A DNA stretch of 64,000 nt from a virus. The DNA lies in IMG/VR virus record IMGVR_UViG_3300036859_000864, positions 32,001-96,000 of that record. One strand, written 5' to 3'. The translations under genes and the position numbers were made by a program. Shown piece by piece: positions 1 to 64,000 of the stretch (position 1 is the stretch's first letter; every line of letters begins with the position of its first letter). A model generated the notes under the pieces. The model was not told the origin of the DNA. It ran no database searches and saw nothing but the letters and a program-made list of their open reading frames with translations.

Positions 1-141
1 CTTCCCGACAACTTCCCGCTTCTCGAAGCGTACGAGCGCCACCTGAACCGCTGCGTCGACGCCAGGTATAACCCCGGTCGTCTCCACGTCGAGAACGACG
101 ATCGGAACCTCCGCCCACGGACGGTTGAACAGCGCGAGCAT
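1..141 (-). CDS. DEDDh 3'-5' exonuclease (DnaQ/epsilon-like), N-terminal part; runs off the window
   Basis: Manual translation from ATG at 141 gives MLALFNRPWAEVPIVVLDVETTGVIPGVDAAVQVALVRF, containing the ExoI motif VLDVETTG. Not in the ORF track. Confidence 0.85.
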   Translation of the reverse strand, partial: MLALFNRPWAEVPIVVLDVETTGVIPGVDAAVQVALVRFEKREVVGK

Positions 142-142
142 T

Positions 143-589
143 TCAAGTGTTTCCGAGCGAAGAGCTTGGAGGTGTCTTGAGCTCTTCGATCGCACGATCG
201 AGAGCGTCGATCATGTCGGAGAAATCATCGTCGAGGAGCGCAACCAGAAAATCGCCGAGCGCTCCGCCTTCGTTCTCCGATTCTTTCTCGACGACGCGGT
301 GAGCCAACGCCCGCCACACCACATCGGTCTTCGGGCGAGGCTCATCCTCGAGCTCGTACAGACGGCTGCGTTGGATCTCGCGCTCGGTGTACCACCGCGC
401 CGACTTGAGGTCGCGAAGCGGCGTCTCCGTCGTCTTGAGCCCGCAACGCCAGAGGTACTTCACGGCGTTGGCGAGATTGCACGGGAGATGCTCGATGAGC
501 TCGATCGTCTCGATGCCGCTCTCGTGAGCATTGTAGTGCCTGGGGTGGTCGACTTTCTCGTTCGGGTCTGCGCTCTGCGTTGTGGCCAT
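143..589 (-). CDS. DUF3310 domain protein (phage, putative nucleotide kinase-like)
   Basis: VDHPRHYN...IETIELIE...NAVKYLWRCGLK...DLKSARWY matches the DUF3310 signature. Confidence 0.85.
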   Translation of the reverse strand: MATTQSADPNEKVDHPRHYNAHESGIETIELIEHLPCNLANAVKYLWRCGLKTTETPLRDLKSARWYTEREIQRSRLYELEDEPRPKTDVVWRALAHRVVEKESENEGGALGDFLVALLDDDFSDMIDALDRAIEELKTPPSSSLGNT

Positions 590-601
590 CGTTTGGGGCT
601 C

Positions 602-850
602 CTACTCCGGATCGATTTGAGGGAGGTACGCTTTCAAAATCTCAGCTACTCGACGCGCGAGGTATTCCGTCGGGTTCACGGGCACGCGCCCTCGCGGCAA
701 CGTCTCCTCGTGGAGGATTCGCACGTTGTCTATGGTAAGGCGTAGTCTGTACCCGGCGTTGCATCGAATGTCCGTCACGCCTTCGGTCTTGGCGTCGAGT
801 TCTTGAAGCTCGCGGAAGCCTTCGATCGAAAAATTGAGACGGCGGGTCAT
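602..850 (-). CDS. hypothetical protein
   Basis: 82-aa ORF, ATGA-coupled within the minus-strand operon. Confidence 0.6.
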   Translation of the reverse strand: MTRRLNFSIEGFRELQELDAKTEGVTDIRCNAGYRLRLTIDNVRILHEETLPRGRVPVNPTEYLARRVAEILKAYLPQIDPE

Positions 851-1230
851 CTGCTCCTCAACTCTTCCTCTTCGAGGAGACGCTGCGCCTCGTCGAGAGC
901 GTTGCCGCGCTCGAACCCCTTGCGCGGTATCTCGCGAAGGATCTCAGCGATGCGTGTGGCGCGCTCGGACGTCTGAACTTTGAGCGCGAGCCGTTTGCGG
1001 AGATCGGCTCCAGCTAGCTCCAACGAATCGCCGCATGCCCTGTCGTTGTTGACTTGAACGTACCAGTCCACGTTGACCCAACTCGCTGACGAGTCGGTGA
1101 CACCGGGCCGTTCTCCGAACCGGAACTCCAAGCGCACCTCGTAAAGCGCGGCTCCGGGGAACTCTTTTTCCAGCCAAGCAAGCGCGTCTTTCATCGGCTG
1201 GCTGCTGTGCGCAATCGCCGACGGGGTCAT
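847..1230 (-). CDS. hypothetical protein
   Basis: Start trimmed to ATG 1230, which overlaps the stop of the upstream small gene. Confidence 0.6.
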   Translation of the reverse strand: MTPSAIAHSSQPMKDALAWLEKEFPGAALYEVRLEFRFGERPGVTDSSASWVNVDWYVQVNNDRACGDSLELAGADLRKRLALKVQTSERATRIAEILREIPRKGFERGNALDEAQRLLEEEELRSR

Positions 1231-1400
1231 CCGGGGGGCCCCCTCAAAGCCCAAGCCAGCGCCAAACACACGCCAACGACGAGGAACGCCCCGGGCCACG
1301 TGACGCCGGCGGTCGCTGCGGTCAACTTGGCCGCGCCTTCCAACCATTCGCTGCAACCGGTCAACAGCAGCGCCGAGACGCACACGAGTAGTTTCTTCAT
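1227..1400 (-). CDS. small membrane lipoprotein (57 aa)
   Basis: Manual translation MKKLLVCVSALLLTGCSEWLEGAAKLTAATAGVTWPGAFLVVGVCLALGLALRGPPG: lipobox LTGC and C-terminal TM segment. Below the ORF-track cutoff. Confidence 0.7.
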   Translation of the reverse strand: MKKLLVCVSALLLTGCSEWLEGAAKLTAATAGVTWPGAFLVVGVCLALAWALRGPPG

Positions 1401-1653
1401 TTTCAACCGTCCTCGTCGTCCGCCACGGCATCCATTTCGGCGGTTGCCGCATCGCCGGGCCCCTGTATTGGGGGCTCATTCCGCGCTTTCCGCTCGCGCT
1501 CTTCGTTGAAATCTCGAATGGCACTCACTAGAAAGTAAGCGAGATCTGCGACGGCTTTTTCTAGAGTCCCATCGTCTTCTTCGGTTTCCGTGTAACCGGA
1601 GACCAGCTCCGAGGCTATCTCCTCCGCGTTCGAATCGCTCAAGATAGCTTTGA

Positions 1654-2031
1654 TCACCGCGGCCTCCCTGACCCTGCAAACTTTTCCTGCGCTTCGATGG
1701 CGAGGTCGAGGCACTCGAGGACGTCGAAGCCTAGATCGTCGACCCAGCGGATCGTAGAGAAGATGATGTTGCCGAGCTCCTTCTTGAGCTCACGTTCGAA
1801 GGCGAAGTGCGCGTCCGCATGGCCCCCGTTCGGATAGTTTTCGATCGAAGGGGCACCATCACGGGCCAGCCGCGCAAGGTCGCCGATCCCGACTGTCAGC
1901 CGCGTCACGATCTCTGGGAACGTGTGCCGCGTGTCGCCCCAGATCTGCCGCCCCTGAACGCGAAGGGCTGCGACGCCGGCGTGCACCGCCTCTCGTGTCC
2001 CCGAGTACACTCGCATGTCGACGCGCATCAT
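1654..2031 (-). CDS. MazG-like nucleotide pyrophosphohydrolase
   Basis: GDLARLAR...ELKKELGNIIFSTIRWVDDLGFDV resembles the all-alpha NTP-PPase motif. Confidence 0.65.
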   Translation of the reverse strand: MMRVDMRVYSGTREAVHAGVAALRVQGRQIWGDTRHTFPEIVTRLTVGIGDLARLARDGAPSIENYPNGGHADAHFAFERELKKELGNIIFSTIRWVDDLGFDVLECLDLAIEAQEKFAGSGRPR

Positions 2032-2498
2032 TTCTCACTCCTTTTCAATGTCTCGGCCAACGATTCGACTTTCTGCGCCACTTCGAGGGACACGGCGATA
2101 ACTTTCGCGCTGTGCAGAAGTTGAACGCCGCTTGGGTCACGATACTCTTCGCCGTAGATCACTTGAGCGATCCCCGCGTTGATGATGCACTTCGCGCACA
2201 TCCGGCACGGCGAGTGCGTGAGGTACATGTGCTTCTTTTTCGAGAAGTTGAAGTCGAGTTTGATGAGCGCGTTGATCTCGGCGTGGATGAAACCGCTCTG
2301 CCCCGGCTCCGGAGACTCGTGTTCGTTCGGGCCACCGGCGTAGTTCCCGTTGTAGCCGCCTGAGAGCATCTGCGTGTTGTCGGAGGAAACGATGATCGCG
2401 CCAACCTTGAGCCGAGGGTCGCAGGACCGTGCAGCGATAGTTCGGGCGATGGCCATCCACGTTTCCGGCCAGGTTGGTCGTACGGCTTGTTCACTCAT
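2028..2498 (-). CDS. dCMP deaminase (ComEB/DCD family)
   Basis: RPTW...RS-CD...KVGAIIV...GYNG...HAEINAL...THSPCRMCAKCIINAGI zinc-deaminase motifs; start trimmed to 2498. Confidence 0.92.
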   Translation of the reverse strand: MSEQAVRPTWPETWMAIARTIAARSCDPRLKVGAIIVSSDNTQMLSGGYNGNYAGGPNEHESPEPGQSGFIHAEINALIKLDFNFSKKKHMYLTHSPCRMCAKCIINAGIAQVIYGEEYRDPSGVQLLHSAKVIAVSLEVAQKVESLAETLKRSEK

Positions 2499-2676
2499 CG
2501 TCTCCGCTCCCATCATCGAACCCATCACACTTCCCGCACGCGCAGCCGTCCTCGTCGTGTTTGCTGCGCGTGCACAGGCATCGTTCGCAGACGTCGCCGC
2601 CCGAAGGCGCAGCTCGCTCGTCAATCTCGACGAGATCGTCGTCTTCGAGCAGCGATCGTCTACGGCGAGGGCTCAT
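2491..2676 (-). CDS. small Cys-rich protein
   Basis: CERCLC...H...CACGKCDGF; coupled to both neighbours. Confidence 0.55.
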   Translation of the reverse strand: MSPRRRRSLLEDDDLVEIDERAAPSGGDVCERCLCTRSKHDEDGCACGKCDGFDDGSGDDE

Positions 2677-3308
2677 TTCTTCCGGCTGCCTCCGTTGCTG
2701 TTCTTGTTCGAGGGGGTCTTCTTCTTCGGCGTGCGCGGCGCCGGCCTCGAGTCGCCACCGCCGTCACCGTCGTCGTCATCGTCGTCATCGTCATCCGAAC
2801 CGCGACTGATCGTCGCGTGAGGATCCACGAAGCGGAGCTCGGAGACCGTTTCGCCGGTGTCCTTACGGTTCTGCAAGACCGTCCAAACCGTGAACTTCTT
2901 GCCCTCGAGCGCGCGGATGAGAGGCTCGAGTTCGGTCTCGGGATCCTCGCCCAGCTCCTTCGGGATGATGTCGAGATCGACGTCGGCCGCCTCGCAGATC
3001 TGCCGCGTGCGGATCTTGTTCATCCGCTCGGCCGCAGCGGTCTTGCCGCCGAAAACGAGGAACGTCGAAAGCTCGGTGCCGAGCGCCTTCTCGAACTCCG
3101 GACCGTCCTCTTCGGTCTTCTCGAGGCGCACCGGAACGATGAGCATCGGGAACCGGTGCTCCTTCGTCGGCTGCACCTTGCACTTGCCGCGTGGGATCGA
3201 TGCCGCCCACTGACCTTCCGGCGCGTCGGGAGTGATCTCATTCACGTCGAACTTGACGCGCTGATACTCCATTTTCTTGCCGCCCTTGTTCGTAGTTGCT
3301 GATGCCAT
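2673..3308 (-). CDS. putative single-stranded DNA-binding protein (DUF669-like)
   Basis: Directly downstream of the Sak4-like ATPase; beta-rich core with a poly-Asp tail. Confidence 0.55.
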   Translation of the reverse strand: MASATTNKGGKKMEYQRVKFDVNEITPDAPEGQWAASIPRGKCKVQPTKEHRFPMLIVPVRLEKTEEDGPEFEKALGTELSTFLVFGGKTAAAERMNKIRTRQICEAADVDLDIIPKELGEDPETELEPLIRALEGKKFTVWTVLQNRKDTGETVSELRFVDPHATISRGSDDDDDDDDDGDGGGDSRPAPRTPKKKTPSNKNSNGGSRKK

Positions 3309-3390
3309 GCGATTTGTTTCTACCTTCGTTGCTGGTTCGGACGTTTGGGAAAACCTGAACGACGCAATGCCGTTCAGTCGTGAGGGGCTC

Positions 3391-4176
3391 TCAACGCGGC
3401 ACTACTTTTTGGTGCGGGCGTTTGGTTTCGATCTTGGGGCCCGGCTTGGACTTGCCGACCTTCTCGAACTCCTTGTGGAGCAGACCGACGTCGGCGTCGA
3501 TCTCGTGCGTCCCCGGGAGGTCTAGGCAGCTCGGGCCGTACACACCCACCGGGTTGACGTAGAAGCTACGCTTCGATTTGTCGGCGGAGCTCGGAGCCAT
3601 GAAGATGATGTTCGCGAACATCCCGGGGATCTCTTTGCGCGCAGCTCCGCCAAACAGCGGCGCGATGCCGACGCCGGTCTTCTCCGTCTGCCCGTCGATG
3701 AGCCCCCCGCCCGTTTCAATGTAGTGCGAGATGACGTAGATGTGCGCCTTGAAGTCGAAGCAGCGGATCAGAATGTTGATCAGCCGTTTGCGGTACTCAC
3801 GCCAGAAGCGGCGACCGTCCGACTCGCCAGCCTTGTTGCGCGTCTGGTCTTCGAGCGCGCCCTCGAGCCACGTCGCGTACAGGTTGAAGTCGTCCAGCGC
3901 GATCCACTTGTAGATGCCGTCCTTGCATCCTCTGCGCGCTTCCTTGAGCGCGTCTTCCATTTGCGTCTCGTCGCGGATGACGTCGAACTTGAACTTCGTC
4001 GAGCGCCGAGAGGCGTCGAGGAGGCCCGTCTTCTTGCCACAGTTGAGCACGTAGCCCGGACCAAACGCATCGCACGCACTCGCGATGATGCTCGTGCTCT
4101 TCCCGATGTGGGGATCTCCCAGGAAGAGGACGCGGTCGTACGGCTCGCGCTCTAGCGCGGACGCATCCAACGGCAT
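3391..4176 (-). CDS. AAA_24 / Sak4-like ssDNA-annealing ATPase
   Basis: Walker A GDPHIGKST, Walker B WIALDD, VISH motif; paired with the SSB-like gene. Confidence 0.75.
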   Translation of the reverse strand: MPLDASALEREPYDRVLFLGDPHIGKSTSIIASACDAFGPGYVLNCGKKTGLLDASRRSTKFKFDVIRDETQMEDALKEARRGCKDGIYKWIALDDFNLYATWLEGALEDQTRNKAGESDGRRFWREYRKRLINILIRCFDFKAHIYVISHYIETGGGLIDGQTEKTGVGIAPLFGGAARKEIPGMFANIIFMAPSSADKSKRSFYVNPVGVYGPSCLDLPGTHEIDADVGLLHKEFEKVGKSKPGPKIETKRPHQKVVPR

Positions 4177-4280
4177 GTACCAGACACTTTCTCTCGCCCG
4201 CAGTCACCTTCGACTTGGTGACCCTTCGACGTTGGGCAGGGATCAGTTTCTACCGAACAGCGAATGAAAGTGCAACCCCC

Positions 4281-4318
4281 AAAAGGGAACGGCAGCCCCC
4301 GTCGAAAGAGGCTGCCGT
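4281..4318 (-). terminator. intrinsic terminator-like hairpin
   Basis: Minus strand ACGGCAGCCTC-loop-GGGGCTGCCGT followed by TCCCTTTT, in a non-coding gap. Confidence 0.55.
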
Positions 4319-4393
4319 CGAGGAGCGATTCGGGAGGATCTGCTCGGAGGAGAAACATAGAGCTTTCGGAACACCTTGTCCAGCGCACGTGCG

Positions 4394-4603
4394 CTACAGA
4401 GCTCGCCACCGTCCGGCGATCGTGCGTCCTTCGCAGGCAATCCGACCTTGTTGTTTCAGAACTTGAAGGCGGATGTCGAAGTGAAGACGCGGGATTTTCC
4501 CTCTCTTCGAGATCTCTCGGCTCTTGAGCGGCCGTTCGGCGCAGCGCAGCACAGCCAGGATCTTGGCATCCACCGCGCTCCAGTCTTTTCGAACGTAGGT
4601 CAC
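4394..4603 (-). CDS. small winged-helix DNA-binding protein
   Basis: ILAVLR...PLKSREIS...LQVLKQQGRI...RW wHTH pattern; GTG start at 4603. Confidence 0.55.
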   Translation of the reverse strand: MTYVRKDWSAVDAKILAVLRCAERPLKSREISKRGKIPRLHFDIRLQVLKQQGRIACEGRTIAGRWRAL

Positions 4604-4863
4604 CAGTGCCGCCGCCGTTTTCGCTCCGCGGTCGCCATTCGGTATCCTTTTTCGGTGAGCCCGATCGCGACGGGAACCCCGCCGTCGTACAGCGGGTACA
4701 ACACGACCACACCGTTCTTGACGAGCAGATCGAGGAACTCGCGCGTGACGTCCATGAGCCCGAGCTCTGGCGAGTTGACGTGCATCGTGTAGCCGTTCTT
4801 CTGATAGTAGCGTTTCAGAAGGCGGCAGACATCGTAGACGTCGGGGGTCACCTGAGCGTTCAC
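4600..4863 (-). CDS. small winged-helix-like protein
   Basis: [10 protein letters not shown]...IGLTEKG pattern. Confidence 0.5.
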
Positions 4864-6263
4864 CTGCCCAACTGCGCGTCGCAGAGCTCTTCGACGGTCG
4901 AGGTTTCTGAGGGCGAGCCGGCGAGTTGATCATCGAGTCGAGCCACGATCGATGCGACCACCGCCAGACTGCGCTCCGCCAATGCTTTCAAGAAGACCTC
5001 CGAGACGGTCTCGTCGGGCAGGCTTCGAACAGGAACGACTCCACCGCAACGATCGATCTGCTGTTCGAACGCATCTCGTAGCGCGTAGCGTACGGCGTCG
5101 ATGCGCTCGCCTTCCGAGATGTCCTTCTCTTTTCCGAGAGTGAAAAATTGCCACTCGCCTATCGGGCACTTCCAATCCGCTCGTGGATAGTGCTCACGTC
5201 GCGGTCGTTTGCACTTGCCGCAAACTTCGTCGAGACCGGCCTCGGTCCACTCGTGAGGGAGTGCCGCCGTCTTCGAAAGCGAGACGGCAGTACGAAGCTC
5301 GGCTTGCGCGGCCTCACGCTCTCGACGGTGAGCCTGGTAGCCGTCACCTGATTTGCCGTAGAGCGCGACAATCTTCTCTGCCGCTGCTACAATCATTCTG
5401 TCGCGGTAGCCGGAGACGTCTTTCGCTCGAAACGCTTCGAGCTCACGTCGAATCTTGAGCACCTCCATATACGACGCCGACCACCCGTAGTCGCCAGGCT
5501 TCACTTCTTGCTCGACCGAACCGTCGAGCGCTGCGACGCCGCACCCGGCCAGTTGCACCTCGGTGCGTTTGAGGCGTGCTTTCAACTCTGCTAGTTCGGT
5601 CTCTTGTGCGGTTTGGGGTGCGAACGATGTGAAAGCGTGCGCGTCGGCGGCGTCCGTGAGAATTTTAGGTTTCAGCGTTTCTCCCAACTCCGCCTCGGAC
5701 CACGCCTCCCAGTGATTTTTCCCGCGAAGAAACCAGATGCGCCGGCCGAGCTCCTCGATCATGGCGATAGGCAGCGAGATCGTATTCTCCGGCGTCACGT
5801 CTACGATGCCGGTTACCGGACGTGTGGCAACGAGCTGCTTCATGAAAGCATCGTCCAAACCGAGCTGCTCGTTCGCGCTAGGCGCGAGCGCCTCTCGTTT
5901 CTCGTGTTGCCGTCGCCGACACCGCTCGATGACTTCCGGTTGTTGGATTCGGACCATCTCGGTCTCGAACGCCTCGTCGGCGTCGATCTTGAGGGCTGCG
6001 GCCATCGCGTAGAGCGTCACCATCGTGCCCGCGATCTCTTGCTCTGGCTTTCCGGCCGGACGACCCATTACGTAATCGACGAGCCGATGAAGCGTCGCCG
6101 CGTCTGTGCCGCATGCCTGCGCCAGCTCAAGGCCCTCCTCAGCGGTGCGTAGCGACCGTTCCAGTACGTCGTTGGCCTCCTTTTCGGTGAAGACCTCACG
6201 AACCCAACCGGTGACACGAAACTGCTTGGTAGCCTTGAAGCTCAAATCGGAAACAGTCGTCAT
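4860..6263 (-). CDS. multidomain protein with N-terminal MazG-like NTP pyrophosphatase domain
   Basis: [18 protein letters not shown]...[11 protein letters not shown]...[10 protein letters not shown]; the C-terminal part has a CxxC-x5-H zinc motif; start trimmed to 6263. Confidence 0.6.
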
Positions 6264-6511
6264 CGTAACCACCTCCAGATCAACAGGCCGAGAAGAATTC
6301 CGAGCGCCACAGAGATCAGACGCCCCGTGATGTTTCGAGGCACCGCCTGGTAGTGACACACCCAATTCCTACCGGAATTTATGGCGTATCGGGCCGTCTC
6401 CATTTGCCCAAACACTGCCGCGTCGCTTGGACTGAACGGGCCCTGCTCCACGCTGCGCGTCTCCTCCGGATCCGTCAGCGTGCGAAACTCGAAGCGGTAG
6501 TAGCGCCGCAT
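6260..6511 (-). CDS. hypothetical membrane protein
   Basis: C-terminal hydrophobic helix; coupled start. Confidence 0.5.
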
Positions 6512-6807
6512 CACTCTTCCTCCAACGCGGATCGGATTTTCCGTTCTTGTAGTCCTTTGCGTAGAAAGGTGACGGCTCTGTCGACGCGATACACGAAGCA
6601 CACCATCCAAAACGCACCGCCCACGACGCATCCCCAGTTCAAAGCTATTGAGCGCACGTGTTCGCTACCAAACAGCCAGGTGAAGAAACCCACGACGGCC
6701 GCGACGATGATGAAGACCAATCCTCCGTTCAGAGTCGCGTTCACTGAGGCCACCAGCAAAATGACGATCACGGCGAGAGCTATGAGAAACGACTCCTTGA
6801 ACTTCAA
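6511..6807 (-). CDS. membrane protein (3 TM)
   Basis: Three hydrophobic segments. Confidence 0.6.
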   Translation of the reverse strand: MKFKESFLIALAVIVILLVASVNATLNGGLVFIIVAAVVGFFTWLFGSEHVRSIALNWGCVVGGAFWMVCFVYRVDRAVTFLRKGLQERKIRSALEEE

Positions 6808-7151
6808 GCTAGCCCCACCTTCTGTTTGCCGCCGAAGATGCGGTCGTAACCTTTGCGGTACGCGGGGGTCGCGACCTGTGGGGGTCCGTCGCTGGTCCCG
6901 CGCTTTTGAACCTCGAGCGTTTCGATCGGCGTCGCGGCGGGTTCGCTCTCGTGGCGGTAGTGCACGTTCACGTCATGCCACCCGTCAGAATCCGGTTCGC
7001 CTAGCGAAATGAGTTCGGCTCCTTTCGGGATAGGTTGCCCTTCCTTGAGTCCTCCGAAGACGCCGGTTGAGATCTCGTCACCGCGCCGGCGAATCGTCGA
7101 ACGCTGGCCGGACGGTGTCTCAGGCCCTAGCCGTATCTGATCCTTCTTCAT
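6804..7151 (-). CDS. hypothetical protein
   Basis: ATG 7151 is coupled; ends GPPQVATPAYRKGYDRIF, which from memory resembles myxobacterial hypotheticals (unverified). Confidence 0.6.
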   Translation of the reverse strand: MKKDQIRLGPETPSGQRSTIRRRGDEISTGVFGGLKEGQPIPKGAELISLGEPDSDGWHDVNVHYRHESEPAATPIETLEVQKRGTSDGPPQVATPAYRKGYDRIFGGKQKVGLA

Positions 7152-7444
7152 TGCAATTTCCCTCCGCAAAAAGGGCAGTGGTTGAAGACGGCGTACTGAC
7201 CCCGCCGCGCGAAATAGACTACCTCGGTACCGGCGGGTTTGCCCGTCGCGCTGAACGAGAGCCCCTCGTAGATACCGATGGGCTTGTCGTCCTCCTTCGC
7301 GACGGAGAGCACGGCTGACATGAGTGCGCACCGGCGCTTCTTCGTGCAGGGACCTTTGTAGGCCGCGATGTGCGTCTCGGCGTGTTCGCGGAGCGTGAGT
7401 TTCTTCGGACGCTTCGGTGCGTTGATCGGGGTATCGGTTTTCAC
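7148..7444 (-). CDS. hypothetical protein with C-terminal CPFCG zinc motif
   Basis: FNHCPFCGGKL; GTG start coupled. Confidence 0.55.
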   Translation of the reverse strand: MKTDTPINAPKRPKKLTLREHAETHIAAYKGPCTKKRRCALMSAVLSVAKEDDKPIGIYEGLSFSATGKPAGTEVVYFARRGQYAVFNHCPFCGGKLQ

Positions 7445-8044
7445 GGCGAACCTCCGCATATAGCCGAACATCCGACTTCGACGGCACCGACTACATCGCG
7501 CGCGCAGTAGATTTGAACATCCCACACCACGGCCTCGCGCCCGTCGCCCCACCACAACCACGCATGCAGCCGATCACCTCGAGTCTCGCCGACGAGCGCG
7601 GGCGCACGCGCTAACAGTACGTCGCGCTCCGCCCGCACGGCGTCGAGCTCGTTGAGCAACGCGGCAGCCTGATCCGCCTCGAGAACGGCGTAGTCGTGAC
7701 GGTACTCGCGTATCGCCTTCTCGTTCTCCGGCGTCAGCCGCGGTAGGTTCACGGCCAAGTTCTCCCTCGAAGACGATTCGCTGCCGAGCGCGTTGCGAGT
7801 TCTTGTGCTTCGAGGCGCTTCGCTTCGCGGCCCACCACATCCGCAAGTATCTGCCGGAAGCCGACGAGCTCCAAGAGCGCGTCGACGGGCGGCTCATCAG
7901 ACACAGGACCCCGCGGTGTCAGCGCGTCGAACGTGGCCGCGATCCCATTCGCGACATCCTTCGACACGAAAACACCGAGGATGTTACGGCCTTGCCAGAG
8001 AACGGCGAAACTCTCACGCCCTGAGGGGCCCTGATTCGACAGTT

Positions 8045-8770
8045 CTACGTAACAGGCTTCACCGCAGTAGAACCCATCGTCGTTGAGTCTTGAGTTGCGC
8101 ATAGTTCCTCTTTCGTTCGGTTTCTTTCGAATTCGCGGAATTGACGTAGGGCTGCTAGTTCGACCGGAGATCGCGGATCAGAGCCGCCAGCTCGTGCCAC
8201 CAGATGTTCTGCGGCGGCCGGTTCTGAAACACCGTCGCGAGCTTCGGGTACTTCGACCATACGATCGTTTCCTTCAGGTGCCGCGCCGCTTCCGTCTTCG
8301 CCGCTTCCTCCGCGTCTTTCATCTTTCTCGACCTCCGGATTGTAGATTGCGAAGCGCCGCCGCTGCTGCCGGTACGTCAGCGAGCGGAAGCGCTCGTTGT
8401 CTTCACGGCACGCATCGTCGAGCGTGTCGATGTTGTCGAGTAGAGCCCACAGCTCATCGCGCTGCTTGCAAATCTCGTTGTATGTGACCTCGGCCCGAGA
8501 CGGGGTAGGCTGTTTTAGCGAAGGAGGCACCAACGTCGAACGACGCTTCAGACAATCGGCGACGTCATCCGCCATTGCTTCGATGCCGGCGTTGAAGCCA
8601 TTTCGGTAGGCGATACGGGTAGCCTCGACACCGGCGACGGTCATCTGCGCTTTCTCACGCTCGAACTCCGCGGTGACACGATCGAACTCGCTCTTCATCG
8701 AGAGACGTTCGGCCTCGAGCGCGCGGGCGACGGCGGCGTCGCGTTCTTCTTTCAGATCTCGGTATCTCAT
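8045..8770 (-). CDS. coiled-coil hypothetical protein
   Basis: ATG 8770 is coupled; the 3' part overlaps a nested ORF at 8155-8322. Confidence 0.5.
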   Translation of the reverse strand: MRYRDLKEERDAAVARALEAERLSMKSEFDRVTAEFEREKAQMTVAGVEATRIAYRNGFNAGIEAMADDVADCLKRRSTLVPPSLKQPTPSRAEVTYNEICKQRDELWALLDNIDTLDDACREDNERFRSLTYRQQRRRFAIYNPEVEKDERRGGSGEDGSGAAPEGNDRMVEVPEARDGVSEPAAAEHLVARAGGSDPRSPVELAALRQFREFERNRTKEELCATQDSTTMGSTAVKPVT

Positions 8771-8912
8771 CGTCTGCACTCGCAATGTTCCCGCGCGTGA
8801 CGTTGCGCGATCTCTTCGGGGCTTTCGTAGACGAACGCCACGTACATCACGACCCACATCGTGACGAGAGCGACAGTCCAGAGCAGGATCCGAAATAGAA
8901 CTCGAAGCAGCG

Positions 8913-9110
8913 TCATCGCTTTTTCGCGCGTTTGGGCTTCACGATGCCGAGCTCCGTTTCGAGGACGGCCGCGCCGCGTTCGATCGCCGCGCGAATCGCG
9001 TGTGACCTCGAGAGATGTGCTCCCGCGGCCCGCTCGGACATGACCTCGGCGATCCGATCCATACGTACGAGCAGTTCGTCGGAGAATCGAATGGCGCGGG
9101 GCTGTGTCAT
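8913..9110 (-). CDS. ribbon-helix-helix (CopG-like) regulator
   Basis: AIRFSDELLVRMDRIA...SRSHAIRAAIERG. Confidence 0.75.
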   Translation of the reverse strand: MTQPRAIRFSDELLVRMDRIAEVMSERAAGAHLSRSHAIRAAIERGAAVLETELGIVKPKRAKKR

Positions 9111-9150
9111 GCGGGAGTTACTCTGTATTAGCCCGTATCCGAAGTCAAGG
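9111..9150 (-). promoter_or_regulatory. putative sigma70-type promoter of the RHH gene
   Basis: TTGACT-17 nt-CAGAGT, 9 nt before the ATG. Confidence 0.4.
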
Positions 9151-9369
9151 GGGTCGCTGGCGTTTCGGGACTCGGCGTCAAAAATGGCAGGATACGATCG
9201 AGCCGAAGGACACCGCGACGTGCGGCGCTCGTCAACAGTACGGCCAGCTCGGCTTCACAATCACGCGATACTTCGAGCCGTGCGAACAGCCTAGGGTCTT
9301 CTATGACATCGCCGCTGTAGAAGTCTGCGCCTGAACCCAAAACTCGCTCTCGAATCTGTTTGGACATTT

Positions 9370-10572
9370 TCACTTCTCCGCTACGAGCATTTCTCGAGTC
9401 GCCTCTCGAATCACGCCCTTCTTTCGAAGTTGCGCGAGGAGCTTCTCGCCGGCAACCTTGCCGAGTGCCTCGATGACACTCTTCTTCGAGAGCGTCTCGT
9501 AGGTTTGCTCTTGAATGGCGAGCACCTTTCCGTCCTTCGTTTCTATGACCGCTCCGAGCCGCACGAGGCGCTTGAGCTCTGCGGAGCCTGCCTTCTCGAG
9601 TTCCCGGAACCTCTTGAGCATGTCGTAGAGCGCGCCGGCGCGCATCTCGAGCATCCCCTCGGGTGGAGGTTCGGTCGGGAGCGCGCACAGCGCGTTCGGG
9701 TCGATGGGCTCCAACATGAGCTTGTTCGCAGCCGCGGTGAGCACCTCGGCGCTCTCGACGAGAAGGTGTGCGGCGGCGGCAGGGCATCCGATGCGCGCCG
9801 GACAGCGTTTGCAGTATTCATCGGGGCGCAAGAAGCCCCCTCCGATACGATCGAACGCGGCGTGGAGCTCCTTCGCGTGGGCGCGCTGGTCTTCGATCTC
9901 GAACGGCTCCGCGTACACCATAGGGAGCCCCTTGCGATCCGCGTGGAAGATCCCAAGCTCTCCGTGCAGTGACGATCCGGCTGCGAGCCCGAGCGTGCGC
10001 AACTGCGGAACCGTTGCCGGACGTGCGAAGCGAACGTCTTCGTCTTTCGCGACCCAGCTCTCGAAGATACCCGTCTTGTGATCGATGATGACCCTGCGTT
10101 TCCGGTTGGCGTTCTGCGCAATGAGATCGATAGTGCCGGGCAGCTCGCCCTCATCGACGTCGTACACATGGTCCTCGTCGTGCGCTTCGATGGCGCGCGC
10201 CTTCCAGGTGCCGTCCGCTTGAGAGCGTACCGCGTACGCCGTCTCGATTTCAGCGATCTCGAGCTTCTCGCGGGTGAGCCAATTGCGGAGCACCTTCACG
10301 CTGCTCTTGACGTGCCCGGCGAGCTCCGCTCGGGCTTCTTTGACGTCGTAGCGCTTGGAGGCGCGATCAATTTCCTTCGTGTACGGCCCGACGCTCTTCT
10401 CGAGCGGCTTCTTCGCCGGCGCACGTAGACACGCGGCGAGTACCTGATGGAACGCTGATCCGTACCTCGCGGGTTCGCCGGGCTCATCTGGAACGGCCTC
10501 GAGCGCCGGATCGAACGGACGCTGGCAGAGGAGAAGCAATTCGGTTTTCGACGCGGACGGTTGGAGGCCCAC
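9370..10572 (-). CDS. PD-(D/E)XK (RecB/Cas4-like) exonuclease
   Basis: SAS...C, GSAFH, E, GTIDL...IIDHKTG, QL, CKRCPARIGCP. Confidence 0.85.
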   Translation of the reverse strand: MGLQPSASKTELLLLCQRPFDPALEAVPDEPGEPARYGSAFHQVLAACLRAPAKKPLEKSVGPYTKEIDRASKRYDVKEARAELAGHVKSSVKVLRNWLTREKLEIAEIETAYAVRSQADGTWKARAIEAHDEDHVYDVDEGELPGTIDLIAQNANRKRRVIIDHKTGIFESWVAKDEDVRFARPATVPQLRTLGLAAGSSLHGELGIFHADRKGLPMVYAEPFEIEDQRAHAKELHAAFDRIGGGFLRPDEYCKRCPARIGCPAAAAHLLVESAEVLTAAANKLMLEPIDPNALCALPTEPPPEGMLEMRAGALYDMLKRFRELEKAGSAELKRLVRLGAVIETKDGKVLAIQEQTYETLSKKSVIEALGKVAGEKLLAQLRKKGVIREATREMLVAEK

Positions 10573-10890
10573 TACAGCACCTTGACCTCTCCACGTTCCA
10601 CTTGATCGGCGAGCACCTCAAGATTCGGGCTGACGGAGTACAACGAAGCGCGTGCCGTCGCTGCGGCCCACCGAATCGCGCGCGCTTGTGCCTCGCGCTC
10701 GCGAATGTTGTGCGCCGGTTGAGCCCAACAGACGAACGGAAGAAGCGCCTCTTCTAGGTCTCCTTTTCTACGAGACACCTCCTTCCAAACCGCGAATACA
10801 CGCTCCGCCAATGCGGTCGCCGTTTCCGGGCGCGGGTCTGTGTCGCCCCGACAGAGAAGCGGCGTGCGCAACGGCTCGGATGGCTTGAGA

Positions 10891-11433
10891 TCAGACGTGT
10901 TGGGTGGCTTGAGGTCGGGCGTGATCGTCAACGTGATCACACCCTCGGGGCTCGTGACGTGCTCTATCTTCACCGACTTCTCCTTTTCTCGACTCGAGAC
11001 GCTTGGCGGCTTCGGCGCAACGATGTTGCGGGGCATGAGCCCCACACGCATCGCACGCGCGGCCTCTTCGTAAATGTACTGGCAACGGCGGCTGCTTGAC
11101 CCGATGGTAGCGCGCGGAGTTGGAGGCGCGCATGCGCTCCCGTTCGACATCGGTAGGCGCACGACGGTTCGGTAAAGAGAAATTCTCCGGAGGCACTTTG
11201 CCGGGGAGCACACAACGGTGCGTCAAGCTTCTCGAGCCGCAAGCTTCACAACAGTAGGTAGTAGAGACGCGCCTTGGAGCGCTACTCGGCGCGCGCTCTT
11301 CTCGTCCCTTGCGATGAATGATGTTGAACGCCGTGCGCTCGTTGTACGTGCAGAAGTAGCTCGAGTGCTGCTGCGCTTCGCTGAACAACTCTAGAATACC
11401 GGCCTGGAGATCGATCACGAACGGGCGCTCCAC
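10891..11433 (-). CDS. putative zinc-finger protein
   Basis: Two CxxC-x6-HxC motifs (CEACGSRSLTHRC, CDACGAHAPQHRC). Confidence 0.5.
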   Translation of the reverse strand: MERPFVIDLQAGILELFSEAQQHSSYFCTYNERTAFNIIHRKGREERAPSSAPRRVSTTYCCEACGSRSLTHRCVLPGKVPPENFSLPNRRAPTDVERERMRASNSARYHRVKQPPLPVHLRRGRACDACGAHAPQHRCAEAAKRLESRKGEVGEDRARHEPRGCDHVDDHARPQATQHV

Positions 11434-11580
11434 TTCGGGCGATAGCGGTGAGGCGCCGCGATGAACCGCTTGTCGATGGGACCGAGCACTGTGAGCTCCG
11501 AGAGTTCAACGATCCACGCTTCTAAGACGTAACGCACTTCCACGTTCCTTTCGTTATAGAGACCGACGCGCACGATTTCT

Positions 11581-11693
11581 TCCTCCAACCCCTCCAACCT
11601 CGATTTGAGTTTTGGAGGGGCCGTAGAGAGACGGCAGAGAGCTCTGTACAATAATAGTTTGTAAACCCGATCCTAGGTTGGAGGGTTGGAGGA
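11581..11693. repeat. inverted repeat with AT-rich core; candidate replication origin
   Basis: TCCTCCAACCCCTCCAACCT (11581-11600) versus AGGTTGGAGGGTTGGAGGA (11675-11693); AT-rich TGTACAATAATAGTTTGTAAA lies between; abuts the helicase stop codon. Confidence 0.6.
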
Positions 11694-11694
11694 T

Positions 11695-12981
11695 CTATTT
11701 TGCTACCGAACGCTTCTTCTTGAGAGGCCGAGGACCACGATACGCCGGGGAAAGATCGGGTTTCGGCGGCACAGCAGGCAGGTAGCGACGAGAGTCATCG
11801 GCGCCGCGCTGGACGACGGTCCACCCGATGGCCCGGAGCACTTTCCCCGCCTTGGTCTGAGCGGAGCGGTCTTGGATGTCCTTCCGCATGCCGATGGCTT
11901 TGGTGAGCAACTCTTCGGTCGTCACGCCCTTCACGGTGCGGTTGTGCTCGGCGAGCCAGTCGCGGAAGTGCTTCTCCCACGGCTCACGTTCTCGCCGCTT
12001 GTCGGCCTCTTCCGCCGCTGCCCTGAGCAGCTTCGGGTCGTGCAAGTGCCACGGCTCGTTCTTACGGTACCTCGCGAGAGCCTCGGCCCACAGTTGGTCG
12101 CGCTCGGCGCGCACCGTCTTGAGATCGACCTTCTCGACGACCACCGGTTGAAAGCGCCGTGAGCCGGTCGGGTCGTTGAGATAGCCTTCGCTCGGATTGA
12201 CGGTCCCGACGAAGATGCACTGCCTCGGGAAGTCGATCGTCGCCTTGCCGTACGAAGGGCGGTAGCTGTCTGTAGTCGACGAGACGAACGCCTTCACGCG
12301 CGAGAGCTCCACACGTCCGAGGGCATCGAGCTCGCTCCACTCGATGATCCATCGACGTCGAAGCGCCTGGTAGCCATCCTTGGTGCCCGGCGTGAACAAC
12401 GTATCGAGGAACCAGAGATCAGAAGCGAGGATACGGAAGAGCGTACTCTTGCCGGCGTTCTGCGGCCCCTCGAGCACGAGCATCGTGTCGACCTTCTCGC
12501 CCGGCTTGAAGACTCGAGCGACGGCCGACAAGAAGAAGTTCTTCGTGACAGCGCGCACGTAGGGTGTGTCTTCCGCGTGCGCGACGCGAATGAGAAAGTC
12601 GTCGATGCGTGGTTTTCGATCCCACCGCAGATCGTTCAGGTAGTCGCGCACCGGGTGCGAGTTCCAACGATCGGCTATGAGCTGCACCGCTTCTTCAACG
12701 ACGCTCGTGTGGATCGGACAGTTGTACTCTCGCGTGATCCACGCGACGGCGCGTCGAGAGTCGTTCTGGTTCCAATCGCCGAGTGTCGTATCCTCCGGCG
12801 CCGTGTCCTCAGCCCACGGCGGTTCCTTCTTCTTGACGACAACGCCGGCGAAGGCGTCGTACGCGATCACGTTGTGCCACTCACTCCGATGCGTGAGGAT
12901 AGCAACGGCGTTGCTGAGGCACGGTACGTACTTCTCCTTGTTCTTGAGCAGACACGTATCCCACGGAGCTTTCTTCGCCAA
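11695..12981 (-). CDS. VapE/VirE-family replicative helicase (no primase domain)
   Basis: HPVRDYL..L.WD..PRID, AVARVFKPGEKVD.MLVLEGPQNAGKST, YRPSYG...PRQCIFVGTVN...YLNDPTGSRRF, RDQLWAEA. Confidence 0.92.
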   Translation of the reverse strand: MAKKAPWDTCLLKNKEKYVPCLSNAVAILTHRSEWHNVIAYDAFAGVVVKKKEPPWAEDTAPEDTTLGDWNQNDSRRAVAWITREYNCPIHTSVVEEAVQLIADRWNSHPVRDYLNDLRWDRKPRIDDFLIRVAHAEDTPYVRAVTKNFFLSAVARVFKPGEKVDTMLVLEGPQNAGKSTLFRILASDLWFLDTLFTPGTKDGYQALRRRWIIEWSELDALGRVELSRVKAFVSSTTDSYRPSYGKATIDFPRQCIFVGTVNPSEGYLNDPTGSRRFQPVVVEKVDLKTVRAERDQLWAEALARYRKNEPWHLHDPKLLRAAAEEADKRREREPWEKHFRDWLAEHNRTVKGVTTEELLTKAIGMRKDIQDRSAQTKAGKVLRAIGWTVVQRGADDSRRYLPAVPPKPDLSPAYRGPRPLKKKRSVAK

Positions 12982-13029
12982 TGCTCAGAGCCCTTTCCCG
13001 AATTTCGACGGTTTCGACGGTGAGAAGCG

Positions 13030-13112
13030 ATGCTAACCCCGAGCAGCGCTGACGGTCAAGCCTCTCTACGCAGGGCTTGTTCTGCCTGTAAACATTTGTT
13101 ACACCTACCGGT
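13030..13112. promoter_or_regulatory. divergent promoter region
   Basis: + strand TTGTTC-17-TACACC, 7 nt before ATG 13113; - strand TTGACC...TAGCAT; imperfect palindrome GTAAACATTTGTTAC. Confidence 0.4.
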
Positions 13113-13322
13113 ATGCCTGAAGCCGAAGTCATGGTCGCCACGCGCGTGAGCAAACCGCTCCACGCTAAAATCCTGAAACGACAACGCGCGTTGAAGAGCC
13201 TCACCGGCATCGAGCCCAGCGTCAGCGCGGTCGTACGAGCGATGATCGAAGAAGCGGCATCGAACGACGAACCGAAAAGACGACGCTCGAGACGCGCTGA
13301 AACGATGGTTTCGGCGCGATGA
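13113..13322 (+). CDS. ribbon-helix-helix-like regulator
   Basis: VATRVSKPLHAKI...SVSAVVRAMIEEA; first gene after a strand switch. Confidence 0.55.
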   Translation: MPEAEVMVATRVSKPLHAKILKRQRALKSLTGIEPSVSAVVRAMIEEAASNDEPKRRRSRRAETMVSAR

Positions 13323-13840
13323 GTGTCACGGCGGTCACGTCGATAAGCCGCCCCTCCACTCGAAGTTCCGCACGAAGAAGCCCCACGGCAGGCAACCGTG
13401 GGCAAGGGAGCAAGTGGCTCTGGTTCGTAACACGTCGTCGAATCTACGAGCGAGATCGTTGGCGGTGCGTGTGGTGCCATTGTGGAGTAGCACAGCTCGG
13501 CATGCGCGGCGTCGAAGGTGTGTCCGTCGACGGCGTCGTGTTCACCGATGGGATGCAACTACGGCAAGCTTCGATCGATCATGTCGTACCGCGCTCGCGT
13601 GGAGGATCGAACCGTCCGAGCAACCTCATCACCTGTTGCATGCAATGCAACATGGCTCGAGGTGAACGTAGCGTACCTGCATTTGCGATAGTGCTCTGCG
13701 GCGTCAAAGATTCGGCGCTCGTGCGCGGGCTCCTCAAACACCTCGAACCCGTCCAACGGATCGTGCGCCGAGTCCGCGCGGCACAGAAACGCAAACTACC
13801 TCTCGGGAGAAAAGAAGAATGCCTAAAAGCAACTGGTTGA
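13319..13840 (+). CDS. HNH endonuclease
   Basis: IYERDRWRCVWC...SIDHVVPRSRGGSNRPSNLITCCMQCNMARG. Confidence 0.92.
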   Translation: MSVTAVTSISRPSTRSSARRSPTAGNRGQGSKWLWFVTRRRIYERDRWRCVWCHCGVAQLGMRGVEGVSVDGVVFTDGMQLRQASIDHVVPRSRGGSNRPSNLITCCMQCNMARGERSVPAFAIVLCGVKDSALVRGLLKHLEPVQRIVRRVRAAQKRKLPLGRKEECLKATG

Positions 13841-14563
13841 ACCCTCGAACGGTTCTCGTGACCTCCTTCGTCGTCTCGACGATCTTAGGTCTCTTCGTAG
13901 CGGTAGCGATGGCCAAAGGATGGCTGTAGCCCATGCGCGATGAACTCATCGGGCGCTTCGTGTTCGTCGGTACCCAACCGGGGATCGTGAAAGAAGTCAC
14001 GCCGGAGGTGCCCGCTACGGACACGACGCCTGCGATGCCCTCCATGCTCAAGGTGAAGCTCTACAACGTGCCGAACAAGATGCGCGACGACAACGTCATC
14101 GTCGAAGTGGAGCGAGCTTCGAAAGAATGGCGCTTGAAGTACCCAGACCCGGAAGTGAGACGAGCATGAAGCGCACAACGCTCTACTGGTGGTTGCGAAT
14201 GATCAGCGCGTGGCTCGGGGCGCACGTGGTGGTTCTGAGACTCTCCCGCGACGTGCTCCTCGCGGTGTCCGCAGCCACGCTGCTCGGCTCGTTTATGAAT
14301 TGGGCCGAAGTAACGTTTCGTCCGGAGCCCAAATGATCTGGCTAGTGCTCTACGCGCTCGGCACCCTCGGGTTCGGCGGTCTCTTATTCGCGCTCGGACG
14401 TGACGACCACTCGTGGCCGGTGTTGGCGTTGATGGCGGTGGGGTGGCTGCCGTTGATCGTCGTGCTCGGGCTCATCGCGCTCTTGGCGAAGCTACTCGGA
14501 GACATGACCTGATACGCACGTCACCCCGTTCAACTTCGAGTTCACGTAACCGGAAAGTAAGGA

Positions 14564-15724
14564 ATGAAAATGAATCACATCAAAATACTGTACATCGCGC
14601 TCATCGCATTGTCGGTCGGATGCTCACCGTCCGAAACCTCCGACACGCTTACTGCCGCCAAGAGCGCGCTGACATCGGACGCCTCTCCGCCGATCACGGT
14701 GTCCGTGGTACCGAGCGCGGCCACTGTTCAACTCGGAACTGATTTTCAATTTTCGGCCACCGTTACGAACGCGCAAGACACTTCCGTTGCCTGGTCTCTC
14801 TCGGAGAGCCCGGGGTGCGGGACGATCTCATCGTCCGGCTTGTACTCAGCTCCGACCAGCGCACGCAGCCCATGTCACGTCGTAGCGACATCCAATCAGG
14901 ACCCGTCGAAGAGCGGCTCGGCAGCCATCACGATGTCTTCGGGAAACGGAATGAGCTCGGGATGTGGGCTCACCGGGATGCGAACCGGCACGTTTCACAT
15001 GGCCACTAGAGACGGTAACTTCCTTCGCCGTGATTTCATGGTCATGGTGCCCGCAACGTACAACCCGACAGTCCCACTCGATCTCACGTTCGTGTACCAC
15101 GGCCTGAACCAGAACGAAGCTATCGCTGCAAGCTGGGGTATTCAGAACACGCCCGGCGCCGCTGCCGCGAGCATCTTCGTATTCCCTCAAGGACGCCAAA
15201 TCGGTACCGACGGAATCGGTTGGGATGACTCTTGCGGCGGGCACGACATGCCTTTCTTCGATCGCATGCTGTTGATCCTCGAGAGTAGCTACTGCATCAA
15301 CACCCAGAAAATCTTCGCCGCCGGGTTCTCTTGGGGCTGCGATCAAACCGTAGCTCTCTCGTGCTGTCGTGGTGACATCGTCCGTGCGGTCGGTGCGGCA
15401 TCGTGCTCGTATGCCTTCAATGATCCGAGTGACTACACGACGTACATGAACCTCGCATGCCCCACCGCTACCAACGCGGCCTACCGTTTCACGCACGATT
15501 CAAACTCCGATGGCGCGTACACGCTCCAAGAGTTCCAGTCGACCAGCGCTCTGATGCGATCCTTCAATTCGTGCGCAGCGACGTCCACCCCGACGTCCCC
15601 GAGCCCGTGCGTGTCCTACGACACGTGTACTCATCCGGTCGTCGAATGCGCGTACTCAGGTCTCGGGCACCAGCTTCCAGCAGGCTGGGGCACCGACACC
15701 TGGAACTTCTTCAACAGCCTCTAG
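14564..15724 (+). CDS. secreted lipoprotein: Ig-like domain plus alpha/beta-hydrolase esterase (PHB depolymerase/feruloyl esterase-like)
   Basis: Lipobox SVGC; Ig-like strand pattern; VYHG oxyanion motif, GFSWG nucleophile elbow, GLGH catalytic His. Confidence 0.8.
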   Translation: MKMNHIKILYIALIALSVGCSPSETSDTLTAAKSALTSDASPPITVSVVPSAATVQLGTDFQFSATVTNAQDTSVAWSLSESPGCGTISSSGLYSAPTSARSPCHVVATSNQDPSKSGSAAITMSSGNGMSSGCGLTGMRTGTFHMATRDGNFLRRDFMVMVPATYNPTVPLDLTFVYHGLNQNEAIAASWGIQNTPGAAAASIFVFPQGRQIGTDGIGWDDSCGGHDMPFFDRMLLILESSYCINTQKIFAAGFSWGCDQTVALSCCRGDIVRAVGAASCSYAFNDPSDYTTYMNLACPTATNAAYRFTHDSNSDGAYTLQEFQSTSALMRSFNSCAATSTPTSPSPCVSYDTCTHPVVECAYSGLGHQLPAGWGTDTWNFFNSL

Positions 15725-16046
15725 CGAAACCACGAACGGCGCGAGCAGACGACACCTGCGCGCGCCGTTCTCTAGAAATAAAAATGCCCGAGAACACACA
15801 CCGCCCGAACGCTCCTAGCGGCGTTGCTTCTATGAAGCTCTGCGAGAAGTGCGGGCCGCTCGTGTTCCGAACCGATCTCGACACGCTCGAGAAATTGCGC
15901 GAAGAGCTGTGCCCCGTGTGCAAGGCGCTCCTTCGGCTCCACACCATCGGGAAGAACCAGACCGGCGGCATACGCGCAGGCTCTATACGCGGCGGCCTCA
16001 ACAAGCGCGAGGCGAAGCTGCTTCGGAAGTACGGAAACCGCGTCTG

Positions 16047-17471
16047 ATGAAAGACACGCCTCTCACCGTGACCCTCTGGAACTCCTTCTCACGCGGCCGG
16101 CGTGAAGAACGAACCTGGCGATCGTTCATCGACATCTTCGTGCGAGAGCCCGAGGTCGCGCGCGACAAGCGCAAGGTGGCCGGCTTCTCCCTCGGGGCTT
16201 TCCTCGAGAACCGGCGCTCGCTCCCTCGAGTCGAGAGAGTTCATGCGCTCATTCTCGATTTCGACAACGGCGACACGACAGTGAAGCAAGCCGCGCATCT
16301 ACTCCCCGGCGTGCAAGGCGTGACCTACACAACATTCAGACACACACCCAAACATCCGAAGCTGCGTCTCATCTTTCGCCTCAGCAGGCCCGTCGACGCC
16401 GACGAGTACGCGCGCGTCTGGGTTTGGGTAGCCGACAAGATCACGAAGGCGAAGCGGGTCCTCGACGAGTCGACGCGAGATGCGAGCCGCTTCTGGTACC
16501 TGCCGAGCCATCCGCCGGGGGCGACGTACGAGTGGCAAGAGATCGATGGGAAGCCTCTCGACGTAGCGAAGGCGTTGAAGGAATCGAAAGCCACACACAC
16601 CCGTCCCTTTCCAAGCCCCGGCAAGGCACGTGAGCGCAAGCCTCTGGCGCCCCTGCCTGGAAAAGGGCGGGTGTGTGTCGATCCCTCGGAGGCCGATCAG
16701 ACCTTCTTCGGACGCGCGTTCGTGCACGCCAACATGGCCTTCGAGCTCCTCGACAACGGCGCGCTTCCCGTCACCTGCCCGTGGGCGAAGCTCCACACGA
16801 GCGGCGACGACGGCGATTCGTCGACGGTGATCTTTCCCGCGACCACCGAGGCCGGCTGGGGTCTCTTTCACTGTTCTCACGCCCACTGCGTCGGGCGGAC
16901 GACGGCCGACCTCCTCGATGCCTTGCCCGCTGAGGCGCTCGAGAAGGCCCGGCACGAGCACGGCCGCGGGATGATGAGGGTGCGGGTGATCGACGGCTGG
17001 GCGCAACGGCTAGAGGCCCTGCCGGAGTTCCCGGCGCTCGACCGGCTCATCTTGAAGTGCCGCCCGCGTGGGGGAGGCGCCGTCTTTACGATGACGGTGA
17101 AACTTGGAAGCTCGATGCACACCAACCACCTCGGGGCCGCGCCGTTGCCGTTGTTGATCGGACGGCGTCTCGATGTCTCTATGGAGGGCCGGACGGTGAA
17201 GGCCGCTCGACTCGTCGTCGAGCCTTTCGATCGAAAGACGGCGCGAGCGCGCGGGGCGGCGATTCTCTCGGGAGCCTCGGCGGGGGATCTGATCGCCGAT
17301 GCTGACTTCGATTTTCTGTTTCAGGTATTGTGCCTGAGCTCGCGCCCCGAAGAGATGATAGGCCCGGGCGTTCGAAGGATTCGTGTGCGTGAAGACGAGC
17401 GTGGGAAGTGCTTTGAGGTCGTGCGTGTCGACGGGTCCTGCGTTGATCTTGGAAGGAGCTTGAGCGGATGA
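16047..17471 (+). CDS. AEP-type primase-polymerase with zinc finger and C-terminal DUF3223 (DCL)-like domain
   Basis: LILDFD, YTTFRH...PKLRLIF.LSRPV, DASRFWYLP; CPW...H...HCSHAHC; C-terminal FLFQVL...PEEMIGPGV...CFEVVRVDGS. Confidence 0.8.
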   Translation: MKDTPLTVTLWNSFSRGRREERTWRSFIDIFVREPEVARDKRKVAGFSLGAFLENRRSLPRVERVHALILDFDNGDTTVKQAAHLLPGVQGVTYTTFRHTPKHPKLRLIFRLSRPVDADEYARVWVWVADKITKAKRVLDESTRDASRFWYLPSHPPGATYEWQEIDGKPLDVAKALKESKATHTRPFPSPGKARERKPLAPLPGKGRVCVDPSEADQTFFGRAFVHANMAFELLDNGALPVTCPWAKLHTSGDDGDSSTVIFPATTEAGWGLFHCSHAHCVGRTTADLLDALPAEALEKARHEHGRGMMRVRVIDGWAQRLEALPEFPALDRLILKCRPRGGGAVFTMTVKLGSSMHTNHLGAAPLPLLIGRRLDVSMEGRTVKAARLVVEPFDRKTARARGAAILSGASAGDLIADADFDFLFQVLCLSSRPEEMIGPGVRRIRVREDERGKCFEVVRVDGSCVDLGRSLSG

Positions 17472-17698
17472 CGACCGATGAGAAAATGAAGATGAACGTC
17501 GAGACGACGATTTGGATCGTGGGGATCCTAATCATCGTAGGGCTGCTTGCCGTCGTGTATTTTTGGGGCAAGGGCCTTCGCAATGGGACGTGCACCGAGA
17601 TGTGCCGCCCTGCGCAGTTCGACTCAGGTCAAGATGTGAACGGCGGTTGTCTTTGCATCGGTAGCGACAAGGTTCTTCGCATCAGGCCGGCGCCGTGA
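17468..17698 (+). CDS. small membrane protein
   Basis: TM helix followed by four Cys. Confidence 0.55.
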   Translation: MTTDEKMKMNVETTIWIVGILIIVGLLAVVYFWGKGLRNGTCTEMCRPAQFDSGQDVNGGCLCIGSDKVLRIRPAP

Positions 17699-18484
17699 CG
17701 ACCGAAGAGCGATGGGAGCGTGAGAGGCGTGCGCGTGTTCGCGCTCGTGCTCGAGATACGAGTCGTGAGTTTCACGTCGTGTTGAACGTGTGGCTTCAAG
17801 AATCGCACCTATCCGGTGACAGTCGGATCCCATCTGAGAATTATTTAGGGCCGCCTAAGCGCAAGGGACACCAGTGATGTGGAATCCGATCACCGAGATG
17901 ATCATTCAACTCGTACAGGTTGAAGAGGGGCTAGATCGGTTGCAGAAGATCGTCGATGAGTCCTCAGCGCCGAAGTCGGCGGAGTTGTTGAGCGCGCTGC
18001 TCGAGGCGACCGCGCATCTGTTGAAGATGGGTCGAACGGTCGAGGCGACCTTTACCGCGACGGTGTGGGTCGAGCTCATTCGAAGGGCGAAATGAACTAC
18101 CTGCTCTCCGAAGTCGAGGAGCCCATCTTCCAAGCGCTCGAACGTCTCGTCGCGAAAGACATCGGGCTCCGACCGTTCGTCCACGTGTCGAAGGTCGGGC
18201 GCCCCGACGTCTTCGTTCAATTTGCGCGGCTGGTCCGGAACGGCGTTCTCTGTTTCGACGTGCCGAAACTCGAAATCGTGCTGGCTCCGACGACGCCTGC
18301 GGATGGGGCTAAACGCGCGGTAGTAGTGCTTTACATGGATCTGGGGGTGAGCATGGACGAGCGTGTTCTCATCCGCGAAGAGGAGGGTGGCTCGGGCGGC
18401 AAAGGCATTCCTTTTTGGAAGAGACCGTGGCTGCGCCCCGCGTGAGTTGACTTTTGACTACGGTTGTAATACCTCCAAAAGACG

Positions 18485-18763
18485 ATGGCAGCCAAAGACG
18501 AGAAGGCGAAAGAGCGCTGGGTCGGCTGGACGCGCGATGCGATGACCGCGTACACGGAGCCGGACGACATCAAAGATCTCGACGATCTCGTCGACGACAT
18601 GGTGGACACCTCGGTCGCGTACGCCAACGCGATGGCCGAGGAGTTCGATCATCTGTTCGAGAACGCCGGCGCTCGAAAGCGTCGGGGTAAGGGGAAGGGT
18701 CGGAGCCGTAGATCCGAGCCGGACCCGGACGATGACGACGACGATGACGACGATGACGACTGA
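18485..18763 (+). CDS. acidic hypothetical protein with poly-Asp tail
   Basis: 92-aa ORF ending in a run of Asp. Confidence 0.65.
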   Translation: MAAKDEKAKERWVGWTRDAMTAYTEPDDIKDLDDLVDDMVDTSVAYANAMAEEFDHLFENAGARKRRGKGKGRSRRSEPDPDDDDDDDDDDD

Positions 18764-18902
18764 GACGCCGTCGGGGGCTTTTCTCGCCCTCACGCTCTTG
18801 CTGCTCGTGCTGGTGGGTCTCCCGACGGCCTACACGGTCGTAGTGCTGTTCGGACTGAATAAGCGGTCCGAGCAGGCGGACGAAGACAAGAAGGAGTGAG
18901 TC

Positions 18903-19049
18903 ATGGCATCCAAGAAGAAAAAGAAGTCCTCGAAGAAGAAGGCGCCTGCGAAGGCCGCCAAGGGGTCCTCGAAGAAGAAGTGCACCGTGTGCCGCAAGCC
19001 CGGCCACAACGCGCGCAGTCACAGGGCCGGTTCCAAGAAAGCTCTGTGA
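18903..19049 (+). CDS. 48-aa Lys-rich protein with zinc knuckle
   Basis: Manual translation MASKKKKKSSKKKAPAKAAKGSSKKKCTVCRKPGHNARSHRAGSKKAL; SD AAGGAG upstream. Confidence 0.75.
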   Translation: MASKKKKKSSKKKAPAKAAKGSSKKKCTVCRKPGHNARSHRAGSKKAL

Positions 19050-19314
19050 GCGCGTTCATCGGGGACGTGAAGGGGCCGCGCCACAACAGCCCGGACGAGG
19101 CGGCTGGTGTGTGGTGCAGCCCCGGCAACGTCGAGCTCACCGTGGTTGGGGATCAGGGCGATCCTGACTACGCCTCGGGTACCGTCAGACGAAGCCTCGA
19201 TCCGATTGCCGCGCGGAACCTCGCCGCGCTCCTTGTGCGCGCCTCTGAGGAGGCCGAGCGCATGGCCGAGCGGAAAGACCGCGAAGCCCGACAACCGAAC
19301 GGAGACCTCGCAAG

Positions 19315-19590
19315 ATGAGCAGCAAGCGTCAGAAGGCCAAAGATCTAATCAACCTCGCCCTCGATGGCGACAACGACGCCAACGAGCGAGCTGCTGCGGC
19401 GATGCGGGCCGTGAAGATCATCGCCAAGTACGATCTTCTCGCCAGTCCGCTCGATGGGATTCTCGATAGCGGCAACGAGACCGTTCAAGCAGCGGGGGAC
19501 ATCTTCTCGAGGCTCACGGACCCGACGCTCTTGAACAGCCTCAAGAAGGTCGCGAGCCATGTCGGTCAGGCACGTCGGAGACGGCGGTGA
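19315..19590 (+). CDS. hypothetical protein (DUF2786-like N-terminus)
   Basis: KAKDLINLAL...NERAAAAMRAVKIIAKYDL. Confidence 0.5.
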   Translation: MSSKRQKAKDLINLALDGDNDANERAAAAMRAVKIIAKYDLLASPLDGILDSGNETVQAAGDIFSRLTDPTLLNSLKKVASHVGQARRRRR

Positions 19591-21342
19591 GGGTTCGCCG
19601 CAGGCCGCGCCGTAGTAAGAAGGCGCCGATTGCTCGCCCGCGCGTGCGGGGCGGTACTTGGCTCTCTAGGGCGGCTGAGGCGTATCACCTGAATTCACGA
19701 AGGCTCATCGGATCGATCTCGAGAGAGTGCGCGCTCGGAAATATCTCGAACGCCAAGGCGGCTCGATTGATCCGTCAGGTTGAGGGGCAGTGGAGCCGGA
19801 TGCACGACTTCTTGGACAAGGTGGGCGCTGAAATCGACGACGGGGTCTCTTGAACGGTGGAACTATGGCTCGCTCTTCCTCTCGTGGTGCCGTTTGCGGT
19901 CCTGCTCGTCTTGCTTCGACGAAGGCGGCGCTCGCGCTTTTGAAAGAGTGGCCTTTAGAGCGTCAGATGAAAGAAGGAGTCCTCGTGAAGCAACACATAC
20001 CGAAAAAGGACCCCCGTCGTCTTTCGAAACGTATCCGTTTCGCGAAACGTCATCGTCGGATGACGTTCAAGCAGTTGGAGGCTCGTGGCAAAGAGTTCGA
20101 GCGCATGGCATTCCAGAAGCGCTTCGAGCTTGAAGTATTTTACCGCGGACTCAGTCACAAGAAAGACGAGGCCATCGAGAAGGCCGCTAGGCGCCCCTCA
20201 GAGGGCTCTGGGATGATGATCGCGACGGAGCTCCGTGACATGCGCTTCGAGTTTAAATCGGAAGCCTCCGCGCTCGCCGCCGCCGGTCGGATCAAGGCGA
20301 CCGTGCGTGGCGCGCGTTGCATGCTCCGCAGCTCGAAGCGGGTCTGATCTTTTGGGGTGTCGACTCTCCGCGCCCCAGCCTCGACTACGTTGCAGCTAGA
20401 AACCTGGCGACGAACTCAGCCGCGTGCGCCTCGAGCTTCGCTTCGACCGTCTGTAGGAGCTGCTTCGTGTGTGGGGTCTCGGGCAGACGCCATCGAGCGC
20501 CGTCGTCGACGACCAGCTCGATGGCAGCGGCGCCCGAGTCGTCGAACACCTGCACGCGCCACTGTAAAATCTGGCATTCGTACACGGGGCCCTTGCGGGT
20601 GTGATGCGCCGTAGTCCACTGGATTTTCCCGTTGCGTGCTTGGAGCTCCAACGTCGATACGATTTTGACCCAGTCCTCGTGCGTTGCGCGTTTCGTCATC
20701 TGTCCCTCCCTAGTCATTCGACCATCGATACTGTTGCCACATCTCGTCGAGCCTTTTGACGAGACCTTCAAGCTCGGACGCCGCGCGTTTGAGGAGCTCG
20801 GCGTCTTCGGGATGTTTCTCAGCCAGTTCTCGAAGACTCGATGCTGTTTTGAGTTCGGGATCTCTCACTTCGCCGCCGGTTTCTTTGGGGGAGGTGGGGG
20901 CTCGTAGATTACAGCGCGGAACCCGTACTCGAAGACCTTCGCCTTCGAGTTCTTGGTCCACTCGGCCCAGCCTTCGAGCGGCTCTTTGAACAGAAGGTGC
21001 CGTTCGCCTTTCTTCGTGTCGATGACGACCCAAACCTGTTCCGGAACTCCGGACGGTACGAGGACGCTCACGGGCGCACCTTGCGCATCCCGCTCGCGCG
21101 GGTGGCAAGCTCGAGGCGGTCCAGGGTTCCGGCGAGTGACGGGTGAGTCAGTATGTCGAACGGAGAGTTCGGTTTGATTTCAGGTACCCACGCATCTGCG
21201 ACGACGCATGCGATCTGTTCGATCTCTTCAAGCTGTCGTATACGCACGAGTATAGGGCTTGGCGATACTGAGGGCGCGTGTCCTTGAATTTCGCACAAGT
21301 AGGATCGTCTCCCGAGAATCGTACACGGGCATTCTTTGATGT

Positions 21343-22029
21343 TCATGAGGTTTCTCGTTTCGCTGCGATCCGTTCGTAGCGCATGACTTTCACGCGCCAC
21401 TTCTTCTCGAGGGTCTTCGCGCGCTTCAATCGGGTCTCGGCGCGGGCGAGCATCCGCGCGGCGTGCGCGGCGCGCTGTTCGACGCGCTCGGCGGTCGCGG
21501 CCTTTTTCTTGGAGGCGCGTTCCTCTTCGGTTGAAAATACGCGCTTGGGGTAGTCAAGCCCTGCTCCGAGGGCGGTCTCGAGCCATGCGTCGAGCCTGTG
21601 ATCGAGCTCGTAGCAGAGCACGCGGCCTTTTTCGTTGGCGGGGTTCGGGTCGAGCTCGACGCCCCAGAGCTCCTTCGCCGCGCGCGCGAGGGTTCGACGG
21701 AAGCGCTCGTTGTGGTGCGTGCGCGAGGGCAGCGCACAGTGGACGAGCTCGTGAACGATGGTCTCGAGCACCCACGCGAGAGAAGCTGACGGTGAAACTC
21801 GGATTCGAGCGAGACGGTTGCCGTGCGCGAGACCACCGGTCGCGAACGCCGAGTACACGATCTTGACCTCCGTCTTCGCGATCGAGTACGGGCAGTCGTG
21901 GAAGACCGGCAGCGCTTTTACCTGCTCGACGAAGGCGGGGATGTCGAGTGGGAGCCATTCTCGAATCAGCCTTCGACGGTCACGGGCGACGCGATCTATG
22001 GCGGTGAGGTGGGAGTGGCGTGTTGTCAT
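21343..22029 (-). CDS. SprT-like zinc metalloprotease-domain protein
   Basis: TIVHELVH...HHNERFRR; start trimmed to 22029. Confidence 0.7.
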   Translation of the reverse strand: MTTRHSHLTAIDRVARDRRRLIREWLPLDIPAFVEQVKALPVFHDCPYSIAKTEVKIVYSAFATGGLAHGNRLARIRVSPSASLAWVLETIVHELVHCALPSRTHHNERFRRTLARAAKELWGVELDPNPANEKGRVLCYELDHRLDAWLETALGAGLDYPKRVFSTEEERASKKKAATAERVEQRAAHAARMLARAETRLKRAKTLEKKWRVKVMRYERIAAKRETS

Positions 22030-22655
22030 TGAATCCCTACGTCGTCGATCAAGAGGGTCACGGGTCCGGAAGCGTTCAACGCGAATCCGAAGATCTGGAC
22101 GTCTTTCGGAGCGAATCCTGGGGTTGATGGGGCGTCGAAATCGAACTCGAAGCACGTCCAGTCCCCTGGCGTGAGAGTGATGTCGCGATCGGCTCCGTAG
22201 TCGTTTCCGTTCGACACGTAGGCGAGCACGTTGAGGGGACCGCCAGCCTCGAGCTTGAGCCACACGGAGCCCCGGCGGCCTTGGAGGTCTCCTAGACTCT
22301 CTGGGAGCACGAGCCATCCGTGTGGCGCGTCTGGCGTCTCAAATCGAACGGCCCCGTCGGCGGCGTGTCCCTCCGGGCTCCAGGTCGCCGTTTCGAGGTA
22401 GGGTGGTCGGTACTCCCACTGCTCGAGGCTCTGATCGAAACCCCAGTGCCTCACCAGCCGTTCTCCGGAGCAGCCGAGCGCGGGCCCGGAGGGCGTGGTG
22501 CCGGCGTCTACGCCGCCCTCGCTCGGCGCCCCGCCATCTGGCATCGAGACGCCCCCCTCGGGCGCGGAGAGCTCGGCTTCGAGCCCCATCGGGTAGTAGC
22601 CGATACGCCCGCAACCGAGGGCGAGAAAGGCGGTCAAGAGGCTCATGCGGGGCAT
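22026..22655 (-). CDS. lipoprotein with carbohydrate-binding-like jelly-roll domain
   Basis: Lipobox ALGC-GRIGY, DGG/DAG linker, WGFD...W, ends LLIDDV. Confidence 0.6.
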   Translation of the reverse strand: MPRMSLLTAFLALGCGRIGYYPMGLEAELSAPEGGVSMPDGGAPSEGGVDAGTTPSGPALGCSGERLVRHWGFDQSLEQWEYRPPYLETATWSPEGHAADGAVRFETPDAPHGWLVLPESLGDLQGRRGSVWLKLEAGGPLNVLAYVSNGNDYGADRDITLTPGDWTCFEFDFDAPSTPGFAPKDVQIFGFALNASGPVTLLIDDVGIQ

Positions 22656-22660
22656 CGTGT

Positions 22661-22936
22661 TCAGTTTTCTCCTACCGGCTCGCATCGATCGGCGAACCAG
22701 CCGCACGATCCTACGCACCGGTAGTTGAACCACTTCCCTGCTATTTCGGTGGGCCCCGCTTGCCGTTGGTCGAGGGTTCGAGTGAGTTTCGAGCCGCACT
22801 TCGGGCAGACGCCGGCGTCGATCTTCGCGTCCTCGGCCTTCATGTCGCGAATCACGTCGTCGGCTTCGGCTTCGGATACCCCACCGGCAAGAAGACCGGC
22901 TCGGTAGTTGTCGTACTTGTCTTTGATCGCAGCCAT
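22661..22936 (-). CDS. zinc-ribbon protein
   Basis: CPKCG...C...CGW. Confidence 0.55.
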   Translation of the reverse strand: MAAIKDKYDNYRAGLLAGGVSEAEADDVIRDMKAEDAKIDAGVCPKCGSKLTRTLDQRQAGPTEIAGKWFNYRCVGSCGWFADRCEPVGEN

Positions 22937-23397
22937 CAACCGACCTCGAGCTCGGCGGGGAGCCCGATCTCCGGATCGTCGCGCACCTCGGGGAGCTTCT
23001 CGCCTCCGATTATCGGCACCCCACCCATTTGGATGCGCTGTACGACCCAGTATAGGATCCCCATCTTCTTGAGCCCGTGCTTCTTGCGCTCGCGGAGGTA
23101 GCGATCCATCCCTTCGCCGTCGACGACGCGCTTGTCGTTCGCCATTTTGCCCACCTCGCGGAGCACGACGATCACCGCTCCAGGGCACTCCTGTGCCTTT
23201 GCGCCGGTCTTCGCGCCGACTGCGACGTGATCCGGATGCGACGGGTCGGTCAGGTGGCAAGATTGCGGCTGCCCGCCCCCTCGAATCTGGTTCCAGAGAC
23301 GGCGCAGGTTCGATTTCTTGTAGAAGCCGAACTTGTGAGGCTTGCCGTGGTTCGATTTGCGCCACGGGCACTGCGCGCACGGAGTCGTTTTGCTCAT
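22936..23397 (-). CDS. DUF6283-like Cys-rich protein
   Basis: PCAQCPWRK...SCH...ECPG; paralog at 44915. Confidence 0.55.
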   Translation of the reverse strand: MSKTTPCAQCPWRKSNHGKPHKFGFYKKSNLRRLWNQIRGGGQPQSCHLTDPSHPDHVAVGAKTGAKAQECPGAVIVVLREVGKMANDKRVVDGEGMDRYLRERKKHGLKKMGILYWVVQRIQMGGVPIIGGEKLPEVRDDPEIGLPAELEVG

Positions 23398-23563
23398 CGT
23401 TTACCCTTCGTCGCCATCAGGAGGGCCTCGAGCTCGGCAACGCGCGCCTTCAACGGCTCGACTTGGGCGGCCTCCGCTTTCAAAGCCGTGACTTCGGCGC
23501 GGAGCTTCGTGATCTCGAGCTGTCGGCGCTCGAGGAGCGGGGTTAGTGTCTGACGTGAAGAGC

Positions 23564-23764
23564 TCATCGCTTCACCCGTGCGAGCTTGACGCCCTGTTCG
23601 AGCTTGTCGGCGCCTTGAGCGATGCAAAGACGCATGGCTTCGGAGCGTGTGATGGGGCTCACGCCCGGCTGCGACATGCGACCCGCGATCTTGTCGATGC
23701 GCGCGATCAAGGATTTCGGAAGACGGATTGCCGTCTGGATCTGCTGTTCTTGTTTTTCTGCCAT
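23564..23764 (-). CDS. ribbon-helix-helix regulator
   Basis: TAIRLPKSLIARIDKIA...TRSEAMRLCIAQG; paralog of 8913-9110. Confidence 0.75.
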   Translation of the reverse strand: MAEKQEQQIQTAIRLPKSLIARIDKIAGRMSQPGVSPITRSEAMRLCIAQGADKLEQGVKLARVKR

Positions 23765-25095
23765 TTGGTTCAATGTTCCTGTCGTCGTTTTGCGATTCTG
23801 GTTCGAGCCTCGGCCTCTTCGTCCTTGGCCATGTCGGAGGCCATCTTCGAGAGTTCGTGTAGGAGCGTAGCCGGTGACTGGTGCGGCTCGTAGGTCTTCT
23901 TGAGGCGAACGGTCACATCGACGAGCGCGATCTCGAGCACGTCTTTCCCGAAACCCTCGCGTCTGAGAGCCTCGATGACGAAGCTGAGGCGATCGGATGC
24001 TTCCATCACCTGCGCTACCTGATCCGGCGTGTGCGCGGCGCGCTTGGCGGAAGGTTTCGATCGCATGGGCCTTTGAGGTACCTCGATGCGATCTACGGCC
24101 TTCTTGCTGTCCCTGCGCCATTTCGCGCACTGAGCCGCGTGCTCGTAGATGCGCGCTTGCCTTTCGTCTCCGTTGCTTCGAGCGATTTCGGCTTTTGTCT
24201 CATCGATCGCGATGTCGATGTCGGCCTCGTTCGTTTTCATGCCGGATGTTGTCAGGATCGCCGGTACTCGACCCCCGGGGAGCTTCGACTCGCACGAACG
24301 GCAAAAGAAGATCGCCGCGGACGGTACTGGGTTCGAGCAGAACCGGCACGCAGGTTTGGGCGCGACGCTGGGGAGGCTCACGGCGAGTCCTTGCTGGCTT
24401 GAATGGTGGTTGAGGCTTGCCCGTAGGCGTCTTGGATGTCGCCTCCGAAGAACAACTGCGTGGCGTTCAGCCCCGTGGCTGCGTCTGGGGTCCTCACGAC
24501 TACCTGGAATTTGCCGGTAGGGCTCATTCGAGTGTCGTACGAGCACCTCGGGTTCGCGCGCATCCACTCCGTGAAGATCTTGAGCGTTCGCGCGGCAGCA
24601 TGCGCCATCACGATGTCGAGTTGCTCTTCGCGCGTAGGCATCGCGACAACCGTGAGCCCTCGCTTGTGGAGTTCTCGAACGAGCCTGGACGCGAGATCGA
24701 TGAAAGTCTCCTCGGGATCCTCCGCGAGGGCCTTTTGATCCGTCGCGGTGATTGAATCACGGAGGCTTGCTGCGAGATCACGTGCCGTACTGTTAGGGCG
24801 GCGCGCACTCCCTCCTGTTTTTGAGGCTTGATCGGACTTCTTGACGTTCATGATGCTGTGCTTTCGTTGTTTGGGAGTTTTCGGGCGACCCTGCGGCAGG
24901 CGGCACGGGCCCCCTTCTGGCTTTTGCTCGTGCCCCCTCGAATGAAACCCGTTTTTGAGTGCCCGACGCGCCAGTTCCAGACGCCAACGGGATCTTCGGT
25001 AATCACGGCGACGGTGCTGGTGCGCGCGTCGCGGGCCCACTCTTGGCGCGTCCACCAGTAGGTGAAGGCTTTTTCGAGCTTGGGGGCCCCACGGC

Positions 25096-25665
25096 TCATG
25101 CGGCCTCCAAGGCTTCGCTGTCGGTCGCCCGTAGAAGAACGACGGCGAGGAAGCCGATGACGAACCCGCCGATGTGGCAGCCGAAAGAGACGTTCCCGGA
25201 ACCCCCCGTGAAGGCGTTCCAGATGTTGAGGCCGGCGAACGCGGCCACGAACCCGAGGAGGCGGGGGTAGAGCGCCCCGGCCACGGCGAGGACCCCAAAG
25301 ATGGCCCCCGAGGCGCCCACGAGGGGGTCGGTTGAACCGGGGGCCACGAGGACGTGCGCGAGGCCCCCAAAGACGCCGGCAGCCAGGTAGAGGGCCAAGA
25401 AGCGGAGGTGTCCGAGGCGGCCTTCCACGAGGGTCCCGAAAATGGCCAAAAAAGCCATGTTTCCAACGATGTGGGTGAGGGCCCCCGGGTCGTGGAGAAA
25501 GAGGCTCGAGATGAGGGGGCTGAGGGCGCCCGTCGACATAAAAGACCTGGGGACCAGGCCGTACACCTCGCAGGCCGGCAGGCCGCCGGCACCGAGCTCG
25601 AGGGAGTAGGCCGCGACGTTGGCGAGGATGAGGGCGACAGTGAAGAGGGGCATCCGGGGGCGCAT
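25096..25665 (-). CDS. rhomboid family intramembrane serine protease
   Basis: SLFLH...HIVGNM, VE.RLG..RF..LYL..G, GASG catalytic Ser, HIGGF catalytic His; multiple TM helices. Confidence 0.93.
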   Translation of the reverse strand: MRPRMPLFTVALILANVAAYSLELGAGGLPACEVYGLVPRSFMSTGALSPLISSLFLHDPGALTHIVGNMAFLAIFGTLVEGRLGHLRFLALYLAAGVFGGLAHVLVAPGSTDPLVGASGAIFGVLAVAGALYPRLLGFVAAFAGLNIWNAFTGGSGNVSFGCHIGGFVIGFLAVVLLRATDSEALEAA

Positions 25666-25764
25666 GCGAGGTCTTACGCAGAATACCCCCTCCGCATCCC
25701 CCGGTCAAACAACAGAAACCGACGTCAACCAATCTTCCAGTTTGGGCGTAATTCGTATTTCGGT

Positions 25765-25809
25765 GGTTGACGAGGGGATACGAGGAGGGCATCTTGCGTA
25801 GGACCCGAT
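25765..25809 (+). promoter_or_regulatory. putative promoter of the plus-strand small-gene block
   Basis: TTGACG-17 nt-CATCTT at a strand switch; shares GGATACG with the promoter at 9111-9150. Confidence 0.4.
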
Positions 25810-26058
25810 ATGGCAACGCACTCGATGAACGAATACCGCCGGGCGGCCTTTCAGTTGATGGCTCGGCAGAATCGCCGTTTCGGCGGTGCGGGGCGCCCTA
25901 CGATGAAGACCTACTTCGAGGGCGACGTGATGGGTCGGGAGATGGCTATCACGCTGGCCCGTCTGGGCTGGCTGACGCGGCTGGCCGGGCGAAACGGTAG
26001 GCCGTCTCAGGTGACTCTAACCGATGCGGGGCTGTGGGTTCTTGGGGGCGCGTCGTGA
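25810..26058 (+). CDS. small wHTH-like protein
   Basis: LARLGWL...VTLTDAG. Confidence 0.5.
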   Translation: MATHSMNEYRRAAFQLMARQNRRFGGAGRPTMKTYFEGDVMGREMAITLARLGWLTRLAGRNGRPSQVTLTDAGLWVLGGAS

Positions 26059-26749
26059 GCACCGTCGAAGACAAGCAGGCCGAGATTCCGGACCTCTTGG
26101 CGCAAGCCAAGGCGCTCGTCGCGGCCCTGGAATGCGCCGAATCGTGCGAATCCGAATCGGACTTTCAGGACAACGTCAGCGAGGCGCTCTCGCTCGCTCG
26201 CAGCATGAGCGTGGATTTGATTCTGCTCGCAAAAGACGCTTGAAATGATCGAATTGGAGCTTCGGCGGCAAATCGAAAAAGTGGCAGTCGCCTACGAACG
26301 CTCGATCGAGACGGTCGAGGTGGCGTACTCGGGCGGACCGACTCAGGACGGCGGTTGGGGTTGGTCCGTTCGAGTCGCGGCTGTAACGAAGAAGCACGGG
26401 GCCGGTAGAAGGGTGCTGGCCTCGGCTAGTTTTGCTTGGCACGAGACGCTGGTGGGCGCCGTCGAAGAATCGATCCGCAAGGCCCCATTCTACAAGCAGG
26501 AGAAACCGTGAATCGCGTTCGGATCATCGTTCGTGCGTGCCTGTGCGGCCGAAAGGCGGCCGGGATAGACGAGTGCTACGGCAGCACCCGGGCGCGCGAT
26601 AGCGGCTTAGGGTGCCCATGGAGGGCATCGTTGATGCACCCGCTCGACGAGCCCGATGGGCTCCAAAAGCTCGCCCAGTCAGATCTTCCGGTTCGCGATT
26701 TCGCCGATCAGTAGGGGATGTTGTTGAGGCGCTTCGCGTAGGACAAGAC

Positions 26750-27034
26750 ATGGCCCAAACTGAACTCGAAGACCTGTCGCCTTCCCAGAAAGAGTACCTG
26801 CACCTCGCCTACGTGCTCCAGAAGGCGAATGGGTGCGTAGACGCTCGCGGACGCGAGAGCTCTTCCTTCAAGTCCGGGATGAGACGCCTTGTCAAATTCG
26901 CGCTCGCTACCGAGCGATTCTCAGGCGTGTTCGATTTGACGGTGCTCGGGTCTAGGATCGGAGCCGACATCGAGGCCCAACGCGCCGAAGCCAAACGTAA
27001 GCGCATCGAAGCACGTGCGAAAGAATCGATTTGA
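26750..27034 (+). CDS. small wHTH-like protein
   Basis: LSPSQKEYL...MRRLVKFALA...DLTVLG. Confidence 0.5.
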   Translation: MAQTELEDLSPSQKEYLHLAYVLQKANGCVDARGRESSSFKSGMRRLVKFALATERFSGVFDLTVLGSRIGADIEAQRAEAKRKRIEARAKESI

Positions 27035-28717
27035 TGGCGCATTTTCCCTCTCAGATCGACGTCGACTTCTACCTCTCAAAGCAGAAGTTGCCGGCATGGG
27101 CTCAGAAGGTTCAGGCGGCCCGAGAGGCCAAGTTGCAACGAGCCTCGTGGAGCGTCGATGCCGCAGAGGGGATCGAATTCATCGTGAATGCCCACGCGGG
27201 CGTTCGAGGCTCCGACGGCGAGCGCGCGGCGCACAACCTCTTGGCCATTGTTCGGGGCTACCGTCGAAGGAAGGTCGATCTGGGGGCCGAGTTGCGCCAG
27301 TTGTCGACCAACCCCGGATGCGCCATCAACCCGGAAAAGCGGGCCGCGTTCGCGAGGAAGTGGGCCAGGCGACTCGGGGCGATCTGAGGGAAGGTATTGA
27401 ATACCAGTGGGGTACAACTAGGCATGGCTCACCAAATCATCGGAAACGCGACCTCCGAAACTGTCACCCGCAGCGATATCGTCGAGCTCCGAACCGTGGC
27501 CAGAATGGCCGACGATGATGATATGGATGACATCTGTGGGAGGGCGCTCGAGGGCGACGAGGACTCGATCCGTCACTGCGAGCGCGCTATCGCTCACCTC
27601 GTTGTAGTAGGTCTGCCGTGATGGCATCCAAGGCCCCCGTCGTCTCTCGCCCGACTCTCATCGGGGTCGCCCCACCTCGAGCGGGTAGCGCCCCCGAGCC
27701 TACCCGGAGCCTGACCCCTACGGGGCGCTACCGGATGAAGCCGGCGACCGTCGAGACGACCAAGCCGTTGCCTCACCTGCACGGCTTTCGGTACTCGGAA
27801 CTCGAGTTCGAGCAGCAGGTGTTCCTTCGGAGATTAAAGTCGTGGGGTCTCGCCCGCGTGGTCGACAGGATCGTGCAGATCCGCAAGTCGGCCGACGTCG
27901 GCTACGAGATCCCGTACGCAGAGGCCGTAGCGACCGCGAAGATCTTCGGGTTCGAGGTGCGGTCGTGAGTATCGAGAAGACCTACCTCTCACGTAAAGGC
28001 CGTGAGCTTTTGCAGAATCGAAGGATTGTTGCGGGTCAGCGAATCTGGTCGGGCGACACCATCGACGGTTTCCTGGTCGTTTTCTGCGATCAAGTTGATG
28101 ACGGGTTCTACGCCACGCTCTTTGCCTCTCGCGAGAATGGTAGGATCGTTGCTCGTTCGCTTGGAGGCACGTGGCTCGGAGCGACTTACGACTTGGAGCC
28201 CTCGTTGATCGCGGTTTGGCTGGATGCGATAGCGAACACGGCCTTGGGGCAGGTGCGGGCGTGAGCCAGCTCGTCCCTGACTTCCAGTGGCGATCGATCG
28301 TCAAGGTGACCCTCCACGGTTACTCGGAGAGCTCTGGAATGAATGGGCGGCGCGCCGTGCGCTACATCGCTGTCATAGGTGACGACTCGGTCGATGCGGA
28401 AGTCCCGAAGCTCGGGCCTATTCTCCAAAGCGACGTCGGCGGATGCCTAGTGATCGATTTGCTCGAGGACGATCGTGTCGAAGTCTACATCGTCGGGACT
28501 CGAGGTTCGGATCGCTCATCGGCGCCGAAGGCGGCCGTATGAGAGCCGCAGCCAAGATCGATCGAAAGCTCCGCTCGACCGCCGACGAGGCCAGCAAGAG
28601 TTACGACCCCGACGCCCGCGCCATCGCGGCGGTGATGGTGAAGCACTACGGCGACGAATCGGAGGCTGTCCTCAAGCGCGCGGCGCTGTTCTTGGACGAC
28701 GCACGAAAGGCTAAGCG

Positions 28718-29335
28718 ATGAAGAAACAGGAAGATGAGTTCTACGAGATGACCGAGCAGGACGTCGGCAAGGCCGTTTACCAAATGATCGCAAAGAAGTG
28801 GCCCGATTTTGGAAGGGGCCCGGGGCCTATCAAAGCGTTCCCACCCGGAACCGCTATGACTCGCGATATCGGAAGGCGGATCTATCTTCGCAACGGGGAG
28901 CTGGACGTCGAAACCAACGGGGAGCGCGCTGAACGGCTCGCTTCGAGAGGGGAAACGATGAAAGACGAATTTCGAGAGATCACGCAAGACGACGTCGGCC
29001 TGGCGCTCTTCAAAGCTTTCAAGAAACATTGGGTGGTCGCCGACTTCATCGGCCGCATCACGTCGTTGGACGTCGGAAAGCGCGTGTTCTTGCGCGAGGG
29101 GGTCTTGCGGGTCGAAAGCAACGCCCAGCGGGCAGCTCGACTCAAGGATCCCCAAGCGGCCGTCGAGATCACCAAACTCGAAGCTGTGGGCCTCGTTCTG
29201 ACTACACTCCGAAATCGTCTCTCGCTCGTCAGTCGACCTCAGCGTGAGGAGGCCCTCGAGCTCTCGAAGAAATACGAAATCACCGCGGCAGATCTTGTCG
29301 AGTACGCCGTAGAGCAGGTGAAGAGGAATTCCTGA
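28718..29335 (+). CDS. protein with two tandem copies of a ~65-aa domain
   Basis: DEFYEMTEQDVGKA...DIGRRIYLRNGELDVETNGERAERL versus DEFREITQDDVGLA...DVGKRVFLREGVLRVESNAQRAARL. Confidence 0.75.
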   Translation: MKKQEDEFYEMTEQDVGKAVYQMIAKKWPDFGRGPGPIKAFPPGTAMTRDIGRRIYLRNGELDVETNGERAERLASRGETMKDEFREITQDDVGLALFKAFKKHWVVADFIGRITSLDVGKRVFLREGVLRVESNAQRAARLKDPQAAVEITKLEAVGLVLTTLRNRLSLVSRPQREEALELSKKYEITAADLVEYAVEQVKRNS

Positions 29336-29609
29336 TGAACTGGCTCTACGCCCTCGTGGCTCCTATCTTGTTCGCGGCGATCGTCTACAGATTCGGTCGG
29401 AAGTCGCTCTGCGAACGTATCGAGGAGCACCTGGCTCAAATCCAATTCGAGCACGCGCGTTGGGTGGCCATCTGCCTCGAGTGGACTCGCGGCAGGTACG
29501 ACAGAGAGGCCAAGATTGCGGCCGATCAAGTTGCCGTACTTCGGGGAGAGATCGACTTCTACAGACGTATGCTCAAACGGATCCGAAGCACTAGCGCGAA
29601 GGCTCGAAC

Positions 29610-29897
29610 GTGAAAACCGCGAAACTCAACCCCTCTCAGGCTTGGCATCTTCAATGGGTCGCCGCCGCGTACCCTGGGCCGTTTCGAGAGATCTCGCGCT
29701 CGGCTGCGATGAACTCGCTGGCGCGCAAGGGGCTTGCGACGAAACGCCCTGCCGACGGTGTTCGTCGTCATCGTGGTCGGACGGATCGTCTCGCGGACTT
29801 CAAGCTCACGAGCGAGGGCCTGAAGGCTCTCGAGACAATCGACTCCGATTTGTTCAAGCGCGTGAGCGCATTGGTCTGCACTTTGAGCGGGGTCTGA
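29610..29897 (+). CDS. small wHTH-like protein
   Basis: LNPSQ...AMNSLARKGLA...FKLTSEGLKAL. Confidence 0.55.
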   Translation: MKTAKLNPSQAWHLQWVAAAYPGPFREISRSAAMNSLARKGLATKRPADGVRRHRGRTDRLADFKLTSEGLKALETIDSDLFKRVSALVCTLSGV

Positions 29898-29901
29898 AAA
29901 A

Positions 29902-30291
29902 ATGTGGAACATGCAAATGTTTGGGCTCGCCGATTTCGCCATGCTGCACCAGCTCATCATGAACGAGAGGGTCTCGTTCAACCGAGCGTCCTTGCGTCAC
30001 GCGCACGCGGATTTGATGCAGAAGGCCGGACTCGTTGAAATCGAGGCGTTGCCGCAGAACGAGTGTCGAGTTCAAATCACAAGTGCCGGTAGAGTTCTCG
30101 CGAGCAAGGCGCACAGGCTCCTTTCTATCTGGTCATCTCAGCTCGCGGGGCACGACGAGCAGAGCTCCGCTTCGTTGCGGAAGGCGATTTCCGATGCCAA
30201 GGGGGCGCTCTCGCGGGCCTCGGAAGAGGTCGATGAGTTGGAGGCGGCGATGGCCGTTGCTCTCTCAACGCCGGAGCCGGAAGCGCTCTAA
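29902..30291 (+). CDS. wHTH-like protein
   Basis: LMQKAGLVE...VQITSAGR. Confidence 0.5.
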   Translation: MWNMQMFGLADFAMLHQLIMNERVSFNRASLRHAHADLMQKAGLVEIEALPQNECRVQITSAGRVLASKAHRLLSIWSSQLAGHDEQSSASLRKAISDAKGALSRASEEVDELEAAMAVALSTPEPEAL

Positions 30292-31088
30292 TGCCCTCCC
30301 CTCTTCGACGTAGAGGTTCCACCGGCGAGGACCGACGCCGGCGTCGGTATCCCGACTATCAAGCCCCCGCACGCATGCCACGCCCACCGACAGCGAACTC
30401 GAACGAAGGTCCGTACATCGACCCTCGAGACACGACACCGCTCACGATTGAGGAATCGAAGGAATACGCGGCGCTAGCGATGGCCGGGAACGTATGCGCC
30501 AGGGACCGCATGGTTGCCTCGTGCGAGGGGATGTTGATCATTTGGGCCCGCAAGTACGCACGTAGAGTGCCTCATCTGTTCGACGATCTACTCTCGGAAT
30601 GCCGCCTAGCGGTCGCTCAGTCTGTACCTCTCTACAACGCGGAGCGCGGCATGAAGTTCTCGTCGTACGCGATGTTCCGCGTGAGGAACATGTGTTTCGA
30701 GCTGGTGCGGTCGCAGCGCTGGACGATAAATCTTCCGATCGTTCGGACCTACGAAAAAGCGAAACAGTACGGAGGGCGCCTTCGTACCAGATCGACGATT
30801 ATCGCCGGCGAGGACGGCGAGGAGTTCGAGATGACGATCCCGTCGTGGGACCCGTCCCCGGACTTCTTGGAGAACGAGTGTCTTCGAAATGCGTACTGGA
30901 CGGTGCTCACAGATCGGGAGAGAGACATCATTGAGTCTCGTATGCGACGCGAGGAAACGTTCGAATCGATTGGGGCTCGGTACAATTTGAGCCGAACCAG
31001 AATCCAGCAGTTCGAGGCTGATGCGTTCGAGAAGCTTCGCGTGCACCTCATACGGCTCCCGGAGTTCAAGAAAAGAGCGCACCGATGA
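30291..31088 (+). CDS. phage sigma-70 family RNA polymerase sigma factor
   Basis: Region 2 (ARDRMV...ARKY...DDLLSE...YNAERGMKFSSYA) and region 4 (LTDRERDII...TFESIG..YNLSRTRIQQ.E..AFEKLR). Confidence 0.9.
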   Translation: MPSPLRRRGSTGEDRRRRRYPDYQAPARMPRPPTANSNEGPYIDPRDTTPLTIEESKEYAALAMAGNVCARDRMVASCEGMLIIWARKYARRVPHLFDDLLSECRLAVAQSVPLYNAERGMKFSSYAMFRVRNMCFELVRSQRWTINLPIVRTYEKAKQYGGRLRTRSTIIAGEDGEEFEMTIPSWDPSPDFLENECLRNAYWTVLTDRERDIIESRMRREETFESIGARYNLSRTRIQQFEADAFEKLRVHLIRLPEFKKRAHR

Positions 31089-31362
31089 ACTCCGACGTGA
31101 AGCTGATCAAGCACACCGCCGAGTGCGATCATCCAGACGACCCTTCGTTCCCTTTCAAGCTCCACCTGGTGATGCGTCCGCCGGAGTTCATGATCGTGAC
31201 CTTCGTGATACTCTACGGCGGTACCGAAGAGGTGATCGCCCGCGGACGCTCGCTCGAGGCGCTTTCCGAATGGGCGGACGAGAACGGCCTCAAGGAGCAC
31301 TCTCGCTTTTTACGATACACCATCACAAATGAGAACGACGCCGTCGTCGAGGAGAAGAAGAG

Positions 31363-31782
31363 ATGAGCACAGCAACCGCAACGAAGAAGCCGGAACCTGA
31401 GAAGCACACGTTCACACTCACCGTCGAAGTCAGCCCCGGTTGGGTCGAGTATCTGACGGAGTACGGCGACATTTTCGCATCAGATCGAGCCGGCTACTGG
31501 CTCCGCGGCGTCGAGCATGAGCCCAAGCTCGGCTGGCTTTGCTGGGAGGACGACGACAAGTGCCGTCCCGGCAAGGAACCCAATCGCCAGGTCGCCCTGA
31601 CGGCGTGGCGCGCCGGCGAAGCGCTCCCCGAGCACTGGTTCCGTCTCGACCGATCCGCCGCGCTGCGCGCTTGGGAGGGAGGAGTCAAGCGCTGGGGCGT
31701 AGACTGGTACGAGGAAGTCGATGCGATTCGCGAAGACGCCGTCGTGCAGCTCGCGCTCCTCGGAGAAACTCGATACGGCTGA
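31363..31782 (+). CDS. hypothetical protein
   Basis: 139-aa ORF ending DAVVQLALLGETRYG, a phage-type C-terminal motif. Confidence 0.65.
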   Translation: MSTATATKKPEPEKHTFTLTVEVSPGWVEYLTEYGDIFASDRAGYWLRGVEHEPKLGWLCWEDDDKCRPGKEPNRQVALTAWRAGEALPEHWFRLDRSAALRAWEGGVKRWGVDWYEEVDAIREDAVVQLALLGETRYG

Positions 31783-31787
31783 AAGAA

Positions 31788-32068
31788 AGGCACTCGAGTC
31801 GAGAGAGGGGTAAGAGCCCAAGCGGGTCGCGCCTAGTCGGTACCCGAAGCGCGTCACGTGCGGTCAAAGAATGCTAACGGCTAGCCGCGCTCTTACCTCT
31901 CCCTTGACTCGAGTGTCTCGCCCGAGCTACCAACCCGCCGCCACTCGACGAGGCGCGGCAGCGCTTTCAACGAGACGGGGGCACCGCGCCATGTGGGAGG
32001 TACGGTGCCCTTCCCGGCCCTCCTAGACGGGTATGTAGTAGGCCCCCTCTGAGAGATCCCAGTAGCTC
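31788..32068 (+). ncRNA. candidate structured non-coding RNA
   Basis: 30-bp inverted repeat 31788-31817/31889-31918 with three G-U pairs; second multibranch domain closed by GAGCTAC/GTAGCTC; lies between convergent genes. Confidence 0.45.
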
Positions 32069-32186
32069 CCTTCAGGCCAACTCGCAGGGCCGATTTGAGA
32101 ATCGAACGCGACGTGAGCAGTGACGTAGTCGAGCCAGCCTCCGCCGACCGCCCCGGCCATGATCGATTGCCACTGCTTGACGGCGC

Positions 32187-32978
32187 TCATTTCTTCTCTT
32201 CGACGAAAACCGACACGCCGATCTTGCCCTCGGCGTGCTTCTCGACGAGGGACACGAACACGCGGCCGTCCGAACCGTGCTCCGTGCGCTTGAACCCGGG
32301 GACGATCTCCGGGTACTTACCAATCTCGGAGGCGATGCCTTGAGCCGACGATACGATGTTCGGAGGGATCTCCTTGGGGCCTGCCCGTCGGTATCCTGGG
32401 AGCTCCTTCTTCGAGTGATCGGGGCGGTTGGCCATCATCTTCACCCACAGGTCTGCGCGCTGCCAGTCGCGGTCTGAGGGCACGCACTTGCCACCGCTCG
32501 CGTAGCTCGCGAACGTCTTCGCGACGCGCGTACGGTCGGCGTGGACGCCGATGAACACCCCGCACTGCCGCGCCTGCGCCACGACGACGCGGAGGCCGTA
32601 CTGCGCGCACAGGCGCATGGGGTCGGAGCCGGGACCCGCCAGGTGCTCCCACACGTCCTGCGGAACGAGTCCGGACACGTGGAGTTGCATGCCGCACCGC
32701 GCGAGGCCGTGGTCCTGGTTCCAGATCGGGTGCTGCTCGCCGACTTGAATACGCTTGTCGAGAAGCGTTTCGCTGTACCAGATAATGGCACCGGCGGCGG
32801 CAAGTTCGGTGGACGTCCAGCCAGTCCCGTTGGCGTACGGAGTGGCTTCTTCGGCCAAGTCCGTAGCGACCTCCCCGGCACGGGTGATGTACTCCTCACG
32901 TGTTTCGCCTGGCGCGTGGGACCCCGGCAGCTTCATCAATTCGGCGGCAAGCCACGCCGCAACTACTGCTGTTTTCAC
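32187..32978 (-). CDS. putative lysozyme-like (lytic transglycosylase-fold) protein with C-terminal accessory domain
   Basis: Helix ending in SE, then DHGLARCGMQL, then an ASYASG helix; hydrophobic N-terminus. Confidence 0.45.
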   Translation of the reverse strand: MKTAVVAAWLAAELMKLPGSHAPGETREEYITRAGEVATDLAEEATPYANGTGWTSTELAAAGAIIWYSETLLDKRIQVGEQHPIWNQDHGLARCGMQLHVSGLVPQDVWEHLAGPGSDPMRLCAQYGLRVVVAQARQCGVFIGVHADRTRVAKTFASYASGGKCVPSDRDWQRADLWVKMMANRPDHSKKELPGYRRAGPKEIPPNIVSSAQGIASEIGKYPEIVPGFKRTEHGSDGRVFVSLVEKHAEGKIGVSVFVEEKK

Positions 32979-33103
32979 GAGAATCCTCCGCGCTCGCGCC
33001 CGAAGGCGTGGTGTATGTTCGACATGACACACACCCTAGCCAGCGACGCGGGGAGCGTCAACGGGCTAAGATACCGCACCAGCCCACTAGGCGGGGGATC
33101 ATC

Positions 33104-33472
33104 ATGCCCGACGTACTGCACAGTGAGACCTGCGTTTGCGGCGGCAACAACTGGCACATGATGGTGGACCGCGTGATCTGGTGTCGCAGATGCGGGTGTC
33201 TGCGCCTCGTCTTCGAGAAGCTCTGGAAGGTGCCTCTGGATCAAGCAGGCGCGTTGCCGGCGGCAGCCTACGTCGTCAACGAGCGTGAAGATCCGCCGAC
33301 GCTGCCAGGAACGCCTCACGCTTTGAAGACCTCGAGCCGCACTGACGTGGTGGCAGTACAGTCGCGCGAGTTCACGGCTCCCGGCGGGTTCAAGCCCCCG
33401 TCCGTGCCGCTCGTTCGAATGACTCCTACGCCTACGATCCCGCTTCCGGGGAAGAAGAACGATCCGCGTTAG
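33104..33472 (+). CDS. zinc-ribbon protein with Pro-rich tail
   Basis: CVCG...WCRRCG; lone plus-strand gene inside a minus-strand block. Confidence 0.5.
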   Translation: MPDVLHSETCVCGGNNWHMMVDRVIWCRRCGCLRLVFEKLWKVPLDQAGALPAAAYVVNEREDPPTLPGTPHALKTSSRTDVVAVQSREFTAPGGFKPPSVPLVRMTPTPTIPLPGKKNDPR

Positions 33473-34167
33473 ACGGCTGGAACGGAGAGCGAGCTCATCG
33501 TCTCGAGGAACCGTTGCCCCTCACGAATCACGTGCTCGGCGAGCACCGGATGAATGACGGACTTCCCACTCGAGGCCGATACCGGCTGCGTGCGAAAATA
33601 CGTGTCGAGGCGTGTGCCGGCCTTGAGACCGAGATTGATGTAGTCCTGCGTGAGCGCGTGGCATCCGCCTTTCAGATTGTAGAATTCGCTGACGATCCCT
33701 TGGGCGTCGGCGACGAGAGAGGTCGCAGAAGGATCGAGGAGATGCGCGGCGAACTCGGCGTGCTCACGCATGAACGTGATGTTCTGACAGTACGTGAGCT
33801 CGGCCGGAAGGCCGCCCTCCCAAACACGCGCGACGAAGTAGATGAGCTCACGCAGCGTGTGATCGATGAACAACGGGAAGAGCCATCCCATCCACTTGCC
33901 GGATTTTTGGAGATCGAGCACTTCTTGCGTGAAGGAGGCCAGGTTCTTCGTAGGCTCCGAAACGATCGCCTTCGCCGCGTCGAGACCTTGCGACTTCGTG
34001 AGCCACGCCCGTGCGTGCTCCCAGTTCTCGTGGAGCGCAGCGGCTCGAGTCTTGTACGGTTCGACCTCCAATCCGAGGTTCAAGAACAGCGCGTGCTCGG
34101 AGAGCTGGCGCGACCAAAATATGATGTCTCCTAGCGGATCCAATGACGGCATGGGTCTCCTACTCAA
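33469..34167 (-). CDS. DUF2935 domain protein
   Basis: FWSRQLSEHALFL...FIDHTLRE...MREHAEF..HLLDP...SVIHPVLAEHVIREG, a duplicated EH/HxxRE helical unit. Confidence 0.8.
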   Translation of the reverse strand: MSRRPMPSLDPLGDIIFWSRQLSEHALFLNLGLEVEPYKTRAAALHENWEHARAWLTKSQGLDAAKAIVSEPTKNLASFTQEVLDLQKSGKWMGWLFPLFIDHTLRELIYFVARVWEGGLPAELTYCQNITFMREHAEFAAHLLDPSATSLVADAQGIVSEFYNLKGGCHALTQDYINLGLKAGTRLDTYFRTQPVSASSGKSVIHPVLAEHVIREGQRFLETMSSLSVPAV

Positions 34168-34528
34168 GCCCGACCACGACGATGGCCGGGAACTCTGTCG
34201 CCTTCAAGTTGTAGAGCGCGACGAAGCGGTGGGCCCCCTCGATGATGAAGGGCCCCTTCTCGTCGACGCCGATGATCAGCGGGTTGATCTCTCGAGATTC
34301 TTCGATCGCGCCAGAGAGCCGCTCGCTTCGCGCGAAGTCGTCGGCGGCGTAGAACACGGATCTCGGGCCGCCGAAGTCGGACATCGGTACGACGCGCACA
34401 CCGGGGAGCGTTTCCGACTCGGCCATGTACCCGTCGATCGAGCTGAGGTTCGGTACGTGATCTCGAACCGTCAGGCCGCCGACGACGTCGCCGGCGACCG
34501 GGTACCGCGCGCTTGTGCTCGCGATCAG
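34160..34528 (-). CDS. ParB/Srx-like domain; probably the frameshifted C-terminal module of the upstream protein
   Basis: LSGAIEESREINPLII...FIIEGAHRFVAL; the frame stays open and coding-like upstream of ATG 34426 to ~34582 with no ATG/GTG/TTG. Confidence 0.65.
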   Translation of the reverse strand: MIASTSARYPVAGDVVGGLTVRDHVPNLSSIDGYMAESETLPGVRVVPMSDFGGPRSVFYAADDFARSERLSGAIEESREINPLIIGVDEKGPFIIEGAHRFVALYNLKATEFPAIVVVGLE

Positions 34529-35883
34529 GCCCTCGAGCGACGAGTCGGCGAGCGCGAGTGGCGCCGCGCCGACCCTGCGGCTTTTGGGTGGCGACGACTC
34601 GACTCGTGCACGCCGGTACCGTTCCTAGCCGCTGCGACGCGCTCGGCGATCTCTCGGTCGCGGGCGCGTGTGAAGTTGCCTGTCCAGGCCGCCCAAGGGC
34701 GCCCCTGAGGCTTGAAGATGTCTACTTGCAACACCGAGTTGCCGGGCTCCCCGGGATGGTGGACGACCCAAGTTTCGGTCGATGCGTTCAACGTCTTGCT
34801 GGGAACGCCAACCCTCAATCGTCGCGCCTCCAAGCCGCCGTCGATGGTGAGCGTCGTCGGTCCGGAGGCGGGCGCGCCACGACGCGCTTCGCTCGCATGT
34901 GACGCAACGTCAGGCACGATTTTCACAGTGTACCCGCGTCCGGTCAGTTCGACTGCGATCTTGTCCGCTTTCTCGCGCGGGTACGATCGACGGTTCAGCC
35001 ATCGGATCGGTTGGCCGGTGTCGACGTTGATGATCTTGAACAATGATCCTCTACGAGGCGCAGCGACCACACCTCGACGCGCTTCGCCGACGCCCCCGCC
35101 GCGCATCTCCTGTTTGATCTGCAAGAGCTCGTCCGCGAGCCAATCGCGCGTCTTCGGATCTTGCAAGGCGCCTTTGAAACCGATCCAAAACTCACGCACC
35201 GTCTCGCGTCCGCCTGTCGCCGTCCCGGGCCCGAAAACGCCCCCAGCCAGATCGAGGATGTCGTTATCGCCGAGGCCCCGCTCCGTGTCCCACACGAGCT
35301 GTTGAAGCATGTTTTTCGCGATCACCGTCGCGTCTGACTTCGTCTCGAGCGGGAGCATCTGAGACGGATCCGCGCGTTCTGCTTCGAGCATCTGCTCGCG
35401 GACCCAGTCCATGAAGTATCCGCCTTGGAGTTGATCGTTGGCGTACTGCTCACCGGCGGCTTCGGCGTTGGGGGCGTCGCCCGTCTCACGTGCGGTCGGA
35501 ACTCTACGTTTGATCGGCACAGTCGACTCGCCGTAGTAGCGAAACGTCTTTCGCCCCCCACCGATATCCACTTCGACGTTACGGTATCCGCGTTGGTCGC
35601 TATCGGACACAGAGACTACGGTAGCTTCTCCGGATTTGTCGTAGATGACGTCTCCGACGCGAAGATCATCCACGTAAATATGCTGATCTCGGCGGCGATC
35701 TCTCTTCGCGTTTTCTCGTGTTGTCTTTCGAGTCATCGTGCTCTCCTTCTCGTGTCCTTGGTAGCCGTGTGAGTAGGCCGCCCGTCCTTGCTTCTCGGCC
35801 TTCTGGCGTGCGCCGGGGCCGCAGTAAACCTTCCCGTGGGAGCCCCACTGGTAGCAACCGCGGCCTCTAGAGTGGACGGGCAT
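34525..35883 (-). CDS. modular polyprotein-like protein (~5 small domains, x-x-E-ARR linkers)
   Basis: N-terminal MPVH...YQWGSHGKVYCG module; linkers TARE, GVGEARRGVVAAPRR, HASEARRGAP, GVHESSRR. Confidence 0.75.
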   Translation of the reverse strand: MPVHSRGRGCYQWGSHGKVYCGPGARQKAEKQGRAAYSHGYQGHEKESTMTRKTTRENAKRDRRRDQHIYVDDLRVGDVIYDKSGEATVVSVSDSDQRGYRNVEVDIGGGRKTFRYYGESTVPIKRRVPTARETGDAPNAEAAGEQYANDQLQGGYFMDWVREQMLEAERADPSQMLPLETKSDATVIAKNMLQQLVWDTERGLGDNDILDLAGGVFGPGTATGGRETVREFWIGFKGALQDPKTRDWLADELLQIKQEMRGGGVGEARRGVVAAPRRGSLFKIINVDTGQPIRWLNRRSYPREKADKIAVELTGRGYTVKIVPDVASHASEARRGAPASGPTTLTIDGGLEARRLRVGVPSKTLNASTETWVVHHPGEPGNSVLQVDIFKPQGRPWAAWTGNFTRARDREIAERVAAARNGTGVHESSRRHPKAAGSARRHSRSPTRRSRA

Positions 35884-35887
35884 AGTC

Positions 35888-37024
35888 CTACCGTCTTCGT
35901 GTCGATCGTCGAGCGTTCGGATTGTGCGCGCTGCGCGTCGGGCGCGGTGCCTCGTCCATGCGCGCGCCTTTGATGCGCGAGCCGCGCGGGTAAAAACCCG
36001 CGTTCTTGCCGCGGGCGAGGTCGGTCTGCGCCCGCTCGATTGTCGGAGCCGTGATGTGCGAGATCACCCGACCGTCTGGGTTCACGACCTCGAACTGTTT
36101 CCCGTGCCCCGATTCGCGCGCTCTAGGAGGCGCCTGACGGCCGCCGGAGGGCACGAAACGAACGACCCCCCGAACTCGCTCGGCCTCGGTCTTCGCGTCC
36201 CCGTAGCTCTTGAACGGGCCGGCGATGACGCGGTTGTGGTTGTCGAGGGCCTCGTAGTCTCGGACGGCATGGCGCCGAGGGGCTCCTCGCCGGGCTTCGG
36301 TGTCTCCAGGGAGGTACATGGCGTTCCGAGGAAGCTGGGCGATGATGCTGCGCGCACCAGGCCCCTGCGCGTGCCAGTAGCCTTCTTTTTGCCAGACGGT
36401 GGCCACGTAGTATCCGTTGTCCGGACACGGGAAGTAGATCCGCGTGTTGGCACCGGCGCCCGATACATGCGTGGCGCCGTCGACGGTGGCCGCATGCTCG
36501 ATGAGATCTTGGAGCGTGCCGAAGTCAGAGACACGGTGAGTACGCGACGCTGAACGGCGCGGGGCTGCGACGACGCCACGGCGCCGACTCTCGCCCACGT
36601 GCGCGTCCAGAGGCGACCCGTAGATGAGTGTCTCACCGTCCTCGTCCGGATCGCCGACGTACAGATCGAACTCGCCGTACTCGTGGGCGCCGTCTGTCAG
36701 CTTGGTCGCGTCCGGCTCGGGCCAGTCGCCGTCCCAAAAGCCGGCGCCGGCGCCGTTGCGCGTCAGCCAGAAGTCATGACCGGCTAGCTCGAGGTTGCCT
36801 CCGATGAGCTCTCCGAAACGCTCTTGGAAGGAAGCACAGTCGGCGATCATCTTGTCGCGTGTCGCGTCGTCGATGTCTCCGACGTCGTAGTTCTTGTCGA
36901 GCGGCTCGCCCCCCTGATCGTCCGAGTTGTCCGAGCTCGCCCAGAGGGCCGTTTCGAAGTACGCGCGGGTGAAAGAATCCATGCGCTGGGGCGCACGGGC
37001 GGTGTGTCGTCTGCGAGCGGCCAT
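35888..37024 (-). CDS. modular polyprotein-like protein (acidic HDFWLTRNG domain plus further modules)
   Basis: AGHDFWLTRNGAGAGFWDGDW domain; linkers HVGESRRRGVVAAPRR, DTEARRGAPRR, RARESG, RMDEAPR; Arg-rich termini. Confidence 0.8.
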   Translation of the reverse strand: MAARRRHTARAPQRMDSFTRAYFETALWASSDNSDDQGGEPLDKNYDVGDIDDATRDKMIADCASFQERFGELIGGNLELAGHDFWLTRNGAGAGFWDGDWPEPDATKLTDGAHEYGEFDLYVGDPDEDGETLIYGSPLDAHVGESRRRGVVAAPRRSASRTHRVSDFGTLQDLIEHAATVDGATHVSGAGANTRIYFPCPDNGYYVATVWQKEGYWHAQGPGARSIIAQLPRNAMYLPGDTEARRGAPRRHAVRDYEALDNHNRVIAGPFKSYGDAKTEAERVRGVVRFVPSGGRQAPPRARESGHGKQFEVVNPDGRVISHITAPTIERAQTDLARGKNAGFYPRGSRIKGARMDEAPRPTRSAHNPNARRSTRRR

Positions 37025-37689
37025 TAGCGTCTCCTCTTGGAGGTTCTGAGCGCAGTTTTCCTACGCGCGATGCGCTTGCTTCGTTGCGCGTCGGTTTGGG
37101 TCAACCGATCGATGTACGACTTGGCGACGATGATCGCCTTCGTTTCAGTGCCGCCGTATCCGACCTGTTCGGCTTCGACGCCGGTAGCTCCGTTTTCGGA
37201 TTCGTACGGGCTGTAGACGACGGCGGCGAAGTACCCCTTCTCGCCCTGATGGGGGCGTTCTTTGGGAGGTACTGGATCGTGATAGACCTCGAATTTGATA
37301 CCCTTGTACTCACCCGTGTGTTGAAGCGATGCCTTCGGACCGAGCGCGCCGGTGACGAGCGTCGGAAGACTGGGGGCTTCCTCCTCTTCTTCGCTCATCA
37401 AACCGCGAACGAGCTCCTCGACATCTTGCTTGTCTTGGATGGCGGCGATCATGCGTCCGAGCTGGTCGAGTTCGTGCCACCCGATGCCCCCCAAAGGCTC
37501 GAAGCCCATGTCCTCGAGCTCCTCGCCGCCGGGCACGCTTGCGAGAAGTCGGAACACCGTCGTCGGGTAGTCGTTCGGACCGTGGTCGTAGTTCGGGAGC
37601 CACGACCTGAGCTCCGCGATCATGTCGGCGATCGGGGGGCGGGGTTTCGAGGTGTTCGCGTGCATTCTTCTTCGGGTTGCCATGGTCAT
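37024..37689 (-). CDS. two-domain protein with Arg-rich termini
   Basis: MATRRR...LMSEEEEE...TSKRRR; ATG 37689 is coupled. Confidence 0.7.
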   Translation of the reverse strand: MTMATRRRMHANTSKPRPPIADMIAELRSWLPNYDHGPNDYPTTVFRLLASVPGGEELEDMGFEPLGGIGWHELDQLGRMIAAIQDKQDVEELVRGLMSEEEEEAPSLPTLVTGALGPKASLQHTGEYKGIKFEVYHDPVPPKERPHQGEKGYFAAVVYSPYESENGATGVEAEQVGYGGTETKAIIVAKSYIDRLTQTDAQRSKRIARRKTALRTSKRRR

Positions 37690-39227
37690 CGTCTCCTTCG
37701 CGGGCTGCGCCGCTCTTGCATTCCGTCTTCGGGCCTCGAGCTCCACACGAGTTCACCGTCGCGTGTGATTACCGTCACGTAGTCCCCTTCGAACGTCGGG
37801 TCTCGGAGCAACTTCTGCGCGGCGCGGATTGCTGCTTGCTCATCGTTCAACGAGAACGTTTCGCCACCACCGCCGCCCAAACCTCCGACGATGGTTCCGT
37901 CGCTGTACGCCCCCTGCACGACGTAGTCGCCATCGTCGACATGGGCGTTCGAATCTTTCTTACCCCAAATGGAGGCGTAACCGCTCGTTGAGCTCGCGAT
38001 CTCATCGTTGCGGTCTTTCGGCCACCAGTCGATGCCCTGAGCGGCTTCCTTGACCGTTTCGATCGGCAACTCCATATCGTGCGCTACGGCACGGATGGCG
38101 GAGTCGGGGCTGACGTGTTCTTCGGTGGTCGGTACCCTACCCCCGAGATCGGTCAGCTCGTAGCCGTCCTTCTCGAGGTCGGCCTCTACGCCGGACTCGG
38201 TTCGCTCGCTCTCCAGATCACCGTTGACGGCCACGGCGTCTCCGAACGAAGCGACACCGACGAGCGAATCTGAATCGAAGCCATCTCGAGCGGCGTCGTC
38301 CGCGTGCTGATCGCCGATCGTGCTCCACGTCTGCGCAGCGCCGATGTCGGCCATTTCCTCGACTTTCTTTTCGAGGTTGCTTCGGATGTCGCTGTACCCT
38401 AGGACGTCGTCCTTGAACGATTCGTCTTCGTCTGCGAGGTACTCGCGGAGTGTTGCGGTCGCGCCGCTCGACCACTTCACTTCGTGATCGGGAAGATCTC
38501 CAGACCAGCCGGAAGGCCCCTCGTCGACACCAGTGCCGTAGTCCATGAGCGCGCTCGCGATCGTGAGCGCGCGCTGAGTTGGTGTGAGATCCTCGAGCTG
38601 GTTGTGATCCATCCCGATGAAGCTCATGACGTTCGAGATGTTCTCCTTGTTCGTGAGATCGTCGAGATCGTAGTACGCCTCGCGGGTCCAAAACGGGAAG
38701 CCGGCTTCGGCCGCTTCCGTGTCGCCGACGTACTCACGCACCGGTTGGATCTTGAAGAGCTCGAGGGCTCTGCCGTCGCTCTTGGCGATGGTGCCGCCGT
38801 GCGCACCGGGATCCATGTCGCCGTCGATCTGCTCCCACATCGGCATGTCCGGGATCTGAATTTCCAGCTTCCCGGGGATGTCAGGGAAGCCCGGCAGGCT
38901 CGGTTGGTGGCGGCTCCTCACCCTCCGTCCTTTTCCACGCTCGTGCATCTCCCCGCCGCTCGCCGCACCCTCGTCCGGGCGCGAGAACCGCTCGAGGTGC
39001 CCCGCGTCGGCCGTGAACGGATCGGCCGTCCTCGAGCGCCCGCGTCCCGTCGAGCCCGGAGGCCAGATGCGGATCGAGCGCGCCTTGGCCTCGTAGCTGT
39101 ACGGCGTGCCGCTTCCGGGGCGCAGCATGGTCGGCCGTTGATCCATCGGTGCCTGGTAGTAGAGCGGGCCTCCCGTGCGCGCGTACGCGAGAACTTCAGG
39201 CCACGACTTGAAGGCTACAAGGTTCAT
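37686..39227 (-). CDS. large acidic modular protein
   Basis: Linkers EMHERGKGRR and GMQERRSPRRRR; D/E-rich core. Confidence 0.75.
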   Translation of the reverse strand: MNLVAFKSWPEVLAYARTGGPLYYQAPMDQRPTMLRPGSGTPYSYEAKARSIRIWPPGSTGRGRSRTADPFTADAGHLERFSRPDEGAASGGEMHERGKGRRVRSRHQPSLPGFPDIPGKLEIQIPDMPMWEQIDGDMDPGAHGGTIAKSDGRALELFKIQPVREYVGDTEAAEAGFPFWTREAYYDLDDLTNKENISNVMSFIGMDHNQLEDLTPTQRALTIASALMDYGTGVDEGPSGWSGDLPDHEVKWSSGATATLREYLADEDESFKDDVLGYSDIRSNLEKKVEEMADIGAAQTWSTIGDQHADDAARDGFDSDSLVGVASFGDAVAVNGDLESERTESGVEADLEKDGYELTDLGGRVPTTEEHVSPDSAIRAVAHDMELPIETVKEAAQGIDWWPKDRNDEIASSTSGYASIWGKKDSNAHVDDGDYVVQGAYSDGTIVGGLGGGGGETFSLNDEQAAIRAAQKLLRDPTFEGDYVTVITRDGELVWSSRPEDGMQERRSPRRRR

Positions 39228-39952
39228 CAGTTGTCTCTCCAGTAAACGAACCCGGACGGGGTCGTGTAGTAGTTGCTGTCGTAGCGCGCGAGGAAGTGCT
39301 CGGCGCCGTCTGTGTCGACGGCCTCCTCGGCCGCCGCTTCGATGTCGATGCCGGCGATCTCGATGGCCTTCGCGGCGGCCTCGTCACCGTAGATCTCTTC
39401 GAGATACTCGAGCGGGTCGTTGAGACGCTCTTCGGCGATCTTCGAGGCGACGTCGTCGATGTAGTCCTCGGGGTCGGGCATCTCGCCCTCGCTGTCTTCC
39501 TCGGGGATGCTGTCGAGGTAGCGCTCCGCCGTCTGCCAGAATTGACGGCTGGACATCTCGCGAAGATCGTCCTCCGCCATACTCTGCACGTCAGACTTGA
39601 GCTCTCGACGCAAGCGATCCTTGTCGATGTGGTTCTCGATGAAGTCCTTGTTGAAGTTCCCGGGCTCTTCTTCGAGATCTTGCGTGACAACTTCGATGGC
39701 CAGCTCGTACATCTTGTCGTGACTTTCCACGACATGCCATTCCTTGCCGCCCGTACGATCGCCTCGAAAATAAATTCGGTAGGCGGTGCCGTCGAAATCT
39801 CCGAAACCTGTAAGCTGAGTGCTCTCTTCGATTTTCAAATCGTACGGGTCGATGTCAAGGTGCTTCGCCACCTCGATGAGCACCGCGTCTTGATCGTCGA
39901 AGTCGACCTTGCGCGGGCGCCGCTTCGCTGCCTTTTTCTTTCGGGTAGCCAT
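39227..39952 (-). CDS. highly acidic protein, putative ArdA-like DNA mimic
   Basis: Basic N-tail MATRKKKAAKRRPRK followed by a D/E-rich body ending IDIEAAAEEAVDTDGAEHFLARYD; start trimmed to 39952. Confidence 0.5.
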   Translation of the reverse strand: MATRKKKAAKRRPRKVDFDDQDAVLIEVAKHLDIDPYDLKIEESTQLTGFGDFDGTAYRIYFRGDRTGGKEWHVVESHDKMYELAIEVVTQDLEEEPGNFNKDFIENHIDKDRLRRELKSDVQSMAEDDLREMSSRQFWQTAERYLDSIPEEDSEGEMPDPEDYIDDVASKIAEERLNDPLEYLEEIYGDEAAAKAIEIAGIDIEAAAEEAVDTDGAEHFLARYDSNYYTTPSGFVYWRDN

Positions 39953-39953
39953 C

Positions 39954-40382
39954 TCAGTCGTCCTCCTCTTCGAACTCGTCTTCGTCTTCATCGTCGTCAT
40001 CGTCATCCTCATCGTCGTCGTCGACGTCCTCGAACTCAGATTCGATTTCCTTCCACGCCGCTTCGGCTTTCGTCTTGCCGTCGAATCCGGTGAACCAGTC
40101 GGCCTCAACGATGCCATCTTCACGTTCGCAGAGAATCACCACCGAGGTGTCATCGAGCAGAGCGCCCTCCGCGCCGGTGAGCTGATCCTTCTCCTCTTTC
40201 GCGATCTCGTTGATGCGATCGACGACGTCAGGAGTGATTTCTACGAAACCGTACCAGCCGTCACCTTCGGAGCCTTCCTCCCGATCGGCGCCGCCATCGA
40301 GCGTCAACTCGTAGACGTAGCTGTCGATGATTTTGATGAACTTGCCGGGCCCGTACGAACGAATTCCTGTTTTGATCGGCAT
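39954..40382 (-). CDS. highly acidic protein with poly-D/E tail
   Basis: GPGKF...; C-terminus is almost entirely D/E. Confidence 0.65.
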   Translation of the reverse strand: MPIKTGIRSYGPGKFIKIIDSYVYELTLDGGADREEGSEGDGWYGFVEITPDVVDRINEIAKEEKDQLTGAEGALLDDTSVVILCEREDGIVEADWFTGFDGKTKAEAAWKEIESEFEDVDDDDEDDDDDDEDEDEFEEEDD

Positions 40383-40765
40383 CACTTTCTCCATTCGATC
40401 CAAGCTCGATCGATCTCGAGCGGTAACTGTTCGGTGGATACGCCCACCGTCTTGAGAACTCCCCGTAGAACGCCCCACTCTTGATCGATGATTTCGTCAA
40501 GATACTCGTCTTCCGAGTCGCTCTCGATAGCCCCTACGCCGGCGCTCGTGAGCGTCTGAGGGACTCCTTCGATGGCAACCTCGGCCTCGGCGTAGACGCG
40601 CATGAAGTCGAACTCATCGCGCTCGTAGGCGGCAAGGCCGTCCTCGTTCAAGTACGAGGTGTCCGGGCTCGAGTCCGGCGTGAAGATCACGCGCACGGCG
40701 CGCAGCTCCGCACGTGGCCTGCGTGAGGCAGCCTCGACGACGCGGCGTCGCGGGGGAGAGCTCAT
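40382..40765 (-). CDS. acidic hypothetical protein with Arg-rich N-terminus
   Basis: MSSPPRRRVVEAASRR...PDTSYL...GAIESDS. Confidence 0.65.
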   Translation of the reverse strand: MSSPPRRRVVEAASRRPRAELRAVRVIFTPDSSPDTSYLNEDGLAAYERDEFDFMRVYAEAEVAIEGVPQTLTSAGVGAIESDSEDEYLDEIIDQEWGVLRGVLKTVGVSTEQLPLEIDRAWIEWRK

Positions 40766-40810
40766 CTTGTAACCTCAGTGTCCGCGAGCCTACGCGGGGC
40801 GTCAAGCCCT

Positions 40811-41080
40811 TCAAAATCCGAAGTATTCCTTGTGGAAACCGTTGAATACCTGTTCGGCATGTGAGCCGCGGGGGCCGGAGTATTCGCGGACGGTACGGCC
40901 ATCCTTCGAAACGTTGACCGCGAAGGTGTTCGATTTCGCAAACATGACGACGCTGACGGTGTGCCCACAGAGCGTCGCAGCCTCGAGCCACCAGGTGCCA
41001 TCTACATCTTCGAGCAGATCGATCGAACGGATGTCGTAGAGCCGAATGTCGTGCGGGTTCGGGGAGGGGATCGTGTTCAT
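40811..41080 (-). CDS. hypothetical protein
   Basis: 89-aa ORF, first gene of the minus-strand block. Confidence 0.5.
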   Translation of the reverse strand: MNTIPSPNPHDIRLYDIRSIDLLEDVDGTWWLEAATLCGHTVSVVMFAKSNTFAVNVSKDGRTVREYSGPRGSHAEQVFNGFHKEYFGF

Positions 41081-41182
41081 GGCTCGAAAGACGCCCGGCC
41101 ACTTTTAGATCTGACATTGAAAAAGGGGAGGGAAGAACAGTTGCCCGGCTCGCGTAGATGGTGTACGAAAGGTGAATAGACA

Positions 41183-41680
41183 GTGAATCAGCCCGTCGAA
41201 CAGATCGTGCAGAAGAGCTTGCCGTTTACAGCCTCGGAAGATTCGGATTCCGGCCCTCGCGCCGAATTGCGGAGCCCGGCCGTTACGGTCGCCTTCATGC
41301 TCGCCGGAAACGCTCACGTAACGTTTCAGAGTCGACGGACCGGCACTCGATTCACGTATCGCGTCCGGGCGGCTAACAGCCATTCGAGTCAGGGTGAGGC
41401 GCCGTACTTCGTGGCCGTTCTGACCGGACCCGACAACTACGAGTACCTCGGGTGCATCTACCGCCGAACGAACTACGCTCACGGTCGAAAGAGTCACATC
41501 TCGACGGAGGCGCCGAGCGCGGTCGCGTTCGGGTGGGTGTGGCGGTACCTCACCTCGGGGCGCATGCACCCCGATCTCGCCATCTACCACGAGGGGCGTT
41601 GTGGGGCGTGCGGGCGCCGGCTTACGGACCCGACGTCGATTGAGACTGGCTTGGGCCCCAAATGTCGGGGCGAGCGATGA
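41183..41680 (+). CDS. DUF6011 domain protein
   Basis: HEGRCGACGRRLTDPTSIETGLGPKC. Confidence 0.85.
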   Translation: MNQPVEQIVQKSLPFTASEDSDSGPRAELRSPAVTVAFMLAGNAHVTFQSRRTGTRFTYRVRAANSHSSQGEAPYFVAVLTGPDNYEYLGCIYRRTNYAHGRKSHISTEAPSAVAFGWVWRYLTSGRMHPDLAIYHEGRCGACGRRLTDPTSIETGLGPKCRGER

Positions 41681-43406
41681 AAAAGGGAGGCTCGAATTCA
41701 CCGGCGAAGATCGCCGAGAAGATCACCGCTGGGTACTTCGACGGGAACGAGACCAAATCTGTTCTCGATCTCAAGAACGCGATCGTCGAAGCGATTCAAA
41801 AGGAACGGATTTCCAAGCTCCGCTCGATGAGGCGTCTTCGTGCGCATTACGTGAAGCTTCTCGTGGAGGCCAGAGACCCGTGACCTACTACCCGCTCGGG
41901 AGAGGCGAGGACATGAGCGAAGGCGAGTACCAGTATCAGATGGCTCTGTGCGACGCCGCCGGCAATGAAGACGCGATCTACGAGAGCAGCTCGCTTCATC
42001 CGTTAGAAGAGCCTCTTTCTCCGGTGCCGGAAGGCTTCTGGCGCGTTCGAGGAGGTGCGCTGCTCGAAATCGCGAAGATGTCGACGGAGCATCTCAAGAA
42101 CGCGATCAACTACTTCGAGCGCAACGACGGTGGTAGGCACTCGAAGATCGAAGAGCTCCGCGCGGAGTTGGAGCGCCGGACGTGATACCGTCGCCGAAAC
42201 TGTTCAACGCCGTGATGTGTTTCGCGGTGTGCCTACCTTGCCTCTTGGTGCAGATAGCGTGGGTGAGAGGCTTCTGTGGGCCATGGCTCGTACGAAACGT
42301 AAACCGCTTCGCTACCGTGGTGTGGGTCATGAGTACGATCGTGGACGCGACGGCAGGCTTGCGTTTGCACACGGCGATGGATCTACTCGTAGTTTTCGTG
42401 GGACTCCGTAACTGGAATCTCCCGAAAGACGACGAACCGCCTCGACGCCGGCGCAAGCTCGAGAAGAAAACCGAAGCAAAGAGCGGGTTCGATTGGACAG
42501 GCGCGGAGCCTGCAAGGGGAACGGCATGAAATCGAGAAATAAAATCATGTGGCTCGTCGTCGTGGGGCTCATCGGCTGGGGGCTTCTTCGACCGCAAGTA
42601 GCCGGAGCGGGCGCGGGCGCCGGTATCTTCCGTGAGGATTCGGTGCGTACCGACGGCGTGGTCTTCACGCGCGTGCGTGACACGACGGAGCATCGCGTCT
42701 GCTACGTCTTGAGCGCGCAGGGCGGAGCTTGGTGGTTCCAAGGTACGGCCACCTTGAACACGGCGAACTTTCAATGTTTCCCGGAGGCCAGCGCGAAATG
42801 AAAAAGCAGACCTGGCGTCAGTGGGTGCGCTTGTGCTTGAACGACCCGTCGAGCCCGACGCTCCTCAAGAAAGGGTCGCTCGCCGCGCTCACAGGGCAAG
42901 ACGAGCGCGCGTTGAATGCGATAGTGGCGTGCCTCGAGCTCTACTCGAACAGCGACGCCGCCGGCGAATGCGGTGCGCTCGCGGCGCTCCGGGCGCTTCT
43001 CCCTGCGATGCAACCGAGCACGCGGTTGATCGCGCGAGAGCTCATTCCGTTCGTGCTCGATTGGCAAGACCGCCAACGGTTGTGGCCTCTCATCGCCCAA
43101 CCTTCCGATCAAGGGCTGCAACCAGACTTCCGCAGTTTCGCCCCGTAGGAAAGATGACCGTCGAACAAGTACAGCACGCCATGAACTGCGCAGAACGCAA
43201 TCACTACGTGGGGTACCGCGGCGCTGCCGGTGCGGCGTTGACGATCCCCATCTTTCAGGGATCACGAGCGTTCACGTGGCGCGGCGAGGTTCGACTGCTG
43301 ACCCCGTACGTGCCTCGTCATCCAAGAATCCGAGGAAGATTGCCCGCCCCCGGCGCGTAGAATCTCTCAGTCTCAGAATAATCGTCGAAAGGCCCGGCAT
43401 TCTCCC

Positions 43407-44918
43407 ATGACTGTTACCGTCAAAGATCTCTCCGCCGACCAGCTCGGGGCGTACAACACCATCGTCGGTTGGATGAGGGCCAACGGCCCCGGCAGTGGTT
43501 CCGGTGTGCTCACGCTCGGCGGTTACGCCGGGAGCGGAAAGAGCACGCTCGTCAGCCTCATCGCGGCGCAGGTCGAGCTCCCGGCGTTCTGCGCGTACAC
43601 GGGCAAGGCCACGTCGATTCTTCGACGTAAGCTCAAGGCGGCGGGCACCGCGACCGTCGGCACGCAGCCGCGCAGGGATGGGATGCAATCGGGGGACATG
43701 CGCCCCTACTGCGGGACGATCCACTCGCTCATCTATCGGCCGTGTGACTGTCGCGAGCCGAAGACCGTCGAAATCGCGAAGCCGTGCTCCGACGCCGACT
43801 GCGTAGGCGAGGTAGCGTGGAGTACGGATGAGGTCGACGGAAAGACGCAGTACATGTGCGCGAACGGCCACAGCGCGGATCTCACTGAGGAGACATTCGC
43901 GGCGCTCAAGCCGGCGAAGAAGTTCGTCTACGTGAAAAAGAATGAAGAGGGGCGCTGCGAGCTCTGCGGCGGCAAGGAATGGCTCCGCCGTGAGGTGCTC
44001 GATCGCAACTACGGTCTGATCATCGTGGACGAGGCGTCGATGGTCGACGACGCGATGCTCCGCGATCTCCGCAGCTACAACGTGCCGATCTTGGCGGTCG
44101 GCGACCACGGGCAGCTCCCGCCGGTCGGCGGCGTTGGCAGCCTCATGAAGGAGCCCAACCTTCGCCTCGAGAGGATCCACCGTCAGGCTGAGGGGAACCC
44201 GATCATTGCACTCAGCAAGTTGATTCGTGAGGACGGCAAGCTCCCCGAGAAAATGGACGGGGATGCCGTGACCTTCGAGAAGCTCCGTTTCATGGATCAG
44301 CTCATCGAGTCCCGCTACGAAAACGCTTCCCCCGCGCGGCTGCTCGAGATGGGCCTCGCCTGCTACACGAACCGCCGGCGCGTCGGCCTGAACGTCGCCG
44401 TCCGCCGAGCGCGGGGCACGGCGCGCGTCGGCCGTGAGCTCCCCCGCAAGGGCGAGCACGTCATCTGTCTCCGCAACATGAAGGCCGAAGGCGGGCGTCC
44501 GCCGGTGGCGAACGGCATGCGCGGCGTGCTCCAGAGCGATGTCGAGTTCAAGCAGAACTTCAACTACCGTGGCGAGAAGCTCAACGTGAGCGAGACGCAG
44601 GTCGCCGGCTCGATCGCGTTCCCCGAGGACGATATCGCAACGCACCAGTACACGATGCTCGCGGCGCAGTTCTGTCGCGAGAAGACGTTCTCGAGCCCCG
44701 AGGAACTCGCGAAGGAGACGGGCATCCACTCATTCTCGTCCGCCGGCGCGCTCTTTGATTTCGGCTATGCGATGACCGTGCACAAGATGCAAGGCAGCCA
44801 GTTCGACGATCTGGTGGTCGTCGCCGAGCGCCCCGGGCCCGTCGGCACGGAAGACTGGCGCCGCTGGCTGTACACCGCCGTGACGCGCGCATCTCACAGA
44901 TTGACGGTGCTCCGGTGA
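43407..44918 (+). CDS. RecD/Dda-like SF1B DNA helicase with Cys-rich insertion
   Basis: LSADQ, GYAGSGKST, AYTGKA, TIHSLIY, IIVDEASMV, VGDHGQLPPV, IHRQA, GYAMTVHKMQGSQFD, WLYTAVTRA. Confidence 0.93.
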   Translation: MTVTVKDLSADQLGAYNTIVGWMRANGPGSGSGVLTLGGYAGSGKSTLVSLIAAQVELPAFCAYTGKATSILRRKLKAAGTATVGTQPRRDGMQSGDMRPYCGTIHSLIYRPCDCREPKTVEIAKPCSDADCVGEVAWSTDEVDGKTQYMCANGHSADLTEETFAALKPAKKFVYVKKNEEGRCELCGGKEWLRREVLDRNYGLIIVDEASMVDDAMLRDLRSYNVPILAVGDHGQLPPVGGVGSLMKEPNLRLERIHRQAEGNPIIALSKLIREDGKLPEKMDGDAVTFEKLRFMDQLIESRYENASPARLLEMGLACYTNRRRVGLNVAVRRARGTARVGRELPRKGEHVICLRNMKAEGGRPPVANGMRGVLQSDVEFKQNFNYRGEKLNVSETQVAGSIAFPEDDIATHQYTMLAAQFCREKTFSSPEELAKETGIHSFSSAGALFDFGYAMTVHKMQGSQFDDLVVVAERPGPVGTEDWRRWLYTAVTRASHRLTVLR

Positions 44919-45286
44919 ACGGGCGCGCCCTCCGAGGGCGCCTCGTCACGAACGACGAGGCGGTTCAAGCGAAGGGGCAGCACCGGCGCCCTTGCTCGGA
45001 CTGCCCTTGGGCGCGCGCGTCGCTCAACGGGTGGCTCGGCACCGCCACGCCGGAGGAGTGGGTTCAAACAGCCCACGGCGAGGCGCGCATCGAGTGCCAC
45101 ACGAAGAAGGGCGCGCAGTGCGCAGGCGCCGCCATCTACCGCGCGAACGTCTGCAAGTCGCCGCGCGATCAGACGCTCCTTCGGCTCGAGAGTGACAAGA
45201 CGCGGGTGTTCGCGGCGCCGAGCGAGTTCCTCGAGCACCATCACGCACCGCCGACGGCCAGGAAGAGGCTGAAGGTGTTGCGATGA
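44915..45286 (+). CDS. DUF6283-like Cys-rich protein
   Basis: PCSDCPW...ECH...QCAGA. Confidence 0.55.
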   Translation: MNGRALRGRLVTNDEAVQAKGQHRRPCSDCPWARASLNGWLGTATPEEWVQTAHGEARIECHTKKGAQCAGAAIYRANVCKSPRDQTLLRLESDKTRVFAAPSEFLEHHHAPPTARKRLKVLR

Positions 45287-45951
45287 CATCCAAGACGAAC
45301 GCCGAAAACGAGAAATTGGATGAGGCCCGCAAAGACGCGATCGTATGTGCCGTTGCCGATGCTTGGGCGTGTATGCCGTCTCTGATCCGAAATTCCATAC
45401 GCCATCTACTCGGCTCCGACGTCGATTCACTACCGGACGCGCTCGATCGTCTAGAAGGCATCACTCGATCGAACTTGGGCCGAAAGTTCAAATCACGATG
45501 ACACACGACGACGAGAAAACCGTGCCGTGCGAGACGTGCGGGTTGGACACGACGAAAACGGGCACCAAGCGCTGCGATTGGTGTTGGACGGTCGAGAATC
45601 TTCTCGACGGCTACCTTCAACGGGGCGGACGAAACGCGCAGAATGTGCTCGTTAACGCTCTCTCACGCGCAGGCGCGACGACCGTTCGAGAGGCGCAAGT
45701 TCGAGCGGTCCAGTTCGTACGGAATCTGACGCCGGTGAGCATCGATAGAGTCACCGGCGATTTGCGCGACGGGAAGGTGCACCTGTGAGGGCCTCCCTTC
45801 TTGCCGAGCTGTCGGATCTGTTCTTGCGCGAAGCGAGCCGTGCGCTCAAACGCAGCGACTTCGACGAGTCCGAACGTCTTTGGGATATCTCGGACGAGCT
45901 ACACCAGCGCAAGGTTGATACCGAGCGCGCCGAAGCGGGGAGGCCAGTTCA

Positions 45952-46671
45952 ATGACGGGCATTGAAAACGAATCGGGTGTGCGGTTGCGCGACGTGTCGA
46001 TCTCCGTTTCGTTCCCGGAGATGCGAATCGATACGGAGGCGGAGCATGGACGTTACGTGCGTGCGGTAAATGTAACGGTCTACACCGAAGACGATGATGA
46101 CGGTCGGACTGTTCTAGGTTACCTAGAGTGCCTTCTATTCGATGCTGAAAGCGCCGATGCCGATGAGAAGACTATGTGGAGCGAGGCCGATTCCGACTCC
46201 GAATCCGCCGAGTTCCATGAGTTTCTTTTCTCTCGCTTGGATTTTATACGAGGCCGTATTCTTCATCGAATATCGCCAGAAGATTACGTCGACGACGATG
46301 ATGCGGAAATGTGCGATAGCTGGGAGCTCTGCAACGTCTTGGCTGTCAACGGTGGATGGTGGGTGTGCCGTCCGGATGTTTTAGCGCATGTGATACGTCA
46401 TCTGTTACGCTCGATCAAATTCAGCTTCGTGTGTATCGATACGGCGCACATTCGTACCGTCAGGTGCATCGATTGGCGCAGCGTCGACGCGCCGAAAACG
46501 CCGATTAGATTGTGCGAACCTTTCAAGAAGATCGTGTGGAGCGAAACGGCAAATCTCGCGGACGGCCTTCAAGATCGTTTTTTCTGGATCGCCGCGCTGT
46601 TTGGCGACCGTGAATGTGACTTGCCAGAGATGTGCGACGACGAAAGAGTCCAGATTGGAGCGTTGAATTGA
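45952..46671 (+). CDS. acidic hypothetical protein, lower GC
   Basis: 239-aa ORF, visibly more AT-rich than its flanks. Confidence 0.6.
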   Translation: MTGIENESGVRLRDVSISVSFPEMRIDTEAEHGRYVRAVNVTVYTEDDDDGRTVLGYLECLLFDAESADADEKTMWSEADSDSESAEFHEFLFSRLDFIRGRILHRISPEDYVDDDDAEMCDSWELCNVLAVNGGWWVCRPDVLAHVIRHLLRSIKFSFVCIDTAHIRTVRCIDWRSVDAPKTPIRLCEPFKKIVWSETANLADGLQDRFFWIAALFGDRECDLPEMCDDERVQIGALN

Positions 46672-48314
46672 TGGCCGGCTTTCGCATCCGTCAAATCGAG
46701 AACTCGGCGCTCTGGTCGATCGGCGCGGGCTATTACAGCCCCAAGCTCAATCAGGTCGCTAGAACCGTTCCCGGTGTGACCTTCGACGTGAAGCGCAAGG
46801 CGCACGTCGGGTACATCGACGGCATCGAGCAGGTCGCGCTCCGATTGCGCGAGCTCAACTTGAACACGGACGACCCGCCCGCGAACAGGCGGAAGTGGCC
46901 TCACAATCTGCCCGTCTCGTACGACAGCGCGCGCGAGTACCAGAAGGAGGGGATCGATTTTCTCGTCAATCAGGCGGGCTCTGGGGCGCTGCTCTGCGAC
47001 GACATGGGCATCGGCAAATCGTTCCAGACCGTCAAGGCGGTGCGTGCCTTCAGACGAAAGACGATCATCGTGTGCGAAGCCCACGTTCGAGGGGTGTGGG
47101 AGCGTTCGCCGGAGCTCGACGACAAGGGCGGCGAGCTCGCGAAGTGGTGGCCGAAGGCGGAGGTGTTCAAGCCGTACGGGGTCAAGCCGTCACCGGTGCC
47201 GCCGAAGGCCGACGTCGCCGTGATCCACTACGACATCATTTACGCTTGGGTCGACGCGCTGCTCGAGTGGTCGAAGGGTGACCTGACGATCGTCTTCGAC
47301 GAGTTTCAGGTACTCCTCAACCCAACCAGCAGGCGATCCATCGCGTGCCGTACGCTGGCACACACCGCGAAGGGTCGAATCGGACTGAGCGGCACGCCGC
47401 CGGTCGACAAGATCAAAAATCTGCACAACGCCGTCGATACGATCTGCCCGGGGCGCTTCGGAGAGTTCTTCCCGTTTTGCATGCGCTACGCGGACGCACA
47501 GCAGAAGGAGGTCGACGGGCCTGAGAAGACGAAGAAGATCGTGTGGGATTTCTCGGGGAGATCCAACACTAAGGAGCTCCGTCAACGTCTCGATTGGTTC
47601 TGCCTCCGACGCACGAAACGGGAGGTCATGAAAGAACTTCCGGCGCTGCAACGGCAGATCGTCGACGTCGAGGTGCCGGCGAAGCACCGCATCGCGATGA
47701 ACGCGCGACTGGTCGGCGACCAGCGCCAGATGCGCATGGCGCTTGATAGTGCCGCGGATGGGAAGTTCAAGAGCGTCATCGAGTTGATCCGTGGGCATCT
47801 CGAGGCCGGACAGCGGGTCGTCGTCGGAACCTTCCGTCGGGCAGTCTGCGAGCGCATCGCCGACGTCATCGGTGAGTACGCGCCCACGCAGTTCATCCAC
47901 GGCGGTGTGTCGCTCACACGGCGCAACAAGATCGTCGCCGATCTCCACCGCACGGAAGGGCCGGTGTGTCTCGTCGCGAACATCGATAGCACCAAGACGG
48001 GCATCGATTTCACGTTCGCGAACGTGGGCGTCTTCGCCGAGCTCGTGTGGGAGCCGCACGAGTTGGCGCAGTGGGAGGCACGCGCGCATCGCTTCGGCGC
48101 ATCCCTCAAAGAGCCCGTGCTCATGCAGTACGTCATCGCGCGCGGCACCGGCGACGAGCTCATCCTTCACGCCGTCATCAACAAGCTCGACAACTTCCTC
48201 GATCTAGTCGAGACCGACGCCGGCGACGGGCTCAAGGAAGCGCTCGCTGGCAAGAAGGACGAGGGCCTCTCGAGGCTCGCTGCCGCACTCAAGAAGATGG
48301 GGAAGAGCCGATGA
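46671..48314 (+). CDS. SNF2-family helicase (HARP-like)
   Basis: REYQKEG, LLCDDMGIGKS, VFDEFQ, LSGTP, LRRTKREVMKELP, GIDFT, QWEARAHRFG. Confidence 0.9.
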   Translation: MAGFRIRQIENSALWSIGAGYYSPKLNQVARTVPGVTFDVKRKAHVGYIDGIEQVALRLRELNLNTDDPPANRRKWPHNLPVSYDSAREYQKEGIDFLVNQAGSGALLCDDMGIGKSFQTVKAVRAFRRKTIIVCEAHVRGVWERSPELDDKGGELAKWWPKAEVFKPYGVKPSPVPPKADVAVIHYDIIYAWVDALLEWSKGDLTIVFDEFQVLLNPTSRRSIACRTLAHTAKGRIGLSGTPPVDKIKNLHNAVDTICPGRFGEFFPFCMRYADAQQKEVDGPEKTKKIVWDFSGRSNTKELRQRLDWFCLRRTKREVMKELPALQRQIVDVEVPAKHRIAMNARLVGDQRQMRMALDSAADGKFKSVIELIRGHLEAGQRVVVGTFRRAVCERIADVIGEYAPTQFIHGGVSLTRRNKIVADLHRTEGPVCLVANIDSTKTGIDFTFANVGVFAELVWEPHELAQWEARAHRFGASLKEPVLMQYVIARGTGDELILHAVINKLDNFLDLVETDAGDGLKEALAGKKDEGLSRLAAALKKMGKSR

Positions 48315-48798
48315 GCTTTCGCGACAAGACGCTGGGCGAGCTGTTCCCGAACGCGGTAGGGGCGTTGGCCGCGGACATTCATGCTCGGAGTGCTACTCGT
48401 GACTGTCGTAGTGACGGGCGGGATCCTCGTGAGCTCCGTGGTGTTTTTGGGCGTCTACGGACCCGTGTGCCTCAGCATCGGAGCCTTGATCTACGCCATA
48501 GGCGCTGCGGTGTACGGCGATCTCCAAGATCTGAAACGGAAGAAACCATGAGCGAGAAAAACACCGCGACCGTCTACACCATTCGCGTGAACATGACGCC
48601 GATGAGTGCTTCCACACGCATCAACGTGGAGGGCTCGACGATCAAGAGCTACTACATGAACGAGGTGGTGGCGTCGGAGGCCGTGATCTCGGCTCTGGCT
48701 GCCGTAGCCCAGCGCATCGCACGCAAAGAGATCGACGCCGGCGACGGCTTCACCGTCAAAGTGGAGTTCGTGACGGTACCGCCCGACAAGGAGAAACC

Positions 48799-49059
48799 GT
48801 GAGACGATCATTCGCAAAGTTCACCGAGCGGCTCGAAGAGATCGATCTTCGCCGCGGTGTCGAGTCGCGCTCCGTGAAAATGCACGTCACGCTGCGTGAG
48901 CTCTACGAGGGAGAGGGGCGAGAAACTTCGATCGCCACTGCCCGGCGTGTCGTCTACCTGTGGCTCGTGGGGGAGGGCAAAGGTATCAACGAAATCGCCA
49001 GGCTCTTCGATCGAGCTCCGAGCGGCGTGAGCAAACTGATGCGAGAGAAAGGAGCCTGA
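48799..49059 (+). CDS. DnaA C-terminal-like helix-turn-helix protein
   Basis: ARRVVYLWL...INEIARLFDRAPSGV. Confidence 0.6.
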   Translation: MRRSFAKFTERLEEIDLRRGVESRSVKMHVTLRELYEGEGRETSIATARRVVYLWLVGEGKGINEIARLFDRAPSGVSKLMREKGA

Positions 49060-49582
49060 CAGATGCCGGAAGTGACACACATCGAAGGGCGATTGCTCCG
49101 TCCGATAGCGTGCTCTTGCGTGTACCAGTGCCGAAGCCGCGAGGAGATGCGTATGCGTCACGGCGACCCGGAGCAATTTGCCGACTCACTGGCCAACGCG
49201 CTCGGAGAGATCTCGTTCGAAGAGGCCGAACGCGCGAATCTTAAGTACCGAGAGGAGTGGGCGAACGCTCCGGAAAAAACGGAGGTCGACAAATCATGAA
49301 GCCAGGCATGTTCGTGTGGCGAAAAAGCGGACGCGCATGGGTTGCGGACATCGGCAAGCTGTCGCTGATCGTGAACGAGCGTGGCAGTTTGAAAACCGGT
49401 CTTCGTTGGCGCGTCGTTTCTATTTTCGGGGCTCAGTCCTTCAAAATGGGCGGCACGCAATGGCGTGACAGGCTCGAGGATGCGCTCCTCGAAGCTGAAA
49501 GTTACGCGGTGGCGGTAGGGATCCCCGCCCTCCGCAAATTAGGAGAGGCCACAGCGGCGCGCAGCGTACTGCGAGATTCGCG

Positions 49583-50257
49583 ATGAGAAACTCCAAGCCG
49601 GGCACTATCCTGACGTACGAGCAGGTCGTCACGGCGCTCCGTGAGGCCAAGCGGCTCGGGGACTGCGTACCCGAAGACATCGAGGGCACCGCGCGCGCCA
49701 TCATCGACGGACGTTTGCAGAAGCCCTACCACGTTGTGGTTCGCATGCCAGAACCTCAGCCGAGCGACAGCGTTCGTCTGGAAGACACGATCGACGCACT
49801 GAAAACGTTCACTCTCGGCTCTTGGGGTGCGAAGAGCGCCGTCGTGCGTCAGGAGACTGAAAAAGTGATCGCCGGGTCGCGGCCGGAAGAGTTCGCCGGC
49901 GCCATCGGCGATTGGGTGGCGGCGCATTTCCAGTTCATGCGCGATCCGGCTCTGGCCGAGGTAGTGCCGACCCCAGAGTGGATGATGACTCAAATCGCTG
50001 CGTGCGGTCATTGCCTAGCCGACGGAGACGACGTAGCTGTTCTCGTTGCGGCAATGTGCTTGTCGGTCGGACTGGAAACACAGTTCGTGGCCGTAGGTTT
50101 CGACGGGAAGCCGCCCTCGCACGTCTTCACTCGCGTAAAAAAGCCGACGGGCTTGGATTTGTGGATCGCCATCGATCCGATCGCCGGGAAGCGATTCGAA
50201 GAGTTTTCCAAGCGCGTGACCGATTCGCGCATCTTTCCGATCGAGGAGGGCTCATGA
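49583..50257 (+). CDS. transglutaminase-like domain protein (catalytic Cys apparently replaced)
   Basis: FMRDP...E.V.TP...ADGDDVAVLVAAM..SVG...SHVF.RV...WIAIDP. Confidence 0.7.
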   Translation: MRNSKPGTILTYEQVVTALREAKRLGDCVPEDIEGTARAIIDGRLQKPYHVVVRMPEPQPSDSVRLEDTIDALKTFTLGSWGAKSAVVRQETEKVIAGSRPEEFAGAIGDWVAAHFQFMRDPALAEVVPTPEWMMTQIAACGHCLADGDDVAVLVAAMCLSVGLETQFVAVGFDGKPPSHVFTRVKKPTGLDLWIAIDPIAGKRFEEFSKRVTDSRIFPIEEGS

Positions 50258-50651
50258 CCGACGAAGACGAGATCATCCAAGCTGTCGCGGAACTTCTCCA
50301 CGAGTCTCGAGAAGACGAGTACACGGACATTCGACGCAGCTTTTGGATCAATGGACGTTGCGAGCATTGCGGGAAACCGCGTGCTGACAGCAATGCGCTC
50401 CAATGTGAAAGCTGCGGCGGGGCGACCGTAAGCCGAAGCAACACCTCTCCCGGCAAGAAAGTGCGCGCGCCGATCGCACAGTGGTGGGATATCGTACCTC
50501 CAGGTGACGGCGCCGCATTCCCGATACTCGTCGTGGCCAACCGCGTCGCTTTGGCTTGGGCTACGTGCGGGCTCTTTTCGGTCTTCGATCGATGGGATGA
50601 CGCGCGGAAGGCGCTCGAGGAGCACAAGTTCGTGTGCACGAAGGCGCCGCC

Positions 50652-51026
50652 GTGAGCCACACCTGCCACGCGCCTGACTGCAAGGAGCTCGTGCCGCAAC
50701 GCATGTTCGCGTGCCGTTGGCATTGGAGCCGGCTCCCTAGCAAAGTCATGGACGCGATCTGGCGCGAGTACACCGAGGGGCAAGAGATCAGCAAGACCCC
50801 GAGCCGGCGCTACATGGCCGTACAGCAGCTCGCGTGCGCCTACCTCGTGTTCAAGCCGAACAACGCGAAGGCAGTGCTCAAGGCGCTGCCATACATCGCG
50901 AAGGCGTTCGAGCACTCCAAGAAGTGCATCGCAGAGGGGCTCGGTGACCCGCTCGAGGGGCTCATCCCGAAAGAGTGGCCGACGAAGACGGTAGTGAAAG
51001 CGCACGCGAAAGCGAAGAGGCTGTGA
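50652..51026 (+). CDS. zinc-binding phage protein
   Basis: HTCHAPDC..VP..MFACRWHWSRLP. Confidence 0.65.
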   Translation: MSHTCHAPDCKELVPQRMFACRWHWSRLPSKVMDAIWREYTEGQEISKTPSRRYMAVQQLACAYLVFKPNNAKAVLKALPYIAKAFEHSKKCIAEGLGDPLEGLIPKEWPTKTVVKAHAKAKRL

Positions 51027-51334
51027 AAGTCCACTTGCTTCACTACAAGTACGACCCGGCGCATCTCGCCGACGTGACAGACGAGATGCGACGCCGCGGT
51101 GCGCCGCGAATTCGAGCGACTTTGCACGACGGGCAATGGTTCGCCCACGAAGGCTGCCATCGGCTACGGGCCGCCCTCGCCCTCGGCGTGGCACCAGTCA
51201 TGATCCCGACCCCGTGGAAGAAATCACGCGCTGCTCTCGTCAGAGCAACGTTGCGCCGCGGGGCGCTTCTATTTCGGACAGTGGAGATGTCACGCGACTC
51301 CGGCGTCGACATCACCGAGGAGTTCCTACCGTGA
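51023..51334 (+). CDS. ParB N-terminal-like protein
   Basis: MRRRGAPRI...AHEGCHRLRAALALG. Confidence 0.65.
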   Translation: MKVHLLHYKYDPAHLADVTDEMRRRGAPRIRATLHDGQWFAHEGCHRLRAALALGVAPVMIPTPWKKSRAALVRATLRRGALLFRTVEMSRDSGVDITEEFLP

Positions 51335-51527
51335 CGCGAAAAGTAGTTCAAATAGCTGTAGCGCAATCGGCAACCACAGAGAGCTACAGCGAGGCTCTCT
51401 ACGCACTGGATTCTGACGGAACGATATGGGAATGGCGCCCGGCCCAATCGGACATGACTTCGGGGTGGTGCGCTCTAGATAACCCGTGGGACGATCCACC
51501 GACGAAGACGAAAAAGAAGAGGGCGGT

Positions 51528-52349
51528 ATGATCGCCCATCCGTTCATCAAATTCGTCGGTGGGAAGACCGCACTCTTGCCGGAGATCCTTGCCAGGCTCC
51601 CGAAGAAGATCAACACCTACTACGAGCCGTTCGTCGGCGGAGGTGCTGTTTTCTTCGCGCTCGCGGCGGAGGGGCGTTTCAAGCGGGCCGTCATCGGGGA
51701 CGCGAACGAGGAGCTCATCCGTACGTACCGGGCACTCGCACGCAACGTCGACGTCGTCGTGCAGCACCTCAAGAAGCACGTCTACGAAGAGGAGCACTAC
51801 TACTTCGTGCGCGCGAAGAACCCGCGGATACTCAGCGATGCCGTCGCAGCGGCGCGGTTCATCTACCTGAACCGCACGTGCTTCAACGGGCTCTACCGCG
51901 TGAACAAGAAGGGGCTGTTCAACGTACCCTTCGGCAGCTACACGAACCCGACGATCTGCGACGAGGAGAACTTGCGGGCGGTGTCGAAGGTGTTGCGGGA
52001 GACGGAGATCGTCTCGGCGGGTTTCCAAGCGACGACCGAGCTCGCGAAGCGCGGCGACGTGGTGTACTGCGACCCCCCGTACATTCCTGTCTCTGTTACC
52101 GCCAACTTCACGACCTACACCAAAGGGGGCTTCGATCTAGTCGATCAAGCACGTCTTCGAGATTTCGCAGCGGATCTCGACAAGCGCGGTGTTCGTGTCT
52201 TGCTCTCGAATGCCGATACGCCTGTCGTGCGCAAACTCTACCGAGGTTTCAAGATCGAGGAGGTTCAAGCTCCTCGTCGAGTGAACTCGAAAGCCAGCAA
52301 GCGCGGGAATGTCGGGGAGCTTCTCATTTCCGGAAAGCATTCAAAGTGA
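51528..52349 (+). CDS. dam: DNA adenine methyltransferase (Dam/D12 class)
   Basis: FIKFVGGK, YEPFVGGGAVFF, YLNRTCFNGLYRVNKKG.FNVPFG, YCDPPY, LLSN. Confidence 0.93.
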   Translation: MIAHPFIKFVGGKTALLPEILARLPKKINTYYEPFVGGGAVFFALAAEGRFKRAVIGDANEELIRTYRALARNVDVVVQHLKKHVYEEEHYYFVRAKNPRILSDAVAAARFIYLNRTCFNGLYRVNKKGLFNVPFGSYTNPTICDEENLRAVSKVLRETEIVSAGFQATTELAKRGDVVYCDPPYIPVSVTANFTTYTKGGFDLVDQARLRDFAADLDKRGVRVLLSNADTPVVRKLYRGFKIEEVQAPRRVNSKASKRGNVGELLISGKHSK

Positions 52350-53010
52350 TCCAAGCCGTCGTGATTGTCGGCGGCTTCTTGCTCGCAGGATGGCTCGAAC
52401 GTTGGTTCGAGCGTCGTGCGCGCGTACGCGCAAGAACGAAAGCACGTCTACCTAGGAGAGTCGGATGAGCATTCCGTTTTCAGATCGTAGCGACAATCAT
52501 TTCACACGCACGTCTCAAGAGCGTGATCGGGCACTTCTCCCCGAGCCTGTACAAGAGCTCCTTCGGGGGCTCTTTGAGAAGCGCGACCAACTCGCGAAAG
52601 ATGAAGTCGAGATCGAAGCGGCCATCGAGCGGGAACTCACGAAGCGAGACGCGGAGCTAAAAGCCCCTACACCTCATAGGTGGTCGACCGGCAGCCGCAC
52701 GTGCGACAACTGTGGAAGAGACTACGATTGGAGCCACGAGGCTTGCAGCACGCCGCTTCCGCTCAACGATGCGCGTCGTCAGAGGGTTGTGTCGCAGCCG
52801 TGAAGCAACGACCTCCATGCCCAAACTGCAAAGGCGAAAAAGTCATCCGATGCGGTCTGCTGCACCCGGATGGTACGTTCGAGGACAGCATGCCTCCGAT
52901 CGAGTGCCCCGACTGTCTCGGCACCGGCAAGGACTATCGATCTCGTACCGATGAGCAACCGCTCAACGGTTCTTGCAAACCGACTGAAGTGAAAAGGATC
53001 GAGGAATCTC

Positions 53011-53598
53011 ATGGAAACAAATAGGCGCAGCGTTCTACTCAAAGTCGCTCTGTTGATGCTCGTGTTCGTGGTTGCGTTCGTGGCTCACACGGTGAAGGCG
53101 AACGGCAATTCGTTGACCGTAAACGGTCGGTGGGCGGGAACCGGATTTGCCAACGCGGCGTTCGATTTCAACAACGACGGCATCTTCGCGCGATCATTTG
53201 ATGTGAAAACGTACGACCAGCTCCCGTTCGCTGGGATGGAAGGAGTCGCCGACACCGGATTGATCAGCGTGGGATCTTGCGGCACCGCAAACTCCTTCGA
53301 GCTCCAACCCTTCGGTAAGATCACGTTTCGTGGTCGCTTCGGTGAAGCTCTCTACGCCGAGGTGGACCCTGCGGCACCGAATCTTTGCTTCGAACCAGCC
53401 AACCCGAGCGAGATTCTGACAATTCGTTTCGTCGGTGGAACCGGCATCTATCTCCACGCAACCGGAACGGGGACGATGACGTTCCACGACTTCGCTCGAA
53501 TAGAGAAGCCGGTCACGCTCCCCGGTTTCCCGTTCCTCATTCCGGCCCCACTCATGATCGACTCCCATGGGGAGTTCGTGCTGCACATCAACCTGTAG
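53011..53598 (+). CDS. secreted beta-barrel protein (dirigent/allene-oxide-cyclase-like)
   Basis: Signal peptide; FVGGTGIYLHATGTG motif. Confidence 0.5.
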   Translation: METNRRSVLLKVALLMLVFVVAFVAHTVKANGNSLTVNGRWAGTGFANAAFDFNNDGIFARSFDVKTYDQLPFAGMEGVADTGLISVGSCGTANSFELQPFGKITFRGRFGEALYAEVDPAAPNLCFEPANPSEILTIRFVGGTGIYLHATGTGTMTFHDFARIEKPVTLPGFPFLIPAPLMIDSHGEFVLHINL

Positions 53599-54123
53599 CG
53601 GGAATCCAAATGAAGCACCCGGCGACCGTCGCGTTATTTCTCTTCGGATGCGTGCCTCAAGCACATTCCGGGGAAGATTCTAGACGTCTCTTCGTAAGAG
53701 ACGTCAGCGCGGCGGTCGCCGACTGCGCGCGCCGAGGAGCTCCTCGGGTGTGCCCCGAGGCCGATCGGTTGTCGCGTGAGTATTTCGAGCACAGGTAGTT
53801 GAAATGAAGCATCGCAAACCTCGACAAGAAGAACGCCACGGAGGACATGGGACTATGACAACAAGCGCAAAAACCAGCGACGGAGCGAAGTACCGAGCAA
53901 TCATCGACGCAGCGGAGAAACGTCTCTCCAAACAGGTCAAAGCGAGCGAGGCCCAGGACGGGGACGACGCCGCCCAGGATGAGTTCAGCGATCCCCTTAT
54001 GGCAACGAACGCGATCGCGCGTCACCGGTCCTTCTTGCCGTTCGTCGAGGCCGGGCTTCTTCCTGCGAGCATCGCGATTCGCATGGCCGTGGAGGGGAAC
54101 TCCGCGCTGGCTCAGGTCGACGA

Positions 54124-54771
54124 ATGAGCCTCTTGCAGAGAGAGAGCCCGCTGATTTGGAAGCGCGCCCTGGCGCTCGCCACTGGCACGACTGGGATGGT
54201 GTATCTACCGAAGCTCCCAGCTCCAGACGGCACCGTCTGGGCCTGTGGTGGCGGCGGCACCGGTTCCCCAAAGCCGGAACCGAGACGCAAACGGAGAGAC
54301 GTCGCGTTCCCGATCTTCCCTGAAGAGGGAGATCCGGAACTCGACGAGCCGAACGAGCACGAGCCCAAGCCGAATGCGCGGGCAGCTGTTTTCGTTCCCG
54401 ACGGCGCCGTCGAGTGGCTCTTGCACGAGGTTGGCCACTGGCTTGCTGCGACTCCGGCCGAACGCGCGCAGCGGAATTACGGGCTAACTGCGGCTCAGCA
54501 CGGACACGACGGCGATCGCGAATGGCAAGCGTGGTCGTTCGAGGAGATCGTGCTCGCGCCGTTCGGGCCGAGTCGGCTCTTTGCGCCACCGTCGCAGCGT
54601 GACGGAGCGGCGTTTGCCAAATCGGGCCCGATGCCGACTCGGCATCTTCGACACATCGACGCGCGGCTCCGCGAAGAGGACGTCGACATCGCTGCATGGC
54701 GCGCGGTTTACGGCGAGTGGGTTCGGTGGGGCCTCGGGAAGACGGTTCGGCCCTGGGACCGCGTGAACTAG
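54124..54771 (+). CDS. HExxH protein resembling EF-P hydroxylase (EpmC/YfcM-like)
   Basis: LLHEVGHWLAATPAERAQRNYGL...REWQAWSFE. Confidence 0.45.
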   Translation: MSLLQRESPLIWKRALALATGTTGMVYLPKLPAPDGTVWACGGGGTGSPKPEPRRKRRDVAFPIFPEEGDPELDEPNEHEPKPNARAAVFVPDGAVEWLLHEVGHWLAATPAERAQRNYGLTAAQHGHDGDREWQAWSFEEIVLAPFGPSRLFAPPSQRDGAAFAKSGPMPTRHLRHIDARLREEDVDIAAWRAVYGEWVRWGLGKTVRPWDRVN

Positions 54772-54853
54772 GTGGCACTCGTGAAGCAACGTGTGCCGGC
54801 GTCTCCGGCGGACTGAGTTACGCAACGTCTGAATATTGGAAGGACCGAACACC

Positions 54854-55216
54854 ATGAACAACACCGACAAGATCGAAGCCTGCGCCCGAGCTGCCCACGA
54901 GGCGAACCGCGCCTACTGCATCGCCATCGGCGACACGTCACAACCGTCGTGGGACGACGCGCCTCAGTGGCAGAAAGATAGCGCCATCAACGGGGTGGAC
55001 GGCGTGCTCAAGGGCAACACGCCGCACGAATCGCACGTCTCGTGGCTCGCGGAGAAGGAGCGCACGGGTTGGAAGTACGGCCCGGTGAAGGACCCCGAGA
55101 AGAAGGAGCATCCGTGCTTCGTCGCTTACGACCAGCTCCCGCCGGAGCAGCGCCAGAAGGATGCCGTGTTCGTCGGGACCGTGCGGACGATGGCGACCGC
55201 GCTCGGGCTCGTCTAG
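54854..55216 (+). CDS. RyR domain protein
   Basis: HESHVSWLAEKERTGWKYGPVKDPEKKEHPCFVAYDQLPPEQRQKD. Confidence 0.88.
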   Translation: MNNTDKIEACARAAHEANRAYCIAIGDTSQPSWDDAPQWQKDSAINGVDGVLKGNTPHESHVSWLAEKERTGWKYGPVKDPEKKEHPCFVAYDQLPPEQRQKDAVFVGTVRTMATALGLV

Positions 55217-55375
55217 GTCGACGATTCACATGGCATCCCTGAAGCAGTGGGTAACAGCTATCCGTGAGGAGCTGAGAAAATCTGAAATGAAATTCATCGA
55301 TTATCTCCTCTCGTTCATTCTTCTCATTTTCTGCTTTGCTCTCGCGTGGATGTGCGTCACCGGAGTGATTCAACT

Positions 55376-56536
55376 GTGAACGAGATCATCGAGATGTTTT
55401 GGGAGTGCCTCTCCTGTCATCAGGCTCCTCGCAACCGTGGGCGTTTCAAGGAGTGCGAGAAGTGCGGAGCGCCGCGGACTACGGACAGCCCCGAGTACAT
55501 GCCGGACGACATCCAAGCGGCGCCATCCGTTGAAGATCCCGAGCTCCTACGAAAGTTCAAAGCGGGCGCCGACTGGAAGTGTCGGTACTGCGGATCGAGC
55601 GCGTTCCGCGCCGACGGATGCTGCGCGCAGTGCGGATCCCCGCAAGGCGAGTCGACGGCTCTAGAAACCGCTTCGACGGAACCGTCTTCCGTTTCGGTGG
55701 AGGAGCCCCCTGCGCTACGGCGCAGAATCCCGGATTGGGCCGTTCGAGTCATCGCTGCGGGTCTTTTGCTCTCGCTTGCAGGCTGGTTGGTTTTTCGAGA
55801 ACGAACGTACGACGTGACGGTGCAGAGCGTTTCTTGGACGTCTACGGTGCACCTCGAGCGGTACTCTGTCCACAGTCACGAGAGCTTCATGGAAGGCGTC
55901 TCCGTCGGATCTTTTGATCGGACGCCGCTCGGTATACGACATCATCACGACGAGAAACTTCTCGATCACTACGACACGGTTCCGTATTCGGTATCGGAGC
56001 TGGCGGGCTACCGAAGCGAAAGCTACAGCGCGAGCGAAGCTTGCGGGCAATCGTGCTACACGACGCCGCGTAGCTGCACCTCTAACCGCAACGGTTCGGC
56101 GACCTGTACTGGCGGTGGAGAGCGCTGCTCGACGAAGTATTGCTCGGTCTCTCGTACGCGACAGGTTCCCTACTACCACGACGTCACGCACTATCGGCAG
56201 GAACCTCGATACCGATACGAGCCTCGTTTTGCCGTGTGGTATAGCTGGCGCGCTTGGGAGTGGGCGCCTGACCACGACGTGCGCAGGTCAGGTGCCGACA
56301 CGAAGATCACTTGGCCGCCCTCGAAAGAACTGCTTCTCACGCTCGGCCCCGGAGAGCAGCAACGTGAAGGTCGAGACACCAGCATGCGGGTCATTTTCAC
56401 CGGAGACGACAAGACGTTCGACTACGTTCCGAAATCGCAAAGAGAGCTCGGTCTGTTGAAACCGAGATCGCGTCACCGCATCAAAACGAACGCGCTCGGT
56501 AGCGTCACTCTCTTGGATTTGCCGAAAGGGATTTGA
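55376..56536 (+). CDS. membrane protein with N-terminal zinc ribbons and Cys-rich external domain
   Basis: WECLSC, CEKCG, WKCRYCG, CAQCG; TM helix; Cys-rich NGSATC region. Confidence 0.75.
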   Translation: MNEIIEMFWECLSCHQAPRNRGRFKECEKCGAPRTTDSPEYMPDDIQAAPSVEDPELLRKFKAGADWKCRYCGSSAFRADGCCAQCGSPQGESTALETASTEPSSVSVEEPPALRRRIPDWAVRVIAAGLLLSLAGWLVFRERTYDVTVQSVSWTSTVHLERYSVHSHESFMEGVSVGSFDRTPLGIRHHHDEKLLDHYDTVPYSVSELAGYRSESYSASEACGQSCYTTPRSCTSNRNGSATCTGGGERCSTKYCSVSRTRQVPYYHDVTHYRQEPRYRYEPRFAVWYSWRAWEWAPDHDVRRSGADTKITWPPSKELLLTLGPGEQQREGRDTSMRVIFTGDDKTFDYVPKSQRELGLLKPRSRHRIKTNALGSVTLLDLPKGI

Positions 56537-56779
56537 CGTTGAGGATCCGACGCGACACCAGCACCGCCGCCATCCACATCGAGCTCTCCCCGCCGGAGGC
56601 TCGCGCGTTCTTCGAGGAGCTCTTGGATGTCCCCGGAGGGGCCCGTTTGCCGAAACTCAAGCAGGTGTGCCAAGGGCTCGGGGCTCTCTTCGCACCCGTC
56701 GAGCCCCAACGGAAACTGTCGGTGCTAGGGAAGAAGCGCTAGCCGTTCGACGTACCAAAGAGACAGGAGACACTTTCCA

Positions 56780-57388
56780 ATGAAGACGTTCATCGCAGCC
56801 CTCGTTTCCCTTGTACTGTTCGGTTGCAGCGGTGAGGCATTCACTGGGTTCACCCCCGGAGATCCATCGTCAGCGGACGCCGATTCGACGATTCCGGCTG
56901 ACGGCGGACCCGATGCGGTCCCGGCGAGCGCCACGGGTGGCAGCAGGGGGCTACTAGAGGAGGACGGGGGACCGAGCGGATCGGGTGGCGCAGGTACCGG
57001 CGGCACGGGTGGCACGGTCTCGACGGGAGGCTCGACCTCAAGCACCGGTGGGGCGCTTGGCACTGGTGGCGCCGTCGGGTGTGCGCTCGTGACCCACGAC
57101 AACGGTCTTGGGCAAATCTGGCAGGACTGTGTGCCGCTCGGCACCTACAATTTGAGCCAGGCGATGAAAGCCTGTGCGGCCTCCGGCGCCGTACAGTGTT
57201 TCGCCCGAGCCGCGTGCGGGCTGCAACTCGATACGGTGCGCGGGTACGACGGCGGTCAAGGATGGCCCACCGGAGAATGGGGATATGGCTACAACGCTGC
57301 CGGCTACGTCGCGCCGGGCAACGGCGACGGGAATCTTCGCGGGAGCACCTGCGGGGGCTCCGTCCCTGGAACCAAAACCTGGAATTGA
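56780..57388 (+). CDS. Gly/Thr-rich lipoprotein (myxobacterial style)
   Basis: Lipobox LFGC, TGG repeat linker, Cys-rich C-terminal domain. Confidence 0.75.
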   Translation: MKTFIAALVSLVLFGCSGEAFTGFTPGDPSSADADSTIPADGGPDAVPASATGGSRGLLEEDGGPSGSGGAGTGGTGGTVSTGGSTSSTGGALGTGGAVGCALVTHDNGLGQIWQDCVPLGTYNLSQAMKACAASGAVQCFARAACGLQLDTVRGYDGGQGWPTGEWGYGYNAAGYVAPGNGDGNLRGSTCGGSVPGTKTWN

Positions 57389-57467
57389 GCCGCGAAAAGA
57401 CGGCTGAAAACGACCCGGGCGAAGACGATGTTGCCGATCACGCCGCGCGCGTGGCAACATGTAGTCC

Positions 57468-57866
57468 ATGCTCAAAACAGGCTTGGAGTTCGCGCCTGGA
57501 ACGACCGACGAGTGCAAAAAGCTGATCGCTAGGTTGGTGCAACCCGAGCAGATCGTCAGCGCGTACCGTCAAGCCCGCGGGCAGTTCTCGACGAGCGACA
57601 TCGTATTGACGGTCTCGGAGCAAGATCCGTCAGGGTTCGAAGCCGAGCCTCGACTCTCGTACGTCAAGCGTATTCGAGACGCGAACAAGAAGGTTCCGCT
57701 TCTCATGACCGGACTCGCAGAGAAGTCAGCGCACGCGGTAGCGAAGATGCCGTTCGACTCGGAAGCGCTGTGGCTCATCATCGTGCGCGGCCCAAAGACG
57801 GTGCCGGCCATGTGCGTGCTTTTCGCGGTGCCTTACGAGACCACCGCTGTCGCTGCGCCGAACTGA
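57468..57866 (+). CDS. hypothetical protein
   Basis: 132-aa ORF with coding-like bias. Confidence 0.6.
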   Translation: MLKTGLEFAPGTTDECKKLIARLVQPEQIVSAYRQARGQFSTSDIVLTVSEQDPSGFEAEPRLSYVKRIRDANKKVPLLMTGLAEKSAHAVAKMPFDSEALWLIIVRGPKTVPAMCVLFAVPYETTAVAAPN

Positions 57867-57888
57867 ACCTGGAAAAGGACGGGAGACG

Positions 57889-58143
57889 ATGAGCAACGCG
57901 AAAACAGGAATCTGGAGCGCCATCGGCGCGGTACTTGGCGGCGCTGCGGGCGCGGCTGCGGGCAACTACGTTGCGCAGATGCGTCCTCGAGTTCGGTACG
58001 CGAACGCGAGCCGAAAGCGCAGTCGAGGTCAGCACATCGAAGATGCGATGGTGATGGGTGGCGCCGCGGGCGCTACGGTCGGCGCGTTCCTCGGCGGGAC
58101 GATCGCCGGCGAGGAGACGCCTCCTCTACAGCTTCGAAAGTGA
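57889..58143 (+). CDS. glycine-zipper membrane protein
   Basis: Two GAxxGGAAGA segments. Confidence 0.65.
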   Translation: MSNAKTGIWSAIGAVLGGAAGAAAGNYVAQMRPRVRYANASRKRSRGQHIEDAMVMGGAAGATVGAFLGGTIAGEETPPLQLRK

Positions 58144-58311
58144 ATCTTCTTCGTCTGATTTGCGGTACGTTCAGACCGCGCCGGCGCTGCTTTATCCTCT
58201 CTGGGCATGGTGAGGATCTTCGGCGACCGGCGTCTCTCGGTGCTCTCTCGGGAATCTCGATCGCCGGCTTTCGATCGAACTCGAGTTGGACAGCGCTCGC
58301 TTGGTCGACGC

Positions 58312-58803
58312 TCAACGGGGCAAACGCGGTGGGCGCTTCGCGGGAGGCGGCAGGCTCGGGTCGCGCCTGGAGTCGGTAGAGTTCAAGCCGGGAACGACCA
58401 GCTCCAACAGCTCGCGCACGCCCGTCGGCGCCTCATCCCACTCTGAGGGGCGATCTGAGCGACCGCCTCGATTGACGTGCCCGCGCAGTAGCAGGCTCGC
58501 AGTTCGGCGCGCATCTTCGATTCGAGCCAGGCGCTCGTCGTTGAGATCTTGCTCGAACTTCTCTCGTTGGTCGTCGAGCTTCTTGCCGAGACTCGCGGTC
58601 ACCGCCTCCTTAGAAGCTTGCAGCACTTCGTACTGCTTTCGTTGCTCTTCGATGCGCGCCTCGAGCGCACCGACCAGTTTCGCATCTTTCCCACGCATCA
58701 TACCCCACACCGCTCCGACGCCGGCGACCGCCATCGTGAGCAGGTAGGGGCCTACTCCGTGGGTGAGGTCTTGCGTAACGTTCGGTGGCGGGGTGTCGAT
58801 CAC
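58312..58803 (-). CDS. membrane-anchored coiled-coil protein
   Basis: N-terminal TM helix followed by coiled coil. Confidence 0.6.
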   Translation of the reverse strand: MIDTPPPNVTQDLTHGVGPYLLTMAVAGVGAVWGMMRGKDAKLVGALEARIEEQRKQYEVLQASKEAVTASLGKKLDDQREKFEQDLNDERLARIEDARRTASLLLRGHVNRGGRSDRPSEWDEAPTGVRELLELVVPGLNSTDSRRDPSLPPPAKRPPRLPR

Positions 58804-59225
58804 GCCGGTTCAGGCTCCGACGGTGTTGCTGCGGGGGTGATCGCGGGCGGCGCGATCCCGAGCTTCTGCTCGATCTCGGCGAGTCTCAAATTGATCGTTT
58901 GCTGTTCGGTCGAGAGCTTGTGCGTTCGGTTTCGGAGCTGCTTGATCCACTTTGCGTGCTCATCGCCGCGCTGTGTCTCTCGCTGGTAATGCTCCACGAT
59001 CATGGTGCGGATGTCGTGCACCACTAGCAGGATGCGCTCGTCGCGCTTGTCGATTTGACCGAGCAGGTCTTGCTTGAAGTGCCCGAAAATCTCGATCACG
59101 TCTTCTGCCGTCGGGGGTTTGATCGGCTGGGTCTTGCCGAAGCTGCCCGATTGGGGCCGCTCGCCGTTGTCTTCAAGAGACTCGCCGGGAACTGGTGTGA
59201 GACGGTCGTCGTCGTGGTCGCTCAT
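58800..59225 (-). CDS. coiled-coil hypothetical protein
   Basis: 141-aa ORF, coupled. Confidence 0.6.
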   Translation of the reverse strand: MSDHDDDRLTPVPGESLEDNGERPQSGSFGKTQPIKPPTAEDVIEIFGHFKQDLLGQIDKRDERILLVVHDIRTMIVEHYQRETQRGDEHAKWIKQLRNRTHKLSTEQQTINLRLAEIEQKLGIAPPAITPAATPSEPEPA

Positions 59226-60040
59226 GTGCGGCTCGGCTCGATCTGTTTCTTCGGTATGTAGTAGACGATGAGAGCTCCGCCGACCAGCACGGCGGCGCCC
59301 ACGAGCACGATCGTTGCCCAGTGTATCGTTTTAGGTATCCCCTTGGCGGTTTCAGTGAGCCCTTGGGTAGTCGCTTGTACCAGATCGTGTACTTCCCCGA
59401 GCAGTTCGCCCGCGGAGTAGCCGATTAGCTGGATGACGCCCTTCGTGGAGATGTAGGCCCCCTCGATGCGGGCGCGGATCTCTTGTTGCAGGTCGAAGGA
59501 CGGGACGTCGGGGAGTTGTAGAGGGACGTTCCAGAGTTTCGAGAGCGCGATCAGCTCTTGCGCGTAGTCGCCGCCGACACGCATGACGACGTCCTGGTGC
59601 CACTTGAGCATCGACGATGCGCCGGCGAGGATGTCAGCGCTGGACTTGTCCTTCCAGGCGTTCCATTGCGTCAAGATGTCGCCGCCCGGGTCTTTACCCC
59701 AGGTGCGCTTGCGTGTGAGAGCGAGCGAAGAGCAGAACTCGTGGTTCGCGTTCGGTGCGATCTGCGCTTCGGTGAAGATGCCCGCCGGGCATTGCTTCGC
59801 GTCGGGTAGCCCTTCGAGGAGGTCGTTCAAATTACGCCAGAGCGCGATGTGCGCTGCGATGAATGGGTCCCACTCTTGTCGGTAGGCGAGCAGATCGCCG
59901 ACATCGCCGAGTCCGATGCCGTTCAACCCGGAACTGAGCGATGGGTCGAGCGAGATGACTCGCCGTCCGCCGTAGTAAATCCCCTCTGGTCGTATGATGG
60001 GGCACTCTCCGAGGAACGCCGTTTCGTTGATCATCGTCAT
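59222..60040 (-). CDS. putative virion membrane protein with C-terminal TM anchor
   Basis: YYGG...GLNGIGLGD near the N-terminus; C-terminal TM helix followed by KK. Confidence 0.55.
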   Translation of the reverse strand: MTMINETAFLGECPIIRPEGIYYGGRRVISLDPSLSSGLNGIGLGDVGDLLAYRQEWDPFIAAHIALWRNLNDLLEGLPDAKQCPAGIFTEAQIAPNANHEFCSSLALTRKRTWGKDPGGDILTQWNAWKDKSSADILAGASSMLKWHQDVVMRVGGDYAQELIALSKLWNVPLQLPDVPSFDLQQEIRARIEGAYISTKGVIQLIGYSAGELLGEVHDLVQATTQGLTETAKGIPKTIHWATIVLVGAAVLVGGALIVYYIPKKQIEPSRT

Positions 60041-60216
60041 CGTCGTTTCTTCTTTCGAAAAGTGCTCGCGACTTCTTCGATGACCCATCCTGCTGCGGCG
60101 CTTACAACGCTCGTTGCGAGCACCGCAGGCCACGGCGATGCGGCGGCGGCGGCCGGAGGCACCGGCACGCTCGAACCGAAACCGACGACGGGATGGCCTC
60201 CGTAACGGACGGTCAT
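60037..60216 (-). CDS. 59-aa membrane protein
   Basis: MTVRYGGHPVVGFGSS...TM...RKKKRR; coupled on both sides. Confidence 0.65.
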   Translation of the reverse strand: MTVRYGGHPVVGFGSSVPVPPAAAAASPWPAVLATSVVSAAAGWVIEEVASTFRKKKRR

Positions 60217-61076
60217 GACTTGTCTCGGACCCACGCCCTGAACGTCATCATTACGCCCATCTCCGGAACACCTGGCGTTGGTAGCTCGGCGGAGGAAGTC
60301 AACGGCGCTGTGATCGGCGCGTCGACCATGTAGCGGAACGCTCCCGGACCTAAATCGTCGTCCGAAGGCCAGTCCAGCGGGAGCAGTGACCCAGGAGGGT
60401 ATGCGATAGCGTGCAACCCCGGTTGCCCCGCAGCGGCCTCCTCGAACATTCGAGTGCCTTGCGCGACGAATTCCGGAGGCAGCGGCACGCCGTCGATCCC
60501 GGCGACCGCGACGGCGATTCGCTGTCCCGCGTTCACGACGCTGTTCGCTTGAACGGGATGCCACCCCGACGTCGTCGCCGGCGTCGGTGTTACAGGCGCC
60601 GGCGTCGCGGGAGGAAGCGCCTTCGGTGTCGATGAGGGCGTCGGTGCGGGAGGCGTTACAGTGCACCCCGCCACTCTGGAAACTTCGGCCATGAACGCGC
60701 CGAACTTGTTCGGATCGGACATCCACGAGGCGTCGAACGGAGTGCCCGCCGCTTCGAGATTCGCTTTTGCCTTGTTGAAGGCGGCCGTGCGCTCGTCGGC
60801 GGACAGGCTCTCGCAATCTCTTTGCGGAGGTTTACGTAGCGCGTACGAAGCGAGAAGGTTGCCCCCCAGCAAGCCGCCGACTCCGCCGACTATAGTACCG
60901 ACGGTGGCACCAACAGCGCCTTTATGGACGACGTTGCCGAGAACCGCTCCTCCAATTGCACCTACGAAAAATCCAGCGATCGTCGCCGGTGCTGTAGCCC
61001 GCTCGTGCGCTAATTCACTCTCCGCGTCACCGAACCCGACAACCGGCGCGCCGTTCAAAAATACTTGCTCGTTCAT
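60213..61076 (-). CDS. glycine-zipper membrane protein, putative virion component
   Basis: MNEQVFLNGAPVVGFGDA; glycine zipper; Pro/Thr linker. Confidence 0.6.
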   Translation of the reverse strand: MNEQVFLNGAPVVGFGDAESELAHERATAPATIAGFFVGAIGGAVLGNVVHKGAVGATVGTIVGGVGGLLGGNLLASYALRKPPQRDCESLSADERTAAFNKAKANLEAAGTPFDASWMSDPNKFGAFMAEVSRVAGCTVTPPAPTPSSTPKALPPATPAPVTPTPATTSGWHPVQANSVVNAGQRIAVAVAGIDGVPLPPEFVAQGTRMFEEAAAGQPGLHAIAYPPGSLLPLDWPSDDDLGPGAFRYMVDAPITAPLTSSAELPTPGVPEMGVMMTFRAWVRDKS

Positions 61077-61495
61077 GATGCTTTGCTCCAACCGTGTAGC
61101 GTAGCCGCGGTGCCCACAGCGAGGCTGGCTACCGTGAGAACAGCAATCGCGCGATCCCATCCCGACTTGGATGACGGTGGTGTGATGCCGGCTCCCTCGG
61201 GCGCGCCGGCGGGGATGTAGATGCCCGCCGCGCGAAAGCACCCCTGCACGAGGTCGCCCTTCTCGTCGCGCCCCCAAACCCGCGGCTCGATGCGGATGAG
61301 CGTCGTGACGCCCGGCAACGGAAAGCTTTCGGTCGCGCCGAGCGGCACAGCCGGATCGTCGATGACGGCCTTCGCGCGTTGCGCCAAAGCGTCAGGCACG
61401 GGGCCGTCAGCGTCCGTCCAGCTTCTCCAACCGTCTGGAGTAGGTGCGACAGGGCACTGCGCCGCGAGTTGGGATCCTGCGCCGAATTGCGCCAT
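61073..61495 (-). CDS. membrane-anchored protein sharing a domain with the 32187-32978 product
   Basis: PDGWRSW...ALAQRAKAVI...LIRIE...AAGIY; C-terminal TM helix. Confidence 0.6.
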   Translation of the reverse strand: MAQFGAGSQLAAQCPVAPTPDGWRSWTDADGPVPDALAQRAKAVIDDPAVPLGATESFPLPGVTTLIRIEPRVWGRDEKGDLVQGCFRAAGIYIPAGAPEGAGITPPSSKSGWDRAIAVLTVASLAVGTAATLHGWSKAS

Positions 61496-61577
61496 CCCAG
61501 GCTAGTCTACACGTGACACCTTGACACGTCCAACCGCAGGGGAGCAGTATTACGAAACGCAGACGGTTGAAATACGA

Positions 61578-61787
61578 ATGTCACACAAGGTTTTGGCTAA
61601 AACACCAGCAAAAACTGTAGTCACCACCTTCAGGTTCACACTCGAACAGCACCGCGCTATTGCAGATCGTGCCGCTCAGTCTGGGGCCCATGTGGGCGCT
61701 TGGGCACGCTCTATTCTGGTGCAAGCCGTCAACCAAAAGCCCCGTAAGGGGTATCTTCGCATTCGAGAGCCGGACGGAGCGACCTGA
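61578..61787 (+). CDS. ribbon-helix-helix (MobC-like) regulator
   Basis: TFRFTLEQHRAIADRAAQSGAHVGAWARSIL; first gene after a strand switch; TGACAC direct repeats upstream. Confidence 0.6.
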   Translation: MSHKVLAKTPAKTVVTTFRFTLEQHRAIADRAAQSGAHVGAWARSILVQAVNQKPRKGYLRIREPDGAT

Positions 61788-62392
61788 TGGATCCGCGTAA
61801 AATGATGGGCTTCCAGGCACCTGGCGATCAGAAGGTGCCGATCATGGTTCGCGACTGGAACGCGATGAAGCTCGCGGTGTGGCGCAGCAAGGCCGGATGG
61901 GACATCGCCGAGCGCGAGGCCACCGCTATTCTGAATCGTTGTGAGCATGCGGAGGGTTGCCCCGCCGTGCACGACGAGACCAAACCGTGTCTGTCGGAAC
62001 GTTACGAGAAGGAGCGCGCTCGAAACGAGGACGAGACGGACGACGAGTACGCTCAGGTTCCGGGCGTGCGCGTTCGAGAGGGTTGCCCTGATCGGGAGTT
62101 GCGCATGAGCGCGCTCGTCGTTCTCAATGCTGCTCGAATGTTCGCGCCGGTCGATGCGCGACGGCCCGCCAACGAACCGTACTTCGCACCGAGCCGTGAG
62201 TATTTCAGCGAGGTGCTCTCGGAGCTAGGCGCCGCGCAGATCGAACTCGAAGTGCTACGCGAAGCACTCCGCGCGGCAGGCGTACCTTTGCCGTCGCCGA
62301 GCGCGGAGTTGACTACACTGAGCGAAGCCTTACTCACGGAGCGCGCACCGCCTCCGCAACTCTCACAACCGCTCGAGGAGCCCCCCACGTGA
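61787..62392 (+). CDS. hypothetical protein
   Basis: 201-aa ORF with C-x-H...C...C...CPD residues. Confidence 0.6.
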   Translation: MDPRKMMGFQAPGDQKVPIMVRDWNAMKLAVWRSKAGWDIAEREATAILNRCEHAEGCPAVHDETKPCLSERYEKERARNEDETDDEYAQVPGVRVREGCPDRELRMSALVVLNAARMFAPVDARRPANEPYFAPSREYFSEVLSELGAAQIELEVLREALRAAGVPLPSPSAELTTLSEALLTERAPPPQLSQPLEEPPT

Positions 62393-62772
62393 AATTCGTT
62401 CCTAGACACGCGCAGATCATCGGTCGCTTGGTTATCAAACCGCAGTCATCGACGATCATCATGGGGGATCCGACGAAGGTCACAAAATTCCTCTTGGTGG
62501 ACGCTGTCGGTGAAGGCGCCTCGAAGTCGGGGATCAAAGTCGGCGACTTGGTCGTGCCGAAAGCGTTGGCCCAGATCGTATTGGAGTCGGGCACTCGGTT
62601 CTGTCCGTATCTCGAAGAGAAGGACGTGGCGTTCTTCGTTCGAGGCGCGAACTTGAACGACCTGCACGTGCAGACAGACTCCGCCGCCAAATACGTGCCG
62701 TTCGGTTCGCCGGAAGCTGCGGAACCGATCGGGGCGCAAGACGACCTCGAGCAAGCACAGGCGGCAGAATGA
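62389..62772 (+). CDS. GroES/Cpn10-like co-chaperonin
   Basis: MKFVPRH...IIM...VDAVGEG...IKVGDLVV...LEEKDV aligns by eye with GroES motifs. Confidence 0.6.
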   Translation: MKFVPRHAQIIGRLVIKPQSSTIIMGDPTKVTKFLLVDAVGEGASKSGIKVGDLVVPKALAQIVLESGTRFCPYLEEKDVAFFVRGANLNDLHVQTDSAAKYVPFGSPEAAEPIGAQDDLEQAQAAE

Positions 62773-63443
62773 CGTACGGGGCTCGCGAGATCATTCGGCG
62801 CCAACGCGCCAACGACTGTGCGTGCAAAGCGCCTGCACGCGCGCCTTCTCATGTGCGTGAGGGCGGCGGTCGGATCTTGCGCCCGCGCGCGTTCATGCGC
62901 GAAGAGGTTTCCGAGCGCGGCAAGGTTCATCGTCCTCGCGGTGTCGAGCCTGTCGTCATCGCCGGCGCGCCCGGCTCGAAGTGTCGACCTTTCCTCAAGG
63001 TCGAGAAGGACGCTGAGAAGTTCGCGGCGTGCAACGCGCTCGCCGAGGAGCTCGGGCCACTCAACACGCCGAAGAAGATGTACAGAATCATCGAAGATGC
63101 CATCGGTGACGAGGTCAACGAGGTCTTCGGTGTCCTGATGCTCGACATGCACTTGAGGCTCAAAGGTCTCGCCGAGACCGGGCGCGGGGAACCCTCGAGC
63201 GTGATGGCGCCGTTGAAGCCGACACTTCAGATGGCGCTGATCAGCGGAGCGGATTCGATCATCTTGTGGCACGTGCACCCCTCTGGGATCGAAGCCGAGC
63301 CCAGTGAGGCGGACAAGGAGACCACAGAGGCGTTCGCCGAAGCGTGCGATGCGATCGAGCTGCCACTTCTCGACCACCTGATCATCGGCGGAGACATCCG
63401 AAGACGCAGCTACTTCTCGTTTGCAGAAGACGGTTTGCTGTAA
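62769..63443 (+). CDS. JAB/MPN (RadC-like) domain protein
   Basis: E.FGVLMLD, IILWHVHPSG...PSEAD, LPLLDHLIIG. Confidence 0.9.
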   Translation: MTYGAREIIRRQRANDCACKAPARAPSHVREGGGRILRPRAFMREEVSERGKVHRPRGVEPVVIAGAPGSKCRPFLKVEKDAEKFAACNALAEELGPLNTPKKMYRIIEDAIGDEVNEVFGVLMLDMHLRLKGLAETGRGEPSSVMAPLKPTLQMALISGADSIILWHVHPSGIEAEPSEADKETTEAFAEACDAIELPLLDHLIIGGDIRRRSYFSFAEDGLL

Positions 63444-63519
63444 GCCGTCGTCCTCTCTCTTTCGTTCTAGGCGAGCTCGCTCGCCCCAATTCTCTTTTCA
63501 CATGGAGGCTCGCCCCCGT

Positions 63520-64000
63520 ATGACCGTACCTGCCAACGGTGCTCAACCGACCGTCATAGAACTCCCGAAACCGGAGTTCCCCATGCTCATGCGCGTGATC
63601 TCGAACGCGCTGTTCCCCGCCGCTCAGACGATAGGGTGCCCGCACTGCTCGAAGCCCATTTCGATTCCGGAGCTTGGAAAGACCGATCAAGATCCCGTCA
63701 CTTGGGTTTTCGGTGAGGCGCACCCGCTCACGCCAGACATGCGCATTATTCGAATGTTCATCAAAGGTGACGGCATCGAAATCTACTCGGTGCCCGGCGA
63801 CACCTCCAAAAAGGGTGGCGTGTGCACGCGCAATCTCATTCCGATGTCCTCGGTACGCTTCACCGAAGAAGCGATGCCGATCAACGTCTTCGTCGAAGAG
63901 CTGATCGATGCCTCCGAAGATGATGACGACGACGACGGTGACGATGACGACGACAACGACGATCCGGAGGCGGAGCCTGCCGAAGGTGGGACTGCGCCCA
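63520..64000 (+). CDS. hypothetical protein with acidic tail; runs off the window
   Basis: SD GGAGG then ATG 63520; CPHC motif; poly-Asp; open to the end of the window. Confidence 0.65.
   Translation, partial: MTVPANGAQPTVIELPKPEFPMLMRVISNALFPAAQTIGCPHCSKPISIPELGKTDQDPVTWVFGEAHPLTPDMRIIRMFIKGDGIEIYSVPGDTSKKGGVCTRNLIPMSSVRFTEEAMPINVFVEELIDASEDDDDDDGDDDDDNDDPEAEPAEGGTAP

Follow-up and report, generated by a model that had tools for sequence, protein, structure and literature searches.

The question raised by this locus is what role may be played by the arginine-rich peptides that separate and cap the domains of proteins encoded by a seven-gene operon of an uncultured, 111-kb tailless bacterial virus. 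The operon is contained in the window analyzed, a continuous stretch of 64,000 nucleotides. In the original prediction, the peptides were considered as basic linkers that would load small effector domains onto packaged DNA and be cut after Glu by a prohead protease. The observation on which that proposal was built is confirmed and extended beyond this genome, and its interpretation is partly supported.

Organization of the operon and of its proteins

All the quoted ORFs and linker peptides were found where the original prediction had placed them, on the minus strand, to which all the window positions given here refer. The coding frame runs throughout, and GC3 stays at ~0.6–0.9 along every linker, which identifies the ORFs as genuinely multidomain rather than as artefacts of the reading frame. 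Successive genes are tightly joined (1-nt overlap or 1–4-nt gap), with an SD-like GGAG upstream of each gene. The ORF coordinates stood, but three starts were corrected: the likely true starts of the 174-aa, 298-aa and 240-aa ORFs are at 40382, 39952 and 37683, respectively. Besides, the ParB-like ORF of 88 aa at 34160–34426 (weak PHROG hits) is only the tail of a gene whose length in the relative L004 is 334 aa; over the ~55 codons that precede its ATG, the frame remains open, is homologous to L004 and overlaps the last part of gene G.

Gene A (40382–40765, 127 aa), the first of the operon in all the relatives examined, encodes a basic N-terminal tag (residues 1–20), holding a unit of the type R-R-R-V-V-E-A-A-S-R-R, followed by an acidic domain. 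Gene B (39954–40382, ~142 aa from the ATG at 40382) encodes an acidic domain without Arg tag, with a run of ~20 Asp/Glu at the C-terminal end. Gene C (39227–39952, 241 aa from the ATG at 39952) combines an N-terminal tag of the type M-A-T-R-K-K-K with an acidic domain kept in five relatives. In gene D (37686–39227, 513 aa), an N-domain (residues 1–90) is followed by a linker (residues 92–108, 38904–38954) where M-H-E precedes the basic run, a conserved acidic domain of 320 aa, a small C-domain, and a basic tail (37689–37727) composed of M-Q-E and then R-R-S-P-R-R-R-R. The last AGG-AGA Arg codons of this tail constitute the SD of gene E (37024–37683, ~219 aa), which encodes an M-A-T-R-R-R N-terminal tag, an acidic domain, a second domain and a basic tail.

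Gene F (35888–37024, 378 aa) encodes an N-terminal tag, a phrog_1915 domain, three small domains and a tail. Its linker 1 (residues 141–163, 36536–36604) is formed by two tandem units, V-G-E-S-R-R-R and G-V-V-A-A-P-R-R; linker 2 (residues 240–252, 36269–36307) contains T-E-A-R-R-G-A-P-R-R; linker 3 (residues 295–309, 36098–36142), of the A-R-E-S-G type, is a weaker match to the motif; and the C-terminal tail (residues 355–378, 35891–35962) has M-D-E, then A-P-R and, further on, R-R-R. The linkers had been expected to be disordered and to lie between folded domains, and this was borne out by an AlphaFold model of residues 120–378 of gene F: linkers 1 and 3 have pLDDT <50, linker 2 is a low-pLDDT segment flanked by two domains with pLDDT ~95, and residues E145, E243, E303 and E358 are all in segments with pLDDT <50. 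Gene G (34525–35883, 452 aa) has several domains, two E-A-R-R linkers between its ends and a basic tail of 27 aa; in its C-terminal tail (34528–34617), V-H-E is followed by S-S-R-R. It includes a cassette of ~65 aa (residues 262–337, 34873–35100) with E-A-R-R at both edges.

The description of the domains as mostly acidic holds for genes A–E, which are clearly so (18–21% Asp+Glu), but not for genes F and G, whose small domains are neutral to basic. Almost all the operon domains are without a known family. No Pfam-A family was found for the 17 operon proteins scanned (the seven of this virus and ten from relatives), PHROG matches were only to families of unknown function (phrog_1915, phrog_2922 and phrog_25342), and no operon domain matched any known effector or anti-restriction family in the Pfam and PHROG scans.

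Distribution and conservation of the linker motif

The linkers of the operon follow the pattern [VAGS]-x-E-[AS]-R-R. The string E-[A/S]-R-R occurs seven times in the proteome of ~31,000 aa, with six copies inside the operon, which represents 6.7% of the proteome residues (binomial 6e-7, calculated post hoc); the concentration of the motif in this locus was thus as anticipated. Enrichment was also observed in the operons of two of the three other complete genomes: five of ten copies in G007, with three more in the core protein (4e-4), and three of seven in G003, with one more in the core protein (7e-3). In G001 there were zero exact copies, which counts against the cargo-packaging reading considered below.

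Basic stretches were also examined in a sample of 97, taken from 65 operon proteins of 10 genomes. They were preceded by Glu rather than Asp in 71 cases (background 53%, p 5e-5) and by Asp in 26, while 39 of the 71 Glu-preceded stretches started with A, S or T (background 21–23%, p 2e-10); both p values are optimistic because the rows are homologous. Alternatively, helix-forming salt bridges could account for the string E-A-R-R and for Glu being preferred to Asp.

Concerning the codons, they differ at every position of the motif, and those for Arg are mostly CGN. This variation indicates that conservation acts at the protein level, in agreement with the original prediction. In two tails, the terminal Arg codons double as Shine-Dalgarno sequences, which accounts for part of the Arg content of those tails.

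The Arg-rich unit in the core protein

The motif was also found in a virion component, in keeping with the original prediction, since it is common to the Arg-rich core protein. This is a protamine-like protein with ~190 residues of R/K/A/P and ~110–130 positive charges, which in ~25 relatives contains 4–23 Glu as punctuation and almost no Asp, with an E:D ratio of ~7:1 versus 1.16:1 genome-wide. The linker unit of the operon matches the repeat unit of the core protein, both consisting of a small or hydrophobic residue, x, E/A/Q, A/S/T, R/P, and then an Arg run. A-A-P-[RK]-R is confined to genes F and G and the core protein (four copies in the latter), and E-[AS]-R-R-R-P is common to operon linkers and core repeats in G007 and G003. 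In 204 distinct Glu contexts of the core proteins of ~25 relatives, P3 was A or V in 57% and P1′ was A, T or S in 64%; A-R-E recurs in the core protein. Units of the V-A-P-R-R-R type are present too at the C-terminal end of a LysM membrane protein. Judging from these sequences, the linkers look like copies of units of the DNA-condensing core protein that the virus itself encodes. On the other side, many core repeats carry A, Q, K or T instead of Glu; this, together with the 26 Asp-preceded stretches, indicates that Glu is not obligatory in the unit and counts against the cleavage at Glu proposed below.

Shuffling of domains at the linkers

Nine related viruses have these domains in other arrangements, with reshuffling, insertion or splitting precisely at the linkers and with fission and fusion of genes at the same points, in line with the shuffling of homologous loci that had been foreseen. 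The ‘HRVADF’ domain was found in seven different protein contexts, and the ‘VRDY’ domain in five other genomes; three of these have it at the C-terminus of the protein that resembles gene G by homology in its N-terminal part. The second domain of gene E is located inside another protein in G006. The close relative L004 is without the gene G cassette and has one E-A-R-R at that position, which indicates a domain insertion at the linker. In L005, the homologous protein has its start, M-A-T-R-K, exactly at the position of the gene D linker, which therefore represents the N-terminal tag of a once-separate gene, and in G004 a fusion protein retains the internal Met of the downstream gene. Some linkers are plainly the fused C-terminal tails and N-terminal tags of neighboring, translationally coupled genes, and many internal linkers appear to have this origin. 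Gene A, gene C and the large domain of gene D are conserved throughout the clade. On the other hand, 44 phrog_1915 homologues from viral contigs outside the clade are stand-alone proteins, and the Arg-rich tail is absent from all 44, which end right after the domain. On sequence comparison, the Arg-rich tags are specific to the clade.

One could consider the linkers as neutral leftovers of repeated fusions between translationally coupled small genes in a GC-rich genome, without a dedicated function and with an Arg content forced in part by embedded ribosome-binding sites. The correspondence of linkers to N- or C-termini of separate genes in relatives, the Met retained inside the G004 fusion, and the SD formed by AGG-AGA Arg codons in two tails agree with this. 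Nevertheless, it seems quite improbable, since the peptide is conserved despite codon variation with mostly CGN codons for Arg, the motif is enriched in independent genomes and common to the core protein, the tags are missing from the 44 outside homologues, and internal linkers are without a downstream start codon needing an SD.

The virus and its candidate protease

The tailed-phage prohead setting of the original prediction was not supported. The major coat protein of the virus is jelly-roll-like and its ATPase is of the HerA/FtsK type, and it does not appear to be a prohead-building tailed phage. No PHROG or Pfam match to terminase, portal or HK97 capsid was found among the large proteins scanned, and no relative among 50,697 phage records. 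In the preferred, tentative explanation, the operon would be a fast-evolving cargo cassette of a large tailless, membrane-containing bacterial virus.

The prohead protease expected elsewhere in the genome was not found either. Peptidase_S77 (PF03420) gave no match in the 111-kb genome, nor in 14 control genomes; Peptidase S78 and the trypsin-like family gave no match in this genome; adenain (Peptidase_C5, PF00770) gave none here, with control genomes silent too, so that two of the four controls were silent. None of the large proteins was named prohead protease in PHROG scans. It is thus extremely unlikely that the operon encodes tailed-phage internal head proteins and that these are substrates of a prohead serine protease of the T4 gp21 or phiKZ gp175 type: the site shape (small or hydrophobic P3, Glu P1, Ser/Ala P1′) is similar to published sites, but neither S77 (control silent) nor S78 was matched, and the coat, the ATPase, the scans for tailed-phage head genes and the search for relatives all point away from it.

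The sole protease-fold candidate found is a putative transglutaminase-like Cys-His-Asp enzyme (L003:5816–6493), which matched Pfam Transglut_core (PF01841) with 29.3 bits (curated cut-off 23, E 1.1e-6). Residues C116, H150 and D166 are invariant or nearly so in an alignment of 26 sequences, and strictly invariant across 19 homologues, down to 35% identity. The core gene always comes after that of the enzyme, and in 26 of 31 loci the two are adjoined by the coat gene, in the order enzyme, core, coat. We know of no transglutaminase-fold enzyme acting as a Glu-specific endopeptidase, and cross-linking or deamidation could be its alternative activity.

Possible role of the Arg-rich modules

The reading that we prefer, tentatively and with less than even confidence, is that the Arg-rich modules are cargo tags, loaded onto DNA and cut at their Glu junctions by a virion maturation protease. 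The modules would bind DNA as the core protein does, so that tagged domains would co-condense with the genome during assembly and reach the next host together with it. Most modules open with a Glu-(Ala/Ser/Thr) junction, and this is where the protease would cut; the best candidate for it is the conserved transglutaminase-fold enzyme whose gene immediately precedes that of the core protein. Cutting would detach short basic peptides from the folded domains and leave the core protein in pieces of ~17–60 aa.

The genomic location does not favor this proposal. The operon adjoins the replication genes, ~30 kb away from the morphogenesis module, and this distance counts against cargo packaging. It is conceivable, though rather unlikely, that the tags localise accessory proteins, which would remain uncut and unpackaged, in the infected cell, by condensate formation or by targeting to the DNA of viral replication centres or of the host nucleoid. 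The position of the operon beside the helicase/replication block (and divergent from it), the similarity of the tags to a DNA-condensing protein, and the occurrence of stand-alone phrog_1915 proteins in many tailed-phage contigs, without structural PHROG annotation, are in agreement with such a role. However, it leaves unexplained the Glu plus small residue that opens most basic stretches and the same Glu punctuation within the core protein, and in genome G004 the operon is directly downstream of spike-like virion genes, on the same strand.

Another difficulty for the cargo proposal is that acidic domains inside a charge-neutralised DNA core seem counter-productive. The operon proteins could also be assembly chaperones, comparable to acidic histone/protamine chaperones, with acidic domains (the poly-Asp/Glu tail of gene B among them) shielding the extremely basic core protein or its peptides until DNA condensation and basic tags holding the proteins on DNA. 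The strong acidity of genes A–E, with the Asp/Glu run of B, the conservation of A, C and the large D domain, and the high positive charge of the core protein fit in with this role, which we regard as improbable. Several tagged domains are non-acidic, one domain commonly occurs by itself as a protein of tailed phages, which are without such a core, and domain content is highly variable among close relatives, which fits accessory functions better than essential assembly functions.

Comparison with known systems

The cargo-tag proposal resembles the internal proteins IPI–III of T4, at least one of which counters host defence. These carry a short transferable terminal tag ending in x-x-Glu, a capsid-targeting sequence removed by the prohead protease gp21, and the cargo is delivered with the DNA. 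In both cases a short terminal peptide would be a loading tag for unrelated proteins. However, the T4 tag is an N-terminal scaffold-binding peptide of ~10 aa, whereas the unit considered here is core-like, Arg-rich, and located at both ends and between domains; moreover, neither tailed-phage head genes, among the large proteins scanned, nor an S77 match (control silent) was found here, and the cargo is multidomain and mostly acidic.

The polyvalent proteins of phages and conjugative elements, reportedly described by Iyer et al. in 2017, are also unrelated small domains strung in one mobile-element polypeptide, rapidly reshuffled, as observed here, and suspected of delivery with DNA. The operon proteins are much shorter, and no polyvalent signature domain (e.g., MuF, ArdC, methylases or LPD) was detected by Pfam in 17 of them. 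To our knowledge, polyvalent proteins have not been described as having conserved Arg-rich linkers that are opened by Glu and recur in a core protein.

In phiKZ-like giant phages, ejection proteins and propeptides are cut by gp175, or by gp245 in SPN3US (PMC10052503, PMC7411985, PMC5694885), and the work on gp245 gives a site logo and reports A-R-E and E-124 sites, P4 being Val and P1′ Ser (PMC10052503). Many of the accessory proteins that these phages package undergo cleavage at several Glu sites, where P3 is small and P1′ is Ser. A small P3, Glu at P1 and Ser/Ala at P1′ are found here too, as a likeness of pattern only, and the A-R-E site has its counterpart in the core protein. By contrast, the giant phages are tailed jumbo phages whose serine protease has the assemblin fold; they have no protamine-like core, and their propeptides are long N-terminal regions instead of Arg-rich linkers. 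The Dar anti-restriction proteins of P1 are incorporated into the head (PMC12810830, PMC9024508), as accessory proteins that travel in the capsid and, once injected, protect the incoming DNA. P1 differs in being a tailed phage, with incorporation through an ordered protein–protein hierarchy and without Arg-rich tags; no sequence similarity to the operon proteins was detected.

In adenovirus, a DNA-bound virion cysteine protease, AVP, which belongs to Peptidase_C5 and has Gly-based sites, cleaves the DNA-bound precursors of protein VII, mu (pX) and others to short basic peptides. The host domain is different, no tags on shuffled accessory domains are known in adenovirus, and no adenain match was found here (control silent), the candidate enzyme being of transglutaminase fold and the proposed sites Glu-based. 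Both viruses have a jelly-roll or jelly-roll-like coat, and the genome, condensed by Arg-rich proteins in adenovirus, would be so here too.

Organization of the operon

The seven tightly coupled genes A to G of the minus strand (40765 down to 34525), as well as the ParB-like remnant at 34426-34160 (minus strand), were found to be present as the original prediction had described them. Consecutive genes are joined by a 1-nt overlap or a gap of 1-4 nt, with an SD-like GGAG before each one, and a sliding GC3 analysis gave values in the coding range across every linker. Three ORFs are shorter than in the mechanical ORF list, and their real starts yield N-termini of the type M-A-T-R-K/R. In the tails of gene D (37686-37700, minus strand) and gene E (37024-37040, minus strand), the last Arg codons, AGG-AGA, make up the Shine-Dalgarno sequence of the following gene, AAGGAGA or AGAGGAGA, and translational coupling therefore constrains part of the Arg run at the tail end. 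A scan for sigma-70 promoters and terminators, and the enrichment of 9-mers over intergenic DNA, gave no promoter class.

Concerning the ParB-like ORF, its frame is open for about 55 codons upstream of the ATG (34426-34590, minus strand), is homologous to a 334-aa protein of a related locus (L004), and overlaps the final codons of gene G. At the heptamer C-CCA-AAA of gene G (~34582-34588), a -1 shift would lead straight into the ParB-like frame, and the shifted reading would pass another linker-like unit, S-R-R-V-G-A-A-P. A 14-bp interrupted hairpin begins 6 nt downstream of this slippery heptamer, but its stability does not exceed that of shuffled sequence (z = 0). This arrangement may represent a programmed frameshift or an internal start, or it may be the scar of a deletion. 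In one relative (G004; L098, reverse complement 124-2771), two genes for spike-like proteins immediately precede the operon on its own strand, and both proteins have the N-terminal peptide I-G-R-G-R-Y-A-x-E-x-Y-P.

Reshuffling of domains and conservation of the linker motif

Nine more viral records yielded the syntenic operon. Scanning with the single sequence of gene D located only two loci, and the DUF2935 neighbour failed as a synteny anchor because this gene is accessory. The domain shuffling anticipated for homologous loci was evident, as one pool of domains occurs in a different order in almost every genome. The 'HRVADF' domain of gene F appears in seven different contexts; in G007, for example, it is N-terminal in a 553-aa protein, and in G002 it forms the C-terminal end of the gene G homologue. 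In G003 and G007, the gene G homologue closes with the 'VRDY' domain, which G004 has as a tandem duplicate, and in G006 the gene F homologue contains the second domain of gene E. This reshuffling has its breakpoints at the linkers. A protein of the related locus L005 begins with M-A-T-R-K exactly at the position of the internal linker of gene D, the internal M-A-S-R-R kept in G004 is the N-terminus of a G007 protein, and the 65-aa cassette of gene G is flanked on both sides by E-A-R-R where L004 has a single E-A-R-R. From these breakpoints, it can be said that many internal linkers are fused C-terminal tails and N-terminal tags of genes that were once separate and coupled.

Such an origin would also be compatible with linkers that are merely neutral scars of gene fusion, which we consider quite improbable. 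In the operons of ten genomes, Glu precedes 71 of the 97 basic stretches (background 53%; p 5e-5) and A, S or T opens 39 of those 71 (background ~22%; p 2e-10), these p values being optimistic because the counts include homologous sites. Basic C-terminal tails follow Glu in 22 of 27 cases. The motif codons vary at each position, Arg being mostly encoded by CGN, which indicates a constraint on the peptide and not on a DNA repeat.

The concentration of the motif in this locus was also borne out: E-[AS]-R-R occurs seven times in the crude proteome, six of them in the operon, which accounts for 6.7% of the residues (binomial 6e-7). As this motif had been picked after inspection, it was retested on the whole sequences of three further complete genomes from the clade. 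In G007, five of ten occurrences were in five consecutive operon genes and three more in the Arg-rich core protein (4e-4); in G003, three of seven were in the operon and one in the core protein (7e-3); in the complete genome of G001 there were none.

Predicted structure and specificity of the linkers

Residues 120-378 of gene F were modelled with AlphaFold from an alignment of domain fragments of the relatives (A3), used instead of a full-length alignment (A2) that misplaced the second-domain fragments. Residues 165-239 and 254-294 formed two domains with pLDDT ~95, and a fourth small domain was poorly supported, with a coverage of 2-3 sequences. E145, E243, E303 and E358 are all in segments with pLDDT below 50, so the model agrees with the proposal that the motifs lie in linkers between domains.

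Almost none of the domains could be placed in a known family. Foldseek found nothing at E below 0.2 for the gene F model, Pfam and PHROG gave no informative family for the operon proteins and ten proteins of relatives, and profile searches of three conserved operon domains against PDB sequences gave chance-level matches only. A match to the HIV capsid CTD (E 0.01) in the latter search was judged spurious. The anti-defence families envisaged in the original prediction were not detected in the operon proteins by these Pfam, PHROG and PDB-sequence profile searches.

The N-terminal domain of gene F corresponds to phrog_1915 (E 6e-17), which in other viral contigs is a common stand-alone protein of 110-160 aa; its nearest ESM Atlas clusters contain only 'hypothetical protein' entries of tailed phages, labelled Uroviricota. 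None of 44 homologues outside the clade has an Arg-rich tail, each protein ending right after the domain; in clade members, a linker comes after the domain in every case. Judging from these sequences, the Arg-rich tags are specific to the clade.

The core protein

The morphogenesis module is ~30 kb from the operon and encodes, in this order, a LysM membrane protein, a 225-aa transglutaminase-like protein, an Arg-rich core protein with C-terminal membrane helices, and a 441-aa coat protein. The block of enzyme, core and putative jelly-roll coat (L003:5816-9777; contig 99,816-103,777) is beyond the window end, and 26 of the 31 related IMG/VR loci keep its order.

The basic part of the core protein consists of units shaped like the operon linkers. 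Outside genes F and G, the sequence A-A-P-[RK]-R is confined to the core protein, which has it four times; E-[AS]-R-R-R-P is common to operon linkers and core repeats in G007 and G003; and the C-terminal end of the LysM protein has similar V-A-P-R-R-R units. Across ~25 relatives, the core basic region contains 4-23 Glu and almost no Asp (~7:1 versus 1.16:1 genome-wide). Of 204 distinct Glu contexts, 57% have A or V at P3 and 64% have A, T or S at P1'. In G007 (L125-L126, G007 contig 84,856-88,242), the core protein is 1,128 aa long. It has an array of about six tandem repeats of 17-18 aa, A-R-E-T-x-x-V-Q-A-R-R-R-P-R/K, each opened by a single Glu; after this array come long His/Pro/Ala-rich regions.

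The candidate protease

The transglutaminase-like protein (L003:5816-6493) scores above the Pfam cut-off and has the papain-like fold class. Its Cys-His-Asp triad (C116, H150 and D166) shows little or no variation in an alignment of 26 sequences, and none at all among 19 homologues with identities down to 35%. The profile found no PDB relative. The enzyme may act as a peptidase, and specificity for Glu would be a still more tentative inference. In two relatives (L005:14213-14770 and L105, minus strand, 8101-8658 of the reverse complement) there is a 185-aa multi-pass membrane protein that by eye resembles a rhomboid-family protease (GxSG and His motifs), an assignment that is putative.

The original prediction had in mind a prohead protease of the tailed-phage type acting on x-x-E sites, for which the shape of the sites would speak. 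No match to Peptidase_S78 or Trypsin_2 was obtained, with both controls working, and S77 and C5 also gave no match, the control genomes being likewise silent. Taken literally, that model is very hard to credit.

The virus and its genome

The window spans bases 32,001-96,000 of the record, a single sequence of 111,461 bp whose ends overlap by 127 bp, so it is circular or terminally repeated; IMG/VR classifies it as a complete virus with direct terminal repeats. It codes for a 944-aa family A DNA polymerase fused to an N-terminal domain of the uracil-DNA-glycosylase superfamily (L002:8712-11546, minus strand), for SNF2, Dda-like and VapE helicases, and for a PD-(D/E)XK nuclease. A 326-aa HerA/FtsK-type ATPase (L001:14700-15680, minus strand; DUF87 match of 30.9 bits versus a Pfam cut-off of 23.2) is a likely packaging ATPase, and a tyrosine recombinase adjoins it (L001:16912-18000, minus strand). 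A temperate lifestyle is possible for this virus.

Among 40 proteins of the genome scanned with Pfam, and the 20 of these scanned with PHROG, none was named as a terminase, portal, HK97 capsid or tail protein. The genome is read as that of a large tailless virus of the jelly-roll type, with an Arg-rich DNA core. Similarity to plasmid and phage DNA was limited to patches of 55-146 nt, and the coat protein had no match among 50,697 phage records. The AlphaFold model of the coat protein was mediocre (pLDDT 58), and its predicted fold is a lead only. In the literature searched, bacterial jelly-roll viruses of ~110 kb were not described. Clear relatives of the coat gene are on two short MAG contigs, of Candidatus Binatia (L128) and Polyangiaceae (L129), and a third match, on a Polyangiaceae-labelled contig (L130), covers 15 residues. 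As the binning of viral contigs is unreliable, these labels are a host lead only.

Interpretation and comparison with known systems

The best-supported reading, held at somewhat below an even chance, is that the Arg-rich modules are core-like DNA-affinity tags. The tagged accessory domains would co-condense with the genome through this affinity, and the junction of Glu with a small residue would be a site processed in cargo and core alike. Several observations go against this reading: the exact motif is absent from G001, many core units have A, Q, K or T in place of Glu, E-A-R-R is also a good helix-forming string, and the last Arg codons of two tails are due to the Shine-Dalgarno sequence of the next gene. 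Moreover, the operon adjoins replication genes, and the tags could serve intracellular DNA targeting with no packaging, a possibility that we find real but not probable. Acidic cargo would also be awkward inside a neutralised core; that the operon proteins are instead acidic chaperones of the core protein seems improbable.

A stronger form of the core-like tag reading, which we hold to be unlikely, is a plug-and-play packaging code. In it, a flanking copy of the core repeat would be enough to load any domain onto the genome in the particle, and the transglutaminase-fold cysteine protease would cut after Glu in cargo linkers and core. The varying mixture of proteins freed in this way would accompany the DNA into the next cell. 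Were this true, adenovirus-like core maturation in combination with T4-like cargo tagging would have arisen independently in giant tailless phages.

To our knowledge, no virus of this kind (tailless, membrane-lined, ~110-125 kb) has ever been cultured. If the tags work as proposed, they would provide a first view of the maturation of a protamine-like DNA core in such viruses, a simple and transferable rule for placing arbitrary proteins inside a virus particle, and a large, fast-changing pool of candidate host-takeover proteins, of unknown fold, marked by sequence alone. Even without cleavage, a peptide module that is specific to the clade, attached to captured phage domains and common to the DNA-condensing protein would be a clear and testable example of a bacterial virus that targets proteins by means of tags.

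The system as interpreted here is one of virion cargo directed by tags and possibly released by a protease, in a virus lineage that has not been described. Its logic is similar to that of the capsid-targeting sequences of T4, to the Glu-directed processing of ejection proteins in phiKZ-like phages, and to adenovirus core maturation. For SPN3US gp245, A-R-E and E-124 sites with Val at P4 and Ser at P1' are reported (PMC10052503). Polyvalent proteins share the architecture of the operon proteins, although none of their signature domains was detected here. Since the type of virus, the candidate enzyme and the kind of tag peptide all differ from those of the T4, phiKZ-like and adenovirus systems, the operon system does not appear to be a member of any of these families.
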